This document shows positions 1 through 64,000 of a DNA stretch of 64,000 nucleotides, piece after piece. Source of the stretch: Nitrosopumilus sp. (GTDB taxonomy: Archaea; Thermoproteota; Nitrososphaeria; Nitrososphaerales; Nitrosopumilaceae); assembly GCA_965238275.1 (NCBI GenBank), contig OZ250186.1, forward strand, positions 1,664,001-1,728,000, written 5' to 3'. The number at the start of each line of letters is the position of its first letter. Positions within the stretch are counted from its first letter, which is position 1. The notes beneath the pieces were generated by a model. The model had not been told where the DNA came from. It did not search any database and was given only the letters and a program-made list of their open reading frames with translations. A program made the translations under genes and the position numbers.

Positions 1-536
1 TCCCTGAAGGTGTACTGCTCTATGCTGTATCTCTCCCTGACATAGTTTATCATGGGCTCTATGTTTCTGGAGTAGACCTCAAAGGAGTGGTTGCATGCCT
101 CCTCGTACGTGTCTGCAAACCTTGACTCCATTATGGTCCGGTCCCTGTGGAACCTGTACCTGCCGTTCTCCTTTCTGTTCCACGGGACGTACCTTGACGA
201 CTTTTCCAGGTATGACAGCCCGATCCTCCTGTCCTCTATCTTTTTTACTGCGATGTTTGAGAGCCCCTCGATTGCAATCTGGGCCTCTCCAAGCTCTGCG
301 ACAGAGTCATCCCCGTACTCCACAAGAATCCTGTTGTAAAACTCCTCCCCCCTGTTCGGGTTTCCAAGAAACTCGTCAAGAAAGATCCTCCTCATGCTCT
401 TGTCCGTCCTGCTGTATCTTGACATGAGCGCGCCGCGGTCAACCTGCCGAGGTGTGGTGATCGCAAAGACGTTCCCGTCCGTGTTTGAAAAGTGTCCTGA
501 CAGGATCTCAGTCTCTTCTGGCGTAAACTCTGGCAA
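1..536 (-). CDS. thyX: FAD-dependent thymidylate synthase, 5' part (runs off the window)
   Basis: Manual translation of the minus strand: LPEFTPEE...[10 protein letters not shown]...[11 protein letters not shown]...[18 protein letters not shown], typical of thaumarchaeal ThyX. Confidence 0.85.
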
Positions 537-657
537 CACTACATCCCGGACTGTGTCCTATTTTTGTCAATCTCAATTCATATGATATCCTAAGAGTCAA
601 GCCGCATCCACCATACGGCACCAAATCGCAGAACCGCCCCCTGGGACTAGTGCGTGG

Positions 658-951
658 CTACTTTTTTCTTCCAATCTGTATGAGGTCCGGACCATTGTCT
701 CTGTCCCTGTCGCGACCCTTGGACTGCCACCTCAGCAGAACCTCCTTGAACGATGCGGCGTCTGCCTCGTTTTCAGTATACAGCAGGGTCGTAACCCAGA
801 ATCCGCCCTTTGCAGTCTTTCCGCCAATGGAGTTCATCCAAAAGTCGCTTGGCAGGCTTTCCAGAGGCTTGCTGTTCGGATCCCTGGTCTCTGCTACCCA
901 TCTGCTTGCGACAAAGTTCAGGATCTGCTCAAGCTCTTCTCTCTGAATCAT
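658..951 (-). CDS. hypothetical protein
   Basis: 97-aa ORF with an AT-rich TATA-like sequence upstream. Confidence 0.6.
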   Translation of the reverse strand: MIQREELEQILNFVASRWVAETRDPNSKPLESLPSDFWMNSIGGKTAKGGFWVTTLLYTENEADAASFKEVLLRWQSKGRDRDRDNGPDLIQIGRKK

Positions 952-1166
952 ACGTGTCCTGATACGGCTCTAAATTTTAAAATTACGCTTGCCCTCCCCT
1001 GCTGCATCATCCTGAAGACGCGGTTCGGCGAATGTGCACCGTCTCCGGAATCCTGCTTCGCGCATGAATGCGCATCGTGCCTGCCGCATGTTGTAAAATT
1101 AATCTCACAAAAACTCAAAACATTTCTTACACGTTATTGGTTATACAATTCCATCAAACACTACAC

Positions 1167-2048
1167 ATGACACATGACAACGTCGAGATTATTGGCAAAA
1201 ACGTCAAGGACATGTACGGGTCATTCATGGGCAGCGTCGTAGGAACTGTAACTGACATAGACGGAAGCGTCCAGTCAGTGGGCATCGATTACGGCTCCCA
1301 CGGACTGCAGCAGATCCCATACGAACAGCTGGTGGTTCAGGACGAGGTGGTCATCTTCATTCCGAGATGGAGGCTTGACTCACAGAGGCTCATCCGTGAA
1401 AAACAGCTTACGCTGCGCCGCCTCAAGGCCCTGATGGACATTGTTGCTGAAAACGATGACATGAAAGATGACGCTGAGATCATCCATGAGAAATACAAGT
1501 CAAAACTTGCATCTCTGGATGAGGCAGAGGCTGAAATCAGGGTCAAACTTGAGACAAGACTCTCCGAGCTCAACGAACAGCAAACGTCTGCCAAGACACT
1601 GCTCTTTGATGCAAAGGTGCAGTACAAGAGTGATGAGATCTCCGAGGCCACCTTTGAGATTGTAAAATCATCAACCAGTGGCGTAATCGAGCACATCGCA
1701 CATGAATCCGCAGAGATCTCAAACATCAAGAGTCGCATTGCCGATCTTGAACTTGAATCCGAGCAGATCGAGGCACCGGCACACCCGATACAGGAGTCGG
1801 CCGTAACATACCTGGAGGCTGCTGCCACATCACAACAGATGACGCAGACAATGCTTCCGGAGGCACCGACAGAACCCGTACCAGAACAGATGCCAGAGCA
1901 GACGCCAGAGCCCGTAGAAGCACCGACAGAACCAAAAAATCTCAACCAATCTGCAGTTCCATTCGCATTCCCAAAGCCGCCTGTACAGACAGCTTCGGAA
2001 CCTGTAGACGATGACCAAGACTGGCTTGCCCGAATGGAGGCACAGTAA
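1167..2048 (+). CDS. cdvA: CdvA cell division protein
   Basis: N-terminal PRC-barrel-like IIGKNVKDMYG, long coiled coil, Pro/Glu-rich linker and C-terminal DWLARMEAQ. Confidence 0.85.
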   Translation: MTHDNVEIIGKNVKDMYGSFMGSVVGTVTDIDGSVQSVGIDYGSHGLQQIPYEQLVVQDEVVIFIPRWRLDSQRLIREKQLTLRRLKALMDIVAENDDMKDDAEIIHEKYKSKLASLDEAEAEIRVKLETRLSELNEQQTSAKTLLFDAKVQYKSDEISEATFEIVKSSTSGVIEHIAHESAEISNIKSRIADLELESEQIEAPAHPIQESAVTYLEAAATSQQMTQTMLPEAPTEPVPEQMPEQTPEPVEAPTEPKNLNQSAVPFAFPKPPVQTASEPVDDDQDWLARMEAQ

Positions 2049-2091
2049 TTTTTTTAACTCCTGAATTACGTCTGGACAGTGACTAATCAGC

Positions 2092-3987
2092 ATGATGACC
2101 AATTCAGGACGCGGCGGCCTGAGGGAAAGGGCCGAATCCGACTTTGTATCCTTCTGGGACGACCAGGCAAGGCGCCTGTCGTGGTTTGCCCCGTGGAACA
2201 AAACACTTGACTGGCAGCCCCCGTTTGCCCGGTGGTTTGTAGGGGGGAAGATCAACGCATCACACAACACGCTGGATGTACACCAGAAGGACAGGCCAGA
2301 CAAGCCTGCAATCCTCTGGGAGGGCGAGGACGGCCGGTCGCGGACCATCTCGTACCACAACCTGTTCATTCTGGTAAAAAAATTCTCAAACGCCCTCAAG
2401 TCCCTTGGAGTCAGAAAAGGGGACCGCGTAACACTGTACCTTCCAATGGTGCCTGAGACCGTGGTTGCGATGCTGGCATGTGCAAGAATCGGCGCCGTCC
2501 ACAACGTGATATTCTCCGGATTCAGCGCAGCCTCTGTCCGAAGCAGGATTGAGGACTGCGGCTCCAAGGTTGTAATCACTGCAGACGGGGGGTTTAGGAG
2601 GGGGGACGTGATCAGACTCAAGGATATAATCGACGAGGCAGTAGCCGGCCTTGACTCTGTAGAGCATGTAATAGTGCTTGAGCGGGCAAAAAACACGATA
2701 ACGCCGGCACCCCGGGACGTATTCTGGCATGACCTGATGGATAGCGCATCTGACGCGTGCGATGCGGCGTGGCTTGACAGTGCCCACCCGCTCTACATCC
2801 TGTACACCTCCGGAACCACCGGAAAGCCCAAGGGGGTGCTTCATGGAACCGGGGGATACCTTACACACATCCATTCCACATTCGGATGGGCCTTTGGCAT
2901 CCGGGACTCTGACGTCTTTTTTTGCACTGCCGACATAGGCTGGGTTACCGGCCACAGCTATGTGGTGTATGCGCCCCTGCTTCACGGGGCCACGATAGTG
3001 TTGTACGAGGGCGCCCCGGACTACCCCGACGTCTCTCGGATGTGGAACATCATTCAAAGGTACGGCGTCACGATATTTTATACTGCCCCCACGGCGCTCA
3101 GGATGTTCATGCGGTTTGGCAACGGCATCCCGGATTCGTTTGATCTCTCGTCGCTGAGGCTGCTTGGGACCGTAGGCGAGCCCATCAACCCCGAGGTATG
3201 GACGTGGTACCATTCCGTGATTGGAAAGGGCAGGTGCCCTGTCATTGATACCTGGTGGCAGACTGAGACCGGGGGCATGATGATCTCGGCGCTGCCGGGA
3301 CTGGAGACGATTCCGCTCAAGCCCGGCTCCGGGACGTTTCCCATCCCGGGCGTGGACATTGACGTGGTGGATGGGGACGGCGCGTCCCTTCCCCCCGACA
3401 CCAAGGGACACCTTGTCATTAGAAATCCGTGGCCGGGGATGCTCCTTACCCTGTGGAACAATGACGAAAAGTACCGCGAGTCGTACTGGTCAAGGTATCC
3501 CGGATGCTACTACTCTGGCGACTATGCGCTGAGGGATGCTGACGGATACCTTTGGCTGCTTGGAAGGGCAGACGACGTGCTCAATGTCGCAGGGCACAGG
3601 ATTGGAACCGCAGAGCTTGAGAGCTGCCTGGTATCCCACGACGAGGTTGCAGAGTCTGCCGTGTGCGGCGTGCCAGACGAGATACGGGGCGAGGCGATCC
3701 TCGCATTTGTAGTGCTCACTGCCAGCTCCGCTGCGGGCCATGACGAGCTGCGAAAGGCCCTTGCCGGCAGGGTGCGCGACGAGATCAGCGCCATTGCAGT
3801 TCCCGGCAGGATTCATTTTGTCTCAAAGCTTCCCAAGACGCGCAGCGGCAAGATCATGAGGCGGCTGATCAAGGCCATTGCATGCAGCGGCAGCCCGACA
3901 GGCGATCTCAGCACGCTTGAGGATTACACTGCCGTAGCCGAGATGCAGGATGCCATCAGGGGTCCGAGCCCTGATAATTCCGGATAG
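2092..3987 (+). CDS. acs: AMP-forming acetyl-CoA synthetase
   Basis: YTSGTTGKPKG, DTWWQTETG and LPKTRSGKIMRR motifs. Confidence 0.9.
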   Translation: MMTNSGRGGLRERAESDFVSFWDDQARRLSWFAPWNKTLDWQPPFARWFVGGKINASHNTLDVHQKDRPDKPAILWEGEDGRSRTISYHNLFILVKKFSNALKSLGVRKGDRVTLYLPMVPETVVAMLACARIGAVHNVIFSGFSAASVRSRIEDCGSKVVITADGGFRRGDVIRLKDIIDEAVAGLDSVEHVIVLERAKNTITPAPRDVFWHDLMDSASDACDAAWLDSAHPLYILYTSGTTGKPKGVLHGTGGYLTHIHSTFGWAFGIRDSDVFFCTADIGWVTGHSYVVYAPLLHGATIVLYEGAPDYPDVSRMWNIIQRYGVTIFYTAPTALRMFMRFGNGIPDSFDLSSLRLLGTVGEPINPEVWTWYHSVIGKGRCPVIDTWWQTETGGMMISALPGLETIPLKPGSGTFPIPGVDIDVVDGDGASLPPDTKGHLVIRNPWPGMLLTLWNNDEKYRESYWSRYPGCYYSGDYALRDADGYLWLLGRADDVLNVAGHRIGTAELESCLVSHDEVAESAVCGVPDEIRGEAILAFVVLTASSAAGHDELRKALAGRVRDEISAIAVPGRIHFVSKLPKTRSGKIMRRLIKAIACSGSPTGDLSTLEDYTAVAEMQDAIRGPSPDNSG

Positions 3988-4026
3988 ATGCCGCACTGCA
4001 CGTACGGCTGCCGGATCCCCTGGTTA

Positions 4027-4560
4027 CTACTCCAGTCCGCCCAGGTCCAGGGACAAAAGCATGTCAAACATCTCCCTGAGCCCGTCATACTCTGACCTTG
4101 AGACATCATCAAACTTGTCATACTGCTCCTGCCGTATCTCATCAAGCCTGCAGCTTGCGTCGGTGAAGAACTTTTCATACCCTGCGATATCCTCCCGGGT
4201 CATCTGGGTCATGTCAAAGATTACCGTGTTGCTGCCAAGAAGTTCTGCATTCTCGTCATACAGGCTGGTTGCCTGCAGCAGTCCTGGAAACGTGCTCTTG
4301 TCGTGCCTCTGGAACGTGATCCTGATGTCCGTGACTGCCCCCGTCTCAAACCACGTCTTCAGGGAGTCGTTCATGGCATGCCATGAATCCTTTGGCACGT
4401 GCTCAAATATCGTCTTGCCAAGGATCTCTGACTTGGCGTATCCAAGATTTGCAGCATACGTGGAGTTGCAGTCAAGGATTATTCCTATCGAGTTGATCCT
4501 TCTCCACATTATCGGGGCATCCCTGAGAGTTCTCCTGGCCTCGGTCTGGTGCATTTCCAC
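4027..4560 (-). CDS. PAS-domain protein
   Basis: GIILDCNSTYAANLGYAKSEILGKTIFEHV PAS signature. Confidence 0.8.
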   Translation of the reverse strand: MEMHQTEARRTLRDAPIMWRRINSIGIILDCNSTYAANLGYAKSEILGKTIFEHVPKDSWHAMNDSLKTWFETGAVTDIRITFQRHDKSTFPGLLQATSLYDENAELLGSNTVIFDMTQMTREDIAGYEKFFTDASCRLDEIRQEQYDKFDDVSRSEYDGLREMFDMLLSLDLGGLE

Positions 4561-4820
4561 ATGATCGTTTCGTCTGGTTCTTAATAATAATACTTGAAAG
4601 CATGCAGTCGTCGTTGTCGTCGTCGTGCCTGCCCGGATGCTGCCCTTGGACGGGTACCCGCAGTCGACGTCTCATCGTAGGGCAAGAAACGATCTGATGT
4701 GGGCGAATCCGTACTCTCAGAACAGAATATCTGCCGTGTCGCGTACCGGTTTGTGATTGCCATGGGATGTGGTTTCCTGCTTGGTTTTTGCGATGGTCCC
4801 CGGGGAGCCGCATGCGCATG

Positions 4821-5378
4821 CTATCGTTGATCAGATCTTCTTTTTCTCCAAACGACAACCCCCGCAATTATTGCCGGTACAGCTACAGACATGGTCAGTG
4901 AGGAAAGGCCGTATTGGCTAAAGAAATTATAGTCTTGCCTGTAGTGCTGTATTTGACCGTGCTCGTCCTCATGCGAATATTCATCAAAACCTGAAATCTG
5001 TTTTGTACTGCATATGCCGGTCTCGCCTGTGAACTGATTTCCACCGTACGTAAAGACCTGATACGTTTCCCCTACTTTGTAGTCAACACTACAGCTGCTG
5101 TATCGGCTACTGCCTTCACCGTAACGGATTATGCTAGAGTCCTCAAAAATATGGTCTCCATAGGGATAACTTCCTTTTTGTACCTGATGAATGTCAAAAA
5201 CAACTTTTCGTGGGCCGTCGCCTGCTGGGATGTCTTTCACCGTTGCCTGAAATGCCCCATCAGACCCTATCCAGGTCATTAGAAAGTCCGGATGCGCCGA
5301 ACAGGAACAGGCAAAGGAATCTTGAATCTGCAAGACTGCAAGAACTATCAGCAATGCGGCCAGAACCACCAGTCTCAT
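4821..5378 (-). CDS. secreted membrane-anchored protein with TIMP/NTR-like Cys-Ser-Cys N-terminus
   Basis: Signal peptide ending SFA, then CSC; further Cys in SSCSV and GICST; C-terminal TM segment followed by RKRR. Confidence 0.6.
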   Translation of the reverse strand: MRLVVLAALLIVLAVLQIQDSFACSCSAHPDFLMTWIGSDGAFQATVKDIPAGDGPRKVVFDIHQVQKGSYPYGDHIFEDSSIIRYGEGSSRYSSCSVDYKVGETYQVFTYGGNQFTGETGICSTKQISGFDEYSHEDEHGQIQHYRQDYNFFSQYGLSSLTMSVAVPAIIAGVVVWRKRRSDQR

Positions 5379-5849
5379 CTTCTATCTCCCCAACACGCTT
5401 GAAGCTGTCCCACGGATAACGGCATGTCCGTGCTGTACATCAAGGGACCTTGCCCAAAAATTCTCTGAATTGCCACCGATCCAGTCTGCCGCATGGGGTT
5501 AAAAACTGATTACGTGAGCATGCTGCCAAATGACTTGTAAGGCGCATAGAAAAAAGCAGACAAGCCAAAGGGCAACAGCACCGGCAAGCTAAAGTTTGCC
5601 ATTGGTGGGGATGGCATAATCGAACATGTACCGGATGGGTAAATTTTCTTGAGAGGATCTTGGATTTACGCCATCAACCGTTCCTGCAGGAGAACCCGGT
5701 CGCCTGCAGGCATCTCTCTGGCATGTTTGCCACCACCCGCGCTGCCACCCCCCCAAAGTCCTGTTTCCCTGCCAGACACATTATTTCGTAGGTCCGTCAC
5801 TGCACCAACAATAATTTACCCTTGCATGAAAGGCCGGCAACCTTTTCCC

Positions 5850-6869
5850 TCAGAACCACTGATCCAGATTCTGGCTTCTCTTCTCGACTGACCTGCGCAG
5901 CCTGTTCAGCGTCGAGCGGACCCTCTCCTCTGAAAAGCTCCTCCCTGCAAGATAGTCCGTTATGCCCTCATAGTCCACCTGGCCAAACGTTATCTGGCCA
6001 ACGTCAGTCACGTCGGGATTCAGGAAGATCTTGCGTATCTGCTCAAAGTCGATCTCCTGCAGCTGCTCCTGAATCTGCGGAATGTCCTCCAGCCTTGAAT
6101 GCTGCCTTATCATCTTTAATGCCGTCTTTGGGCCTATCCTCTCAAACCCCTTTGGGTTAAAGTCGGTTCCAATCAGGATGCCCACATCCACCAGCTGCCC
6201 CCTTTCCAGTCCCAGGGAGTCCAGGGTCTTTTGCGTCTCGATGATCTCCGGCACCACATCCACGTATGCGTTCCTGTTGGGAATCTTCCTCCTTCCGCTG
6301 TTTGTAAAGTTTCTTACCAGTTTTTTTGCACCGCACAGGATGGAATCAAAGTCCTGGCTTGCGCAGGCGTATGCCTGCCCCGTGTTTGTCAGGTGTGCCG
6401 CAGTCGCCTCGCCCTCTGATGCGGCCTCCACGTATGGAATTCCAAACAGTTTCAGGATGTGCTTCGAGTCCCTGACCATTCCGTCCTTCATGGCAGTGGT
6501 CTGCTGCGCGTATTTTCTTGCATCCTCCATCTTTCCCTCCCTGACTGCCTTTTCGTACTTTACGGTGGCGTCCTTTTTGATCTGCTTCCTCCTTTCAATC
6601 TCTGCGGCCTTGAGGGACGGAGGCTTTCCGTCAAAGATGTAGACCGGCCTTATCCCGAGGGATAGAAAGTTGACGTTCCTGTAGAGCAGCCCGCTCAGGT
6701 GGCTGGTCACCCTTCCCTCAGAATCGGACAACTGCTGCCCGTCCGGCCCCCTGATGCTTGCCAGAAACTGGTAAATGGCATTGTATGCGTCAATGGCAAC
6801 CACCTTGGCAGAAAACGCACCAAGGCTGGTCTTCTCCCTTTCCACTAGTTCCTTCAGGTTCAGTCCCAT
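5850..6869 (-). CDS. fen: flap endonuclease 1
   Basis: [27 protein letters not shown] motifs; C-terminal PIP box QNLDQWF. Confidence 0.97.
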
Positions 6870-7042
6870 GACAACATATCCTGAAACGGTGTGTTATTTT
6901 GTGTTTGTCCTTTGCCCCGGACATCACCCCCCGGCGTCCGTCCCTGCATGCCCCCCTGCTGTCTGGCTGTAGCCGGTGCGGGGACCTGTCCGGGAACCGA
7001 TCCGGGAACCGGTTTTAATATGGATGAGTCCCCGTAGGTGAC

Positions 7043-7312
7043 ATGAAGAGGCCCCCGCTCAGGCCATACCTAGAGGATCGGATATTCGAGATCAGACGTA
7101 CTGACGGCATGGTATCCCAAATAACATCCTACTTTCCGCTTGGCGAATCCGAGATGCGGGAGATCTTTTTGGCCACCGGTGGTACCAAACCCGAGATACG
7201 CTCCATATTCGCCGATGAGATCAGCGACTAGGAGTGGGAGCGCACCCGGACGCAGATCAAAAAAAGGTTCAACGACGAGCTGATTGGCATTGGGCAGAAG
7301 GATCTAATCTGA
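7043..7312 (+). pseudogene. small hypothetical protein with an internal in-frame TAG (7229-7231)
   Basis: Frame continues past TAG as EWERTRTQIKKRFNDELIGIGQKDLI to TGA at 7310-7312. Confidence 0.55.
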
Positions 7313-7341
7313 TTTATTTTGGGGTGCGTTTTAGCCTAATT

Positions 7342-7426
7342 GCCGGGATAGCCAAGCGGTAAGGCGGCCGTCTCGAAAACGGCTATGCGAAAGCATGCAG
7401 GGGTTCGAATCCCTTTCCCGGCGCCA
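7342..7426 (+). tRNA. tRNA-Ser(CGA)
   Basis: Acceptor stem GCCGGGA/TCCCGGC, anticodon arm GCCGT-CTCGAAA-ACGGC, long variable arm, GTTCGAATCC T-arm, encoded CCA. Confidence 0.95.
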
Positions 7427-7680
7427 TCACAAAATCACCCTCATGGAATGTAAAAGCAGTGGTTTCCGTATATCATGTGACAGTTGGTAAACAGTAGGTA
7501 GAACGTCATGATTGACAGCGGCCCGAATATTAGAAACAGCGTGCGGTGGCTCATCCTGTTCAGCCACCCAAATACCCCCATGATTCCTGTACCCTCAGCG
7601 CACAATAATAGTTTGATATTTCAGAACCGCGCCGCTTGGCATCCAATGCCCCAGAATGCCCTCAAAATCTTTAAAGTCGC

Positions 7681-7884
7681 ATGACTGCAAGACCTGCCAT
7701 GACTGGAGAGACTGAATCCCGCATACTGGCATCGGGAATTCCCCTGGACAGGCTGATCCTTCACTTTCGGGAAAGGTGCAGGGTGTGCGGGCATCACCGG
7801 ATAATGCACGACGAGGCTGGCTGCTGCGAGGGTGTGATGAACAAGCCGTGTAACTCCGGATGCGACGGCTTTGAGGCAGAATGA
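7681..7884 (+). CDS. small Cys/His-rich hypothetical protein
   Basis: CRVCGHHRIMH...CCEG...CNSGC. Confidence 0.6.
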   Translation: MTARPAMTGETESRILASGIPLDRLILHFRERCRVCGHHRIMHDEAGCCEGVMNKPCNSGCDGFEAE

Positions 7885-7893
7885 GCACGCCTC

Positions 7894-9141
7894 GGCGTGT
7901 CCACATCTTCCTCAAAAAAGTAACGTTACGCTTAAAGATCATTAGCGTCAGACACCAGAAAAGTTTTGGATCACCGATCCCGCTCACAATTAATGAATTC
8001 CAATAGAAAAAAGAGGAAGGCAAAGAACAGAGCCAAGGAAGACAAAGACAAGGAAAACAAGGAGAAATGGGTGCGGCCGAAAGGCTACAGCAAAGAATAC
8101 GAGGTGAGAAGGAGTGGAGAGGGGAAACGAGTATCAATCAGAATCCGATCCCTTGCCACCACCCTGTACGAGATCTTCAAACCAAAATCTGATAAGGACC
8201 GGCGTGAGATCTCCTACTTGATCTGCCTCATGGACAAGGAGTTTCGCGGCAACTCATACCGGGAACACGTCTCGTACCTAGAGGCAAACCCAGGTTCACT
8301 GCACGTATGCGGCTTAAAAGCTGTTCCGTCCAAATCGTGCCTGCATGCGGCAGCCAAGAGGTTGGCAGAAAAGCAGGAGGTTCTGGCAGAGACGATCCTA
8401 AGACAGGCAGGCAGTGATGCACACGGTCCTCTCCTCGGGGACGCAACCGGATTCTCAATCAACGTCTACGCCGACTGGGAGGATGCCAAGAAGGGCATCG
8501 TGTCCAGGCGTCAGTTCGTCAAGCTGCATATACTGGTGGCCCCCCATGGAAAGATCGTCGCATGCATGGTGACGCCCGGACGCACCCACGACTCGCCGAT
8601 ATTCCGAAAGATGATTGCCCGCGTGCCAGACGGTGACGGGCACGTCATGCTGGATTCGGCATATGACGCACGCGCCAACTGCAAGATGATCTACGACAGC
8701 GGCAGGAAGCCGGTGATATGGCCCCGCAAGAACCACACCGCAAAGGGTTTCAACCCCCGGGCAGAGATGCTCCGCTGGTTCAGGCGGGATCAGGACGGAT
8801 TCGAGAAGGTGTATCACCAACGCAGCCCTGTCGAGTCGGTGTTTTCATCCATGAAGGAAAGGTTCGGCTCCGTAGTGGCCGCAAAGACGCTCCCCATGCA
8901 GAGGCTCCAGGTAATTCTGCGAAACATCTGTTACAATCTGGTAGCATAGGGCTCCTGTAGGGGCAGAATGCCGGTTTCCGGTTCCAGCAGATGCTATACA
9001 CCACATGATGAAAACGGCTCAAAAGCGACTAATAGTAAACCTGTCAACACCAAAACTCCCTTCGGAGTCCAGATTTGGGGTGCCAAAATAAACCAAAAAT
9101 AGTGTGAAATAGAGCGGGATTATCAAAATGTGGACAACGCC
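7894..9141 (+). mobile_element. IS5-family insertion sequence
   Basis: TIRs GGCGTGTCCACAT / ATGTGGACAACGCC; 10-bp TSD AGCACGCCTC at 7884-7893 and 9142-9151. Confidence 0.9.
7993..8949 (+). CDS. IS5-family DDE transposase
   Basis: GDATG, KLH, LDSAYD and YHQRSPVESVFSSMK motifs. Confidence 0.9.
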   Translation: MNSNRKKRKAKNRAKEDKDKENKEKWVRPKGYSKEYEVRRSGEGKRVSIRIRSLATTLYEIFKPKSDKDRREISYLICLMDKEFRGNSYREHVSYLEANPGSLHVCGLKAVPSKSCLHAAAKRLAEKQEVLAETILRQAGSDAHGPLLGDATGFSINVYADWEDAKKGIVSRRQFVKLHILVAPHGKIVACMVTPGRTHDSPIFRKMIARVPDGDGHVMLDSAYDARANCKMIYDSGRKPVIWPRKNHTAKGFNPRAEMLRWFRRDQDGFEKVYHQRSPVESVFSSMKERFGSVVAAKTLPMQRLQVILRNICYNLVA

Positions 9142-9183
9142 AGCACGCCTCCAATCCTTTAATAGGTCACGCCATACCTGTGT

Positions 9184-9834
9184 ATGTTGAGTCCGGATGA
9201 TGCCCAAGAGAGAATCTATCCGCTCGGTTACGAGCCAAAGGACATTCCCGACACGCATGATCAGGACACCCGGAACAAGCTTCTCAACTTCATTCTTGCA
9301 TCCAACACCTCTGAGGTTGTAGATACTGATCTATTTGCGGTAATGGCAAAGAGGCGCTCCACAAGACGGTTTCTTGACAGGCCGGTTGATGCAACCAAGG
9401 TAGACAAGATCATCGCGGCTGCAGACACGGCCCCTACTGCGGGAAACTATCAGGGGTTTGAGATATTCTATGTCCGGAATCCCGAAAAGAAGACGCGCCT
9501 GGTGGAGGCATGCAACAACCAGCCATACGTCAATGCGCCGGTGGTCCTTGCCTTTTGCAAGAATCCCTCCAGGGTGAGGTTTGACTTTTCTGAGTACATC
9601 CTTAAGAAATTTGCAATCCAGGATGCCACCCTGGCGGCAGGCTACTCGCAGCTTGCAGCACAGGCACTGGGGCTGAGTTCCATCTGGATAGGCATGTTTG
9701 ACGAGAAGAAGGTGATGGCCGTGCTGGAGACTGATCTTGTTCCGTCATCGATCCTGTGCATCGGATACCCCAAGCAGACAAAGTTCCCAAAATCCCGACG
9801 AAACCTAAAGGATCTGGTCCACGTCGCCTGGTGA
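9184..9834 (+). CDS. nitroreductase family protein
   Basis: RRSTRRF, APTAGNYQ, LGLSSIWIG. Confidence 0.9.
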   Translation: MLSPDDAQERIYPLGYEPKDIPDTHDQDTRNKLLNFILASNTSEVVDTDLFAVMAKRRSTRRFLDRPVDATKVDKIIAAADTAPTAGNYQGFEIFYVRNPEKKTRLVEACNNQPYVNAPVVLAFCKNPSRVRFDFSEYILKKFAIQDATLAAGYSQLAAQALGLSSIWIGMFDEKKVMAVLETDLVPSSILCIGYPKQTKFPKSRRNLKDLVHVAW

Positions 9835-9891
9835 TCCTGCTGACCCGCCAAATCGCCCATCTTTAAATAATCATGGCTTCTTGTGTAGCTT

Positions 9892-10131
9892 ATGACTACT
9901 GCGTATGTCCTGCTGAACTGTGATCTGGGGGCAGAGTCTGAGATCATCGAGGCACTGCATGGGATAGAGCAGACAGTGGACGTCTTTGAGACAATCGGGA
10001 CACATGACGTGGTGGTAAAGATTCAGGCAGAAAATTTTGAGAAGATCAGGGAGGTCGTATCCTGGAACATTCAGAAGATAAAAAAGATCCGCTCCACTGT
10101 CACCCTGATAAAAAAAGAGACCGCCGCCTAA
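9892..10131 (+). CDS. Lrp/AsnC ligand-binding-domain protein
   Basis: AYVLLNCDLG...GTHDVVVKI...IRSTVTL. Confidence 0.85.
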   Translation: MTTAYVLLNCDLGAESEIIEALHGIEQTVDVFETIGTHDVVVKIQAENFEKIREVVSWNIQKIKKIRSTVTLIKKETAA

Positions 10132-10183
10132 ATTCATGCAGATCCCCACAACCCCTAATAACACGCGTACCAGACGTGATGGC

Positions 10184-10684
10184 ATGACTACGGTATACCT
10201 TGCAAGCCCGTACGGCTTTACCTCTGCAGGCGTGGAGTATCTGGCAAAGATCGTCCCGTTCCTGCAGGAACGGAACGTGACGGTGCTGGACCCGTGGAGA
10301 AACCTGCCCGGGATTGCACAGAAGATCAAAGACATTCAAGGGCTTCCTCTGGAGTCCCAAAACCGACACCTCGGGCGCCTCAACGACTCCGTGGCAGATC
10401 AGAACACCCGGGACATAGACCGGTCCGACGTGGTCGTGGCCGTGCTTGACGGTACGGATGTCGACAGCGGGGTTGCAGCAGAGATAGGATACGCGTTTGC
10501 ACAAAAAAAGAGGATCTACGGGTACAGGAGCGACTTTAGGCTTGCAGGGGACAATTCTGCCGCACTGGTAAACCTGCAGGTGGAGTACTTCATAAACAGG
10601 TCCGGTGGCGCGATATTTGATCTGTTGGAGAACCTTGGAGAAGCACTGTCCGAAGAATTCGGCCACCAGCCGGCGGCCTCATAG
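10184..10684 (+). CDS. nucleoside 2-deoxyribosyltransferase family protein
   Basis: VYLASP, DGTDVDSGVAAEIGYAFA, YRSDFR, NLQ. Confidence 0.85.
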   Translation: MTTVYLASPYGFTSAGVEYLAKIVPFLQERNVTVLDPWRNLPGIAQKIKDIQGLPLESQNRHLGRLNDSVADQNTRDIDRSDVVVAVLDGTDVDSGVAAEIGYAFAQKKRIYGYRSDFRLAGDNSAALVNLQVEYFINRSGGAIFDLLENLGEALSEEFGHQPAAS

Positions 10685-10691
10685 TCTTTGA

Positions 10692-11090
10692 TCACTTGGG
10701 ATCGTCTGGGTTCTCTCTTCTGCCAGGCCCCACCATGTCCTCCGGCCGTACCCTGCTGTCCCAGTCTCCCCTCACCCCCTTGACAAGTGCGATCACCCCG
10801 GCGCCGATAATCCCAATCACCATGGACACAAACAGCACCTCGTTTCGAATCTTGTCTGCGCAGTCGACCTCCTGGGGCGGAATCTCCGTTCGAACCTCCT
10901 CCCATGGCGGCCACAGCGCATCCTCGCGAGGAGCCTGCACATACGTACCCTCGGATGCGTACTCGTAGCATGTCCCAAATTCGCTTGATTCCACAAACGC
11001 GCCGCTGTACTGGTCTCCGAGGACACCCAGCACCACAAACCCTGCAAAGATCAGTGCGATACCCATCAGAATGAACCGCATGTCACTCAT
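10692..11090 (-). CDS. hypothetical membrane protein
   Basis: Two hydrophobic segments; C-terminal GDWD...EDMVGP. Confidence 0.7.
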   Translation of the reverse strand: MSDMRFILMGIALIFAGFVVLGVLGDQYSGAFVESSEFGTCYEYASEGTYVQAPREDALWPPWEEVRTEIPPQEVDCADKIRNEVLFVSMVIGIIGAGVIALVKGVRGDWDSRVRPEDMVGPGRRENPDDPK

Positions 11091-11133
11091 GCCGGTTTTA
11101 GGCAGTCAGTCTATTTACGCCTTGGTTTCATCA

Positions 11134-11586
11134 TCATCCCTCAAGCAGCCTCTTCAGGTTGCCAAGGGACTTTTCATAGAACGCACCCATGGATTCAACA
11201 AACGCAAGAAACTCCGCCTCTGACATCCCTTGGCTGTTCATGTACGACTTCCATGCTATCCTTGTCTGCCCCGCTGATGCCGGACTGAGCGATATCGTGG
11301 CGACATAGACCCGCAGCGGCAGGCCGTCTGTTGCAGCATATGTAAAGTGCTCCCCGTTCTTCCAGTCAACAATGTGCTCCTCGACCTTGTCCCCGTTTGC
11401 AAACGTGAGGAGCCTGACTGCGCCGACGCCCCTCTTCCTTTTGGACAGGTACACCGCATCCTGCACGCCTTCAGCCCATGCAGGCAGTCCCACGATGTTG
11501 CCCAGCGCCCTCCACACCCTTTCTGCAGGCGCCCTGACCCTGACGGTCCTCTTCAGCGTTCCTGTGTGGGATGGTTCTGGCGGCAT
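11134..11586 (-). CDS. SRPBCC/polyketide cyclase family protein
   Basis: VRAPAERVW, GVGAVRLLTF and C-terminal LGNLKRLLE. Confidence 0.85.
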   Translation of the reverse strand: MPPEPSHTGTLKRTVRVRAPAERVWRALGNIVGLPAWAEGVQDAVYLSKRKRGVGAVRLLTFANGDKVEEHIVDWKNGEHFTYAATDGLPLRVYVATISLSPASAGQTRIAWKSYMNSQGMSEAEFLAFVESMGAFYEKSLGNLKRLLEG

Positions 11587-11742
11587 GCTGACTTGCGCGT
11601 GGTGCCGGATTTAAAACTTGCACGGCAGGAACCATTCACGCCCACGCAGCCCGGGAGTCATCTCGCAGACTTTTCCCCATTCCGGCCAAAAAGCACCCAT
11701 AAAGTCCAACGATTTTTAATCCCCAAATACCAATGTACTGGG

Positions 11743-13020
11743 ATGGTGTTTGGCTGGGGCAAAAAGAAGCAGAGGGACGAGCCTGTCCGGGCGGCTCCTC
11801 AGCGCAGCGAGATCGGCCTGAATGATGTGCCCGGAATCCTTGCCGAACTGAACCAGACAAAGGCCGCACATGCAGTCCATGACATAATCTACCAGCGCGA
11901 TGCAGTCACGCCGCTTATCGATGACCTGATGAGGATTGGGAACCTGCTAGAGAGGGACAGCCTTAACGTTGATGACATAGACAAGCATCTTGCGGTAATA
12001 GTAATCCGGGGAAAGAAGCAGGTCCTTGAGGTTATCAAAAAGGAGGCGAACCACCTGCCGCCGGTATCCTCCATTCGGGACGTACCTGCCTTTGAATCCG
12101 CCCTGAACCAGCTTCTCAAGAAGGTCGGATCCGTCCTGGGACGGCAGTCCAAGGTGATACACATATTTGCAAAAAAGTACGCCGGACGCCTAAAGACCAA
12201 CCTTGAGACGATGACCAACCACCACAAGAGGATCCGCGAACTGATCTCCGAGTATGACTCTGCAGTGGCCAAATCTGATGAGATAACTGACATGATCAGC
12301 CAGATTGACGCCCTGAAGAACTCCAGGCAGGAGGGATCCAAGAGAATTGAGGAGCTGCGCAGAGACATCGGGGAGAGGGACGCTGCAATCGCATCCATCC
12401 GGAACCTGATTGCCAAGATAAAATCCTCAGACAGATACTGCAGGTATGTGGATTTGAAGAACAACCTTGATGCGTTTGCAGGACAAAAGGCCGAGATCCG
12501 GGCCAGAATAAACTCACAGTTTGCCAAAATCTCAAGGCCCCTGGGCAGGTACGAGTACGGCTCGGCCCTGGACAAGGACCAAAAGAGGATCCTTTCAGGG
12601 CTCATTGCAGACCCGTTTAGTATGCTTGTGGCACCAAACCTGGAGCCCATTGGCGAGATACTGGAGAATGTCAAGCGGGGAATATCATCAGGCTCAATCT
12701 CGGTCAAGGACGTCCCAAAGACGCTTTCATACATAGCAGAGACTGCGGGGTCAGTTGATGCGTTTGTAAGGCAGATCTCCGAGTATTATGCAGAGTACCG
12801 GAAACTTGAAGAAGAGATGAACGCCGTAAAATCAGACGATCTGCAGACCACAGAAGAGGATCTTGCCAAGAGCATCGCATTCAAGGAGAGCTCCGAGGAG
12901 AGGATCCAGGTGATTCGGGACGACATGGATGCTGCCGCATCAAGGATCATCCTACTGAAATCCCAGATTGAAGACGCACTGGTGCAGTCCACAAAATTCC
13001 AATACACATTGAAATCCTAA
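11743..13020 (+). CDS. long coiled-coil hypothetical protein
   Basis: Starts MVFGWGKKK; heptad-rich throughout. Confidence 0.75.
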   Translation: MVFGWGKKKQRDEPVRAAPQRSEIGLNDVPGILAELNQTKAAHAVHDIIYQRDAVTPLIDDLMRIGNLLERDSLNVDDIDKHLAVIVIRGKKQVLEVIKKEANHLPPVSSIRDVPAFESALNQLLKKVGSVLGRQSKVIHIFAKKYAGRLKTNLETMTNHHKRIRELISEYDSAVAKSDEITDMISQIDALKNSRQEGSKRIEELRRDIGERDAAIASIRNLIAKIKSSDRYCRYVDLKNNLDAFAGQKAEIRARINSQFAKISRPLGRYEYGSALDKDQKRILSGLIADPFSMLVAPNLEPIGEILENVKRGISSGSISVKDVPKTLSYIAETAGSVDAFVRQISEYYAEYRKLEEEMNAVKSDDLQTTEEDLAKSIAFKESSEERIQVIRDDMDAAASRIILLKSQIEDALVQSTKFQYTLKS

Positions 13021-13046
13021 AATTAATCATACATGACAGCATTGGT

Positions 13047-13445
13047 GTGATATTCAAGACCAAAAAGATCGAGCGCAACGTCATGCTTCAAAAGGACGTG
13101 CTTGACAGCATACTGTCCTACTGCAAGATGAAGCATCCCAACGAGGGGATCCTGATACTGAAGGGCAAGTCAAGGAGGGGACAGATAAGAATCGACGGCC
13201 TTGTCATTCCGCCGTTCAGCGAGACGGGCCCCACGTTTGCCGGATTCCCACACTCGTTTCTCCCCTTTGACATGAGCTATGTGGGACTCGTCCACTCCCA
13301 TCCAAGCGGCTCGGCCGAACCGTCAGTCACCGACCTGCATAACTTCTTTGGCCTGGTATCGCTGATAGTCAAGTTTCCATACGCCGACGAGTCCATATTT
13401 GCCTGGGACAGCGGCGGAAACCCCGTGCCCATGACCGTGGAGTGA
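13047..13445 (+). CDS. JAB/MPN (JAMM) metallopeptidase
   Basis: HPNE and HSHPSGSAEPSVTD JAMM motif. Confidence 0.9.
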   Translation: MIFKTKKIERNVMLQKDVLDSILSYCKMKHPNEGILILKGKSRRGQIRIDGLVIPPFSETGPTFAGFPHSFLPFDMSYVGLVHSHPSGSAEPSVTDLHNFFGLVSLIVKFPYADESIFAWDSGGNPVPMTVE

Positions 13446-13640
13446 CCCAGGCATATGCATGTCTGAACCGTCTTGGGGGGGGGAGGCGCTGCAGTTTGAA
13501 GTTTCCAACCTTCACTGCCAATTGGTCCTGTCCGGGATCTGTCCTGGCATGAACAGGCGATCGCGCCTGATCCTGCAGACGGTACGGGCAACCAAAAATC
13601 GATAAAACTTTATATCCATTTTAGGCGTATATTCAGCAAG

Positions 13641-13964
13641 TTGTTTAACTACAAGGTTTATCTGATCTTTCTGCTTGCATCCTTGGCAATCAGCATCGGT
13701 CTCCAGATGGTGCTTCCCTTCCCATACGGGTTGGCCGCAGCCCTTGGAATCTTCATACTGTTCCCGCTCTTCCTCAGAAGGAAATACATGAGCCGCATGC
13801 GCGGTTACGGCGGGGACTCTGGCACGCGTGGTGGCGGGTTCTTTGGAATGGGCTCCCAGGAAGGCTCCGGCAGCGTAAAGTACGTCTGCCTTGTATGCAA
13901 CAGCAAGCACAAGGGCGGCTCCTGTCCGCGCTGCGGCTCAAAGATGCAGCGCGCAGATTTCTGA
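13641..13964 (+). CDS. membrane protein with C-terminal zinc ribbon
   Basis: Two TM segments; CLVC...CPRCG. Confidence 0.75.
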   Translation: MFNYKVYLIFLLASLAISIGLQMVLPFPYGLAAALGIFILFPLFLRRKYMSRMRGYGGDSGTRGGGFFGMGSQEGSGSVKYVCLVCNSKHKGGSCPRCGSKMQRADF

Positions 13965-13970
13965 GACAAT

Positions 13971-14279
13971 ATGTCCCTTGACGATCTTCGCAAGAGGGTG
14001 GCATTCCACAACTCCGTGGATGTCTGGATCGCCGCATGCCGTGAAAGGGACGCAGACTGGACCAACCCGGACGACTACAGGAAGTTCATCGCATACCTGC
14101 TCAAAAACAACCTCCACCTCAAGGCATTCAACCTGTGCGCGCACGAGGCAGGCGCCACAGACGAGGCAAAGACGCAGTTTGCCGATCTGCTCGCGCAGGC
14201 AAAAGACGATCCCTGCTCCCTAAACTACACCATCCGGCTAAGCAACTCCGCGCTGGCCCTCATCCGCAGATACTCCTGA
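13971..14279 (+). CDS. hypothetical protein
   Basis: 102-aa ORF directly after the preceding gene. Confidence 0.7.
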   Translation: MSLDDLRKRVAFHNSVDVWIAACRERDADWTNPDDYRKFIAYLLKNNLHLKAFNLCAHEAGATDEAKTQFADLLAQAKDDPCSLNYTIRLSNSALALIRRYS

Positions 14280-15650
14280 TCATCTCCTGAGCCTTGGATT
14301 TGCTATCGTATCCAGGGCGTTTCCTATGAATACAAAGGCCAAACCCGTAATCGCAATCATTATCCCCGGCGGCATTATCCACCACCACAGCCCCCTGGGG
14401 GATGCCCCAAACGTGTTTGCGTCGTGCAGTATCTGGCCCCATGTGGGAAACGACGGATCCCCCAGTCCGAGAAAGCTGAGTCCTGCCTCGGTCGTGATGG
14501 CTGCAGGGACCGAGATGGCGATGCTTGCAAAGGCATAGGGGAGCAGCTGGGGCAGGATATGCTTGAATATTATGCTGGATCTCTTCTGTCCCATGATCTC
14601 TGCTGCATCCACATACCCCCTGGTCTTGATCTGCAGCGACATGCTCCTTGAGACCTTTGCAATGCCCACCCAGCCAAATATCATCAGGAATCCAACCATC
14701 ACAAATATGCTGTTGCTGACTGTCACTGAGAGTATCACCAGGAACGGCAGGGCCGGCAGGGCATACACCACGTCATTCACCCTCATCATGGTCTCGTCAG
14801 TCTTTTTGCCCCTGAACCCTGCATAAACCCCGTAGAGCAGTCCCATCACCACTGAGGCAATGGACACGACAAGCCCTATGAACAGGGCAAGGGGCGTTCC
14901 CCAGAGCAGCCCCACTGCCAGGTCGCGCCTGAGCTCGTCGGTGCCCATGACGCCAAAGGCCTTTCCCCCTATGATCAATTTGGACTCGGATACCTCCACT
15001 GCGTCTGAGCCCACCCCGTAAAAGTTCATTGAAAAGACATAGTTTCCCTTCAGGGGTACGTTTTCCTGCGTCTGTGAAAAGATCGTGTCGCTGACCGGGG
15101 CATGCCTGATGTCAAACCCGAACGGCTCTGCGTGCAGGTTGAGGTTCTGCCTTATCTGGCTGTCAGTCGAGAATATCCTTCCGCTGTGCGACGTCATGGC
15201 ATCCGACTGCGGAAGCGACCTTGAGATCAGTTCCAGCTCGACCCCGTCTGGCCTGATCACCGAGACCTGCATCAGGGGGGACCCGGCATACTCTGCTGAG
15301 AACTCGTAGATAAAGTCGTCAGGAAAGTCGTCATAGCCAAACTGCACCTGGAACCTGTGCGATGTTACCGAGATTCCCCCGTCGGTGCTCTGCTGGACGG
15401 CAGGCGACTCCAGAATCTGGTGCTCCGGAATCTTCTCTGCGGTAAACAGGTTTACCCATGACGGGACCGCGGCCCTTGGATACTCTATCCATTTCTCCGG
15501 ATTGTTCCACTGCTGGAGGGTGTCAAGCGGGATTGCAACCAGCGCAACCACCGACGTGGATGCGAGGATTGCAAGGATGCACAACCCGGCAATGCCCATC
15601 TTGCTCCTAAAGAACTCCCGCCGTATCTCCTGGAATGTGGTGGCGCTCAC
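14280..15650 (-). CDS. peptide/nickel ABC transporter permease (DppC/OppC type)
   Basis: GTDELRRD, EAA-like loop, EAGLSFLGLG, WWWIMPPG. Confidence 0.92.
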   Translation of the reverse strand: MSATTFQEIRREFFRSKMGIAGLCILAILASTSVVALVAIPLDTLQQWNNPEKWIEYPRAAVPSWVNLFTAEKIPEHQILESPAVQQSTDGGISVTSHRFQVQFGYDDFPDDFIYEFSAEYAGSPLMQVSVIRPDGVELELISRSLPQSDAMTSHSGRIFSTDSQIRQNLNLHAEPFGFDIRHAPVSDTIFSQTQENVPLKGNYVFSMNFYGVGSDAVEVSESKLIIGGKAFGVMGTDELRRDLAVGLLWGTPLALFIGLVVSIASVVMGLLYGVYAGFRGKKTDETMMRVNDVVYALPALPFLVILSVTVSNSIFVMVGFLMIFGWVGIAKVSRSMSLQIKTRGYVDAAEIMGQKRSSIIFKHILPQLLPYAFASIAISVPAAITTEAGLSFLGLGDPSFPTWGQILHDANTFGASPRGLWWWIMPPGIMIAITGLAFVFIGNALDTIANPRLRR

Positions 15651-16723
15651 TGGCCTATCCTCACCCTTGGATCAAAGTAGCCTATGAGCAGATCCGCAAA
15701 AAAGACGCTGACCAAAAAGAAGGCGGTAAGGATGTACGTGGCGCCCACTATCACCGGCAGGTCCATCACGGTGATGGCCTCAAAGTACAGCCTGCCCATT
15801 CCGGGCCAGTCAAACACCGCCTCTGTGATTATCGCCCCCCCGAGGGAGCCTGAAAGACTGAGTGCCAGTATGGTGATGATGGGGGGCGCTGCATTCTTTA
15901 GCGCATGCGAGTAGACTATCTTCCTCCTCTTGATCCCTATGGCCTTCTTTGCCATGACAAAGTCCTCCTGCATGATTCCCACCATGAAGTTTCTCACAAT
16001 GTACGCCCACGACCCAAAGCCAATCAGCACTATGGTGATCAGCGGAAGCGTCATGTGGTACAGAAGGGATCCCAGGTATGCCGGGTCAGAGGACGGGATG
16101 TCCGGCGTGGCCCTTGCGGGAAATACGTGGTATATGAACGAGAACAGAAAGATCATCAGCATTCCTATCCACCATACCGGAAAGCTGGAGCTTATCACTG
16201 CAAAGCTTGACGTGATTCTGTCTATGGGGGACCCCACCCTGCTTCCTGCCAGCGCGCCCAGAAATATCCCCAGCAGCGATATCACTACGGTCGCAGTGGT
16301 AAATAGGAGAATGGTCCTTGGCATCTTTTCAAATATGATGTCCCTTACATCCGACGAGCCTGCATCGCTGGTAAGAAACGTGGCGTATCCAAAGTCCAGA
16401 ATCAGTATCTTGTACATCGTAAGCCCTATCCTCTGCGGCGAGTACCACGGCTCGTCCAGCCCGAGGTTTTTGATCCTCTGGTCTATGGTGTCCTGGACTA
16501 CCTTTTCAAACTCCTCAATCGAGGCAAAGCCCTCGATCATCCTTGGATTCTCCGTCATCTCCGACCTGACCTGAAACGCTATGCCGTGCTTCAAAATGAC
16601 ATCCATGTTGGAGCCTACAAGGGCGATTGTGATTAGCAGGGTAATCATCAACACTCCAAACATCGTAGCCACCCTGGTTGCCACATATCTCTTGAGGGAC
16701 GTGTCTGTGGTTGGTCGGATCAT
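15647..16723 (-). CDS. peptide/nickel ABC transporter permease (DppB/OppB type)
   Basis: LGLDEP, HALKNA, EAVFDWPGMG, DPRVR. Confidence 0.92.
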   Translation of the reverse strand: MIRPTTDTSLKRYVATRVATMFGVLMITLLITIALVGSNMDVILKHGIAFQVRSEMTENPRMIEGFASIEEFEKVVQDTIDQRIKNLGLDEPWYSPQRIGLTMYKILILDFGYATFLTSDAGSSDVRDIIFEKMPRTILLFTTATVVISLLGIFLGALAGSRVGSPIDRITSSFAVISSSFPVWWIGMLMIFLFSFIYHVFPARATPDIPSSDPAYLGSLLYHMTLPLITIVLIGFGSWAYIVRNFMVGIMQEDFVMAKKAIGIKRRKIVYSHALKNAAPPIITILALSLSGSLGGAIITEAVFDWPGMGRLYFEAITVMDLPVIVGATYILTAFFLVSVFFADLLIGYFDPRVRIGQ

Positions 16724-16801
16724 GTTATAATCATTATGTATTGAGGTAGGTATGGACTCAGGTCCAATACAATTCTAGGCACGAATTTGCAATGAATTAT
16801 G

Positions 16802-17269
16802 GGGACTGGTAAGTTATCGCGACCTAAACTAGGGTGGAAAGCTGGTGATCTAAAATATTACGATTTCTTCAATGTTTAATCGGTACACTTAGCGTTCCAA
16901 CTTGTCTAGTCGTTCTGCCAATCCCTCGATCCCTTGTCCGTTGGCTTGCACCACACCATACATTTGGGGCAGAATGTCCGTGTGCTCCTTGATGACATCC
17001 ATGTCAGTTTTCATGGTGTCAAGCTTGTTGCAGTTGATGCCGACTTGCTCCTTGAGGCCGTCCACGTCTTGTTTGAGGTTTCCCAATTCCTGCCTGACGA
17101 CCCTGATTTCTGTCAGAATGTCTTCATTGGTGCTCATGGTAATCTTTCCCGGGCTGGACATAAAAGTGTTAAATGGTGTTTAACATTTAGCCAAAAGGAA
17201 TCGCAGAGAAGATCCGTTCAGGTCACCAACTTTCCACCGGATTCTGGGTCACTGTAAGTTACCAGCCCC
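16802..17269. mobile_element. putative non-autonomous element with 53-bp imperfect inverted repeats enclosing one small ORF
   Basis: 16802-16854 matches the reverse complement of 17217-17269 at 40/53 positions; no clear TSD. Confidence 0.55.
16889..17161 (-). CDS. small coiled-coil protein
   Basis: Heptad pattern ILTEIRVVRQELGNLKQDVDGLKEQV. Confidence 0.65.
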   Translation of the reverse strand: MSSPGKITMSTNEDILTEIRVVRQELGNLKQDVDGLKEQVGINCNKLDTMKTDMDVIKEHTDILPQMYGVVQANGQGIEGLAERLDKLER

Positions 17270-17636
17270 AAATAATAGTAGTCTTAAAATATCCTATCAA
17301 ATCATTATGTTGGCATGTTTGGCAGCCGGCCCGTCCATGCCCAGATAGCATTGGCCGGGCGGGCATGCCCTGCGGCGGCGGCGGCGGCGGCGTCCAGCTG
17401 GCCTGAGATGCCAGCCATGCCCGTACTCCCGTACGGCACCTTCATGCGGCATCCGATTATTTGCGGGACTCTGGCACCATGACTGTCCTGCCGGCTGTGA
17501 CAGGCGGCGTCTGGCTGCGATGCGCTGCTGCGGTACAGCAACGGCATGATTTTTCATTAATAAAAATAAAAAAACCGGTGGGGGTGGCGCTGACTGCCAT
17601 TATGCAGCAGCCGTGGCCTGTGTGCAGTCACATCCA

Positions 17637-17777
17637 TCAGATGCTTCTTGCTAGCAAATCGTTGATTGCGTCTGAGTAGCTGTATGCCTTGTTGCTGACA
17701 AGTATCGTCTTGGCCTGAAATTGTCGTACTTTGCGATCCAACTCATCACTTATCATGAATGTGACTCGTTTTGTCAT
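17637..17777 (-). CDS. 46-aa ribbon-helix-helix-like protein (not in the ORF track)
   Basis: MTKRVTFMISDELDRKVRQFQAKTILVSNKAYSYSDAINDLLARSI; TATAAATA upstream on the minus strand. Confidence 0.7.
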   Translation of the reverse strand: MTKRVTFMISDELDRKVRQFQAKTILVSNKAYSYSDAINDLLARSI

Positions 17778-18042
17778 ACCATGTGTGTGTTATTGCAGTA
17801 TTTATACCAGAACCATCTTCACTGTCACAACCTGCGCGCAATCCAAAAACAAGACGCCACATGCATGCGCCGTGGCCTGGCACCCTGTTCGCAATCGTTT
17901 GGGCCGCCTGGATCCGCGTGCTTGAAGCGGCCTGCCCGGTTCCCGTGCGATGCCTGGTGCACGAATCCCGCAGAACCGTCCCCTGTTGGATCATCCTCTC
18001 ATCATCAGAAATGTTATAAATCTGGCCGGTTCTGGGCATGTC

Positions 18043-18333
18043 ATGACAGAAAAGCCTCCGTTTGACCCTGACAGTCTTGTCCTGACAAAGCCCGAGATTG
18101 TCGGGTTTTGTGATCGTGTGTTGAAAAAGTGGAATGAGGACCCCTCAAAGCACGCAAACGGCATACTTGCAATGAATGCAGTACGGACCAGCATACTGTG
18201 GACTGACGAGGAATCCCTCAAGATGATCTGGGGTGAGATCCTGGCATGGACCTTTGAGCTGCTCTACGAGAATGCAATGGCGCAGGACGCGCGGTGGGCC
18301 GACACCATGAAAAGGGTAGGGGCAAGACAGTGA
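18043..18333 (+). CDS. hypothetical protein
   Basis: ORF preceded by a TTATAAA box about 30 nt upstream. Confidence 0.7.
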   Translation: MTEKPPFDPDSLVLTKPEIVGFCDRVLKKWNEDPSKHANGILAMNAVRTSILWTDEESLKMIWGEILAWTFELLYENAMAQDARWADTMKRVGARQ

Positions 18334-18409
18334 TGCCCTGGAACAGACAGGATTGCATGCATTTATGGTAGAGTCTGGACCTGCCGCATACTATGCCTGC
18401 GGCGGCCTT

Positions 18410-18733
18410 TTACACATCCACTTTTCCTACACTCGCCCTGTCCTTTGTGACAATTATCGGGCGCATGATGAGTCCGGGATGCTCTGCCATCAGTTTGATT
18501 ATCTGCGAGTCCGTGTTTTCGGCGCTGTCCAGTTTGAGCTCCTTGTACATCTTGTCCCTCTTTCTCAAAAGCTCCGACGGCCTCTTGCCGCTCATCTGAA
18601 CTATCTCCCTTAACTCTGACTCTGAAAACGGCTGCTTGAAAAAGTCCCTCTTTTCGATGACTGCGCCGGATTTTTCGATGCCTGCTATGGCCCTTTTGCA
18701 TGTGATGCATGAGGACTTGTGATATATCTTCAA
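18410..18733 (-). CDS. ArsC/Spx family protein
   Basis: IYHKSSCITCKRA and HPGLIMRPI. Confidence 0.85.
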   Translation of the reverse strand: MKIYHKSSCITCKRAIAGIEKSGAVIEKRDFFKQPFSESELREIVQMSGKRPSELLRKRDKMYKELKLDSAENTDSQIIKLMAEHPGLIMRPIIVTKDRASVGKVDV

Positions 18734-19583
18734 CCAGAAACCGTGTGCCTGCCTGGCCTAAAAGTTGTTCGGGTGACGGGGGTGTGTCCTAGAGACATAT
18801 ACCCCCGGATGACAAAAGATATGGATCGGCAGATCACGGCATCGCCTAATGACTACAAAGAAACGCGATCAACGACAATACGATTTGGTTCAGCAGTACC
18901 TGTCTGGTCTCATGCTGAATACCGTGCTGGGAATAATCAAGGAGCTTGGGAATCCGTACGCCGTCAGGCCCGGCCTGGGCGGCATGACTGCATATCCGCC
19001 TGGCGCCATGGCAGCTGTCTGCATCATGCTTGAGGCACAGCGCACGACCTACCGTAAGATGGTCGGCATTCTCCGGAATAACGGCACCATGGCAGCCAAG
19101 ATGGGCCTGGACCGGATTCCCTCCAAGAGCACGATAGCGCGCGCCTACGGCCTGATCCCGGAATGGTATCTGGCAGAGGCACACCGGATTGCCATCAGGG
19201 AGGTGGAGGCAGGCTCCCTGGCAGCAGACAGCACCGGATACTCGTACCTGCGGTTTGTCAGGTGGCTTGACGTCAGGACCGACAGTTTTCGCACCAGGAA
19301 GGGATGGGTCAAACTGCACGCAATCGTGGATATCCGCACCAGGGTGATAATCGACTGCATGGTGACAGACAGCGCGGTGGCAGACATAAACGGGTTGTAT
19401 GTGATGCTCTGCAGGCTAAGCCGGGGCACCGGCGACTTTTGCCTGGATTCTGCGTATCTGGCAAGGCTCATGTGCAACATGATATCTGCCATGGGAATGG
19501 TGCCCCGCATCAAGCCAAAGTCCAACACCGTACGCAACGCCAAGGGAAGCCAGTCGTGGCGCGAGATGGTGAGCCTGTACATG

Positions 19584-21265
19584 AGATCCTATGCAGAATG
19601 TGCCTGACGTGGCAAATCATAAAATCATGTCAGAACTGCGCTAGCCGTGGCCATATTTGAAAATCTCGTCTGCCGTATATTTTACAAATTTGTCTTGCAC
19701 GTCCATGTGAAAAATCCAGTTTCCAGTATTGGAAAATAAGGCACGTCCTGTGGATGTGCGGCATCCGTCCCCGGGGCGGCAGGTTGTTTCATGGGGAATG
19801 GTGGGGGAATTTGCACAAATATTGGATGCCGTGCGCGACATTCCTGCACTGCCTGATGCCACCTGCCTTTCACTCCGTCAGGCGGCTCGTGCCGCCCTGT
19901 CTCAGAGGCGCGCCCTTTTTTCGGCCAGCCTTTTGAGAAGGTCCGCGTCCCTGAGTTTTATTTCGTCCCACATCAGATCCTGGTTTACCATTCCCGCAAT
20001 CGCGTTGAGCTCGTCGTTGTACTCCTCCTCGGTGCCGTCGTACGGGTCAGTCAGCCTCTTGTACTGTTTCAGGCTTCCGATAACGTGCTCTATGGCCACA
20101 CGGGAGCTGTTTACCCTCTTGTTGTAGGCGCGCTGCTTCTTTGTCAGGCCGCCGGTCTTTTTGTCGGCTCCACGCTTTTTCTTGTGCGGGTGCCTGATGT
20201 GCCATCCGGGATATTCCTCTCTTGTCCCTTGGTAGCCCTTGTCCATCAGGACGTCAGGCTTTTCTTTTTCGGGCACGTCCTTCTGGCCCATCCTTGCCGT
20301 AATGATTCCAAGGTTTGGCGGATCCTCGTTGAGCAGGGTCTTGTCGTGGACGCTGCCCGGAACGGTCTTGCTTATCGCCACTATCACGCGGCGCTTGTTG
20401 ATCACGATGTTGGTATTGTACGTGTGCGCCTTCTTCTTGCCAGAGTACGTCTTTTTGCGTCTCTCCTTGTCCGCGGACCTTCTGACCCGGTTGTGCGTGC
20501 CGTCCACCATCAGTTCTCCTCCCCTCCTGCCGGGTATTATCTTCTTGCTCTCCTCGAGTGTCTTGGCCTTTTGTACAGCCTCGCTGATTTTGCGCGGCGC
20601 CGTGCCTGTCTCGCCTAGCAGCCTGGTCATCAACGGGAGATACCTGGAGACGGTGGCCTGGTCGACGCCAAACATCGCGGCAAGGGCTTCCTGCGGTATG
20701 CTCAGCCTTGCCCGAAACAGCCACAGCAGGTACGCGTGCCTCAGGGGCAGGATGCGCCTGCTCCCGGAGTTTTTCGATCTGTTCTCGATTTCCCGGAAGA
20801 GTGCAGTCTCCCCGTTCCGCTCCAAAAGCTCCTCGAGGCGGTTCAGCGTGTGGCCAAACTTTTCCGGGGTGCGCAGCGTCATGGCGTGCAGTAATTCCGG
20901 ATATTTTATGATGTCGTCGAGAACCCTCGACGTGACGGTCCAGTGATCAGTCAGGCGTTCCTTGAGCGCCTCGCACTTCTGTCGGTCTGTCCTGCGTGCT
21001 TCCTTGAGGGCCCTGATCCTCTGCCGGCAGGATTCATCCGACTCCCTGAGCGCCTCGTTTTCCTGCCGTAATCTCTGCACCGTTGGATCGACTAGCATTG
21101 CCATCACGGTGTGGCGTAAAAATCACCGATCTTAACGTTTCGGTTATCCTTCTTGGATTGGCATGCTTTACGGTTCCGTGGATATTCGGCCGCATGTGGT
21201 GCCGCACGTGGGAATAACCCAATTTAATTCAGTTTTTTAAATCAGGCACATTCTGCATGAGATCT
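19584..21265 (-). mobile_element. IS5/ISL2 (PIF/Harbinger-like) element nested in a transposase gene
   Basis: 24-bp TIRs AGATCCTATGCAGAATGTGCCTGA / AGATCTCATGCAGAATGTGCCTGA (rc); 3-bp TSD ATG. Confidence 0.88.
19902..21107 (-). CDS. DDE_Tnp_4-type transposase
   Basis: HTH LAAMFGVDQATVSR; VDGT, YSGKKK, PGSVHD, DKGYQG, RVAIEHVIG. Confidence 0.9.
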   Translation of the reverse strand: MMAMLVDPTVQRLRQENEALRESDESCRQRIRALKEARRTDRQKCEALKERLTDHWTVTSRVLDDIIKYPELLHAMTLRTPEKFGHTLNRLEELLERNGETALFREIENRSKNSGSRRILPLRHAYLLWLFRARLSIPQEALAAMFGVDQATVSRYLPLMTRLLGETGTAPRKISEAVQKAKTLEESKKIIPGRRGGELMVDGTHNRVRRSADKERRKKTYSGKKKAHTYNTNIVINKRRVIVAISKTVPGSVHDKTLLNEDPPNLGIITARMGQKDVPEKEKPDVLMDKGYQGTREEYPGWHIRHPHKKKRGADKKTGGLTKKQRAYNKRVNSSRVAIEHVIGSLKQYKRLTDPYDGTEEEYNDELNAIAGMVNQDLMWDEIKLRDADLLKRLAEKRARL

Positions 21266-21970
21266 ATGGATGATCGGGACAAATTTGATTCGCAGTACCA
21301 CCAGCGGAGCATCATCGAGGCAGTCTTTGCCGCCCTCAAGAAGATGTACGGGGATGGCACCAGATGCCGAAAACACGAGAACCGGGCAAATGAGGTTGCG
21401 ATCCGCATCATGTGCTACAACGTCGAGCTCGTGGCCAGATTGCAGGCAAAAGACGGTAGGCTCACACAGGATCAAATCGCGATACTTGCAGCGTAACCGG
21501 CGCGTCTTGACACGCGCCTCCTAGCGGAGCCTCCGCACAGCGTCTTGGATTTGGGGGATTTTATGGGTTGTGGGGGATCGACGGTGCTGCACTGTTGATG
21601 CCGACGGGTTCTGGCACCAATCGTGTCTTTGACATCTTGGCACATGGGATGGCATTTTTTATTACTAGGACACACCCGGGTTACGGGGAAAACCACCGCA
21701 TAAATCATTGCCAGGACGGCGTCATCTGCGATTATCAGTTGGGTGAGTGGCGCTTTCACCTGTAAAAGGATCAGTCACTGCGGCCTCCACAATGCAGGTT
21801 GCGGCAGTCTGGCCGTCACTTCTGTCCCTCTGCAGACCCTCGGGTTGCTTGACGCTTGGACTGCCTGTGCCGGTCCCGTGCCGGGCATGGCAAACGCGGA
21901 CCTGCCAGCCGCCCACGCTGCATTGCATCCTGTAAAAAACTAAATCAGCAAGTATGCTCAAGCATGACTG

Positions 21971-22630
21971 GTGGATCTAGAAAAATTTCGCAACGACGTC
22001 TACGAGGTGACTGGCAGGCTCTCCGGGAACCTTGACGGTTCAGACATCCCCAAACTGAACCATGTCAGGCACCAGCTGATCGACATGTATCAAAAAAACC
22101 TTGTAAAGATAAACCACTCCGTGCTCGAACTCATCTGCGCTGCCGGCCTCATATCGCGCGGCTACACAGTTGACGTCGAAAAGCGCGTCTCTGAGATTCT
22201 GGTGTGCGACATTTATGCCCGAAAGGGCGACGGCAGCACCATCGTGGAGATAGAGACCGGCTTCACTCCCCCGGATCATGCACTGGACACCGTTGACTAC
22301 TATGCGGCCAGAATCATGAGCAAGATTGCCAGGTACAGCAGCCACTGCTCAAAGTTCTCCCTGGCAACCCCGGTCATGGGAATCCTGCCAATTCCGGCCA
22401 TCTTCCTGCTGCCGCCCAATGCAAGGAACGGCAGCGACGTGCAGGCAGTAAAAGATCTGTGCGACCGCTATTACAGGAACCCGCGCATCGGATACGACGA
22501 CATCCTTCATGCCCGCCTGCATTCAATCTATCTTATCCACATAGACAGGGGGTTTGCAAGGGAGGTGGACCCGCAGGGATACCTGGATATGACCGGCGAT
22601 CTTCTCCAAAGGAGCGAAGTCCGGTATTGA
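21971..22630 (+). CDS. hypothetical protein, possible PD-(D/E)xK fold
   Basis: VCDIYARKG...VEIETG resembles a nuclease-like D...E core. Confidence 0.7.
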   Translation: MDLEKFRNDVYEVTGRLSGNLDGSDIPKLNHVRHQLIDMYQKNLVKINHSVLELICAAGLISRGYTVDVEKRVSEILVCDIYARKGDGSTIVEIETGFTPPDHALDTVDYYAARIMSKIARYSSHCSKFSLATPVMGILPIPAIFLLPPNARNGSDVQAVKDLCDRYYRNPRIGYDDILHARLHSIYLIHIDRGFAREVDPQGYLDMTGDLLQRSEVRY

Positions 22631-22786
22631 GGATGCGGCCTCGCGCGTGGCCGGCTCCCCGCCAGGCTCGTCAGGCACGGGCATCTGGCGTCCGGGCGTT
22701 CCCTCCAGTACCTGACGAGCCTGGGCACGCACGCGGCCGCTGCCTGTCTGGAAAAAACTAAATTCATCCGTCTCCAATACTATTAG

Positions 22787-22921
22787 ATGATCTGTGCTGC
22801 ATGCGAGACGAGAAGACACTTTGAATGCATTGACTGCCTGAACAGCCACAAGACCTACCTGTGTTCCTGTGTCTGCCATGACGAGAACACGAAACCCCAT
22901 CCGGTCGGACGTTCCCACTGA
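22787..22921 (+). CDS. 44-aa Cys/His-rich putative metal-binding protein (not in the ORF track)
   Basis: MICAACETRRHFECIDCLNSHKTYLCSCVCHDENTKPHPVGRSH. Confidence 0.55.
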   Translation: MICAACETRRHFECIDCLNSHKTYLCSCVCHDENTKPHPVGRSH

Positions 22922-23123
22922 TTCCCGGCCCCATACGCCTTCCAGGCAGTTGAGGCCAGTCGGGACGCAGCGCAGCCCATGCCCAGACTGTGCCTGTAAT
23001 GGCGCCAAAGGCACGCGGGAATCTGGAGGGCCGGACGGCGACTGCCTGATGATCCCCCACGCTTGCCAGTCGCTTGCCAATACCCAAGATTCATAAATCA
23101 AAACAACACCCTAACCTCAAACT

Positions 23124-24848
23124 ATGGAACCATCCATGAAGACGATCGGTACCCTAGAGTACGTTCTTGACAGGTACTCCAAGGTGTGGAGCTGGAAGAT
23201 TACAGGCGATCGGGCTGTAAACATGATTGCAAGGCTGGTTCCTGAGGCGTGGTACGGCGAGAGCGCAGGCGAGGTGATAGTGCCTGACAGCACCGAAAAC
23301 GTCAGGCATCTCAAGCTCATCCTGGACCGATACCCGCTTGCGATCCTCTCAAAGTCAGTCTGGCAGAGGAAGATAATAAAGACCATAAAGCCCAAGCCCG
23401 TTGCGCCGTCTCCCCGGTACAACCTCAGCCGTGCAAAACCTGGCCCGCAGTTTCGGGGCAGCCTGCTGAACTTTCAAAAGGAGGGCCTGGATTTCCTGAT
23501 AAAGTCCTCAGGCAACGCACTGCTGGCAGACGAGATGGGCCTTGGCAAGACCGTCCAGACCCTGGCATATGCTGCCACGGAAAAACAGACGTTTCCCATA
23601 CTCGTGGTGGCCCCGCTGGTAACCCTGACCAACTGGGAGCGGGAGATTGAAAAGTTTCTCAAAAAGAAGAGCAGAAACGGCAGGATACAGGAATCCCGTT
23701 CTCCCAGCGTCACGACTATCCGCACAGGAAAGTCCGAGAATCTGCCAAAGACTGACATTTACCTGATAAACTACGACCTGCTCTTCAAGCGGTGCGGCGA
23801 CATAGCCCGACTTGGAATCCGGACCATAGTGTGCGACGAGGTGCACAACCTGAGATCCAAGACGACCCAGAAGTACAAGGCAGTCAAAAAGCTTGCAGCC
23901 CTGCCCTCCGTACTGTACAGGATAGGCCTGTCAGGAACCCCAATCTATAACCGCGGCTCGGAGATATGGCCGATCATCGACATAATACGGCCCGGCCTGC
24001 TTGGAAGCTTCAAGGAGTTTTGCGAATATTTCTGCTACGTGAATGAAAAGGGCAGGGCGATAGTACTTGAGAACAAGCGCGCCTCGCTCCGAAACGAGCT
24101 GCAAAAGCACGTCATGCTTCGGAGAAAAAAATCCGACGTCCTCAAGGAGCTCAAGGACAAGGTACGCTACAAGGAGATCATAGCATCTGACACCGAGTAC
24201 TACCTTGAGGAGCTGGACAAGATATGGAAGAACCTTGAAGAGGAGCAAAAGAAGGCAGACACCGAGTTTTCAAAGTCCGCATCATACTACCGGGCGATTC
24301 AGAGCGAGCGGCAGATAGCAGGAGTCGCAAAGCTTCCCCACGTGATAAACTTTGTCAAGAACATCATGGAAATTGAGGAGAGCGTGGTGGTGTTCTGCCA
24401 CCACAGGCTGATACACCGGCTCCTCCATGAGAACCTGCACGAGTTCTCGCCGGTCTCGATCATCGGGGGGCAGTCAGACACAGATAGGCAGGCCAGCATA
24501 GACAGGTTCCAAAACGGCGCATCAAAGCTGATGATTGCAGGAATCCGGGCCGGAAACGTGGGAATCAACCTGACCCAGGCAAAGTACGTAATCTTTGCCG
24601 AGCTTGACTGGAGTCCTGCAATCCACAGGCAGGCCGAAGACAGGCTTCACAGGATAGGCCAGAAGAACACCGTATTTGCATACTATCTCATCGGAAGCGG
24701 CACCCTCGACGACCACGTGGCCGACGTGCTTGTCGACAAGACGTACGAGATTGACGAGATCATGGACGAATCCACCGAGAGCTTTGAGAACAAGGAAAAG
24801 GCCGAACTCATACTGGCGCAGATCCAGGACCGGATCTACTCCAAGTAG
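23124..24848 (+). CDS. SNF2-family helicase/ATPase
   Basis: LLADEMGLGKT, DEVH, LSGTP, QAEDRLHRIGQ. Confidence 0.93.
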   Translation: MEPSMKTIGTLEYVLDRYSKVWSWKITGDRAVNMIARLVPEAWYGESAGEVIVPDSTENVRHLKLILDRYPLAILSKSVWQRKIIKTIKPKPVAPSPRYNLSRAKPGPQFRGSLLNFQKEGLDFLIKSSGNALLADEMGLGKTVQTLAYAATEKQTFPILVVAPLVTLTNWEREIEKFLKKKSRNGRIQESRSPSVTTIRTGKSENLPKTDIYLINYDLLFKRCGDIARLGIRTIVCDEVHNLRSKTTQKYKAVKKLAALPSVLYRIGLSGTPIYNRGSEIWPIIDIIRPGLLGSFKEFCEYFCYVNEKGRAIVLENKRASLRNELQKHVMLRRKKSDVLKELKDKVRYKEIIASDTEYYLEELDKIWKNLEEEQKKADTEFSKSASYYRAIQSERQIAGVAKLPHVINFVKNIMEIEESVVVFCHHRLIHRLLHENLHEFSPVSIIGGQSDTDRQASIDRFQNGASKLMIAGIRAGNVGINLTQAKYVIFAELDWSPAIHRQAEDRLHRIGQKNTVFAYYLIGSGTLDDHVADVLVDKTYEIDEIMDESTESFENKEKAELILAQIQDRIYSK

Positions 24849-24851
24849 ATC

Positions 24852-25469
24852 TCAGACCCCGATCCTCTTCTTCAGCGCGGCGATCCTTTCTGTGATTTTG
24901 TCCTTTTCTGCCTGGCTCATTGCAGCCCCTGAGACTGCCGCCTGAATCTCATCGATTATGGCCGTGGCCTCGCCTCCCCCGGATCCCGCATCGCCAGGCC
25001 CCGCCTCCCCAAAGCCCTCCGACTCTGTCCTGTCTATCCTCTGTACCCCGTCGGGAAGTATCTCGTACATCCTGAGCAGGCTCCCCTCCCGCCTCTGCGG
25101 GGACATCAGCACGTACTGCTTCCTTCTCAGTCCCTCCATGACCGGCTCAAGCCTGTCCTGGCCGACTCTGAGTATCTCTGCTACCTGCGCCATGCTGCAC
25201 GACTTTATCTGAAGCAGGCGCAGCACCCTTGCCCATACCGGAACCTCTGATGCCCACAGTATCGTCCTTGCCTGCCTTGTGATTGAAAACGTCCTGTCTT
25301 GGTTGAGTGATATCATGTCCCTGTCCTTGAGCGATGCCAGCGCATCCAGAATCCTTCCCACCCCGAGCCTCTTCAGGCTGGAGCGTTCCAGGTCGTTTTC
25401 ATTAAACGTGCCGCCGCGGCTCACTGCAAGATGCAGAATCTCCAGATCCGTGGTGCCAAGCCTTCTCAT
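24852..25469 (-). CDS. hypothetical protein, probable winged-helix domains
   Basis: ORF composition with repeated HTH-like segments. Confidence 0.6.
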   Translation of the reverse strand: MRRLGTTDLEILHLAVSRGGTFNENDLERSSLKRLGVGRILDALASLKDRDMISLNQDRTFSITRQARTILWASEVPVWARVLRLLQIKSCSMAQVAEILRVGQDRLEPVMEGLRRKQYVLMSPQRREGSLLRMYEILPDGVQRIDRTESEGFGEAGPGDAGSGGGEATAIIDEIQAAVSGAAMSQAEKDKITERIAALKKRIGV

Positions 25470-25629
25470 GGTGTGTGTGGTGGCGTGCAAGATTTATCAT
25501 TCTTTCCACAGGCGGCATGGCATCCCAGAAGGCCTTTGAGGGACCCTACCTGCACCGGTATGGCATGGCCTGGTCCGGACGGGAATGATGCGTATTTGCG
25601 ATTATATGTGGTGCGGACCAATCTGGTGC

Positions 25630-26418
25630 ATGGTCCTCTACGAGCTTCCCAGACTGGCCTACGGGCATGACTGCCTGGAGCCGTTTGCAGATTCAGAGAC
25701 GCTGAGGATCCACCATGAAGTGTTCCATCAGGAATGCGTCGACGGGCTGAACCGCGCCCTGGATGAGATCGGCGGCGGGTCGCACCCAAAGCACATCTCG
25801 GCAATCCTGTCGGATCTGGGCTCCGTACCAGAATCCGCACGGGATGCGGTGCGTTTCTTTGGAGGCGGCTTTGAGAACCACAGGATGTTCTGGGACGTGC
25901 TGGATCGGCTCGCCCCAGCACGTAAGGCACAGGATGCTGCTGGCGGCGGCGGCTCCCCGGGCGGCCTGCTGGGGGATGCCATTGACGTCTACTTTGACGG
26001 CTTTGAAAACTTTCAAAACGCCTTTTCACAAAAGGCGTCCGGCATCGAAGGCAGCGGCTGGTGCTGGCTTGCGTTCAATCCCACATACAGCAGGATTGAG
26101 ATCATGACGACCCAAAACAATGACAGCCCCTGGATGTTCCAGAGGACACCCCTCCTGTGCCTTGATGTATGGGAGCATGCGTACCATTCCAGATACCCGG
26201 ACAGCATACCTGACTATGTGGATGCGTGGTGGGGTGCTGTCAACTGGGACTATGTGGAGAACAGGTTGAGCTCCGGACATGGCCACCACACCTCCTTGGG
26301 TACCAAAACACGCAAAACCGAGCAATCCGGACAGCTGGCCATGCCCACACCTCCCACCATTACGTCATGCATTTTGAAATGGCATTGTACCAATGAGCAC
26401 ACAAAGATTGCAACTTGA
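25630..26418 (+). CDS. divergent Fe/Mn superoxide dismutase family protein with abnormal C-terminal extension
   Basis: LEP, HH, NHRMFW, GSGWCWL, DVWEHAY, VNWDYV. Confidence 0.8.
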   Translation: MVLYELPRLAYGHDCLEPFADSETLRIHHEVFHQECVDGLNRALDEIGGGSHPKHISAILSDLGSVPESARDAVRFFGGGFENHRMFWDVLDRLAPARKAQDAAGGGGSPGGLLGDAIDVYFDGFENFQNAFSQKASGIEGSGWCWLAFNPTYSRIEIMTTQNNDSPWMFQRTPLLCLDVWEHAYHSRYPDSIPDYVDAWWGAVNWDYVENRLSSGHGHHTSLGTKTRKTEQSGQLAMPTPPTITSCILKWHCTNEHTKIAT

Positions 26419-26897
26419 AGCAAAGATTGTTCAACTTGCAGGCGCGCATGGCCAGAACAACTCACGTGCGCCACACAATCCTGGCAGTCCGGATGATGCC
26501 GGCAATTCCAAACCATACCAGGACAAACGAAGCTACAACGTAAGGGAATTCACCGGATACCCAACGGATTGCAGACGAGCAGACATGCCGCGACTGATCC
26601 CACAGGCACCTACTCCCGTGAGACCCAGGACCTAAATGCCGTACCCAGCAGACTGCGCAGGTCGGGGGCCCGGCGGAATCAATGGCCCACCCTGTGGGGG
26701 CAGACAGGTTTGAACCCCTGTACGACGATGTGTAATGGATTTCATGCTTGCCACGAAGCCATAGCACTCAAGGGAGCTTATCGTACCACAACAATTCCAG
26801 CGAACCTGAGAGGTTCTGCAGGGCGCGCAAGATCCATTCTGGTACCAAGACACGCAAAACCCCAATACCTAAATCCCGGCCAAACCCTGTATGTGTA

Positions 26898-27148
26898 ATG
26901 GATTTCATGCTTGAAAGGAGCTTATCGACCTGATGACATTCTGCCTGCAGAACCCCGACTCGCCAGATGTTGCACAAAAACACCTGCGCATTACCGAGAT
27001 TGGCAGGGAGCTGTACGACGACGGGGGTGTTGACGCCCTTGAGAACTTTGCCTTCGTCTTAAAGAACAGGATCACGCAGGAGATAGGACTGGATCCCTCC
27101 CCGATGCGCCGGCTGTGGAACGGATTTACAGACGAGTGGAAACACTAG
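26898..27148 (+). pseudogene. hypothetical protein with a 1-nt frameshift near 26915
   Basis: MDFMLE then a shifted frame ELIDLMTFCLQNPD...LWNGFTDEWKH. Confidence 0.6.
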
Positions 27149-27277
27149 CATTATTGGATTGAAGCGCCTGCAGCAGACGGCACCCAAATTTACCCCGGTT
27201 TGTCCCCCGCGGTTCTGGCATGAAAAATCCCTGAAAACGTGGCGGTTGCTTTTGTATTGTGATTTGTATCAATTGGC

Positions 27278-27382
27278 ATGAGTGACGAATCTGATGAAAT
27301 CGATAAAAAAAAGATAAAAGAGGAAGCCAGAGACTTTATCAAGAAAAATAAGGCAGTCTTTGATCGTTTGGCCGAAATTTGA
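27278..27382 (+). CDS. 34-aa charged peptide, possibly antitoxin-like
   Basis: MSDESDEIDKKKIKEEARDFIKKNKAVFDRLAEI. Confidence 0.45.
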   Translation: MSDESDEIDKKKIKEEARDFIKKNKAVFDRLAEI

Positions 27383-27978
27383 TCACGATTGCCACACCAA
27401 CTGCACTACTGCATGAGATCATGCAGAAAATCCATATCTAAAAATGCCCTGAAAAATAAATTTGCGACGCTGGGCCGCAGGGGGCGCTCGGCAAATTTTC
27501 CAGAAAATAGGATTGGTTCCATTCCGGCTGCGGAATGGATTTACAGGCAAATAAAAATGCCCGGGTGTTATCCGCTGCCGATTCTAAAGATTGCAGTGCT
27601 ACATGCAGGACAGGTACCCTTGACTGCCGGCCTTCCATTCTTCATGGTATACGGCCTGGCACTACTCATGCTACGCTTATCCCGACATTTGACACAATAT
27701 CCAATTGTCATGGTTAAAGGGCGCCTGCAGCGCTATTAGCGCCTCATGTTGATTTTTTTTTACCAACAGACAAGCTTTGGATGCAAGTTACCGGCGCGGC
27801 CAGACTCGCCTCGGGGCATTTGGCACCATCTGCGCGCAATCAGGATCAAGCCCCGCAATGCCATCATGCACAATCCCTGCGTAAAAGAGGCTGCCGCGCC
27901 TCCGTCCAGGTATCGTTCTGCCGCCCCGCTCCTGAACCGCCTGGAGCAGCAGCAGCAGTCGCCGCCGCCGCCCCCTGC

Positions 27979-29406
27979 CTACGCCGTGACTATCTTGCCG
28001 GGGTTGAGTATGCCCTTGGGATCAAACAGCCTCTTTGCGTCTGCAAACGCCTGGCAGTTTCTTTTGCCGTACTGCATCCTGACGAATCCGGAGCGCGCCA
28101 GCCCGTCCCCGTGCTCTGCAGACATGGTCCCCCCAAGCCGGACAATCTCACCGAAATACTCCCCTGCAATGTCCTGGACTGACCCGATGTCACCCTCAGA
28201 CACCAGGCGGACATGGATGTTTGCATCCCCTGCATGCCCGTACGTGATGGTGCGGGTATGATGCCTTTTGTTGATTCCCTCGAGTGCGGCAAACAGGTCC
28301 TGCAGCCTCTCGGGGGGAACTGCTGCATCCTCGATGATGTGTGGGATCCTGTGCGTCTTTCCTGCATCCTTTAGGCTGTAGTGGAGCGCCGAGCCCCTGT
28401 ACCTCTGCCATCTGAGGATCTCCGCACCGTCCTCTGTCCGCGCAACAACCCTGCTGCCTGCAGTCTCCTCTGGCTCTGCATGCCCTTCCTCATCGTACTC
28501 TACAAACAGCAGGCACTCCGTGGAATGATCAATTCCGGCATCACCAATGTGTTCAAGTATCGCCCTGTCCACAAACTCGATTGCCGCCGGGCCCGTCCTG
28601 CGAATGACGCTGCAGTCCTGCAGTGCGGCGCGGATGGAACCATACCCCATCACGACAAGGAGCCGGTACTCCGGGATGTCGCGTGTCTTGAGTTCTGCTG
28701 ACGTGACTATCCCAAGCGTCCCCTCCGAGCCGATGAGAACCCTGTGGGAGTCCCCGACTGTTCTTACTGCATCCAGCCTGTACCCTGAGGCGTTCTTTGT
28801 CACCCGGGGGAACCTGTCCCTCTGAATCCCCGATGCTATCCCAAGAACGCTCCGCCCCACATCCTCGTCATCCGGAAGCGTTATCCTGTTGCCCCTCCCG
28901 TCGATGAACGTAATCCGGGTAACGTTGTCAATCGTGCTGCCGTACTTGAGGCTCCTGCTTCCGCCCGCATTGCACCCGATCATCCCCCCTATGGAGCAGA
29001 ATGCCCCGACTGACGGGTTTGGGGCAAAGAATCTTCCCTGGCCCTCCAGAACCATCCCGAGGCGTCCGATGGTGGTTCCTGCGCCCACGCCGACTATGCC
29101 CGAGCCGATTTTGTCAGGATCGATCCCGTCAATGTTTTTCATGTCAAGTATGATCCCCCTGTTCAGCGCGTTTCCAACGAGTCCGGTTCCCGCCCCGCGC
29201 ACGGTTACCGGCAGGTTTGATTCTGCTGCCACATTCACCGTCCCGATAATGTCGTCCTCGTCCCTTGGAATGACCACTACGTCTGGAACCACCCGGTACA
29301 TGCTTGCATCGACCGAGTACAAATTCATCATCTCGTCTCGCACCAGCACGTCTCCGCGGACCGCCCTCTCAAGCGCCCTGGCCGCCGTCCTCCTACTCCC
29401 CTTCAT
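27979..29406 (-). CDS. FAD-binding oxidoreductase (GlcD/D-lactate dehydrogenase-like)
   Basis: RGAGTG, GSEGTLG, GHAGDANIH, AEHGDG, FDPKGILNPGK. Confidence 0.9.
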   Translation of the reverse strand: MKGSRRTAARALERAVRGDVLVRDEMMNLYSVDASMYRVVPDVVVIPRDEDDIIGTVNVAAESNLPVTVRGAGTGLVGNALNRGIILDMKNIDGIDPDKIGSGIVGVGAGTTIGRLGMVLEGQGRFFAPNPSVGAFCSIGGMIGCNAGGSRSLKYGSTIDNVTRITFIDGRGNRITLPDDEDVGRSVLGIASGIQRDRFPRVTKNASGYRLDAVRTVGDSHRVLIGSEGTLGIVTSAELKTRDIPEYRLLVVMGYGSIRAALQDCSVIRRTGPAAIEFVDRAILEHIGDAGIDHSTECLLFVEYDEEGHAEPEETAGSRVVARTEDGAEILRWQRYRGSALHYSLKDAGKTHRIPHIIEDAAVPPERLQDLFAALEGINKRHHTRTITYGHAGDANIHVRLVSEGDIGSVQDIAGEYFGEIVRLGGTMSAEHGDGLARSGFVRMQYGKRNCQAFADAKRLFDPKGILNPGKIVTA

Positions 29407-29415
29407 GTATTCCCC

Positions 29416-30729
29416 CTAGACCCTGACTCGATAATAGTCCCATCTTTCCGGATCACAATACCGGACAAACTCTGCATTCTCCTTTTCCATCCTGGCCTGG
29501 ATCACGTCGCGCAGCGCAAAACTTGTCAGGTACTGGTATTTTTTGGAATGGGCCTGCATGATGAACAGGTGCCTCATCTCGCTTCCGCCCCTGAGGCCCC
29601 AGTATCCCATCTTGAGCACCAGCGGTTCCAGGAATACGGTGTTTCCGCGGCCGCGGTTTTCGTCTGCTATGTCTTCTCGAATCTGGTACCTCTCCAGCGG
29701 GCCGCCCTTTGCAAACCCCACGATCACGCCGTTTTTGTCATTGAGCCTCAGGGTGTTCAGGATGGTCCGGGAATCCATGACCGACTCGCCGAACCTGTCC
29801 TTTTCAAACTGCAGCGGCGTCGGAATCTCCTTGAATATGTCGTAAAGCGTCTTGATAAAGTTCGGATCCCTCCTCGTGCTCATCATCTCTATGGTGGGCA
29901 CAAGCTTGAGGTTCTCGTAGGTGTGGTCTGCCTGTATTAGAATCTCCTGCTCCCTTATCTTCATAAATGACAGGACCGCGTTAAAAAAATTCTCCCTCAT
30001 GGCCTTCGGAAGGCATCTGAGAACGGCCTTCGTCATCCTCTTCTCCGTATCAAAGAGCTCCTCAAAGTATGCCACCGTATTCCTCACTATGAGCGAGGGC
30101 CTCATCGCGTTTGCATGCGCATTCATCTTGGCCCGCTCCATCGATCTTGTAAAGTCTCCCATCGCATACCCGCTGATCCTGTCTGCCACTGACAGGCACA
30201 TCCCCATGTCCATGACATACCTCCGTCTGTCCTCGGTGAGGTTCGATTTTTCAAAGCAACGCATTATCTGCTTTTCTGCATTGCTCTTCAACTCGCCCCT
30301 CCACGGGTACCCGGTTCTCAGAATCATCACCTTGATTATCTCAAAGTCGATTCCCGCGGCCTGCATCAACTCCTGCAGCCTCTCGTCAACGCCGATGAAC
30401 CTTATGACGCTGGCCTCGTGCGGCTTGTCTACGTTCTTTTGCGGGTCAAAGTCGTGCAGCAGGGCGGCAACATACATGTACTTTATGTCCTCCTCGTTTA
30501 TCCGAACCTCGTTTTGCTCAGTGGAGAGCAGCGAGACGTACGTTACCTCCAGCTCGTGGTTGATGTTGTGGTACCCGTAGTATCTCTTTCCCAGACCCCG
30601 GGTCTCAAACAGGTTGATGGTATAGTCCAGCATCTCCGTATAGCACTTGTCGTCGAGTCCCTTTCGTGCCATCATGTCGAGAATATCATCTCTCAGGGAC
30701 TGGGTGCTTGCAATCTGCTGCAATACCAC
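29416..30729 (-). CDS. HD-domain protein
   Basis: YHNINH, AALLHD, ADRI. Confidence 0.85.
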   Translation of the reverse strand: MVLQQIASTQSLRDDILDMMARKGLDDKCYTEMLDYTINLFETRGLGKRYYGYHNINHELEVTYVSLLSTEQNEVRINEEDIKYMYVAALLHDFDPQKNVDKPHEASVIRFIGVDERLQELMQAAGIDFEIIKVMILRTGYPWRGELKSNAEKQIMRCFEKSNLTEDRRRYVMDMGMCLSVADRISGYAMGDFTRSMERAKMNAHANAMRPSLIVRNTVAYFEELFDTEKRMTKAVLRCLPKAMRENFFNAVLSFMKIREQEILIQADHTYENLKLVPTIEMMSTRRDPNFIKTLYDIFKEIPTPLQFEKDRFGESVMDSRTILNTLRLNDKNGVIVGFAKGGPLERYQIREDIADENRGRGNTVFLEPLVLKMGYWGLRGGSEMRHLFIMQAHSKKYQYLTSFALRDVIQARMEKENAEFVRYCDPERWDYYRVRV

Positions 30730-30797
30730 TATATCCCGATTGGCTCTTTTAAGCTCTCTGCTGCGGGGCTTGCATGATTCCGTGCTCTTGACTGGCC

Positions 30798-31460
30798 TTA
30801 CCTGAACTTGAATGTCTTGACGGCATGATCAAAATGGTGCAGGTTTTCATAGTACTCGTCAAGCTCGCTCCCGTATGATACCGAATACATGGTGGTGCCT
30901 GCGACAGTGATCGTCTCCACGGCCTTGATGGTCGGCAGGCCGGAGTCTTGCATGTCGTCGATCGTATATTCCATGGTTATGGCCGGCCTCCCGCCCAGCT
31001 CGCCCCACCTGCTGTCAAGGATCGTGACGTCTATGCCGTATTTTGTCTCGGATGCTGCCATTATGTCAAGCAGCGCGCCCTCGTATTCGTCTCGTACCAA
31101 ATCCGACTTTGCCGTGTGTATCATGATGTTGGCCGGAAAGACGCTGCCTGCAAGCGATTCGGGTTCGGCATACCCATAAAACTTGTTGTCGTGCACCCTG
31201 CCTCCGGTAGCCTCCCTGATTACCCCGTCAGTCTCCAAGTCAGACAACACGTTTGAGGGCCGGCTCTGCCAGTCGGCGGGCAGTTCAAGCTCGTACTTGT
31301 CGGCATGCAATACCTCGTAATCCCCCAGGGGCGTTTTGTAATCTAGAGCAACCCTGGCAATGGATCTGGAATCTGCCTGCTCGGCGTACATTATGCCGAA
31401 AACCACCGTCGTTACAGCCACGGCCGCAAGCGCACCCACGACCATCACGCGTTTCATCAC
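30798..31460 (-). CDS. secreted PsbP-like hypothetical protein
   Basis: N-terminal signal/TM segment; LPADW, LGGRPA, C-terminal KTFKF. Confidence 0.65.
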   Translation of the reverse strand: MMKRVMVVGALAAVAVTTVVFGIMYAEQADSRSIARVALDYKTPLGDYEVLHADKYELELPADWQSRPSNVLSDLETDGVIREATGGRVHDNKFYGYAEPESLAGSVFPANIMIHTAKSDLVRDEYEGALLDIMAASETKYGIDVTILDSRWGELGGRPAITMEYTIDDMQDSGLPTIKAVETITVAGTTMYSVSYGSELDEYYENLHHFDHAVKTFKFR

Positions 31461-31662
31461 GCGTCGTGATAAAGCCCCGCATTAAAAATCATTAGAGCGC
31501 AATCCCGGACCCTCGGGTCCCCCTGCCGGCATGCCGGCCCTGCCGTCAAAGATTCATGCCCGACGCCACCGTGTGCACGGATAAAAACGGGGCGATGGCT
31601 GCCATGGATGGGCGGCACCGTGGAATTTTGCGCATGATTCTGCCAGTCCCAAATTCTGCTTA

Positions 31663-32679
31663 TCAGGCAATCAGGGATATGGCAAGCCATGCAACATAGA
31701 CTGCCACGAACACGGCCCCCCAGGTACGTGGCATCTTCCCCAATATTGTTGCGGCAACAAACACGATGGTAAATGCCGCGGCAATGCCAAGATCCCACGA
31801 GACGCCGGGTCCTGCGGCAAGTCCGCCTGAAAGAAGTGCCGCTGCTCCGCCAATCAGCAGGATGTTTGCGATGTTGGATCCTATGACGTTGCCAAGGCCG
31901 ATGCCGTACTCTTTTTTCTTGACGGCCATCACCGTCGTGACTAGTTCCGGGAGGGACGTGCCGATTGCTATGACTGTTATCCCAATGGTGTGATCCGACA
32001 GGCCGGCAAGGCTTCCCAGCGATGCTGCCCCGTCCACGGCGAGTATGGCGCCTGCCCACAGCAGGCCCGCGCCGCCGGCCGTCATCAGGATGGATCTTAC
32101 CAGCCCGCCTGCCACTGCCGGCCGCGGGGGTTTGCTGCCAGGCATCCTGCCGTCTGCTGCGGCATCCTCTGTGGCAGTATCTGTCGCGGCCCCGTCTGCA
32201 AGCACGTCGACGACCTCCTCCCCCCTCTGCCTGGTGTGGCGGTGCAGAAGAATTGTAGTGGATGCGACGGCTGCAGCAAGCAGGATTGCCCCGTCAAAGA
32301 AAGACACGTCGCCGTCTGCCACCAAAAGCACGATCCCGACAGAACAGCCCACGACCACGAGAAACTCTCCCCTGTATTTGCGCCATCTCCCAAACCCTGC
32401 GCCCAACATCAGTGCGACGGCGGCAACCATCCCCACGTTTGCCACATTGGAGCCGGCGACATTTCCCAATACCATCCCCGGGTGCGGGTCCAGCGCGGCA
32501 ATGCTTGCGGCCAGTTCAGGCGCAGATGTGCCGTATGCAACCACTGTCATGCCGACTACAAACCCGGGCAGGCCAACCAGGCGGGATATTCCCACCGCCC
32601 CCCGAATTAGGAGACTGCCGCCAAACACCAGTACGGCAATCCCTCCGGCTGTTACAAGTACGGATAAGAGAGCGTCCAT
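31663..32679 (-). CDS. Ca2+/Na+ antiporter (YrbG type)
   Basis: Two alpha repeats GTSAPEL/GTSLPEL and GNVxGSN. Confidence 0.92.
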   Translation of the reverse strand: MDALLSVLVTAGGIAVLVFGGSLLIRGAVGISRLVGLPGFVVGMTVVAYGTSAPELAASIAALDPHPGMVLGNVAGSNVANVGMVAAVALMLGAGFGRWRKYRGEFLVVVGCSVGIVLLVADGDVSFFDGAILLAAAVASTTILLHRHTRQRGEEVVDVLADGAATDTATEDAAADGRMPGSKPPRPAVAGGLVRSILMTAGGAGLLWAGAILAVDGAASLGSLAGLSDHTIGITVIAIGTSLPELVTTVMAVKKKEYGIGLGNVIGSNIANILLIGGAAALLSGGLAAGPGVSWDLGIAAAFTIVFVAATILGKMPRTWGAVFVAVYVAWLAISLIA

Positions 32680-33017
32680 CAGGATTCACCAAAGAGATTG
32701 TAGAGCCGCCTCCCCAATTCTTCACAATACGGGCTGGCTGTAGGATCCCACGATTTCCATTCGCATCCGCAACGTGGGCAATCCCCTGTAAACATGACAC
32801 TGTCTGATGGCTGCTGTATATATAAGAGACTTGACTCGCAATTGTACGCGTCCCGGTTTGGCGTAAGGATCTACAAGGATCAGGATCGGTAAGATCATGT
32901 GTCCAGTACGAATATCAAGGAAGAAGATGTTAATGACTGGCGGAATCAATTTTCATATAATACGCATATAACTCTAAAGATAAACAGTTATAATCAAACA
33001 AACTTGGTGTTTTTCAT

Positions 33018-35357
33018 ATGTTATATGCCATATGCATTCTGGTTTTGTTGGTGGCAGGCATGGGAGCGAATGCGTTTGCAGACAATCATGCGACCACCGT
33101 TACATTGGAAGATCTGGGGGTGTTGCAGCTGGCCGCACATGACTTGTTTGACGTAAGGAGGGGAGACACAGTGACCCTCGAATCCTCTGTGGATTTTGAG
33201 AACGGGAGACTGGACTTGAGTACGCTGTTTATCAATACGACATCGGGAAATTATTTTGATGACGAGACCGTTGCAAAAGGCGGAGAAGTCAGAAACCGCG
33301 AAAACGTCTTTCTGTTTACAGTATCGGCTGTACTCGGCGAGGAATATCTTGGGCATATAGATTCTGGAGACAGCCGGGAAGTCGCTAGGGAGAAAACTAT
33401 CGGGATGTATCATGAAATGTTTGCAACAGCATACAACAACACGTTTGGTGAAGAAATTCCAGAAAAGCGCAAGGGCCAGGCTACGCCTGACGGAAACACC
33501 GCCTTCAGAACAGTCCACGATTTCTTGCCGGGCAATATTACAGTCAATGGCACAGACACTGCCCTGCTAAGCATACCCCCAAACGTCAGGCTGTCGGATT
33601 CGGACATGATGCAGCAAAGTTCGCCTCTTGATGGGACATTAGACGAGGAGTTTCTTGCAATTGATATCAGCCACCCCGGCGGTCCGATGATTATCGTGAA
33701 TCTGCTTGAGGCTGACCAGACATTTGGCGACCAGTTTGGAACGGAATTTGGCTTTGATGAATTGCTTGAAGAGCTTGTCGATGGGAAATACGATACGGGT
33801 GACAAGGCCATGCATGGGATCAGAAATCTGATCAGCATAGCATATCCTGGCGCATACCAAGACGAAACCCCGAAGCCTAACGCCGCACCGTACCCCGTCT
33901 CCATTGAGACCGGGGAACTTGACACCGTCGTCATGACCATGTCTGAGGACGTACGCAAGCGAGAGACGGAGAACGCCGGATTTAACATATCTGGCATCGC
34001 GTCTGGGCCTTCCATCAGCAACATTACATTATCTGGCAACACAATCACGCTGAGCCTGTCTGCGGAAATGGTTGATTCTGACTCCCCACGGCTGGCCTAC
34101 AACAGCAGCACAGGCAGCATAGCGGATCCCAGCGGCCGGCCCCTTGCAAGCTTTGACAAGCCGGTGAGAAACACCCTTGACACCACGGTCCCGACGGTGC
34201 GTTCTGCCACGATGGACAACTCCGGCACCGTTTACGTCAGGCTGTCCGAGTCCGTCCAACAGGGCCTGGCAGGACCGGGAGACTTTACCGTCAACAACAC
34301 GTCAATTACAGTATCGGAAGTTGGCGTATTCGGATCCACCATAACGCTGGAACTCTCCGGCCCGATACCAGACGACGAGGCCCTGACGCTCAGATATGAC
34401 GGAGGTCCGGGCAAGATTGCAGACGGAAAGGGCAATCTTCTAGGCAGCTTTGCTGACGAGCCGATAAACAAGCAGTCGCGCAAGCGAGTCGCCTTCAAAT
34501 CCGCGCCTGCAATGGATCTTGTCTCCATGCAGTCATTGGGCTATATGGATTCCTTTAACGGTACCACAAATCCGCATGATCCGTATGCGCCCATGACCCC
34601 CATGAATTCAGATGACCAGTTTAACTTTGCAATTGCCATAAACGACAGCCACTACCTGCTGGGCGGCACCCTGAACACGCTGGAACCCCAGACCCTCCTG
34701 ACCGGAGTCCCCAACACCATCATCTTTGCCGTACATGATCATGCAGACATCGCGCACTTTACCCTGTACATGAACCTGCACGGACAGGACACCGACTATC
34801 GGGACAGCGACACATATGTCACGTATGACATGGGCAACATCCGCATAGTCGACCCGCACGATCTCATCGCAGACGCCGCAGTCACCATCAAGACCAACGA
34901 GGCGGATTTGTCAAGACACATAGTCGTGTTTGTCATCACGTTTGAAGACGAGATGGAACAGACCAACCTCGTAGCCAGGACCTGGAACACCGGCGCGTCC
35001 CTGACCATGGTGCGCATCCTCAACGCGTTTGCCGTGTCTGCAGCAGCAGCACTGCCTGATCCGCAGCCTGTACCGTCAGGGGATCCCATGCCAGACAGCG
35101 TCATGGGCGAACCAGAAGACGCCGGGGCCGCCGTCACCATTCCGGATCAGAACGCAGTTGAGATGACAATCCGCGTCTGGTCGGGATTTGAGTTCGGTTC
35201 CGTGACAGACGCGCAGCTGCTTGACGCGTTAGACTTGGAACATGACGGGGACATACCAGTCTGGGTCATGACGGAACTGGGCGTGCTGTGCTCCCAGGGC
35301 TACATCACCGTTGAGGAGTTCACCACTGCCATCTCGTACGTTCTTGCAAGCATCTAA
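33018..35357 (+). CDS. secreted multidomain surface protein with two SwmB/Ig-like repeats
   Basis: Signal peptide; repeats of the type ...TITLxL...LxY...IAD.xG..LxSF; C-terminal IPVWVMTELG domain. Confidence 0.75.
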   Translation: MLYAICILVLLVAGMGANAFADNHATTVTLEDLGVLQLAAHDLFDVRRGDTVTLESSVDFENGRLDLSTLFINTTSGNYFDDETVAKGGEVRNRENVFLFTVSAVLGEEYLGHIDSGDSREVAREKTIGMYHEMFATAYNNTFGEEIPEKRKGQATPDGNTAFRTVHDFLPGNITVNGTDTALLSIPPNVRLSDSDMMQQSSPLDGTLDEEFLAIDISHPGGPMIIVNLLEADQTFGDQFGTEFGFDELLEELVDGKYDTGDKAMHGIRNLISIAYPGAYQDETPKPNAAPYPVSIETGELDTVVMTMSEDVRKRETENAGFNISGIASGPSISNITLSGNTITLSLSAEMVDSDSPRLAYNSSTGSIADPSGRPLASFDKPVRNTLDTTVPTVRSATMDNSGTVYVRLSESVQQGLAGPGDFTVNNTSITVSEVGVFGSTITLELSGPIPDDEALTLRYDGGPGKIADGKGNLLGSFADEPINKQSRKRVAFKSAPAMDLVSMQSLGYMDSFNGTTNPHDPYAPMTPMNSDDQFNFAIAINDSHYLLGGTLNTLEPQTLLTGVPNTIIFAVHDHADIAHFTLYMNLHGQDTDYRDSDTYVTYDMGNIRIVDPHDLIADAAVTIKTNEADLSRHIVVFVITFEDEMEQTNLVARTWNTGASLTMVRILNAFAVSAAAALPDPQPVPSGDPMPDSVMGEPEDAGAAVTIPDQNAVEMTIRVWSGFEFGSVTDAQLLDALDLEHDGDIPVWVMTELGVLCSQGYITVEEFTTAISYVLASI

Positions 35358-35717
35358 TGGCCAAAGGCGCAAGCTAGTGCGTTTTACATCACTTTTTTTA
35401 AAAAAACAGGTTTTAGTCCCAAGCGTGATCGTGGGCAGGGCGCACAATCCGCCGAGCAAAGGCATTCAGAAGAGCGTCATGGCGTTACATTGATCCTTCA
35501 ATGAGCGCAGCACCCCGCAGTGCGTGGTCATGGCTTTCGATTATACAAAAAGGCAGCAAAGACCGGGTGCGAGGGCTCACCGGGGTATGGTTTTTCATGG
35601 TGTTTTGTATATTTGGCGCCATGTGCAGGCGGCACGCCCAGTTCGACGTATAACGTTGCTTTGAGTTTGTAAATCCTAAAGGAACGAACGAGTTGCGACT
35701 GCTGGTTGTTTATTTTT

Positions 35718-35747
35718 TGTACTGAATATTTATATTAGTTCAGTACA
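35718..35747 (+). promoter_or_regulatory. TATA box flanked by a perfect 9-bp inverted repeat (putative operator)
   Basis: TGTACTGAA-tatttatattag-TTCAGTACA, ending 12 nt before ATG 35760. Confidence 0.6.
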
Positions 35748-35759
35748 GTTACTATACAC

Positions 35760-36533
35760 ATGTTGTACGAACAGATAAGACACGCCCATACCGTCAGGGG
35801 GATGTACCGGATGAGGCACATGTTAGCCCAAAGAAAACGACATGACATGGGTACGAGGCTTAATTATCCCAAGTACAGCAAGCAGTTCTACAGGATCAAA
35901 TCAAAACTTAGGGAAGAGTGCATAATCAGCAACCGCGGGACATTCATAGAGAGTCTCCCAAACCTGCATGTGGCAATGATGCCGCTGCGGGTAAATGGAG
36001 AACAGATCAACGTGCTTGGAAGCAGAATTCCGTACGTCATCTTCTTGGCCCTGATCATGGGCCCACCCCGAAATGCGGGATACTTGGCAAGAAAGTGCAG
36101 TTTTAGCAGAAAGGCAGTATACGACGCCCTGAGGAGGATGGAGGATGCAGGGCTCATACGGATGGATGGCTTCACGGCAACTGCCGATGGCGGTCCTGCC
36201 CGCGCGTGGCTTGCAGGATATCTGAATGCCGTCAAGGCGTGGATCGATGCGCGTGAAGATGCATTTGTTCTGTTTAACACAATCCCTTCGTACGTGGGAG
36301 GTCCACATGCACGCCGCGTTCTGGATTACGAACCCGGAAACACGATGGGTTCGGCTGAGATGCACATATTCACATACGAGCCGTTCCTTGACCTCATAAA
36401 GTCCATTGTACGGGAAAGTCTATACTTTAAGAGGCATCCAAAACCCGTGGTTGTCAAGGTTGCCCACGACAGGCATGCACGATGGGTGGATGGCATACCG
36501 TACCAAAAAGATATCCGAATGGCAGAGGGTTGA
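35760..36533 (+). CDS. HTH protein, putative type IV antitoxin (AbiEi-like)
   Basis: LARKCSFSRKAVYDALRRMEDAGLI HTH; lies directly upstream of an AbiEii-like gene. Confidence 0.6.
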   Translation: MLYEQIRHAHTVRGMYRMRHMLAQRKRHDMGTRLNYPKYSKQFYRIKSKLREECIISNRGTFIESLPNLHVAMMPLRVNGEQINVLGSRIPYVIFLALIMGPPRNAGYLARKCSFSRKAVYDALRRMEDAGLIRMDGFTATADGGPARAWLAGYLNAVKAWIDAREDAFVLFNTIPSYVGGPHARRVLDYEPGNTMGSAEMHIFTYEPFLDLIKSIVRESLYFKRHPKPVVVKVAHDRHARWVDGIPYQKDIRMAEG

Positions 36534-36536
36534 GAC

Positions 36537-37421
36537 ATGGGCATTTTCTTCTTCATCAATGACAGTTTGGTAAACCTTGACGACCCGACTGTGATGGTCA
36601 AGGATGAATACCATGAACGTTTTGCAAGAAAGGAATTTTCCCCATTCATTCTCTCTGAGGTGTGTGTGCTGGACATGCTGTACATGATTGATGACATGAG
36701 GGATGGGTACTACAGGGAAAGGCTCAGCCTGAAGGGCGGGTTTTCTGTAAGAAGCGTCGTGCCTCTAGCGGATCACCGGTTTTCGTTTGACGTCGACTTT
36801 GATCCCAACACACGAGGCGGATACACCTACGGGGACGTGTGTGACCTGAAAGCCGACATTACAAAGTATGGAGCGACGAGGGGGTGCAGAACTCCAGTTG
36901 AGATGACCCGAGATGATTCGAGACTGCATTTCATAGAGATCGGGTACAAGAAATCGCTAGGAAGCGGTAACCAGATAAGAGAACCTCCCAAGATCGAGGT
37001 GTGCAAGACTTGTCGTGTATTTGAAAATCCTGTGTCAGGTCCGATCAATACGATGATTGATCTGGGAATTCTGGGGTTGGAGCCTCCCATGATTAACCAC
37101 CTGTCACTTGAGGAACAGTTTGCAACGAAGCTTTTTGTCATAGGATCTACTGCAAGACAGAGAAACCAGTTTGACGCATACGATTCGTTTAGGATATTCA
37201 AGTGCAACAAAATGGACATGAAAAAAGCGCGTAACATCTTTGAGACACTGTGCGAGCGGCGCAACACGAAACTGCACGTGTACGCATCGGAGTGTAGACA
37301 CCAGCTTGACACAATGTTGAAGAATACCAAAAAGAGGGAAAAATTGGAGGATGCAGCGTTTGAAGGAAGCCTTGACTTTGATGCCATGGTAAACACAGTA
37401 AAGTCGTTTTACGATTTTTAG
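36537..37421 (+). CDS. AbiEii-type nucleotidyltransferase toxin
   Basis: LKGG, RFSFDVDF, KIEV, EEQFATKL, DAYD. Confidence 0.8.
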   Translation: MGIFFFINDSLVNLDDPTVMVKDEYHERFARKEFSPFILSEVCVLDMLYMIDDMRDGYYRERLSLKGGFSVRSVVPLADHRFSFDVDFDPNTRGGYTYGDVCDLKADITKYGATRGCRTPVEMTRDDSRLHFIEIGYKKSLGSGNQIREPPKIEVCKTCRVFENPVSGPINTMIDLGILGLEPPMINHLSLEEQFATKLFVIGSTARQRNQFDAYDSFRIFKCNKMDMKKARNIFETLCERRNTKLHVYASECRHQLDTMLKNTKKREKLEDAAFEGSLDFDAMVNTVKSFYDF

Positions 37422-37440
37422 ATGCCATTCCAGCATTAAC

Positions 37441-38419
37441 TTGAATCGGGTTACGCCTCCTCCCAGATACCAAATCCTGTGCACGGTCACGTTTCCCAGG
37501 TATCCTCCTCCATCCAATTCCTGGTCTCTCGTTATAGTATTCGACGTACTCTGCCAGGCTCCTGCGGTGACATATTTCATCTTCAAGCGTCCTGTGAAAC
37601 CGCTCAAGCTTGCCGTTGGTCTGGGGGTGGTACGGCCTGGAGTTTATCAGCCCTATGCTCAGGTCCAGCAGCTCTGCCTCAAAGGTGGTGGGCTGCCATG
37701 ATCCGGAAGGCGCCTTCATCTTCACGTACCTGCCTGTAGCGCCCACAAAGCATGAGCCGTTGTCTGACAGGATGGTGGCAGGAACGCCGAACTGCCTGAC
37801 TGCATCCCGGAGAACCTTCACAACGTTCTCGGACGTGGCCTCAGTAAACAGACCCACCCCGGTCACGCATCTTGACGCGTCGTCCAGAAAGGTCACCAGA
37901 TTGAGCCCTTTCATGCGCGGATCCTTCATGACATGCCAGTCTGTGTGCCACATGGAGTTGGAATGCCTTCGTTCGTAGCGAACCCACTTTCGTTTTTTGG
38001 ACTTTGCCGCAGACGAAACCACCAGGCCGTTCTCCTTCATTATCCGGTATACCCTCTGGTAACCTATATCATGATTTACCTGCAGGTTCATGGCAGTGCG
38101 CAGCACGCCTTGCGGTTCCCGTCTGCATTCATCCAGCACAAGTCGTACTTCCTCTGGGGATGGTGGCCGTGCAGGCCGGCCGGGACGCTGCGGAGTGCCG
38201 GCAGTACGGAACACGGCCCGCAGCCTGCGGACATGTCTTGGCGTCACGCCGATCTCTGTTGCCACTTCCGTCGTGCCCCTGCCCTTGCCGAGCTGTGCCA
38301 TCGCGTATCTGATGGACTTTGCCGTCAGTCGTTTTGCCATCGTTTTTCTTGATCGGTAAAGGACAAAGTAATCCTTTACGTAACGCTTGATCTTAGGCGG
38401 ACCTAATTTTCGAACCACA
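37441..38419 (-). mobile_element. IS481-family element; transposase starts at about 38340, 3' end appears degenerate
   Basis: WHTDW, DDASR, SDNG, HPQTNGKLERF, YNERP; TGT terminus at 38419; other end approximate. Confidence 0.85.
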
Positions 38420-38466
38420 AAAACCGGGTGCAAAGGTTCAATAGAATTGGCGCCCTTTGTCACTGC

Positions 38467-38871
38467 ATGACAGTGGATTCTGCCCTGCTTGACGCTCTGA
38501 TGCGGCCGGACCCAAAACCCGCCCCGAGGTTTCTGCTGCATCTGGACGGCGCCTCGTACCCGATGGAGAATGTCGCCGTTGCAGATTCCCCCACCCCTGT
38601 CAATAGGCCCACGACGCGCGGCGGCGTATACTTTTCAGGCCGGTCCGCCCACCGCATCACCGGGACCGTGCTGGGCACCAACCTTGCGCCGTCCCTTACC
38701 GGAAAGATGCTTGGGCCAAGTACCGACTTTGAGGTGCTCCGGATCGACGCAGAGATTGCCTGCGATGGCAGGCCCGTCCGCCTTGCAATCACTGTCCACC
38801 TTACCAACAGCGTTCAGACTCCGGATTCGATGGAGCTTGGCATGACCATCGTGGGCCTGGAGTCAGCCTAG
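38467..38871 (+). CDS. hypothetical protein
   Basis: [10 protein letters not shown] motif; backbone-like codon usage. Confidence 0.7.
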
Positions 38872-39426
38872 CCTGTGGTGCCTGTCGTACCTGTCCCTGT
38901 TCTCCTTGTCTGAGAGGATCTCGTATGCCTCGTTGATCTCGGCCATCATCCCCTCAGAGTCGCCGCCTGCCTTGTCCGGATGCGTCTTCTTTGCAAGCTC
39001 CCTGAACCTCTTCTTTATGTCCTCCGGCGTGGCGTCTGCGGCAACGCCTAAAATCCCGTAATAGTCCGGAAGATCCCCGCTTGCCGCAGCACTGCGAAAC
39101 TCCCTGTCCATTCTGGTGTTCTTCCTGCTGCCAATCTCCTCATAGTCGTCCCCCCAGTCCGAGTGGTACTTTTCATACGTCTTCTCCTTCTTTGACTCGA
39201 GATCCTCCGAGTCGTACGACGTCCCTTTGCGCAGTATGACATCGCGCGCAAGATACAGAAACACCCCGATTACGGCAACTGCAAACCCTCCAAGCAGAAC
39301 GGTCTTTTCAAGATCCGAGACCTCAAGAACCATGTCCGGGGCCTGCCCGGCCTGCGCAAAGGAGACCTGGGCCATCCCTGAAACGGCTATGGACACAAGA
39401 AGAAGAAGAATGACAAAGGCCATCAT
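38863..39426 (-). CDS. membrane-anchored DnaJ-domain protein
   Basis: [21 protein letters not shown]. Confidence 0.9.
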
Positions 39427-39430
39427 GTGC

Positions 39431-39874
39431 CTACACCAGTCTGAAATCTTCCTTTGCCGTGTCTAGGACCACATGAGTTATGGTATTATCCACATTGGGG
39501 GTTACTGCCAACTTCTTTACAAACCTGCTCAGATCCTCCCTTGTTTTGAATTTTGCTATGATCAGCATGTCTGTGGGCCCGGTAACGTCGTAGACTGCGC
39601 AGACGTTTTCAAGTTTTGCCACGCCGGCCTCGACGTCGATAATCTTGCTCTTCTTGGAGGCTATCTCGATTACCGCCGTCAGGGAATACCCAATCTTCTC
39701 GTAGTCTATGACTGCCGAGTACCTGCTGATGATTCCTGCCCCCTCCATCTTCCTTATCTTGGAGAGTACCGTAGCCGTGGAGACTCCTACCATGTGTGCC
39801 AGCTTTCTTGCAGAGAGCCGCGCATCCGTTGTCAGGTTTTTAAGAATGGTCATGTCCTTTTCATCAAGTTTCAT
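39431..39874 (-). CDS. Lrp/AsnC transcriptional regulator
   Basis: [12 protein letters not shown]; VYDVTG. Confidence 0.92.
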
Positions 39875-40145
39875 ACCGTATGTATCTTACAAATTTATTT
39901 AAACCTTCGAACAGGCCTGATTTTTGATCCTGACGCCGTGCGGCTTCGTGGCGATGAGGTGCCCGCATCCGGACACGGTTCTTCCCAGTCACGATTCTCT
40001 CCAATACTGGCAAATGGCGAATTCCCCTGAATGCAAGGCCGTGCACCGCTGTTCCAATAAAATATTCCAGAACATGCAGGCGCAGCGGCCTGGGGTCCCG
40101 GGGGCGCAGCCAAAACCAGACTGCATTAAATACGCGTGCGCAGTA

Positions 40146-40382
40146 ATGGTACCTGTGACTGATACATCCGGAATCGTCCTGGAGGGAGAGAGGTGTATCG
40201 AGGCCGGACGGTTTGACGAGGCACTTGATCTCTTTGAGCGGGCGCTTGCCCTCAAACCAGACGATCCCGACCTTTGGAACCTCAAGGGGGTCGCGCTCAG
40301 GGGGATGGGCAGGTACGAGGAGTCGGCACGGTGCTTTGAGCGTTCACTCCGGATAGACCCGCGGGACAGGCACTCGTCCTGA
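40146..40382 (+). CDS. TPR-repeat protein
   Basis: ALDLFERALALKP, LWNLKGVALRGMGRYEES. Confidence 0.85.
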   Translation: MVPVTDTSGIVLEGERCIEAGRFDEALDLFERALALKPDDPDLWNLKGVALRGMGRYEESARCFERSLRIDPRDRHSS

Positions 40383-40807
40383 TGCCGTGCTTGTGCCATG
40401 CCGCCGTCTCATCCATCCCACCACGCTGCCTGGAATGCCGGCCATCTCCTAAAATACAGTCACGTCCCCGGGCGCAGGCTCGCGTTCTGACCTTACGTGC
40501 ATCTCGGGATCCTCGTGTGCCGTGCGCTGGTGCTCTCTTAGCCCTTCCAGGTTCTCGAACCCCTCATGGCACAGGTAGCATTTTGGCCGGGATTCATCCA
40601 CAATTGGAAGTACCATGTGGGGGATGACGCCGGCCGGGTACTTATCCTTTGAGATTTTACTTACGGGGTGCGGTGGTCCTGCCCTTCATGCGGGGGAGGG
40701 GACCCATTCCGTGACGGGCGTGGCCATGCCCCTGCAGTACCCGGTGCAGCCAAATACGCGCAGCCGGGCTTCAAGGATTATATAAAGAACCGAAGGTGTG
40801 ATGAGCA

Positions 40808-41905
40808 ATGTTAAACGGGCTTGCAGGCGACTCGCGTGCACTGGATCGTGCCATCGCCGGAGAGGAGCTCTCGTACAAGGACGGCGTCGAACTGATGAAC
40901 TATGACAACATTCATCTTCTTGGGGCCGTGGGGGACGCGACACGCAGGAGGCTAGTCGGCGACACTGTGACCTTTGCAGCGTCATACTACATGAACTATA
41001 CAAACGTCTGTGCGGCCAGCTGCCAGATGTGCGCGTTTTACAGAAAGGACGGCGCAGACGACGCGTACACGCTGACCCCCGAGGAGATAGTGCAGAGGGT
41101 CGGAATCGCCAGGCAGATGGGCGCCACAGAGGTGCACATAGTGGGAGGGTTCCACCCCAAGCTTCCCCTGGAGTACTACGAGGACATGATGAGGACCATC
41201 AAGGGACAGCACCCCGACCTTAACATCAAGGCCCTTACCGCAGCCGAGATATTCTATCTTTCAAAGCTTACCAAAAACTCCACAAAGGAGATCCTGCGCA
41301 GGCTCAAGGATGCGGGCCTTGACTCGATGCCCGGCGGCGGCGCGGAGCTGTTCCACCCGGACATACGAAAAAGAATAGTCCGCGGCAAGTGCTCCGGACA
41401 GGAGTGGCTCGACGTAATCGGGGAGGCGCACGACATGGGAATCCGGAGCAACGCCACCATGCTGTACGGGCACATAGAGAAGCCCGAGCACATAGTGGAC
41501 CACCTGGTAAAGATACGTGATCTGCAGAAAAAGACCGGCGGGTTCCTCACGCTGATTCCGCTAAAGTTCAGCCTGGACAACACCGAACTTGAGCAGGAGC
41601 ACCTCGTGGATCACGAGTGCTCGTCCGTGTACGACCTGAGGATAATTGCCCTCTCGAGGCTCATGCTTGCAGGCGTCCTTGACAACATATCCGTATACTG
41701 GGTGGCCTACGGCAAAAAGCTCGCACAGGTCGCACTCTCCAACGGCGGCAGCGACCTGGTGGGCACCGCGTTCTCAGAGGAGATCTACCGCGCGGCAGGA
41801 AAACCCACCTCGTCCTCAGTCGACGAGCTGGCAGTAATGGCAAAAGAGATTGGGCGCAGCCCGGCCCAGAGGAACACGCACTTTGGAATCCTAAGGCGCT
41901 TTTAG
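40808..41905 (+). CDS. mqnE: radical SAM protein of the CofH/MqnE family (probable aminofutalosine synthase)
   Basis: NYTNVCAASCQMCAF, PGGGAE, ATMLYGHIE; mqnD lies nearby. Confidence 0.7.
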   Translation: MLNGLAGDSRALDRAIAGEELSYKDGVELMNYDNIHLLGAVGDATRRRLVGDTVTFAASYYMNYTNVCAASCQMCAFYRKDGADDAYTLTPEEIVQRVGIARQMGATEVHIVGGFHPKLPLEYYEDMMRTIKGQHPDLNIKALTAAEIFYLSKLTKNSTKEILRRLKDAGLDSMPGGGAELFHPDIRKRIVRGKCSGQEWLDVIGEAHDMGIRSNATMLYGHIEKPEHIVDHLVKIRDLQKKTGGFLTLIPLKFSLDNTELEQEHLVDHECSSVYDLRIIALSRLMLAGVLDNISVYWVAYGKKLAQVALSNGGSDLVGTAFSEEIYRAAGKPTSSSVDELAVMAKEIGRSPAQRNTHFGILRRF

Positions 41906-42207
41906 CGCATGTGCCTCTTTACAGACTCTACCTTCTCCTCCATGCTTGTGTCCCTGTCCCTTCTGGAGTCTATCTTGAGCACCACCTCCACCCTGCCCAC
42001 CCCCAGGTTGTGGACGACCTCCATCATCCTGTCTGTGGCCTCGTGTATGGCGCCCATATCCTCTGACTCCAGGACCGTCCCCATGGGGTTGATCTCGTAC
42101 CTGAGGCCGTCCATGCCCCGTATGGACTCTATCGCCTTTGCGACGTAAAAGCCCACGCTGGCATCCTTTGTGGCCATGGGGTATATGCTGATCTCGGCGT
42201 GTATCAT
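41902..42207 (-). CDS. MTH1187/thiamine-binding family protein
   Basis: EISIYP, INPMGTVLE, KIDSRRD. Confidence 0.85.
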   Translation of the reverse strand: MIHAEISIYPMATKDASVGFYVAKAIESIRGMDGLRYEINPMGTVLESEDMGAIHEATDRMMEVVHNLGVGRVEVVLKIDSRRDRDTSMEEKVESVKRHMR

Positions 42208-42353
42208 GTGGATTGTTGCGTCATGGGGGTTTTTCAACATTCCCGATGCCCTTATGAATCCAAATTTGGAAGGCGATAGACATAGCAGGGGTACCACCGA
42301 GACCAACCTTGCGCTTGTCGTAATGATATATACCAGCTAGGCTGATTAATCTC

Positions 42354-42530
42354 ATGCAAGAAATCCAAGCTGGACCTGATTTGGTCGTTCCACAACACAG
42401 GGAATTTTACCGGAAGGTTGCGGAGATCTTGGAGATGGTTAGGGAGAAACCCCTAGTTGATGGCGAGGTTGAGGTACTAGAGGGCATAATGGCAGACCTA
42501 GAGGCAGGCAAAACATCACCGTCTGGCTAG
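42354..42530 (+). CDS. 58-aa hypothetical protein
   Basis: MQEIQAGPDLVVPQHREFYRKVAEILEMV...; TATA-like ATATATA upstream. Confidence 0.45.
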   Translation: MQEIQAGPDLVVPQHREFYRKVAEILEMVREKPLVDGEVEVLEGIMADLEAGKTSPSG

Positions 42531-42927
42531 ATCCCTCCTTCTTTCTTTCAATCTGGACTCTCGTATTTATTCTTGGTATCCAGTCATTTGCGTACGCCCG
42601 CATTTCTGCATAGATGCGTAGGCGTTCATCAATCTTTTCAATTGTATCTGGATCGTCCGTGTCAGAAAATATGTCAGTATCGTCTCCTGCCAATATATGC
42701 AACGTCCACTGATGCGTTAAAAGCAATTTGAAACTCAAACAGGTGGATTGGGGCGGATTCCTCGAAAGGAAAATGATTTTTGGTATCTGTGTAGTTTTTT
42801 GATCAAATGTTGAACTCCATATCTACAATCAGAAAATCCGCGTCTGTCTAATTTTTTAAAACTATTTTTGATCACTTGATCGAGTTTTTCTCTCCATCCT
42901 AATTTTTAGATCATTGTTGCCCACGGT

Positions 42928-44415
42928 TTGCATATGTCTGATGATAATTCCGAGTCAAGGATTGCAAAACTGGAGGAAAAAGTGGGTGTGATGGCAGAGC
43001 AGATGGCCGAAAAAGACCGGCAGATGGCCGAAAAAGACCGGCAGATGGCCGAAAAAGACCGGCAGATGGCCGAAAAAGACCGGCAGATGGCCAAACTCGC
43101 TGATCTTTACGCTGCCGCCCTCAAACAGATCCAGGATCTCACGGCAGAGTTGCAGGAGGCAAAGGGCATCATATCGGCTGCCGTTGCAAGGAGCATCGGC
43201 GCAAAACCGGACAAAAAGACCGGCAGTACCCGGCGCCGCGCAAAGGGCAAGGGCAAGGGCAAGGGCAAGCCAAGTGACCACAAACGCACGGGCCTTGCGC
43301 GTCCTGAAAGAATAGACGCAGAGGAGACAGCAGATCCGCACACGTGCGGCAACTGCGGCAGCTCCGACCTCTCAGAATGCGTGTCCACGTACACAAAGGT
43401 GGTAAGGGAGGCTGCCAAGACGGAACTAAAGCACATCAAGGTGACAGTAAAGAGAAGGCGCTGCAGGAACTGCAAGAAGACCGTGTCCGGCAGGACCCCG
43501 CTGGCACTGCCAAACTCCAGGTACGGGATCAACTTTATGATAATGATGGTCATCCTCCGGCTGCACGGCATGTCAGACCTCAGGATATGCCAGATTGTCC
43601 TGCTAACGTACTCTGCAAGGATCACGGAATCTGCGATAAACCGCATGGTGTGCAGGATGGCCCGGGAGCTCGGGCCGCTGTACGAGAAGATCAAGGAGGA
43701 GGTAAGAAACTCGCCTGCGATAAACGGGGACGAGACGACCTGGCGCGTCGACGGCACAAACTATTGGCTGTGGGTGGCTGTAGCCAGGTACGCCGTAATC
43801 TACGAGGTGCACCGCCACAGGAACTCGAAGGTTCCAAAAAAGATGCTCGGCAAGGACTATCCCGGATGCGTCACGTCTGACTCGTGGGCCGCGTGGAACG
43901 TCATCGGATCCGAACACCAAAAGTGCCACCTTCATTACGCCCGGGACATCAAGGACACCCTGAAATACAAGAATCCCGGCTACGACTACAAGCGTCACGC
44001 AAGGACGCTGCGCGCGATACTGTGGGACTCGCACATCGACGGCGCCGTTCCGGGAGGAGCCGAAGCACTGGCAGCAAAGAAGAGGCTGGATCGTCGCATC
44101 GCGTCACTTATCGGCAGGCTCGAAAAGGACCGCGACTGCAAGCACTGCAACAGGATGCGCAAGAGGCTGGTGCGGGAGGGGGATCACCTGTTTGCGTTTC
44201 TGGAGACAGACGGCGTCGAATACCACAACAACCGGGCAGAGCGGGCCATCAGGCCGTGCGTCATCCTGCGCAAGAACAGCAACGGGAGCAGGTCAAAAAA
44301 GGGCGCAGATGCCATTGCCACGCTGATGAGCATCAAGCAGACATGCAAGGCAAGGGGAGATGATCTTGGCACGGTCTTACGCGAGGGCCTGACTCCACGT
44401 CAAAAAACTGCATAG
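42928..44415 (+). CDS. IS66 transposase (TnpC)
   Basis: Coiled coil, Cys zinc finger, GDET, QKCHLH, NNRAERAIR. Confidence 0.92.
   Translation: MHMSDDNSESRIAKLEEKVGVMAEQMAEKDRQMAEKDRQMAEKDRQMAEKDRQMAKLADLYAAALKQIQDLTAELQEAKGIISAAVARSIGAKPDKKTGSTRRRAKGKGKGKGKPSDHKRTGLARPERIDAEETADPHTCGNCGSSDLSECVSTYTKVVREAAKTELKHIKVTVKRRRCRNCKKTVSGRTPLALPNSRYGINFMIMMVILRLHGMSDLRICQIVLLTYSARITESAINRMVCRMARELGPLYEKIKEEVRNSPAINGDETTWRVDGTNYWLWVAVARYAVIYEVHRHRNSKVPKKMLGKDYPGCVTSDSWAAWNVIGSEHQKCHLHYARDIKDTLKYKNPGYDYKRHARTLRAILWDSHIDGAVPGGAEALAAKKRLDRRIASLIGRLEKDRDCKHCNRMRKRLVREGDHLFAFLETDGVEYHNNRAERAIRPCVILRKNSNGSRSKKGADAIATLMSIKQTCKARGDDLGTVLREGLTPRQKTA
43000..43083 (+). repeat. 4 x 21-bp tandem repeat encoding QMAEKDR
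   Basis: CAGATGGCCGAAAAAGACCGG x4. Confidence 0.95.
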
Positions 44416-44949
44416 ACGCACGTAGGCATGGAGTTCAACATTTGATCAAAAAACTATACAGTTACGATTTTTGCATGTTTACACAATAACCCACTCTTTC
44501 CTTTTTTTTAATTTTACAAGAGCGATTCTTCTGCAAATTCAGTTGATGGACAGAATTACCGCCCAAATGCGACATTGCCCGCCGATACTGTGATTTCATG
44601 ACAAACGACAGCCCTTGAGACATATGCTGTCCATCTGTCGTACTTTACCCCCTGCAGATCCAGAAAAACAATGACAAAACAGTTGAGCCATCGTGTCGTA
44701 TGCGGCACACAGACACATCCTACCTCTTCTCTTACAGTCACTGTGTCACGTGCCCTGTCTGACAGCCTCTGGTCAGCCATCCGGCTTGTTGCTGGAACTC
44801 ATCTCATTTGGGCAACCTGTCCTACCCGTACGGTGCATTTGAAAACATCACATTGATCTTCAATGCATTCCAGGATCAAGATTTTTCGGTTGCAAAACGG
44901 TACCTGTTCGCATCCTCATGAGTGAAACGTTATGCCGCCTATTACGCAG

Positions 44950-45228
44950 TCACTCTGCGGCAGTCTTTTTTTCAATCTTTTTGGCGCTGTTTCGTCTTCT
45001 TGCGCCAAAGCTTACCAGCACCAGCAGGAACCCCACCCCGATCAGTATCCCTGACAGGGTGTTGTAGTCCTCTATCTCCTGCTGTGCTGTCCGGAGATCG
45101 ATTATCTCCTCTTCTGTCATCCCCGTGTGTCCTGCTGGAATCGAGGCCGAAAGAAGGGTAGTCAGGATCACCCCTACAGTTATCATTGCAATGCCTCCCC
45201 CAAGGATCCTCTTGTCTACAAGAACCAT
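44950..45228 (-). CDS. small membrane protein
   Basis: Two TM segments and a basic tail. Confidence 0.7.
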   Translation of the reverse strand: MVLVDKRILGGGIAMITVGVILTTLLSASIPAGHTGMTEEEIIDLRTAQQEIEDYNTLSGILIGVGFLLVLVSFGARRRNSAKKIEKKTAAE

Positions 45229-45318
45229 GATGCCTGTCTACACTCCCACCGTATATTAGAAATTTTCCATGTCCAACCGTTCATTGGGCATCAGAACTTC
45301 GGATATACGCCGCATCCG

Positions 45319-45609
45319 CTAAAAGCCCTCAGGCGGCTTTTGGACAAACACGTTGCAGACAAGCACGTCGGTCTTGGTGTCCCTGTACTGCACGTTGCAC
45401 GAGACAAACCTTCCGCGGAGCGTCCGTTCCAGCTGCTCCTGCGTGGTGTCCTGGTACTGCGGCTGGTCAGGGTCGTCAATCTTTGCAACCACTACCCTCT
45501 CGGTCTTTCCGTACTCGTCCTTGTTGTCCTTTCTGACGTGGCTTACGAGCATCTCAAAGGTGTCGCCTGTAAGTATCCTGACCACAGGGCCGCCGATTCC
45601 GTCTCCCAT
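45319..45609 (-). CDS. hypothetical protein, SNase/OB-like fold
   Basis: VVRILTGDTF...ID.P...LRGRFVSC..RD. Confidence 0.6.
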   Translation of the reverse strand: MGDGIGGPVVRILTGDTFEMLVSHVRKDNKDEYGKTERVVVAKIDDPDQPQYQDTTQEQLERTLRGRFVSCNVQYRDTKTDVLVCNVFVQKPPEGF

Positions 45610-45629
45610 GCCTCACTCTCCACCCCATA

Positions 45630-46493
45630 TCATGACTGCCTGGCCATGCTCAGCTCAAAGTCGGGAACCAAACCCCCCTTGCGTGCCATCTCAAACATCT
45701 TCCTGATGGATCTCTCCCCGGACTCTTTCATGTTGACTGTGACCTGGTTTACGTACATCTTTACAAACCGCCCAATCAGCTCGCGCGGCTTGCCCCTGGA
45801 GTACTGCATGGCATAGTCCAGCGCATCCTCCACGTGCTCAAGGCCGTACTCTATTGATTCCTGAAGGTACCTGTCAAACCTTGCTATGGTGTCTGCGCCC
45901 AGTTCGGTCCTCATTACGTTTATCCCGAGTGGCACGGCAAGTCCGCCGGTCGTGTCATTCCACCACTCCCCGACATCGAGGATCTTCTGGACGCCTTCCT
46001 GCATGTGCGACAACTGGGTCTCGTGTATCGCAAGGCCGGCATCCACGTCCCCCCTCTTTACGGCCTCTGGAATCTGGTCAAAGCCCATCTCCACATACTC
46101 GAATCTTCCAATCATAAGCTGGAGCAGCAGAAACGCAGAAGTCATCCTTCCGGGCACCGCGATCTTGCGCCCCCTTACCTCGTCTAAACTCATCACGTCT
46201 CGTCCTATGAGGATTGGACCGTAATTCAGCCCAAAGCTTCCGCCGCTTCTCAGGACAGTGTACCCCTTGATGTACGCGCAGGCGTGGACAGAGACTGCCG
46301 TGACGTCAAGGGACGGACTCTTGGCACCCCGGTTCAGGCTCTCGATGTCCCCGATTACATGCTCCACTTCAAACCCCGGGGACGGGACGGCGCCTGTCAG
46401 CATGCCATAAAACATGAATGCGTCATCTGCGTCAGGCGTGTGCCCTACAGTTATCCTCACAACCGGATTTGAGACTGAATTAATAAAAACCAA
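45630..46493 (-). CDS. mqnD: 1,4-dihydroxy-6-naphthoate synthase
   Basis: HTPDADDAFMFY, DIESLN, IHE, PLG, MYVN. Confidence 0.85.
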   Translation of the reverse strand: MVFINSVSNPVVRITVGHTPDADDAFMFYGMLTGAVPSPGFEVEHVIGDIESLNRGAKSPSLDVTAVSVHACAYIKGYTVLRSGGSFGLNYGPILIGRDVMSLDEVRGRKIAVPGRMTSAFLLLQLMIGRFEYVEMGFDQIPEAVKRGDVDAGLAIHETQLSHMQEGVQKILDVGEWWNDTTGGLAVPLGINVMRTELGADTIARFDRYLQESIEYGLEHVEDALDYAMQYSRGKPRELIGRFVKMYVNQVTVNMKESGERSIRKMFEMARKGGLVPDFELSMARQS

Positions 46494-46621
46494 TCCCCGA
46501 AGGCATCATAACCCTGTGTGCCTCGATCAAAACATTCAGAAGGTGTCGCTCATAGACCGGCCGCATCGGAGCCGGTCACCGGAAAGATGCATCTGAGAGG
46601 ATAAAACAGGATCCAATGAAG

Positions 46622-48064
46622 TAGTTTGTTGCACAACCCTGCCTAGAATCACCCCACTCCTGTGGCCTTGGGCATTCCTGCAGGCAGAATCTGCCGGACA
46701 TGCGGGAGACAAGAATAGTGTATGTGCATGTGGCCACTGCAGGTTGACAAAAATCCGCCAAAACCGTCAATTTTTTTGCCCAAAAGGTACAAAGATCACC
46801 CTACCCCCACATGTACGTGGCAGATGTAGAGGATGCCGGCGGGAAGAAATCCAGGCTCCACATAACCCATTCCCAGAACGACGCGAGGTACATAGAACAG
46901 GGAATGTTGCTGTTCCTGGCCCCCGATCCGGATTCTGCCAAGGATCTTGCCAGGATGAACAAGAAGAAAAACGGGCGCCCTTTTGACTACTCCGAGTTGA
47001 CCATAATGGCAATCGCCGGGGTGAGGTACAAGCTCAAGCTCGCGTACCGGCCCTGCGAAGGATTGGCGATAAGTGCCCTGGGGGAGGGGGATGCCCCGGA
47101 TCACACCACGCTGTGCAGGCGAATCAACAAGATGAATGTCACAAGCGCGGAGGGATGCGTGGAGGTAAGGAGCAAGGGGAGCATCATGCGGCTGATCCCT
47201 GACGGCACGGGACTGACGCCTTCCACGCGCAGCGACTGGATGCGCCACAAGCACAAGGTAAAGCGGGGCTGGATCAGGCTGAGCGTCATGATCGAGCACG
47301 ACACGCAAAAGATCGTGGCATTCAAGGTGACTGACGAACGCACGGGAGATTCTCCGCAGTTTGAGGGCCTCTTGGAGGACTCGCTGGAGTGCCTCGGAAT
47401 CGACGCCGGCAGGCTCTGCAGGAACGCCCGGCAGGGGGGAGGGTCGGCTGACAAAAAGGACCCGGCACAGTCCCCGTCATCTGACAGGAAGGGCCAAGGG
47501 GATCGACAACCCCAGAGGGAGTCAGACGTGATCGAACAGGCAATCAATGCCGCAAGCACGGCTGGGAATCTGGAAGAATCCGTCATAGCCGTCTTGGGTG
47601 ACGGAGGATATGACACCCGGAAGATCCACTCGCTGTGCAAGAATCTCGGGATCTACTCGCTGATCAAGGTACGCCAGAATTCCAATTCCAGATCAAATGG
47701 CAAGGGCCGGGCGCGCGCCCTGGCTGCGCAGGATCAGCTGTGCGGCAGCAAGCACGGGCCCAAGGAACTTTCCGCACTGGACGCCGACGAGCGCTCCAAG
47801 AACCAAAAGGAATGGAAACGGAAGGTAGGCTATGGCCGCCGGTGGCTTGTAGAGATAGTATTCTCCGCGTTCAAGAGGCGGTTTGGCGACTTTGTGATGG
47901 CCAGAACCATGAAGAACATAATCAACGAGATCGGAATCAAGGTCAGGATATACAATGAACTGCTGGACGTGGCACGGGAGGCAATCATGAGGGCGTAGGA
48001 AGGGTGGCAGTACTGGCAGTACTTCCCCACGTCCATGGGTTCGACGAGGTTGTGCAACAAACTA
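46622..48064 (+). mobile_element. IS5-family (IS903-like) element
   Basis: TIRs TAGTTTGTTGCACAACC / GGTTGTGCAACAAACTA; 8-bp TSD CAATGAAG. Confidence 0.9.
46811..47998 (+). CDS. IS5 transposase
   Basis: PDHTTLCRR, DGTG, GDGGYD, GYGRRWLVEIVFSAFK. Confidence 0.9.
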   Translation: MYVADVEDAGGKKSRLHITHSQNDARYIEQGMLLFLAPDPDSAKDLARMNKKKNGRPFDYSELTIMAIAGVRYKLKLAYRPCEGLAISALGEGDAPDHTTLCRRINKMNVTSAEGCVEVRSKGSIMRLIPDGTGLTPSTRSDWMRHKHKVKRGWIRLSVMIEHDTQKIVAFKVTDERTGDSPQFEGLLEDSLECLGIDAGRLCRNARQGGGSADKKDPAQSPSSDRKGQGDRQPQRESDVIEQAINAASTAGNLEESVIAVLGDGGYDTRKIHSLCKNLGIYSLIKVRQNSNSRSNGKGRARALAAQDQLCGSKHGPKELSALDADERSKNQKEWKRKVGYGRRWLVEIVFSAFKRRFGDFVMARTMKNIINEIGIKVRIYNELLDVAREAIMRA

Positions 48065-48318
48065 CAATGAAGATCAAAGGGGATTCCAAACAAGATCATT
48101 ACCCTGAGGATACTCATGTCCACCACCGGCATAGGCGTGAAAGTACGAAGCTGTTTACAAATTCGTGCCTAGAAATAATCGGAACCTGAACATGTATCCA
48201 TGCGTAGAATTAACAAGGATTTCATGTGTTTTTAGCATGGTGGGGGACAGCATCTGCTGGGCGGTGTACGATACAAGTTTCAGATCCATCTTATATAATT
48301 GAGATTCATATCAAAGAC

Positions 48319-48528
48319 ATGGGCCAAAAGGAGGACTATAGCATCCTAATCAAAAAAGACGGCAAATTCCATGTCGGTTATTGTCTGGAGGTACCCCAAG
48401 CCAGAGGTCAGGGTAATACCCGACAGGAGGCAGTGACAGACACCAAAAAGGCAATCATACTATGCAAGTCCTATCTTGAGGATAAAAAGAAGGATTTGGC
48501 ATCAAAGATAATCACCGTGTCACTTTGA
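48319..48528 (+). CDS. hicB: HicB-like antitoxin
   Basis: GYCLEVPQARGQGNTRQEA. Confidence 0.75.
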   Translation: MGQKEDYSILIKKDGKFHVGYCLEVPQARGQGNTRQEAVTDTKKAIILCKSYLEDKKKDLASKIITVSL

Positions 48529-48740
48529 GCCTTCCCGTTGTGGGATACAGGGAAACGCTAAAGGTGCTGCGAAAAAGAAATTTTTATCCCGTCAGGCAGA
48601 CTGGAAGCCATATCATAGTTGAAAACGGTGTAGGGTTGTGGACTTCCATCCCCAGAAAAAAAGAGCTTGGAAAGGGGTTGCTGTTACAGATAATCTCCGA
48701 TTGTGGGCTGACAAAAAAAGAATTCATCGAATTGCTGTAA
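48525..48740 (+). CDS. hicA: HicA toxin
   Basis: RQTGSH, IP...ELGKGLLLQII. Confidence 0.85.
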   Translation: MSLPVVGYRETLKVLRKRNFYPVRQTGSHIIVENGVGLWTSIPRKKELGKGLLLQIISDCGLTKKEFIELL

Positions 48741-49250
48741 CTGATTGGGAATTCCTTGCTCCATAGGCGTACTGAAAAATATCAAAGCCTGTATGCAGTG
48801 TCTGAACGGTCTGGTCAGTCTGCACCTGTCATCCACTTCCCTCACAAAGCATACCTGTTTTTTCATGGGGATTGTCCCTGCTACATCCGGATGGACATCC
48901 TGATGTCGCCTCTGGGAGTCCTGTATCCTTGGTAGGCAGGCAGACACTCATCGGTACCCTGACATGCATGGGGGGGCAGGGGCTGCTGGGATGGTGCGTT
49001 CTGTGTTGTATGGCAGCCATACCCTGAACCACTACATCCGATCCCCTCCAGATACAGTATCTGCCGCATGCGGGGCTGGCCATGACTGGGTATTGTCTCC
49101 AGAATCCTGTTTGCCATGAACTGCTACACATACCGAACACTACGATGGCTGGATCAGAAATCCCAAGACGGGTTCAGGCATTGCAGGTTCTGAACCCGAA
49201 CATGCCGTCGTGGCAGTCCCTCTAATATATCTCGGGAATAGTACCACCGT

Positions 49251-50156
49251 GTGAAGACCGTCGAGGCATACCGGCAGGAGATCAGGCTGCAGCCCGAGTT
49301 TCTCAAGTCGTTTGGGATGCAAAAACCAATACCTGCAGACGAGCAGGAGGGATGCGTCTTTTCGGGAAGCGGGGATTCCCTGGCCTCTGCGATGCTTGCA
49401 GAATCCCTCTCCGGGGGGCTCGTCAGGGCAATGGACCCACTGGATCTGTCCCGGAACAGGACCATGGCGCGCTCAAAGCATCCGTACATCGTCTCCATAT
49501 CCGGAGAGACCGTGGCAGGAGTCCGGGCAGCCAAACTCGCAGGAGACGCCACTGCCATCACCGCCAATCCCCAAAGCAGGCTTGCTTGTGCCTCAAGGGA
49601 CACGATACTGCTAGAGTTTCCCGGCAGCGGCGTATTCACCGCAGGAAGCATATCGTTTCTGGCAAGCGCCCTTACCTGCATCTCCCTGGTGAGGCGTTTT
49701 CGGATGCCCGACCCCGGGGAGCTGTTCCTGAGGGCAGAGTCCGATGCGGCAGGCGCGCACATCTCGGGACGCCCCTACATCCTGGGAGGCCAGTCTGCAT
49801 ACCCGCTTGCAATGTACTGTGCGGCAAAGCTCTATGAGACTGTCGGGCATGATGCGCACTACTCCCGGACAGAACAGTTCTCGCACATGGAGCTCTTCTC
49901 TGCGGGGAGGGGGGACACCGTAATACTGCTTGAAGGACGAAACAGGCACAACCGGACCCTCGCCGACGGCCTCCGGGACGCGGGAATCAACGTGGTTCAT
50001 CCCGATGTCCCGTCAGGTGACATACGGGCCGTGATATATCGCACGTTTTTTTCACAGCTGCTCTCGCTGCGCCAGGCAGAAGCCGAAGGCAAAAGCGAGT
50101 GTCATTTTGTCACTGCCAGGGATCTTCGCAGCATCAGCAACCACATGATATACTGA
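49251..50156 (+). CDS. SIS-domain sugar isomerase
   Basis: FSGSGDS, SISGET, EQFSHMELF. Confidence 0.8.
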   Translation: MKTVEAYRQEIRLQPEFLKSFGMQKPIPADEQEGCVFSGSGDSLASAMLAESLSGGLVRAMDPLDLSRNRTMARSKHPYIVSISGETVAGVRAAKLAGDATAITANPQSRLACASRDTILLEFPGSGVFTAGSISFLASALTCISLVRRFRMPDPGELFLRAESDAAGAHISGRPYILGGQSAYPLAMYCAAKLYETVGHDAHYSRTEQFSHMELFSAGRGDTVILLEGRNRHNRTLADGLRDAGINVVHPDVPSGDIRAVIYRTFFSQLLSLRQAEAEGKSECHFVTARDLRSISNHMIY

Positions 50157-50273
50157 GCGGTGGTGAGTTTGTGGGTATGTGATTTGGCGATCCATATGAT
50201 TTTCTGCCAATGTCGCTTTCAGGCCTTTCCAATGCGATGTACTTATTTACTATTCTGATGAACAAGATATACT

Positions 50274-52031
50274 GTGTATAGTGCATTGGGAATAATTGCA
50301 GTGATTGCAGTCAGTCTAGCAGGCACTGGGGCGTATGCACAGGATTATTCAGGGGATTCGGCAGAGTCCACCCTTGAGGGAATAATCGAGATAGGCGCGC
50401 TGGTTCCAGTTACGGGCGACGCCTCTGGCCATGGCGAGGACATCAGGATTACCATAGATATTGCAGAGGATGATTTTAACAGATATCTTGAGGAAAACGG
50501 AATCGATTGGAGGCTCAATGTAGTCGTAGAGGATACGGCATCCCAACCCGTTATAGCACTTGAAAAGGTGACAAGCTTTAGTGCAAAGGGCATCAGCGCC
50601 GTGGCCGGACCGTACTCGAGTTCCGAGCTGCGCAATATCAAGGGATACGCAGAGAGCAACAACATGATGCTAGTCAGCTACTCCTCCACGGCTCCTTCCC
50701 TTTCCATATCTGGGGACAGCGTATTCCGGTTCGTGCCAGATGAGACAAAACAGGCGCCGGCGATTGCCAGGTACTTTTCAGAAGTCGGCATTACAAACCT
50801 GATTCCGATATGGAGAAATGACGAGTGGGGCAACGGACTGATAGATGCCGTAAGGTCGGAGTTTACTGATATCGGGGGCGTAATGGATGAAGGGGTGACG
50901 TACAATCCTGATGCAATCGAATTCTCCTCCGAGGTCTCGCTGCTTGCCGAGATAGTCGAGGAGCACGTAGCTGAAGTTGGCTCAGACAAGGTTGCAGTCG
51001 TAATCGTAACCTTCAGCGAGATTACACCCATCGCGCAATCCGCGTCACAGTACGACTCGCTGTCGCAGGTACTCTGGTTCAGCACGGATACGGTCGTAAA
51101 CGACGCAGAGCTAAAAAATGATCCCATAGCCCAAAGGTTCTTCAACGAGTCGGGGTTGGTCATAACCGCGTATGCCTTATCCTCAAACCCGGTATCGGAG
51201 AGGATCAGTGCGCAGGCAGCCGAGATCAACGGCAAGGTTCCGAACACATACGCGCTCTCTGCGTACGATGTCATCTGGGGACTCGGACTCTCGATACTTG
51301 AGGCAGACTCGACGGAGGCAGACGCCATCACGTCCGTGCTGCCAACCGTGCTGGAGGATTACTCGGGGGCTCTTGGAACGATACTCCTGAACGATGCAGG
51401 CGATCTGGCCCAGGCCACCTACGACATATACAACGTGAAGGAGCATGTATGGACGCTGCTCGGGTCATACGACTCGGCGTCTGACTCGCTGGTATTTGTA
51501 GAGGAAGCTGGGATGGACGATGCCATGCCGGGTGATGATGAGGATGTTGTGACTCCTGATGATACCACGCCAGATGATACCACGCCAGATGATACTGTCA
51601 CTCCTGACGACGGAGGCGGATGCCTGATTGCGACTGCCGCGTACGGCAGCGAGCTTGCGCCGCAGGTACAGTTCCTGCGCGAGATCAGGGACAACTCGCT
51701 CCTCTCTACGGCATCGGGCATGTCGTTCATGACAGGATTCAACCAGTTCTACTACTCGTTCTCTCCTGTAGTGGCAGACATTGAGAGGGAGAATGCAGTG
51801 TTTAGGGACGTGGTTAGGACGGCGATAACTCCCGGGGTATACGCGCTGAACATAATGGTGCTTGCAGATCCGGGATCAGAATTCTCCGTCATCGCATTTG
51901 GCCTGCTCTCAATTGCGGCCGTGGCAGGAATCTACGTGGTAGCGCCCTTGCTTGTGGTTCACGCAGTTGCCAGAAGGATAAGGAGAAACAGGCGCAGCCT
52001 GGAGAACCGACAAACCTTGCCTGAGTATTAG
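50274..52031 (+). CDS. branched-chain amino-acid ABC substrate-binding protein with CFI-box-CTERM domain
   Basis: EIGAL.PVTG, VEDT, STAPSL, FRFVPD; TPDD-repeat linker; GGGCLIATAAYGSELAPQVQ. Confidence 0.88.
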   Translation: MYSALGIIAVIAVSLAGTGAYAQDYSGDSAESTLEGIIEIGALVPVTGDASGHGEDIRITIDIAEDDFNRYLEENGIDWRLNVVVEDTASQPVIALEKVTSFSAKGISAVAGPYSSSELRNIKGYAESNNMMLVSYSSTAPSLSISGDSVFRFVPDETKQAPAIARYFSEVGITNLIPIWRNDEWGNGLIDAVRSEFTDIGGVMDEGVTYNPDAIEFSSEVSLLAEIVEEHVAEVGSDKVAVVIVTFSEITPIAQSASQYDSLSQVLWFSTDTVVNDAELKNDPIAQRFFNESGLVITAYALSSNPVSERISAQAAEINGKVPNTYALSAYDVIWGLGLSILEADSTEADAITSVLPTVLEDYSGALGTILLNDAGDLAQATYDIYNVKEHVWTLLGSYDSASDSLVFVEEAGMDDAMPGDDEDVVTPDDTTPDDTTPDDTVTPDDGGGCLIATAAYGSELAPQVQFLREIRDNSLLSTASGMSFMTGFNQFYYSFSPVVADIERENAVFRDVVRTAITPGVYALNIMVLADPGSEFSVIAFGLLSIAAVAGIYVVAPLLVVHAVARRIRRNRRSLENRQTLPEY

Positions 52032-52118
52032 TGGATGATCTGACTAGCCGTGCACAGATGTCTGTTGATCCTTGCCTGTCTATAAATTCAGTGTCATAAA
52101 ATAAGTTTTTATAGCCTA

Positions 52119-52400
52119 ATGAATTATTATATGACACTGAAAATGAACAGGACGGCAATACGGCTACTGCAACAGGTTGATGGCGGGGTAACGGATGCGG
52201 CCGAACTGAGGCGCAACCTGGGAATAAGCGGTTCGCATTTCAACCGGCTGGCAAGGACTCTGACTGGGCAGCAGTATCTGGATCGGAGCGGGGAAGTACT
52301 GACGGCAGCTTTGAACCCAAAATACGCACTCTTTAGCAAGGTTGCAAGACGGTACGACATGCACGCCATACTCGGCAGCTCGAACGAGGGGTTTTGTGCC
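52119..52400 (+). pseudogene. truncated HTH protein fragment
   Basis: AELRRNLGISGSHFNRLARTL; sequence turns unrelated after about 52390. Confidence 0.45.
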
Positions 52401-52685
52401 TGCAAGCAACATTATTCCAGGCAACCTTACGGTAACTTCCGAGTCAGCTCCACCATCCGGGGGCATCGTCGACAAGCACGCCGTCTGGAGCGTGAATGAT
52501 GAAAATTCCCCCCACTGGAACCTGGAGACGATCCCGAACCCCACTGGCTACTGGGTGCCGATCATCGACACGGACGGGTTCGCGTCGCGTATGGCAGATG
52601 CTGCAGGTGACACCGTGCGGAAGAAGAGCGCGTCCGACGACTTCGGAACCGTGGTCAAGACGGAGAAAGGCAAGATCGTCCTCTT

Positions 52686-53375
52686 TATTCCGGCAATGCG
52701 GTTCAGCATCGTCTCAAGCACGACCGTGTCAGTCGTGCGGTTGGAAGTGATTCTGCAGGACAGTATGATCTGCAGTCCCAGCATCACCGTCACGTGCCAC
52801 TTGAGGTACCTCTTTACCCTTTTTGGGACAAATTCGTGCCTGGCTTTGTCCGGCCTTTCGGCTGTTTCGTACCTGCCCGTCTCCACTCCAGTGCTGTCTG
52901 CGGCCAGTATCCCTTCAGTCGCGCCGGCCGCCTCCATGCATTGGCGCGCAGTCTCCGTCAGGATTCGTTCCAGCCACGGGATTGGAATTGTTTCGAGGAA
53001 TCGCGCTATCGTCGAATGGTCCGGAACCGGCTCATGCCACGGAAGGTTCCATCCGGGCGCGCAGTTTTGCGCGTCCCTGGATGCGAGGCCCTCAAAGATC
53101 ATGATGGTGCATACGCAGGTCATCTTCTCTACAGAGTGAATTCTGGGTCTTCCGCGTCTGCCCTTGCCTTGTTTTGCAGGCGGTGGGTTCTTCATTACCA
53201 AAGACACGATGGTTTTTATCAGAAAGTCGCGTTCTGTTGTGTGTGCCCTGTGATAACTATTCCAGTAGCTAGCCCTTCTCTTGTGTTTCATTGAAGGGGG
53301 GCACACTTTATGATCCTTAGCAGGTATGAGTCAAATGTGCGCGATCACACGCTCAACGTGATTTACGCGACAGCC
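52686..53375 (-). mobile_element. truncated IS5-family element (5' part of the transposase plus one end)
   Basis: PDHSTIAR, AADSTG, KWH; end GGCTGTCGCGTAAATC at 53375. Confidence 0.75.
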
Positions 53376-53376
53376 T

Positions 53377-53510
53377 ACTTCCGAACACTACGAGACGTTG
53401 GAGAACCTGACTCATGCGGTGTCCGAGTATTTCAGGACGTGTTCAATCAGGCTTGACATCTACAAGTTCCTGTACCGCTGCGTATGAAGCAAAATTTTCA
53501 CTGATCGTTA
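53377..53510 (+). pseudogene. IS630-family transposase C-terminal remnant with putative right end
   Basis: TSEHYETLENLTHAVSEYFRTCSIRLDIYKFLYRCV* resembles archaeal IS630 C-termini (recalled, not searched). Confidence 0.5.
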
Positions 53511-53527
53511 CTCTGGGATGTGCCCTC

Positions 53528-56500
53528 TCAGTTGGCAGCGCTGACGGTGTAGGACTGGTCGGAGCCTGAGGGGGTGAGGCTGGACAGCGGGTTGTTTGCA
53601 GAGTCCGTGATGTCGTTGTCTTGGGTTACGTCAAGATTGTACATGCCTGCCTGGGAAGAGTCTACCGTGACATAATACTGGCTGCCGGAGCCCGTCACGG
53701 ACGTGATGGGGTCGACGCCCTCGCCTAACGCAAGGGACCAGCTGTTCAGGGTGCCTTCATCGCCGTTATAGTCGTCATGGATTCGCAGCTGCCAGTCGCC
53801 GTTGATCGAGACGCCTCCAAAGTCGGGAGTGTATGTCGCGACGATGTCGCGTGACGAGCCGCCGGTGCGGTTGTGGAGAGTCTCGGTAGTGCCGTCAGGC
53901 GCGATGAGCTGTACCAAAAGATCGCCTATGTAGGTGTGTGTGATGTTTACAGATACAGACACCGATGCGGCAATGGCAGAATCAGAGACGGCGATCGTGT
54001 CTGCCTTGCTAACGTTAAACGGTACAAAGAGGGAAGGCGCGCTGGACGAACGTCTGGGAGCCCGCACCAGGGCTGCCCGGGGACAGCCCAAAGTCGTCAG
54101 TGCCCACGCCGGTCACGGTCTCGCTGAAGGCCAGAACTGGAGCGTGTCACCCAGTAGCCTGCGTTGCAGGATCGTACCTCGTGATGGATGTGACAGATGG
54201 GGCCGAGTCTACGACGGTGACTGCGGTTGTGGAGAGTCTCGGTAGTGCCGTCAGGCGCGATGAGCTGTACCAAAAGATCGCCTATGTAGGTGTGTGTGAT
54301 GTTTACAGATACAGACACCGATGCGGCAATGGCAGAATCAGAGACGGCGATCGTGTCTGCCTTGCTAACGTTAAACGGTACAAAGAGGGAAGGCGCGCTG
54401 GAATACGTGAACGTCTGGGAGCCCGCACCAGGGCTGCCCGGGGACAGCCCAAAGTCGTCAGTGCCCACGCCGGTCACGGTCTCGCTGAAGGCCACCTTGA
54501 ACTGGAGCGTGTCACCGTCAGTAGCCTGCGTTGCAGGATCGTGCCTCGTGATGGATGTGACAGATGGGGCCGAGTCTACGACGGTGACTGTTCTGGTTAC
54601 CTGGGTGGCAGAATTGCCAGCGTCGTCTGTACACGTAAAGGTCACCTCGTATGCCTGGGCAACGTTGGTGTTCACGTCGTTGGACACGGCGATCCGAGAC
54701 GAGATGTCGCCGTCGGTGTCGTCTTCACACGTTGCACCATCGTCAACGTACGTTGTGCCCACGCCCACGCTTACTGCAGACTGGCCCACAAGCGTGATTA
54801 CCGGCGGTGTGTCGTCGAATGGGGCCGTGACGGTGTAGGACTGGTCGGAGCCTGAGGGGGTGAGGCTGGACAGCGGGTTGTTTGCAGAGTCCGTGATGTC
54901 GTTGTCTTGGGTTACGTCAAGATTGTACGTGCCTTCATGGAAAGAGTCTACCGTGACATAATACTGGCTGCCGGAGCCCGTCACGGACGTGATGGGGTCG
55001 ACGCCCTCGCCTAACGCAAGGGACCAGCTGTTCAGGGTGCCTTCATCGCCGTTATAGTCGTCATGGATTCGCAGCTGCCAGTCGCCGTTGATCGAGACGC
55101 TTCCAAAGTCGGGAGTGTATGTAGCGACGATGTCGCGTGACGAGCCGCCGGCGCGGTTGTGGAGAGTCTCGGTAGTGCCGTCAGGCGCGATGAGCTGTAC
55201 CAAAAGATCGCCTATGTAGGCGTGTGTGATGTTTACAGACACTGACACCGATGCGGCAATGGCAGAGTCAGAGACGGCGATCGTGTCTGCCTTGCTAACG
55301 TTAAACGGTACAAAGAGGGACGGCGAACTGGAATACGTGAACGTATTGGAGACGGCGGCGCTTGGGCCGTCAGGGGACAGCCCAAAGTCGTCAGTGCCCA
55401 CGCCGGTCACGGTCTCGCTGAAGGCCACCTTGAACTGGAGCGTTTCGCTGTCAGTAACCTGCGTTGCAGGATCGTACCTCGTGATGTAGGTAATGGTAGG
55501 CACTGTTTCAGAAGATGGATTGACCTTGATGCTGGCGGAAATAGATGGCTTTACGTCAAGTCCAATCGTGCGTATATTTGCAGTGTCGGCAGTTATTGTT
55601 ATGTCATATCTGGATTTAGTAGAATAGTCAGAGACGGAATTGAGGACAAGCCGTCCGTCCGTGATTGTAAAGTAGCTAGCGTCCGTACCTGTAATGTTGT
55701 AATTGTCAATACCTGTATCAAACCCTACCAGTGTTGATATGTCAGCGACTGATGTTTGGCCGTTATCAACTGACGTATCTTCCAGAACAATAAACCACGA
55801 TCCCAGATTCCCATCGAATTCGATGGCATTGTCGAACATTTCAAGCATACCATAATGGTGGGTTACAGAAGAGACGTCCCAGTTGGACAGGTCGCTGTTG
55901 AAGGAGCTGGCGCCAGCGAACATGCTTAGCATGCTTGTCACGGAGGAGACGTCCCAGTTGGACAGGTCGCTGTTGAAGGCAGTGGCGCCAGCGAAAGTAG
56001 GTCATGCGTTACTTTGGGTCCCAGTTGGACAGGTTTGAAGGAGCTGGCGTCGAATATGTTGCAGACTGGATTTGAGAGACGTCCCAATTGGACAGGTCGC
56101 CTGGTGAATTCTTGAACATGTGGCGCCGGGTTGGAGCGATAGATGTAGGGGTATCATCTGCCTCCATGTTACTTTGGATATGCGTCCCAGTTGGACAGGT
56201 CGTTGGTTGCTGGTGAAGAAACGTTCCAGGTCGCTGAGGCAACAGTAGTGGCTATTGGCGAAGGGCCATGTAACGCAGACTGGTCAGTCTTTGAGATGCC
56301 ACAATGTGGTCTTATAGACGCAATTGGACAGGTCGCCGTGGTGAAGAAGTGGGGAATTCTTGAACATGTAGGTCACGCGCGGGTTGGAGGATAGATTAGG
56401 GGTATCATCTGCCTCATATTGCATGTTTACTGTGCCACGGAGCATGTATGACATATCAGACCATGCGGTGTCTCCCCACTGATCTAGGGATATGAGCAAT

Positions 56501-57132
56501 TTAGGGGAATCGTTGGTTGTAACAGGATCGGTATAGTGAAAATAGAAACGTTCCAGGTCGCCTGAGATTGCAACAGTAGTGGTTATTGGCGAAAAGGGCC
56601 GGGAGTGTATATAACTTTTAGACACCTGCCCGCTTTTGGTGACGTTCTGTGCGGCACTGCCATCCCCCCAGTCTATTGACACCTGGCCTCCGGATGCCAC
56701 GTCAATGTGGAATCTTATAGACGCGTAACGGTACTGGGACTGATCTGTAGGTGCTCCAGTAATATTCCACGTGGTGACAAAAGAAGAAGTGTCAGATACT
56801 TGTGCATACGCCTGTGGTAGTAGCATCGAATACACCTCCGCATCTGCCAGGCCAGGCCAGTTATAGAACGGGGGATGTGGCAGCTGAGACGTAATCCGTA
56901 ATTAGTCGTTAGGCACAAAGTGGGAATAGATGCTAGGCACGAAATGACCCAAAACTGCCTATTACGGATTATGTCTCTGGTTCGTCTCTGCCTGCGAGGC
57001 CTCATCGTAAGGTCCTGCCAGCAGTCCAAACATCAGCACCGCACCCAACAACACAGCATATGCGATAGGCCTTCTGCGTGACTTGGAGCTGCGACTCTCC
57101 CCACAGTATGAAGACAAGCTAATATCAAGCAT
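53528..57132 (-). pseudogene. large surface protein (signal peptide, BspA/DUF285 repeats, cadherin-like, DUF5011 Ig-like, repeated proprotein-convertase P domains), fragmented
   Basis: FNSDLSNWDVSSVT repeats; NITHTYIGDL...NGDWQLRIHD P domains; PPVITLVG; ORFs 53528-54091, 54097-55941, 56284-56835. Confidence 0.8.
56887..56976. mobile_element. 90-bp MITE
   Basis: TIRs AGACGTAATCCGTAAT / ATTACGGATTATGTCT (15/16); 3-bp TSD CTG. Confidence 0.85.
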
Positions 57133-57438
57133 TCAGCAAATTCTACAAAATCGCATATAACTAGATACGGATCAAAGATTTTACACCTCCTGTAGGGTGT
57201 GTGTGAACTCAGGTCCGTTCCTAAAATTTGGCCTCCTGCGTATCAGATTAGACCATGCATCTTCATTGATCACGGGATCCGAGGATTCTCGTGAGAAATT
57301 CAGACATCTCGCTCCTGCGAAAGGAAGTGGCAAAGGTGGTGGTCGAAAACATGAATCTTCAGAAGAAGATGGCCAAGAACGAGGCCGAATACACCAAGAA
57401 GATAACGCTCCTCGAGTTGAAAGTCGGCCGCATAGTGC

Positions 57439-57836
57439 TGGTCTTTTTGTCCGGTTTTGCGCCGATGCTCCTTGCAACGGCAGCCGATATGATGCCCTTT
57501 GCCTCCTGCAACTCTGCCGTGAGATCCTGGATCTGTTTGAGGGCGGCAGCGTAAAGATCAGCGAGTTTGGCCATCTGCCGGTCTTTTTCGGCCATCTGCC
57601 GGTCTTTTTCGGCCATCTGCTCTGCCATCACACCCACTTTTTCCTCCAGTTCTGCAATCCTTGACTCGGAATTATCATCAGACATATGCAAACCGTGGGC
57701 AACAATGATCTAAAAATTAGGACGGAGAGAAAAACTCGATCAAGTGATCAAAAATAGTTTTAAAAAATTAGACAGACGCGGATTTTCTGATTGTAGATAT
57801 GGAGTTCAACATTTGATCAAAAAACTACACAGATAC
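57439..57836 (-). mobile_element. truncated second copy of the IS66 element (left end and start of transposase)
   Basis: Near-identical to the reverse complement of about 42783-43225, with two rather than four 21-bp repeats. Confidence 0.9.
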
Positions 57837-57871
57837 GAATGATTTAATACCAGAGTTTTAGGCTGTGCGAT

Positions 57872-60064
57872 ATGGTCAAGTTCAAGTCCACCGGGGAAGT
57901 TCTTAAGATCATCAAAAACAAGGACCAGATCAGGAACTTTGGGGTAATAGCCCACGTGGATCACGGCAAGACCACCATGAGCGACAGCCTTTTGGCATAC
58001 TCTGGGATAATAGCGCCCTCTGCTGCCGGAAAGGCGCTTGCGATGGACTTTGACAAGGAGGAGCAGCAGAGGGGAATCACGATATACCAGGCAAACGTCA
58101 CGCTGCACTTTTCCCAGGAGGACAGGGAATACGTGATTAACATGGTAGACACCCCCGGGCACGTGGACTTTAGCGGAAGGGTCATTCGGAGCCTCAGGGC
58201 AATCGACGGGGCAGTCGTGGTGTGCGACGCAGTCGAGGGGATAATGACCCAGACTGAGACTGTGACCAGGATGGCCCTTGAGGAGCGGGTCAAGCCGGTG
58301 CTCTTCATAAACAAGGTGGACCGCCTCATAAAGGAGCTCAGGCTCACCCCCGAAAAGATGCAGCAGCAGCTGGTCGATGTCGTCTCAAACTTCAACCAGC
58401 TTATCGATACATATGCAGAACCCGAGTACAGGGAGAAGTGGAAGGTCGCCATCCAGGACGCCAGCGTGACGTTTGGCTCTGCCAAGGACAGGTGGGCCAT
58501 CAACATTGATCTTATGAAGAAGCGGGGGATCACCTTCAAGGATGTCATAGACGCCTACGAGAACGGGACGGTCCCAGACCTGGTGGAGAAGGCCCCCCTG
58601 GCTGATGCCGTACTGGGAATGGTCGTAAAGCACCACCCCGCGCCGCACGAGGCGGTAAAGTACAGGATTCCCCAGATATGGAAGGGGGATCTCGAGTCGG
58701 ACATCGGAAAGGCGCTTCTTTCATGCAGCGACGAGGGGCCGACCATAATGATGATAGTCAACATGGTGCTGGACCCTGCCGCGGGTCCTGTCGCAATCGG
58801 CAGGCTGTTTTCTGGCACCATCCGGGACGGCCAGACGATCAACATAATCGACGAGAAGCGCGAGGGGCGAATCCAGTCTGTAAACTTTTTCATGGGAAAC
58901 CAGAGGGAGCAGGTGGGCCAGCTTGGCGCCGGAAACATCCCCGCGCTGCTCGGGCTGACCGAAGCCCGGGCCGGCAACACGATATCTTCAGTCAAGGGCA
59001 TTCCGATGTTCGAGGGGGTAAAGTACGTCTCAGAACCAGTAGTCCAGGTGGCAGTCGAGCCAAAACACCCCAAGGACCTGCCCAAGCTGGTGGAGGTGCT
59101 GCGGCAGCTGACCATAGAGGATCCCAACCTGGTGGTAAAGATAGATGAGGAGAGCGGCGAAACCATAGTGGCAGGCATGGGGGTGCTGCACCTGGACGTG
59201 GCGACGCACCGGATCCAGGACGCCAAGGTGCCCATAGTCACCTCGGAGCCGCTGATCAACTACAGGGAGACTGTCAAGGCCTCATGCGAGCCTGTAATGG
59301 CAAAGTCGCCCAACAGGCACAACAAGATCTTCATGAGAGTCGAGCCCCTCGAGCCTGAGATTGCACACATGCTCAGGACCGGCGAGATAAGCGATCTCAA
59401 GGACAAGCAGATAGTCTCCGACCTGCTAAAGGGAGCCGGATGGGACACTGACACCATCAAGAGGGTGATGAGGTTTGACTCTCGCGGCAACGTCCTGATA
59501 AACGGGACCAAGGGTGTCCAGTTCGTCCAGGAATCCACCGACTCTATAAACTCCGGGTTTGACGACGTAATGAAGGAGGGCCCCCTGTGCAGGGAGCAGA
59601 TGAGGGGCTGCAAGTTCATCTTTACCCATTTCGTTCCGCACGAGGACACCGCCCACAGGGGACTCTCCCAGCTGGGCCCTGCATCCCGCAGGGCGTGCAT
59701 GGGGGCGCTGCTCACCGCGGGAACCGCCGTGCTCGAGCCGATGCTGGCAGTGGAGGTGCGCGTCCCGACTGACCTGGTCGGAAACGTGGCGACTGTCCTG
59801 TCAGGCAAGCGCGGCAAGGTTCTTGACATGGTCCAAAAGGGCGCATCAAGCATCATTACAGGCGAGATTCCTGCATCCGAAACCTTTACGCTATCTGACG
59901 AGATGAGGGGCCAGACTGCGGGGCGCGCGACATGGAACACGTCGTTCAAGGCGTGGACTGAGATTCCAAAGTCCCTGCTGCAGACGGCAATCTCTGACAT
60001 CAGAAAGCGCAAGGGGCTTGCGCCCAGCCCGCCTGTAGTAGGCGAGTTCATCGACAGGGAATAA
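57872..60064 (+). CDS. fusA: archaeal elongation factor 2
   Basis: AHVDHGKTT, DTPGHVDF, NKVD, diphthamide loop HEDTAHRG. Confidence 0.98.
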   Translation: MVKFKSTGEVLKIIKNKDQIRNFGVIAHVDHGKTTMSDSLLAYSGIIAPSAAGKALAMDFDKEEQQRGITIYQANVTLHFSQEDREYVINMVDTPGHVDFSGRVIRSLRAIDGAVVVCDAVEGIMTQTETVTRMALEERVKPVLFINKVDRLIKELRLTPEKMQQQLVDVVSNFNQLIDTYAEPEYREKWKVAIQDASVTFGSAKDRWAINIDLMKKRGITFKDVIDAYENGTVPDLVEKAPLADAVLGMVVKHHPAPHEAVKYRIPQIWKGDLESDIGKALLSCSDEGPTIMMIVNMVLDPAAGPVAIGRLFSGTIRDGQTINIIDEKREGRIQSVNFFMGNQREQVGQLGAGNIPALLGLTEARAGNTISSVKGIPMFEGVKYVSEPVVQVAVEPKHPKDLPKLVEVLRQLTIEDPNLVVKIDEESGETIVAGMGVLHLDVATHRIQDAKVPIVTSEPLINYRETVKASCEPVMAKSPNRHNKIFMRVEPLEPEIAHMLRTGEISDLKDKQIVSDLLKGAGWDTDTIKRVMRFDSRGNVLINGTKGVQFVQESTDSINSGFDDVMKEGPLCREQMRGCKFIFTHFVPHEDTAHRGLSQLGPASRRACMGALLTAGTAVLEPMLAVEVRVPTDLVGNVATVLSGKRGKVLDMVQKGASSIITGEIPASETFTLSDEMRGQTAGRATWNTSFKAWTEIPKSLLQTAISDIRKRKGLAPSPPVVGEFIDRE

Positions 60065-60104
60065 TAGGGTCCGCCTCCCCACCCCTCCCGAATACACCAC
60101 CACT

Positions 60105-60458
60105 CTAGTTTGCCTTCTGCCGTGCCAAAAGAAGATTGACCTTCTTTAAGACATCATCAACAATGTGACTGGCGGCATGGCACCTGAAACTGGCATTTCG
60201 TGCTCGCCAGTCTAGGTTCTTTATATGATCTGCCAGAACCACACCAGATACAGGACTTGAGAGTGGAAGATGTACCTCAAACGGATATCCCTTGATCTGG
60301 GACGTAATGGGACAAAAGAGTGCCAAACCGGTCCACCTTGTTATAAGAACACGGACTCAAGACCAAGGCTGGGCGACGACCCGCCTGCTCGTGTCCAGAC
60401 TGAGGCGTAAAATCCAGCCAGACAATATCTCCTCTTTCGGGGAGATATTCCGGTTCTA
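60105..60458 (-). pseudogene. mazF: MazF/PemK toxin; start codon separated by the TnpB element and +1 frameshift near 60332
   Basis: YLPERGDIVWLDFTPQSGHEQAGRRPALVLS then a shifted frame LALFCPITSQIKGYPFEV...DHIKNLDWRAR. Confidence 0.85.
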
Positions 60459-60526
60459 TAGTGAAAAGCGAAAGTTCGTGCAATTTTTTGAGATCCTTTT
60501 TAAGAAAATAAATCCCAACTACAGGT

Positions 60527-61855
60527 ATGATTGTCAGTAAAATCATCAAGATAACACAATCTCGGGAACTGTCACGCAAGATCGTGAAATGCTCCCGGGA
60601 AACAGACATCATTTACGACATGACAATCATGATGAAACTTGCACACTCACGGATCACACAGTTTGATGTCAACAACCTGATAACAGGATGGCGCAGGGAA
60701 TTCGGCCTGACCAACAGCGTCCGCATGCATGAGGCCGCCTCAAAACAGGCTTTCCAGGCGGCAGTCAAATTCCGCAAGGCAAACCGGCTCAAGCACAACA
60801 AGCGCATCTGGCGCAAGAAGCAGATCAAGCTGGGGAAAAAGAAGACGTACAAGCACAATCGGTGGACCGAGCCGTCCAGCCTGATGAGGCGCGGCAGGAA
60901 AACAACCAGGCTGCGCTCGCTGAATTCACGCGCAAAGCCAAAACTGCGAGACAGTGGAGCGGTATTTCTGCCCGGACTCGGGGAAGCAAGGCCACGCACG
61001 AAGGTTCCAGAAGGCAGGCTCGTGTCATTCCAGATGATTGACACCACAGGCAAGGTCACGCGTAAGACCAAGGATGGTGATCGCGAATTCAAACTGCATT
61101 TGCAGATAGAAGTCCCAGACCCCGAACCCGCGACAGGCGGTGGCGGCGGCGGATGCAAGGCAGGGCTGGATCTTGGAGTCAGGCACCTTGCGGCAGTCGC
61201 AGACGAGCATGGGAACGAAAAACTGCACAATGTCCCCGGAGGCTGCAAGAGGCATGACGGCGACAGGATTGATCAGCTGAAATCACTTAGATCAAGATGC
61301 CATGCAGGCTCCAGAAGATGGAAAGAGATCGGCCGCAGGATAACGCATGAATTGAAAAAGATATCAAACAGGCAAAAACACAACGAGGCCGACATTGCCA
61401 GGCGGATAACAAAAGGACTGTCCGTATTGTTCTTGGAAGATCTGGATTTGACCAGGATGAGGCGATCCTGCGGGGCGGCTTCAAAGACGGGGTTGAACCG
61501 CGAGATGGCCTATTCCAGAATGGGCGAGTTCAGGATCCAGCTTGAATGGCAGATGAAAAAGAAAGGCGGAATTTCAAGACGCGTGGAACACGCACATACA
61601 AGCCAGAGGTGCGCTGCCTGCGGGGTAGTGGACAAGAAATCCAGGAACGGCGAATCATTTGTCTGCGTCTCATGCGGATGGTGCCACCATGCCGACAAGA
61701 ACGCGGCAAAAAACATTTTGGATAATGACTGTCTCCATACGGAGGAGACTGGCGGCCAAGCCCACGGGAATCGTGGAGGCACCATTGCGAGGTGTCGAGG
61801 TCGTCACAAGGCGCGAGGATCACGGATCGGATGGTTCTGGAATTCTCGCTCATAA
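60527..61855 (+). CDS. tnpB: TnpB-family RNA-guided endonuclease
   Basis: RuvC-I GLDLG, RuvC-II LEDL, zinc finger TSQRCAACG...CVSCG, RuvC-III HADKNAAKNI. Confidence 0.9.
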   Translation: MIVSKIIKITQSRELSRKIVKCSRETDIIYDMTIMMKLAHSRITQFDVNNLITGWRREFGLTNSVRMHEAASKQAFQAAVKFRKANRLKHNKRIWRKKQIKLGKKKTYKHNRWTEPSSLMRRGRKTTRLRSLNSRAKPKLRDSGAVFLPGLGEARPRTKVPEGRLVSFQMIDTTGKVTRKTKDGDREFKLHLQIEVPDPEPATGGGGGGCKAGLDLGVRHLAAVADEHGNEKLHNVPGGCKRHDGDRIDQLKSLRSRCHAGSRRWKEIGRRITHELKKISNRQKHNEADIARRITKGLSVLFLEDLDLTRMRRSCGAASKTGLNREMAYSRMGEFRIQLEWQMKKKGGISRRVEHAHTSQRCAACGVVDKKSRNGESFVCVSCGWCHHADKNAAKNILDNDCLHTEETGGQAHGNRGGTIARCRGRHKARGSRIGWFWNSRS

Positions 61856-61995
61856 ATTTTTGATTTTCTGGTGCGATGCAGCTCGAGATGTGTGTTTATG
61901 TTCTTCATTGGAATCCAAATCAAACTGGGCATCGTCTGCATCTTGGTGCGTTATATACCAGCAATGAAAAACATATTCGCTCATAAATTTTTGAT
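61846..61995 (+). repeat. two 19-bp direct repeats flanking a copy of 62218-62313
   Basis: TCGCTCATAAATTTTTGAT at 61846-61864 and 61977-61995; 61863-61956 matches 62218-62313 except for a 2-nt deletion. Confidence 0.85.
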
Positions 61996-62126
61996 GCAAC
62001 AGCCGTCTCAGGTCGGCTTGGATCCGACAACGACGACAATATTGGAAGGTCTGACAGAGCGCCGGAAAGAGCATCAGGACACGCTACAGAGAGATCTGTT
62101 TGCACGAACTTTCGCTCGCCGCTATA

Positions 62127-62273
62127 CCATTCTTCGTTGCCTTGTGATGGGCCGGTATCCTGTTCAGGGTGGATGTTGTCAGGTTCTATACTGGTCAAAA
62201 TGTCTGCCAAGTCATTTATTTTCTGGTGCGATGCAGCTCGAGATGTGTGTTTATGTTCTTCATTGGAATCCAA
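62127..62273 (-). pseudogene. mazE: MazE-like antitoxin (C-terminal portion); stop codon split by the element
   Basis: LADILTSIEPDNIHPEQDTGPSQGNEEW resembles the MazE C-terminus; start uncertain. Confidence 0.7.
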
Positions 62274-62359
62274 ATCAAACTGGGCATCGTCTGCATCTGC
62301 TGGTGCGTTATATCTTTTACATGTCAGATCTTACATATATGCATAATTCGTGTTGGTAT

Positions 62360-62445
62360 GGCGTTGTCCATACCTTCGTCAGAAAACCACTGATAATCTT
62401 AAAGATCATTAGCATCATGCATCGGAAAGGTTTTGGATCACCGAT
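62360..62445 (+). mobile_element. orphan left end of the IS5 family seen at 7894
   Basis: GGCGTTGTCCA terminus plus 42/48 identity of 62398-62445 to 7931-7978. Confidence 0.7.
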
Positions 62446-62632
62446 TCTGCCCTGCCCGGAATCCCTGCGGAGGCCGTGGCTTGCATGACGGTTCCCCCCT
62501 TGCCAGAAGCTCCAGTGTGTACCCCGGCAGGAGTTCACCTTCCATGGTACATGCAGGGAGGGTAGGGGGCCGCAGCAGCGCCATACCACGCACCCCCAGG
62601 TTATTTATTCAGGTACATCCGGTTACTACACC

Positions 62633-62863
62633 ATGGGACTGCTGTACACAAAGTTTTACATGGATTTTGAGAGCGAGGAATGGGACCAAATCTCCAACAA
62701 CCCCCTAATATTCCAGACAGTCAAGGACGGCGTGTCCCTTGAGATCGAGGACACGTCCCACAAGTCATACCGGCTCAACTTCAAAAAGGGCGGGCGGCTC
62801 AATATGTTTCGGGTCACCGGCAAGTTCAGGCTTACGTGGGATGACGGGGATGTCCTGGAATGA
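62633..62863 (+). CDS. hypothetical protein
   Basis: MGLLYTKFYMDF...FRLTWDD; TATA-like TTTATT upstream. Confidence 0.75.
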   Translation: MGLLYTKFYMDFESEEWDQISNNPLIFQTVKDGVSLEIEDTSHKSYRLNFKKGGRLNMFRVTGKFRLTWDDGDVLE

Positions 62864-63144
62864 CTGCTGCTGCAGAACCGCCGCACAACCCGGCAGGCGC
62901 ACCACGGCGCCTACCCTCCCTGGAGCGGCAGGCCCGAGACGCGCTGCGCGGCTTTGATGGTACCCCTGCAGACGAGTTCCTTGGAATCATCAGCCAGATT
63001 CTGCCAAGCCTTCGCAGCGGCCTCACATCCGAATACCTCCGGGGCAAGATCCAAAAGATCCAGGCAGTCTCCGATGCAGCCGAAAGAAAACGCCTCTGCA
63101 GGGCGCTGACCCCGTACCTTGACTGGTACCTCCAGGGACTATGA
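62860..63144 (+). CDS. hypothetical protein
   Basis: ATGA overlap with the upstream gene; ends PYLDWYLQGL. Confidence 0.7.
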   Translation: MTAAAEPPHNPAGAPRRLPSLERQARDALRGFDGTPADEFLGIISQILPSLRSGLTSEYLRGKIQKIQAVSDAAERKRLCRALTPYLDWYLQGL

Positions 63145-63615
63145 AAACTGCCCCAGCCTCTCCAGCGCGGTACCGATGGATGCCAGGTCGCCTTCTGCCT
63201 CCCTCATGTCCCCCACAAGTTCCACAAAGTAGTCGTATCCGGAGTCCCGTGCCTTGAGGATGTCTGCCTCATAGCACGAAAGCGACTTTTTCAGAAACGG
63301 CACCTCTCCCCTCAGCTGGTCCATCTGCCTGGTGCCGTCCAGGCACTCTTGGATGGCCAGGACCGCCTCGTTGATCTTCGGGATGGTCTTTGCCGCCTGC
63401 TGGACCAGGACCGGCCCAAACATGGCTGCCGCACTCTTGAGCTCCGGGCTGCGTCCTATGGTCCTTAGCCTCTTTTTGTAGTGGTGCAGCGATTTGAGCA
63501 CTATCCGGTACCCGCCCTCGTCCTTGAGGTAGATTGCGCCAATCCATGCCTTCTCCTCCTCTGACATTTCACTGCGGGTCTGTCTCATCATTATAAATTT
63601 GGTTGCGTGCTGCAA
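63139..63615 (-). CDS. hypothetical protein
   Basis: Helical ORF with backbone-like codon usage; start uncertain. Confidence 0.7.
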   Translation of the reverse strand: MQHATKFIMMRQTRSEMSEEEKAWIGAIYLKDEGGYRIVLKSLHHYKKRLRTIGRSPELKSAAAMFGPVLVQQAAKTIPKINEAVLAIQECLDGTRQMDQLRGEVPFLKKSLSCYEADILKARDSGYDYFVELVGDMREAEGDLASIGTALERLGQFS

Positions 63616-63744
63616 TGACCCGGATGGGTTATTGCTGCTGTTCCCATGTCATCTGGTGCCGGCCCGTACGGGAGCCTGCCGTGCCGGAGCCTTCCTGCGG
63701 ATGCGCCTGCACCAACCCGTGCCGCGGCCGTCCCCCTCCCACCT

Positions 63745-63963
63745 TCAGACGCCTTCCTGCAGCGGAGGCGTGTTCCGCCTTATCAGGTGCAGCATGATGC
63801 CTGCAATGAACACCCCGATGCCGCTCAAGCCGATAAACGTGCCTGCATTCTTGACAAATCCCAGAATCGGCTCCGTGTGGCCCCGCTCTATGGGATAAAA
63901 CATGGCCAGCCCCGCCGCAAACATGATAATTCCCGCCATGATGACTGCAGTCTCTCCCTTCAC
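63745..63963 (-). CDS. small membrane protein
   Basis: Two TM segments. Confidence 0.65.
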   Translation of the reverse strand: MKGETAVIMAGIIMFAAGLAMFYPIERGHTEPILGFVKNAGTFIGLSGIGVFIAGIMLHLIRRNTPPLQEGV

Positions 63964-64000
63964 ACCATGGATGCCCCGCCCCGACTAATAACAGTGCACG

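What the first reader, a model, noticed from the sequence alone, without database searches (positions are those of the whole stretch)
60457..62126. TnpB carried in a TIR-bounded, TA-duplicating (IS630/Tc1-mariner-type) element: a Fanzor-like architecture in an archaeon
Seen: tnpB has all three RuvC acidic motifs and the zinc finger, and starts 68 bp inside a 25-bp inverted repeat (21/25 match to the other end). TA flanks both ends. Deleting the element plus one TA gives GAAGAATGGTAGAACCG on the minus strand, which restores the mazE stop (TGG TAG) overlapping the mazF start (ATG GTA GAA CCG). No tnpA or serine recombinase lies inside. Known: prokaryotic TnpB typically travels in IS200/IS605 or IS607 elements, which lack TIRs and TSDs. 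TIRs with a TA TSD typify IS630/Tc1-mariner, and eukaryotic Fanzors occur in such TIR transposons. Inference: this is a non-autonomous DDE-mobilised TnpB element. Its omegaRNA would run through the right TIR, taking a guide from the flank (TACCATTCTTCGTTGCC...) to cut excision-site alleles.
Basis: partly seen in the sequence, partly recalled or inferred. Interest (0 to 1): 0.9.

Follow-up and report, generated by a model that had tools for sequence, protein, structure and literature searches.

The report
TnpB riding in IS630-type transposon
This is one slightly damaged copy of a multi-copy archaeal mobile element that carries an RNA-guided nuclease gene (tnpB) and its guide RNA between the inverted ends of an IS630-type cut-and-paste transposon, an arrangement already described in 2023 but seen here in unusually clean detail.

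Summary
Window 60457-62126 is a tnpB element with 25-nt inverted ends (21/25) and TA on both sides.

It is one of 22 two-ended copies in a complete 2.2-Mb archaeal genome. That genome has no Y1 TnpA and no serine recombinase, but 34 IS630-type DDE hits.

Evidence for movement by an IS630 transposase acting in trans:
- A resident 1096-bp IS630 element has ends matching the tnpB element at 21-23 of 27 positions. Unrelated IS630 groups match at 9-15.
- Empty sites hold exactly 2 nt between the flanks.
- One copy is flanked TG/TG instead of TA/TA.

A roughly 240-nt structured RNA runs into the right end; 21 of 51 base pairs show compensatory changes.

The base 5' of the left TA is C at 35 of 35 sites. 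The right side is variable and the autonomous IS630 ends are mixed, so this C is probably part of the TnpB TAM.

The window copy is degenerate. A 165-bp insertion destroys one RNA helix, and a 1-bp insertion shifts the TnpB tail.

The kind is already published: IS630-linked TnpB, including solo copies with the same ends (Altae-Tran 2023, PNAS). This is a new member of it, useful as a test system.

The parts
60454..60456 (+). Left flank TTC. The C at -1 is invariant in the family and T at -3 is common. Candidate TAM together with the following TA.
   Evidence: C at -1 in 24/24 own-genome sites, 10/10 in genus-mate G017 and 1/1 in L104. The C is present in empty sites.
60457..60458 (.). Left copy of the TA target-site duplication.
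60459..60483 (+). Left terminal inverted repeat, 25 nt.
   Evidence: It matches the resident IS630 TIR.
60527..61855 (+). tnpB, 442 aa. The catalytic D-E-D and zinc finger are intact. The C-terminal tail is frameshifted by a 1-bp insertion near 61789.
61734..62124 (+). omegaRNA-like structured region overlapping the tnpB 3' end and running into the right TIR. In this copy it is interrupted.
   Evidence: Alignment A1, with 51 pairs of which 21 are compensatory. Coordinates were transferred from L002 by me.
61844..62008 (+). 165-bp insertion that replaces the 11-nt 3' arm of RNA helix 8. It consists of a duplicate of flank 62215-62298, a roughly 60-bp IS630 group-A end fragment, and a 19-bp direct repeat.
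62100..62124 (-). Right terminal inverted repeat, 25 nt.
62125..62126 (.). Right copy of the TA target-site duplication.
62127..62142 (+). Flank that would template a 16-nt guide (inferred).
   Evidence: Analogy with TnpB and Fanzor (PMC13565253, section 6.2). One RNA-library contig ends exactly here, which is weak evidence.
60105..60456 (-). mazF (PemK family), interrupted at its start by the element and frameshifted near 60320.
62127..62318 (-). mazE remnant. Only the C-terminal tail is recognisable; there is no start codon and no AbrB domain.

Best explanation
The interval is one copy of a roughly 1.5-kb non-autonomous transposon. It consists of IS630-family terminal inverted repeats enclosing only tnpB and its 3' omegaRNA.

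Inferred from matching ends: an IS630-family DDE transposase encoded by separate elements in the same genome binds these ends, cuts the element out and pastes it into a TA. The TA becomes duplicated.

Shown: TnpB is kept under purifying selection.

Inferred: TnpB loads an omegaRNA whose scaffold ends in the right TIR plus the 3' TA, and whose guide is read from the right flank. It would then cut alleles of the same site that lack the element, recognising a TAM made of the left-flank C plus the TA. Copies at TAM-proficient sites would thus be restored or retained by recombination.

The invariant C 5' of the left TA is read as the footprint of that selection.

The window copy is decaying. Its RNA scaffold is split by a 165-bp insertion and its TnpB tail is frameshifted. 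It sits in a mazEF module that is itself already broken.
For: Copy number and ends.
- The own genome (one contig, 99.92% complete) holds 22 two-ended copies plus fragments, 80-100% identical. All start and end with the same TIRs.
- 14 of the 22 have a tnpB frame of 479 aa or more, open to the element's right end.

Transposases in the genome.
- PF01797 (Y1): 0 hits. PF00239 (serine recombinase): 0 hits. PF13358 (DDE_3): 34 hits.
- The IS630 element G000:1873253-1874348 is 1096 bp. It scores 175.5 bits on NF033545 against a cut-off of 100.
- Its TIRs match the tnpB-element TIRs at 19-23 of 27 positions, its better-matching end at 21-23. IS630 groups A-C match at 9-15.
- It sits in a (GTA)n run whose period is restored by a single TA.
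- A solo end at G000:1082170 combines a 23-nt TIR identical to the tnpB element with an 18-nt IS630 subterminal motif.

Relatives.
- In genus-mate G017, two further tnpB subfamilies (about 55% and 46% aa identity) carry TIRs of the same family.
- G017's own IS630 copies carry them too, including the TATAC versus TATAG end variants.

Target-site duplication.
- The orthologous empty site in G000 for G017 copy L069 reads C-TA-G with one TA.
- Paralogous empty sites for two G000 copies hold exactly 2 nt between the flanks.
- Copy c2157229 is flanked TG/TG.

omegaRNA.
- 16 sequences gave 51 predicted pairs, 21 with compensatory changes, and 98.3% of cells paired.
- With the partners slid by 1-3 columns, 32-45% of cells pair. 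0 of 500 shuffles reached the observed values.

Selection and TAM.
- dN/dS over tnpB codons 1-395 is 0.12-0.31 in 6 pairs.
- The left -1 base is C at 35 of 35 independent sites. The equivalent base at the elements' own right ends occurs at 12 of 34, and C at autonomous IS630 ends at 9 of 16. Fisher p = 9e-10 and 1e-4.
Against: - No experiment or read-level data here shows transposition, transposase binding to these ends, an omegaRNA transcript with defined ends, or cleavage.
- The best-matching intact IS630 differs from the tnpB ends at 4-6 of 27 positions. Which transposase acts is therefore not settled.
- The autonomous IS630 sample is small (8 elements, 16 ends) and itself leans to C or G next to TA. 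Part of the C bias could be transposase preference.
- Only 1 of the 3 empty-site families has TA itself. The two paralogous families have TG and AA.
- Flanks of 2 further copies found no empty site in 5 relatives.
- Cut-and-paste excision already leaves a break. What TnpB adds is unclear, a point raised in PMC13565253 section 6.2.
- RNA-library contigs cover the element, but DNA carry-over was not controlled.
Confidence: 0.82

Rival explanations
1. An IS200/IS605- or IS607-type tnpB element happens to be nested inside an IS630-derived MITE. On this view the TIRs have nothing to do with tnpB.
For: The genome does hold other tnpB families without TIRs. One example is two 98%-identical copies at G000:576370-577593 and about 171.9-173.1 kb. 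On NCBIfam the protein scores higher on the IS607_TnpB model (91 bits) than on IS200_TnpB (60.6 bits), both below their cut-offs.
Against: - All 22 own-genome copies, 9 of 10 G017 copies examined and L104 keep both TIRs. The tenth G017 copy, L063, has the left TIR, but my pattern did not find its right end.
- These copies span about 45-100% aa identity, yet tnpB and the RNA sit at the same distances from the same TIR family.
- No tnpB of this clade was found without TIRs, and no TIR pair was found without tnpB.
- Only about 43 nt lie between the left TIR and the ATG, and that stretch has no significant hairpin (z = 0.9 and -0.24).
- RNA helix 10 pairs with nucleotides inside the right TIR.
- The genome has no Y1 or serine recombinase.
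Confidence: 0.04
2. The elements move by an IS607-like serine recombinase. The flanking TA would then be the shared crossover dinucleotide rather than a DDE-type duplication.
For: The TnpB is somewhat IS607-like on NCBIfam.
Against: - PF00239 gives 0 hits in the complete genome, while the control genomes respond.
- The ends are 25-nt inverted repeats shared with IS630 transposase elements.
- The TG/TG copy fits a duplicated target. It could also fit a crossover dinucleotide.
Confidence: 0.03
3. This rival concerns the sub-claim only. The invariant C before the left TA reflects the insertion preference of the transposase, or an asymmetric transpososome, and not a TnpB TAM.
For: Autonomous IS630 relatives show C at -1 on their transposase-proximal side in 5 of 8 elements, and C or G at most ends. 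IS630 itself is known to prefer CTAG (my own knowledge). The L and R TIRs of the tnpB element differ at 4 positions, so end-specific contacts are conceivable.
Against: - The bias is one-sided: 35/35 on the left against 12/34 for the equivalent base on the right.
- It is absolute only in tnpB-bearing elements.
- The -3 preference differs between tnpB subfamilies: T in 17/24 (G000) against A in 8/10 (G017).
- In Fanzor the 5' TSD is part of the TAM (PMC13565253 section 6.2).
Confidence: 0.3

Closest known systems
IS630-linked TnpB: the 'DDE-6' branch and solo TnpBs with transposase-type ends (Altae-Tran et al. 2023, PNAS, PMC10691335; passages read)
   Same: A TnpB lies inside symmetrical (inverted) ends of an IS630-family transposon. 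Its 3' end is within 250 bp of the transposon end. Solo TnpBs share ends with transposase-bearing elements, implying movement in trans.
   Different: - Here tnpB and the IS630 transposase were never found within the same element in either complete genome. The nearest pairs are 14-33 kb apart by the coordinates. The paper describes TnpB together with the DDE gene and a separate HTH protein.
- The host here is an ammonia-oxidiser-type archaeon.
- Whether this clade is in their DDE-6 branch cannot be told.
Fanzor1 in eukaryotic Tc1/mariner-type TIR transposons
   Same: An RNA-guided TnpB-family nuclease is carried as cargo between TIRs with a TA duplication. By analogy the 5' TA would be part of the TAM and the 3' TA part of the RNA scaffold (PMC13565253 section 6.2).
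   Different: - The host is prokaryotic and the protein is about 440-480 aa with canonical D-E-D.
- By sequence it is no closer to the solved viral TnpB-like L79 (E = 3.4e-8) than to ISDra2 TnpB (E = 5e-9).
- No phylogeny with Fanzors was built.
IS200/IS605 'IS1341-type' solo tnpB elements
   Same: They carry tnpB alone with a 3' omegaRNA, occur in many copies and depend on a transposase supplied in trans.
   Different: Those elements have asymmetric hairpin ends, make no TSD and use a Y1 TnpA. Here there are 25-nt TIRs, a 2-bp TSD, no Y1 gene in the genome and no hairpin at the left end.
MITEs and other non-autonomous derivatives of IS630/Tc1-mariner
   Same: They share TIRs with an autonomous IS630, insert at TA with duplication, reach high copy number and lack a transposase.
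   Different: This element carries a 1.4-kb functional cargo (tnpB plus RNA) under purifying selection. It also shows a one-sided flank signature.

Membership tests
TnpB (RNA-guided nuclease, OMEGA) | OrfB_IS605 and Cas12f1-like TNB domains above the curated cut-offs | tested here: met
   PF07282 scores 60.2 bits (cut-off 26.3) and PF01385 scores 43.8 bits (cut-off 30.5). NF040570 guided_TnpB scores 125.9 bits (cut-off 100) for a standard copy.
TnpB (RNA-guided nuclease, OMEGA) | RuvC D-E-D triad and zinc finger | tested here: met
   The window protein aligns to solved TnpB-type nucleases at GLDLG, LEDL, CxxC...CxxC and HADKNAA.
TnpB (RNA-guided nuclease, OMEGA) | Structured omegaRNA overlapping the 3' end of the gene and ending at the transposon end | tested here: met
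   The family shows 51 pairs, 21 of them compensatory, with 98.3% of cells paired. In the window copy helix 8 is destroyed. No Rfam family matched.
TnpB (RNA-guided nuclease, OMEGA) | RNA-guided, TAM-dependent DNA cleavage | not testable with these tools
   Only indirect evidence exists: the invariant C-TA on the left flank.
IS630/Tc1-mariner transposon (non-autonomous derivative) | Terminal inverted repeats shared with an IS630 transposase element | tested here: met
   The ends match at 19-23 of 27 positions to the TIRs of G000:1873253-1874348, at 21-23 to its better-matching end. Control IS630 groups match at 9-15. The G017 sets show the same pattern.
IS630/Tc1-mariner transposon (non-autonomous derivative) | 2-bp (TA) target-site duplication | tested here: met
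   One orthologous empty site has a single TA. Two paralogous site families have exactly 2 nt. One copy is flanked TG/TG.
IS630/Tc1-mariner transposon (non-autonomous derivative) | DDE_3 transposase encoded inside the element | tested here: not met
   No transposase lies inside, so the element is non-autonomous. The transposase family is present elsewhere in the genome.
IS200/IS605 | Y1 (HUH) TnpA, subterminal hairpins, no TIR and no TSD | tested here: not met
   PF01797 gives 0 hits in the complete genome. TIRs and a TSD are present. The left end has no significant hairpin.
IS607 | Serine recombinase TnpA | tested here: not met
   PF00239 gives 0 hits in the complete genome.
Fanzor | Eukaryotic or giant-virus host, and placement in the Fanzor clades | tested here: inconclusive
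   The host is an archaeon (aEF-2 lies next door; a related locus is in a Nitrosopumilus-labelled MAG). There is no special sequence closeness to the viral L79. No tree was built.
DDE-6 branch of Altae-Tran 2023 | Placement in that branch, with IS630 DDE and HTH genes in the same locus | not testable with these tools
   The branch membership lists are in supplements, which are closed. In the two complete genomes the DDE gene is never in the same element as tnpB.

The most novel reading that the evidence does not exclude
The one-sided, invariant C-TA at the left junction would be a natural genomic footprint of TnpB TAM selection acting on a cut-and-paste DDE transposon. On this reading TnpB-omegaRNA re-cuts resealed or sister empty sites, and only insertions made in the TAM-proficient orientation persist.

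That would show what an RNA-guided nuclease does for a transposon that already makes a double-strand break. It would also give a prokaryotic working model of the Fanzor1/Tc1-mariner partnership, with the autonomous and nuclease-bearing partners separated in one small genome.
Probability: 0.45. Interest if true: 0.7.

Novelty: new member of a known kind. Interest (0 to 1): 0.45.

Why it matters
A 2026 review (PMC13565253, section 6.2) asks why an RNA-guided nuclease would be kept by a DDE cut-and-paste transposon, which already leaves a break at the donor site. It also notes how rare such associations are in prokaryotes.

This genome and its genus-mate offer a compact natural system for that question:
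- dozens of recent copies;
- three or four diverged tnpB subfamilies;
- matching autonomous IS630 partners;
- a well-defined RNA scaffold;
- a concrete TAM prediction (C-TA, with T or A at -3 depending on the subfamily).

It does not change the known picture of TnpB biology. It supplies testable detail for a kind reported only in survey form.

Tried and rejected
Empty mazEF allele. The whole stretch from the end of aEF-2 to the next conserved gene, about 2.5 kb including mazEF and the element, is missing in the closest relative G017. It was not matched in the 39 other genus genomes searched. No paralogue of mazE or mazF exists in the own genome.

Empty sites for two other own-genome copies. 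Flanks of L002 and L003 found nothing usable in 5 relatives.

Rfam. The only match was a sub-threshold SECIS hit, taken as chance.

Wider relatives.
- Genome contigs returned a single related locus.
- The 5.8-billion-protein search gave 24 clusters at 46% identity or more, then a drop to 34% or less. The clade looks narrow, but the search depends on shared words.

RNA libraries.
- Contigs from 3 RNA runs of 2 studies cover tnpB and the RNA region.
- One contig (X17, depth about 3) ends 16 nt into the window copy's right flank.
- Contigs cannot show ends or strand. No silent stretch was laid as a DNA control, and the contig may be a chimera of copies.
- I count this as a hint only, not as evidence of expression.
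- Poly-A-like loose ends in X6 were not interpretable.

Not done or not available.
- A Fanzor/TnpB phylogeny was not built, because no Fanzor sequences were available from the tools.
- The supplements of PMC10691335 (branch membership, end alignments) were not visible. They may already list this clade.
- My two literature searches for an archaeal or thaumarchaeal description found none among the listed papers. One search ranked papers that do not mention TnpB, so it is weak evidence of absence.
Full report
WHAT IS IN THE WINDOW

Window 60457-62126 begins with TA followed by a 25-nt repeat. It ends with the inverted repeat followed by TA. The arms are 27 nt and 85% complementary. The 16-nt core occurs only at these two places in 64 kb, against 0.05 expected.

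Between the ends lies a single gene, tnpB (60527-61855, 442 aa).
- It passes both Pfam TnpB domains.
- Its RuvC D, E and D residues and the zinc finger align to solved TnpB-type nucleases.

The left flank is a PemK/MazF gene in two frames, so it is frameshifted. The right flank ORF ends with a 30-residue tail that matches the extreme C-terminus of an AbrB/MazE protein (E = 0.006). That ORF has no start codon, no AbrB domain and no family hit. The element therefore sits at the mazE-mazF junction of a module that is already decayed.

THE ELEMENT IS A MULTI-COPY FAMILY, AND THIS COPY IS ATYPICAL

The window lies in a single-contig genome of 2,216,668 bp, 52.7% G+C, 99.92% complete. It holds 22 copies with both ends, plus several fragments, at 80-100% identity.

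Standard copies are about 1,494-1,545 bp. 14 of the 22 have a tnpB frame of 479 aa or more, open to the element's right end.

The window copy differs from the standard in two ways.
- A 165-bp stretch (61844-62008) replaces 11 nt of the standard sequence.
- One extra base near 61789 shifts the TnpB tail after the catalytic domains.

The 165 bp is made of three parts:
- an 84-nt, 99% duplicate of the neighbouring flank 62215-62298;
- a roughly 60-nt fragment of the end of an unrelated IS630 group;
- a 19-nt direct repeat.

WHICH TRANSPOSASE

The complete genome has no Y1 TnpA and no serine recombinase. Both searches respond in control genomes. It has 34 DDE_3 (IS630-type) matches, which fall into several DNA groups.

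One element, G000:1873253-1874348, is the best candidate partner.
- It is 1,096 bp and encodes a 337-aa protein. That protein scores 175.5 bits on the NCBIfam IS630 equivalog, against a cut-off of 100.
- Its ends match the tnpB-element ends at 19-23 of 27 positions, its better-matching end at 21-23. The tnpB element's own two ends match each other at 23 of 27. Three other IS630 groups match at 9-15.
- It lies in a (GTA)n run whose period is restored by a single TA.

A solo end at G000:1082170 adds a further link. It joins a 23-nt TIR identical to the tnpB element's to an 18-nt subterminal motif identical to that IS630.

Relatives of this transposase, at 58-69% aa identity, occur again in the own genome and six times in the genus-mate G017. 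All have the same TIR family.

G017 also has two diverged tnpB subfamilies, at about 55% and 46% aa identity. Their ends belong to the same TIR family, including the TATAC and TATAG variants seen in G017's own IS630 copies.

A third species, locus L104 from a public MAG record, has a 73%-identical TnpB with the same ends.

In neither complete genome is a transposase of this family inside or next to a tnpB element (coordinates).

TARGET-SITE DUPLICATION

Every copy shows TA at both junctions, so the copies alone cannot separate the element from the duplication. Three lines of evidence do.
- For G017 copy L069, the orthologous site in the own genome is uninterrupted and reads C-TA-G with one TA. 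A join with one TA scored best: 128.0, against 122.5 with none and 126.5 with TATA.
- Two own-genome copies were inserted into repeated sequences. The uninterrupted paralogues, two for each, hold exactly 2 nt between the flanks. These are TG and AA rather than TA, and the paralogues differ elsewhere too.
- Copy c2157229 is flanked by TG on both sides. That is expected for a duplicated non-canonical target and not for element sequence.

A second candidate orthologous site (L066) was too diverged to read.

THE RNA

The last 260 nt of 16 elements were aligned: 7 from the own genome and 9 from G017. RNAalifold predicts 51 pairs in 10 helices, 21 of them with compensatory double changes.

On that structure 98.3% of cells pair. 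Sliding the partners by 1-3 columns leaves 32-45% paired and only 3-4 compensatory pairs. 0 of 500 column shuffles reached the observed values. The sequences are related, and the structure was derived from the same alignment, so these controls overstate somewhat. Even so, the helices with 5 and 7 covarying pairs are hard to explain otherwise.

The structure starts about 240 nt before the right end, inside the tnpB reading frame. Its last helix uses nucleotides of the right TIR.

The 11 nt lost in the window copy are the 3' arm of helix 8, so this copy's scaffold is broken. No Rfam family matches.

THE PROTEIN IS MAINTAINED

dN/dS over codons 1-395 is 0.12-0.31 in 6 comparisons.

In own-genome copies the frame stays open through the right TIR. 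In G017 most tail-spanning matches carry an in-frame TAG while similarity continues past it. The conserved tail therefore reflects the RNA and the TIR, not protein.

A ONE-SIDED FLANK SIGNATURE

The base before the left TA is C at 24 of 24 own-genome sites, after I corrected the register of two rows. It is also C at 10 of 10 G017 sites and in L104. All of these have different flanks. The C is present in the empty sites, so it belongs to the host.

Comparison with other ends:
- The mirror position after the right TA is G in only 12 of 34 sites.
- The 16 ends of 8 autonomous IS630 relatives show C in 9.
- Fisher tests give p = 9e-10 and p = 1e-4.

Position -3 is T in 17 of 24 own-genome sites but A in 8 of 10 G017 sites.

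A symmetric transposase should give a symmetric preference. A TnpB TAM lying 5' of the target, and including the 5' TA as reported for Fanzor (PMC13565253, section 6.2, read), would give exactly this one-sided pattern. That holds if copies are retained by RNA-guided cutting of empty alleles. This is inference. The small IS630 sample and possible end-specific contacts leave transposase preference as a live rival.

COMPARISON WITH WHAT IS KNOWN

Altae-Tran et al. 2023 (PMC10691335; passages read, not the whole text or supplements) report several points that bear on this finding.
- They describe a TnpB branch, 'DDE-6', associated with IS630-family DDE transposases and a separate HTH protein, with symmetrical ends.
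- They note copies in giant viruses and propose a link to Fanzor.
- They find solo TnpBs whose ends are nearly identical to those of transposase-bearing systems.

The 2026 review repeats this.

What this locus adds is a resolved example in an archaeon, with:
- the nuclease-bearing and transposase-bearing partners in separate elements;
- a defined TSD;
- an RNA model;
- a TAM prediction.

By sequence the protein is an ordinary TnpB. ISDra2 TnpB scores E = 5e-9 and the mimivirus TnpB-like L79 scores E = 3.4e-8. Both the IS607_TnpB and IS200_TnpB models score below their cut-offs. I did not build a tree with Fanzors.

VERDICT

The particular copy is decaying. The kind is already known: this is a new member with useful detail. 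Interest 0.45.

Noticed in passing
window 61844-62008 and 62215-62313: The 165-bp insertion in the element contains a near-exact duplicate of part of the adjacent mazE remnant, joined to an IS630 group-A end. The join lies at the point where the outer mazE copy loses its 5' part. The insertion is bracketed by 19-nt direct repeats (61846-61864 and 61977-61995). This suggests an earlier IS630 insertion in mazE followed by an aberrant transposition or templated-repair event. The mechanism is unexplained.
   Followed up: partly
window 60105-60465 (minus strand): mazF is split into two frames near 60320, as two PemK Pfam pieces. The whole mazEF-plus-element stretch is absent between aEF-2 and the next gene in genus-mate G017.
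   Followed up: partly
G000 genome-wide: 34 DDE_3 matches fall into several IS630 groups, each with its own TIRs and TA flanks. That is a very IS-rich 2.2-Mb archaeal genome. Several tnpB copies carry nested insertions, three of them inside the left TIR (left ends at 645960, 827297 and 2149881).
   Followed up: partly
G000:C1:576370-577593 and about 171.9-173.1 kb: Another tnpB family, about 30% identical, occurs in two 98%-identical copies with no TIR. The shared sequence ends inside the RuvC-III motif. Further tnpB families at about 31-35% identity lie at 1130376, 1933306 and 1086765. All are in a genome without any Y1 or serine transposase.
   Followed up: partly
G000:C1:2157229-2158722: This tnpB copy is flanked by TG/TG instead of TA/TA, so the insertion went into a non-canonical dinucleotide.
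   Followed up: yes
L002:2555-3021 plus 13 nt (run X17): A contig from an RNA library of another study covers the canonical 3' part of the element and runs 16 nt into the right flank of the window copy, ending there. It has no 165-bp insertion, but it may be a chimera of copies.
   Followed up: no
G000:C1:951012-951040: Directly after the right end of copy c952545 lies a 29-nt piece identical to an internal part of the element's RNA region. Its origin is unexplained.
   Followed up: no
G000:C1:501199-502602: A fourth tnpB subfamily, 45% aa identity with one in-frame TAG, has a right end of the same TIR type. Its possible left end lies about 890 bp upstream of the gene.
   Followed up: partly
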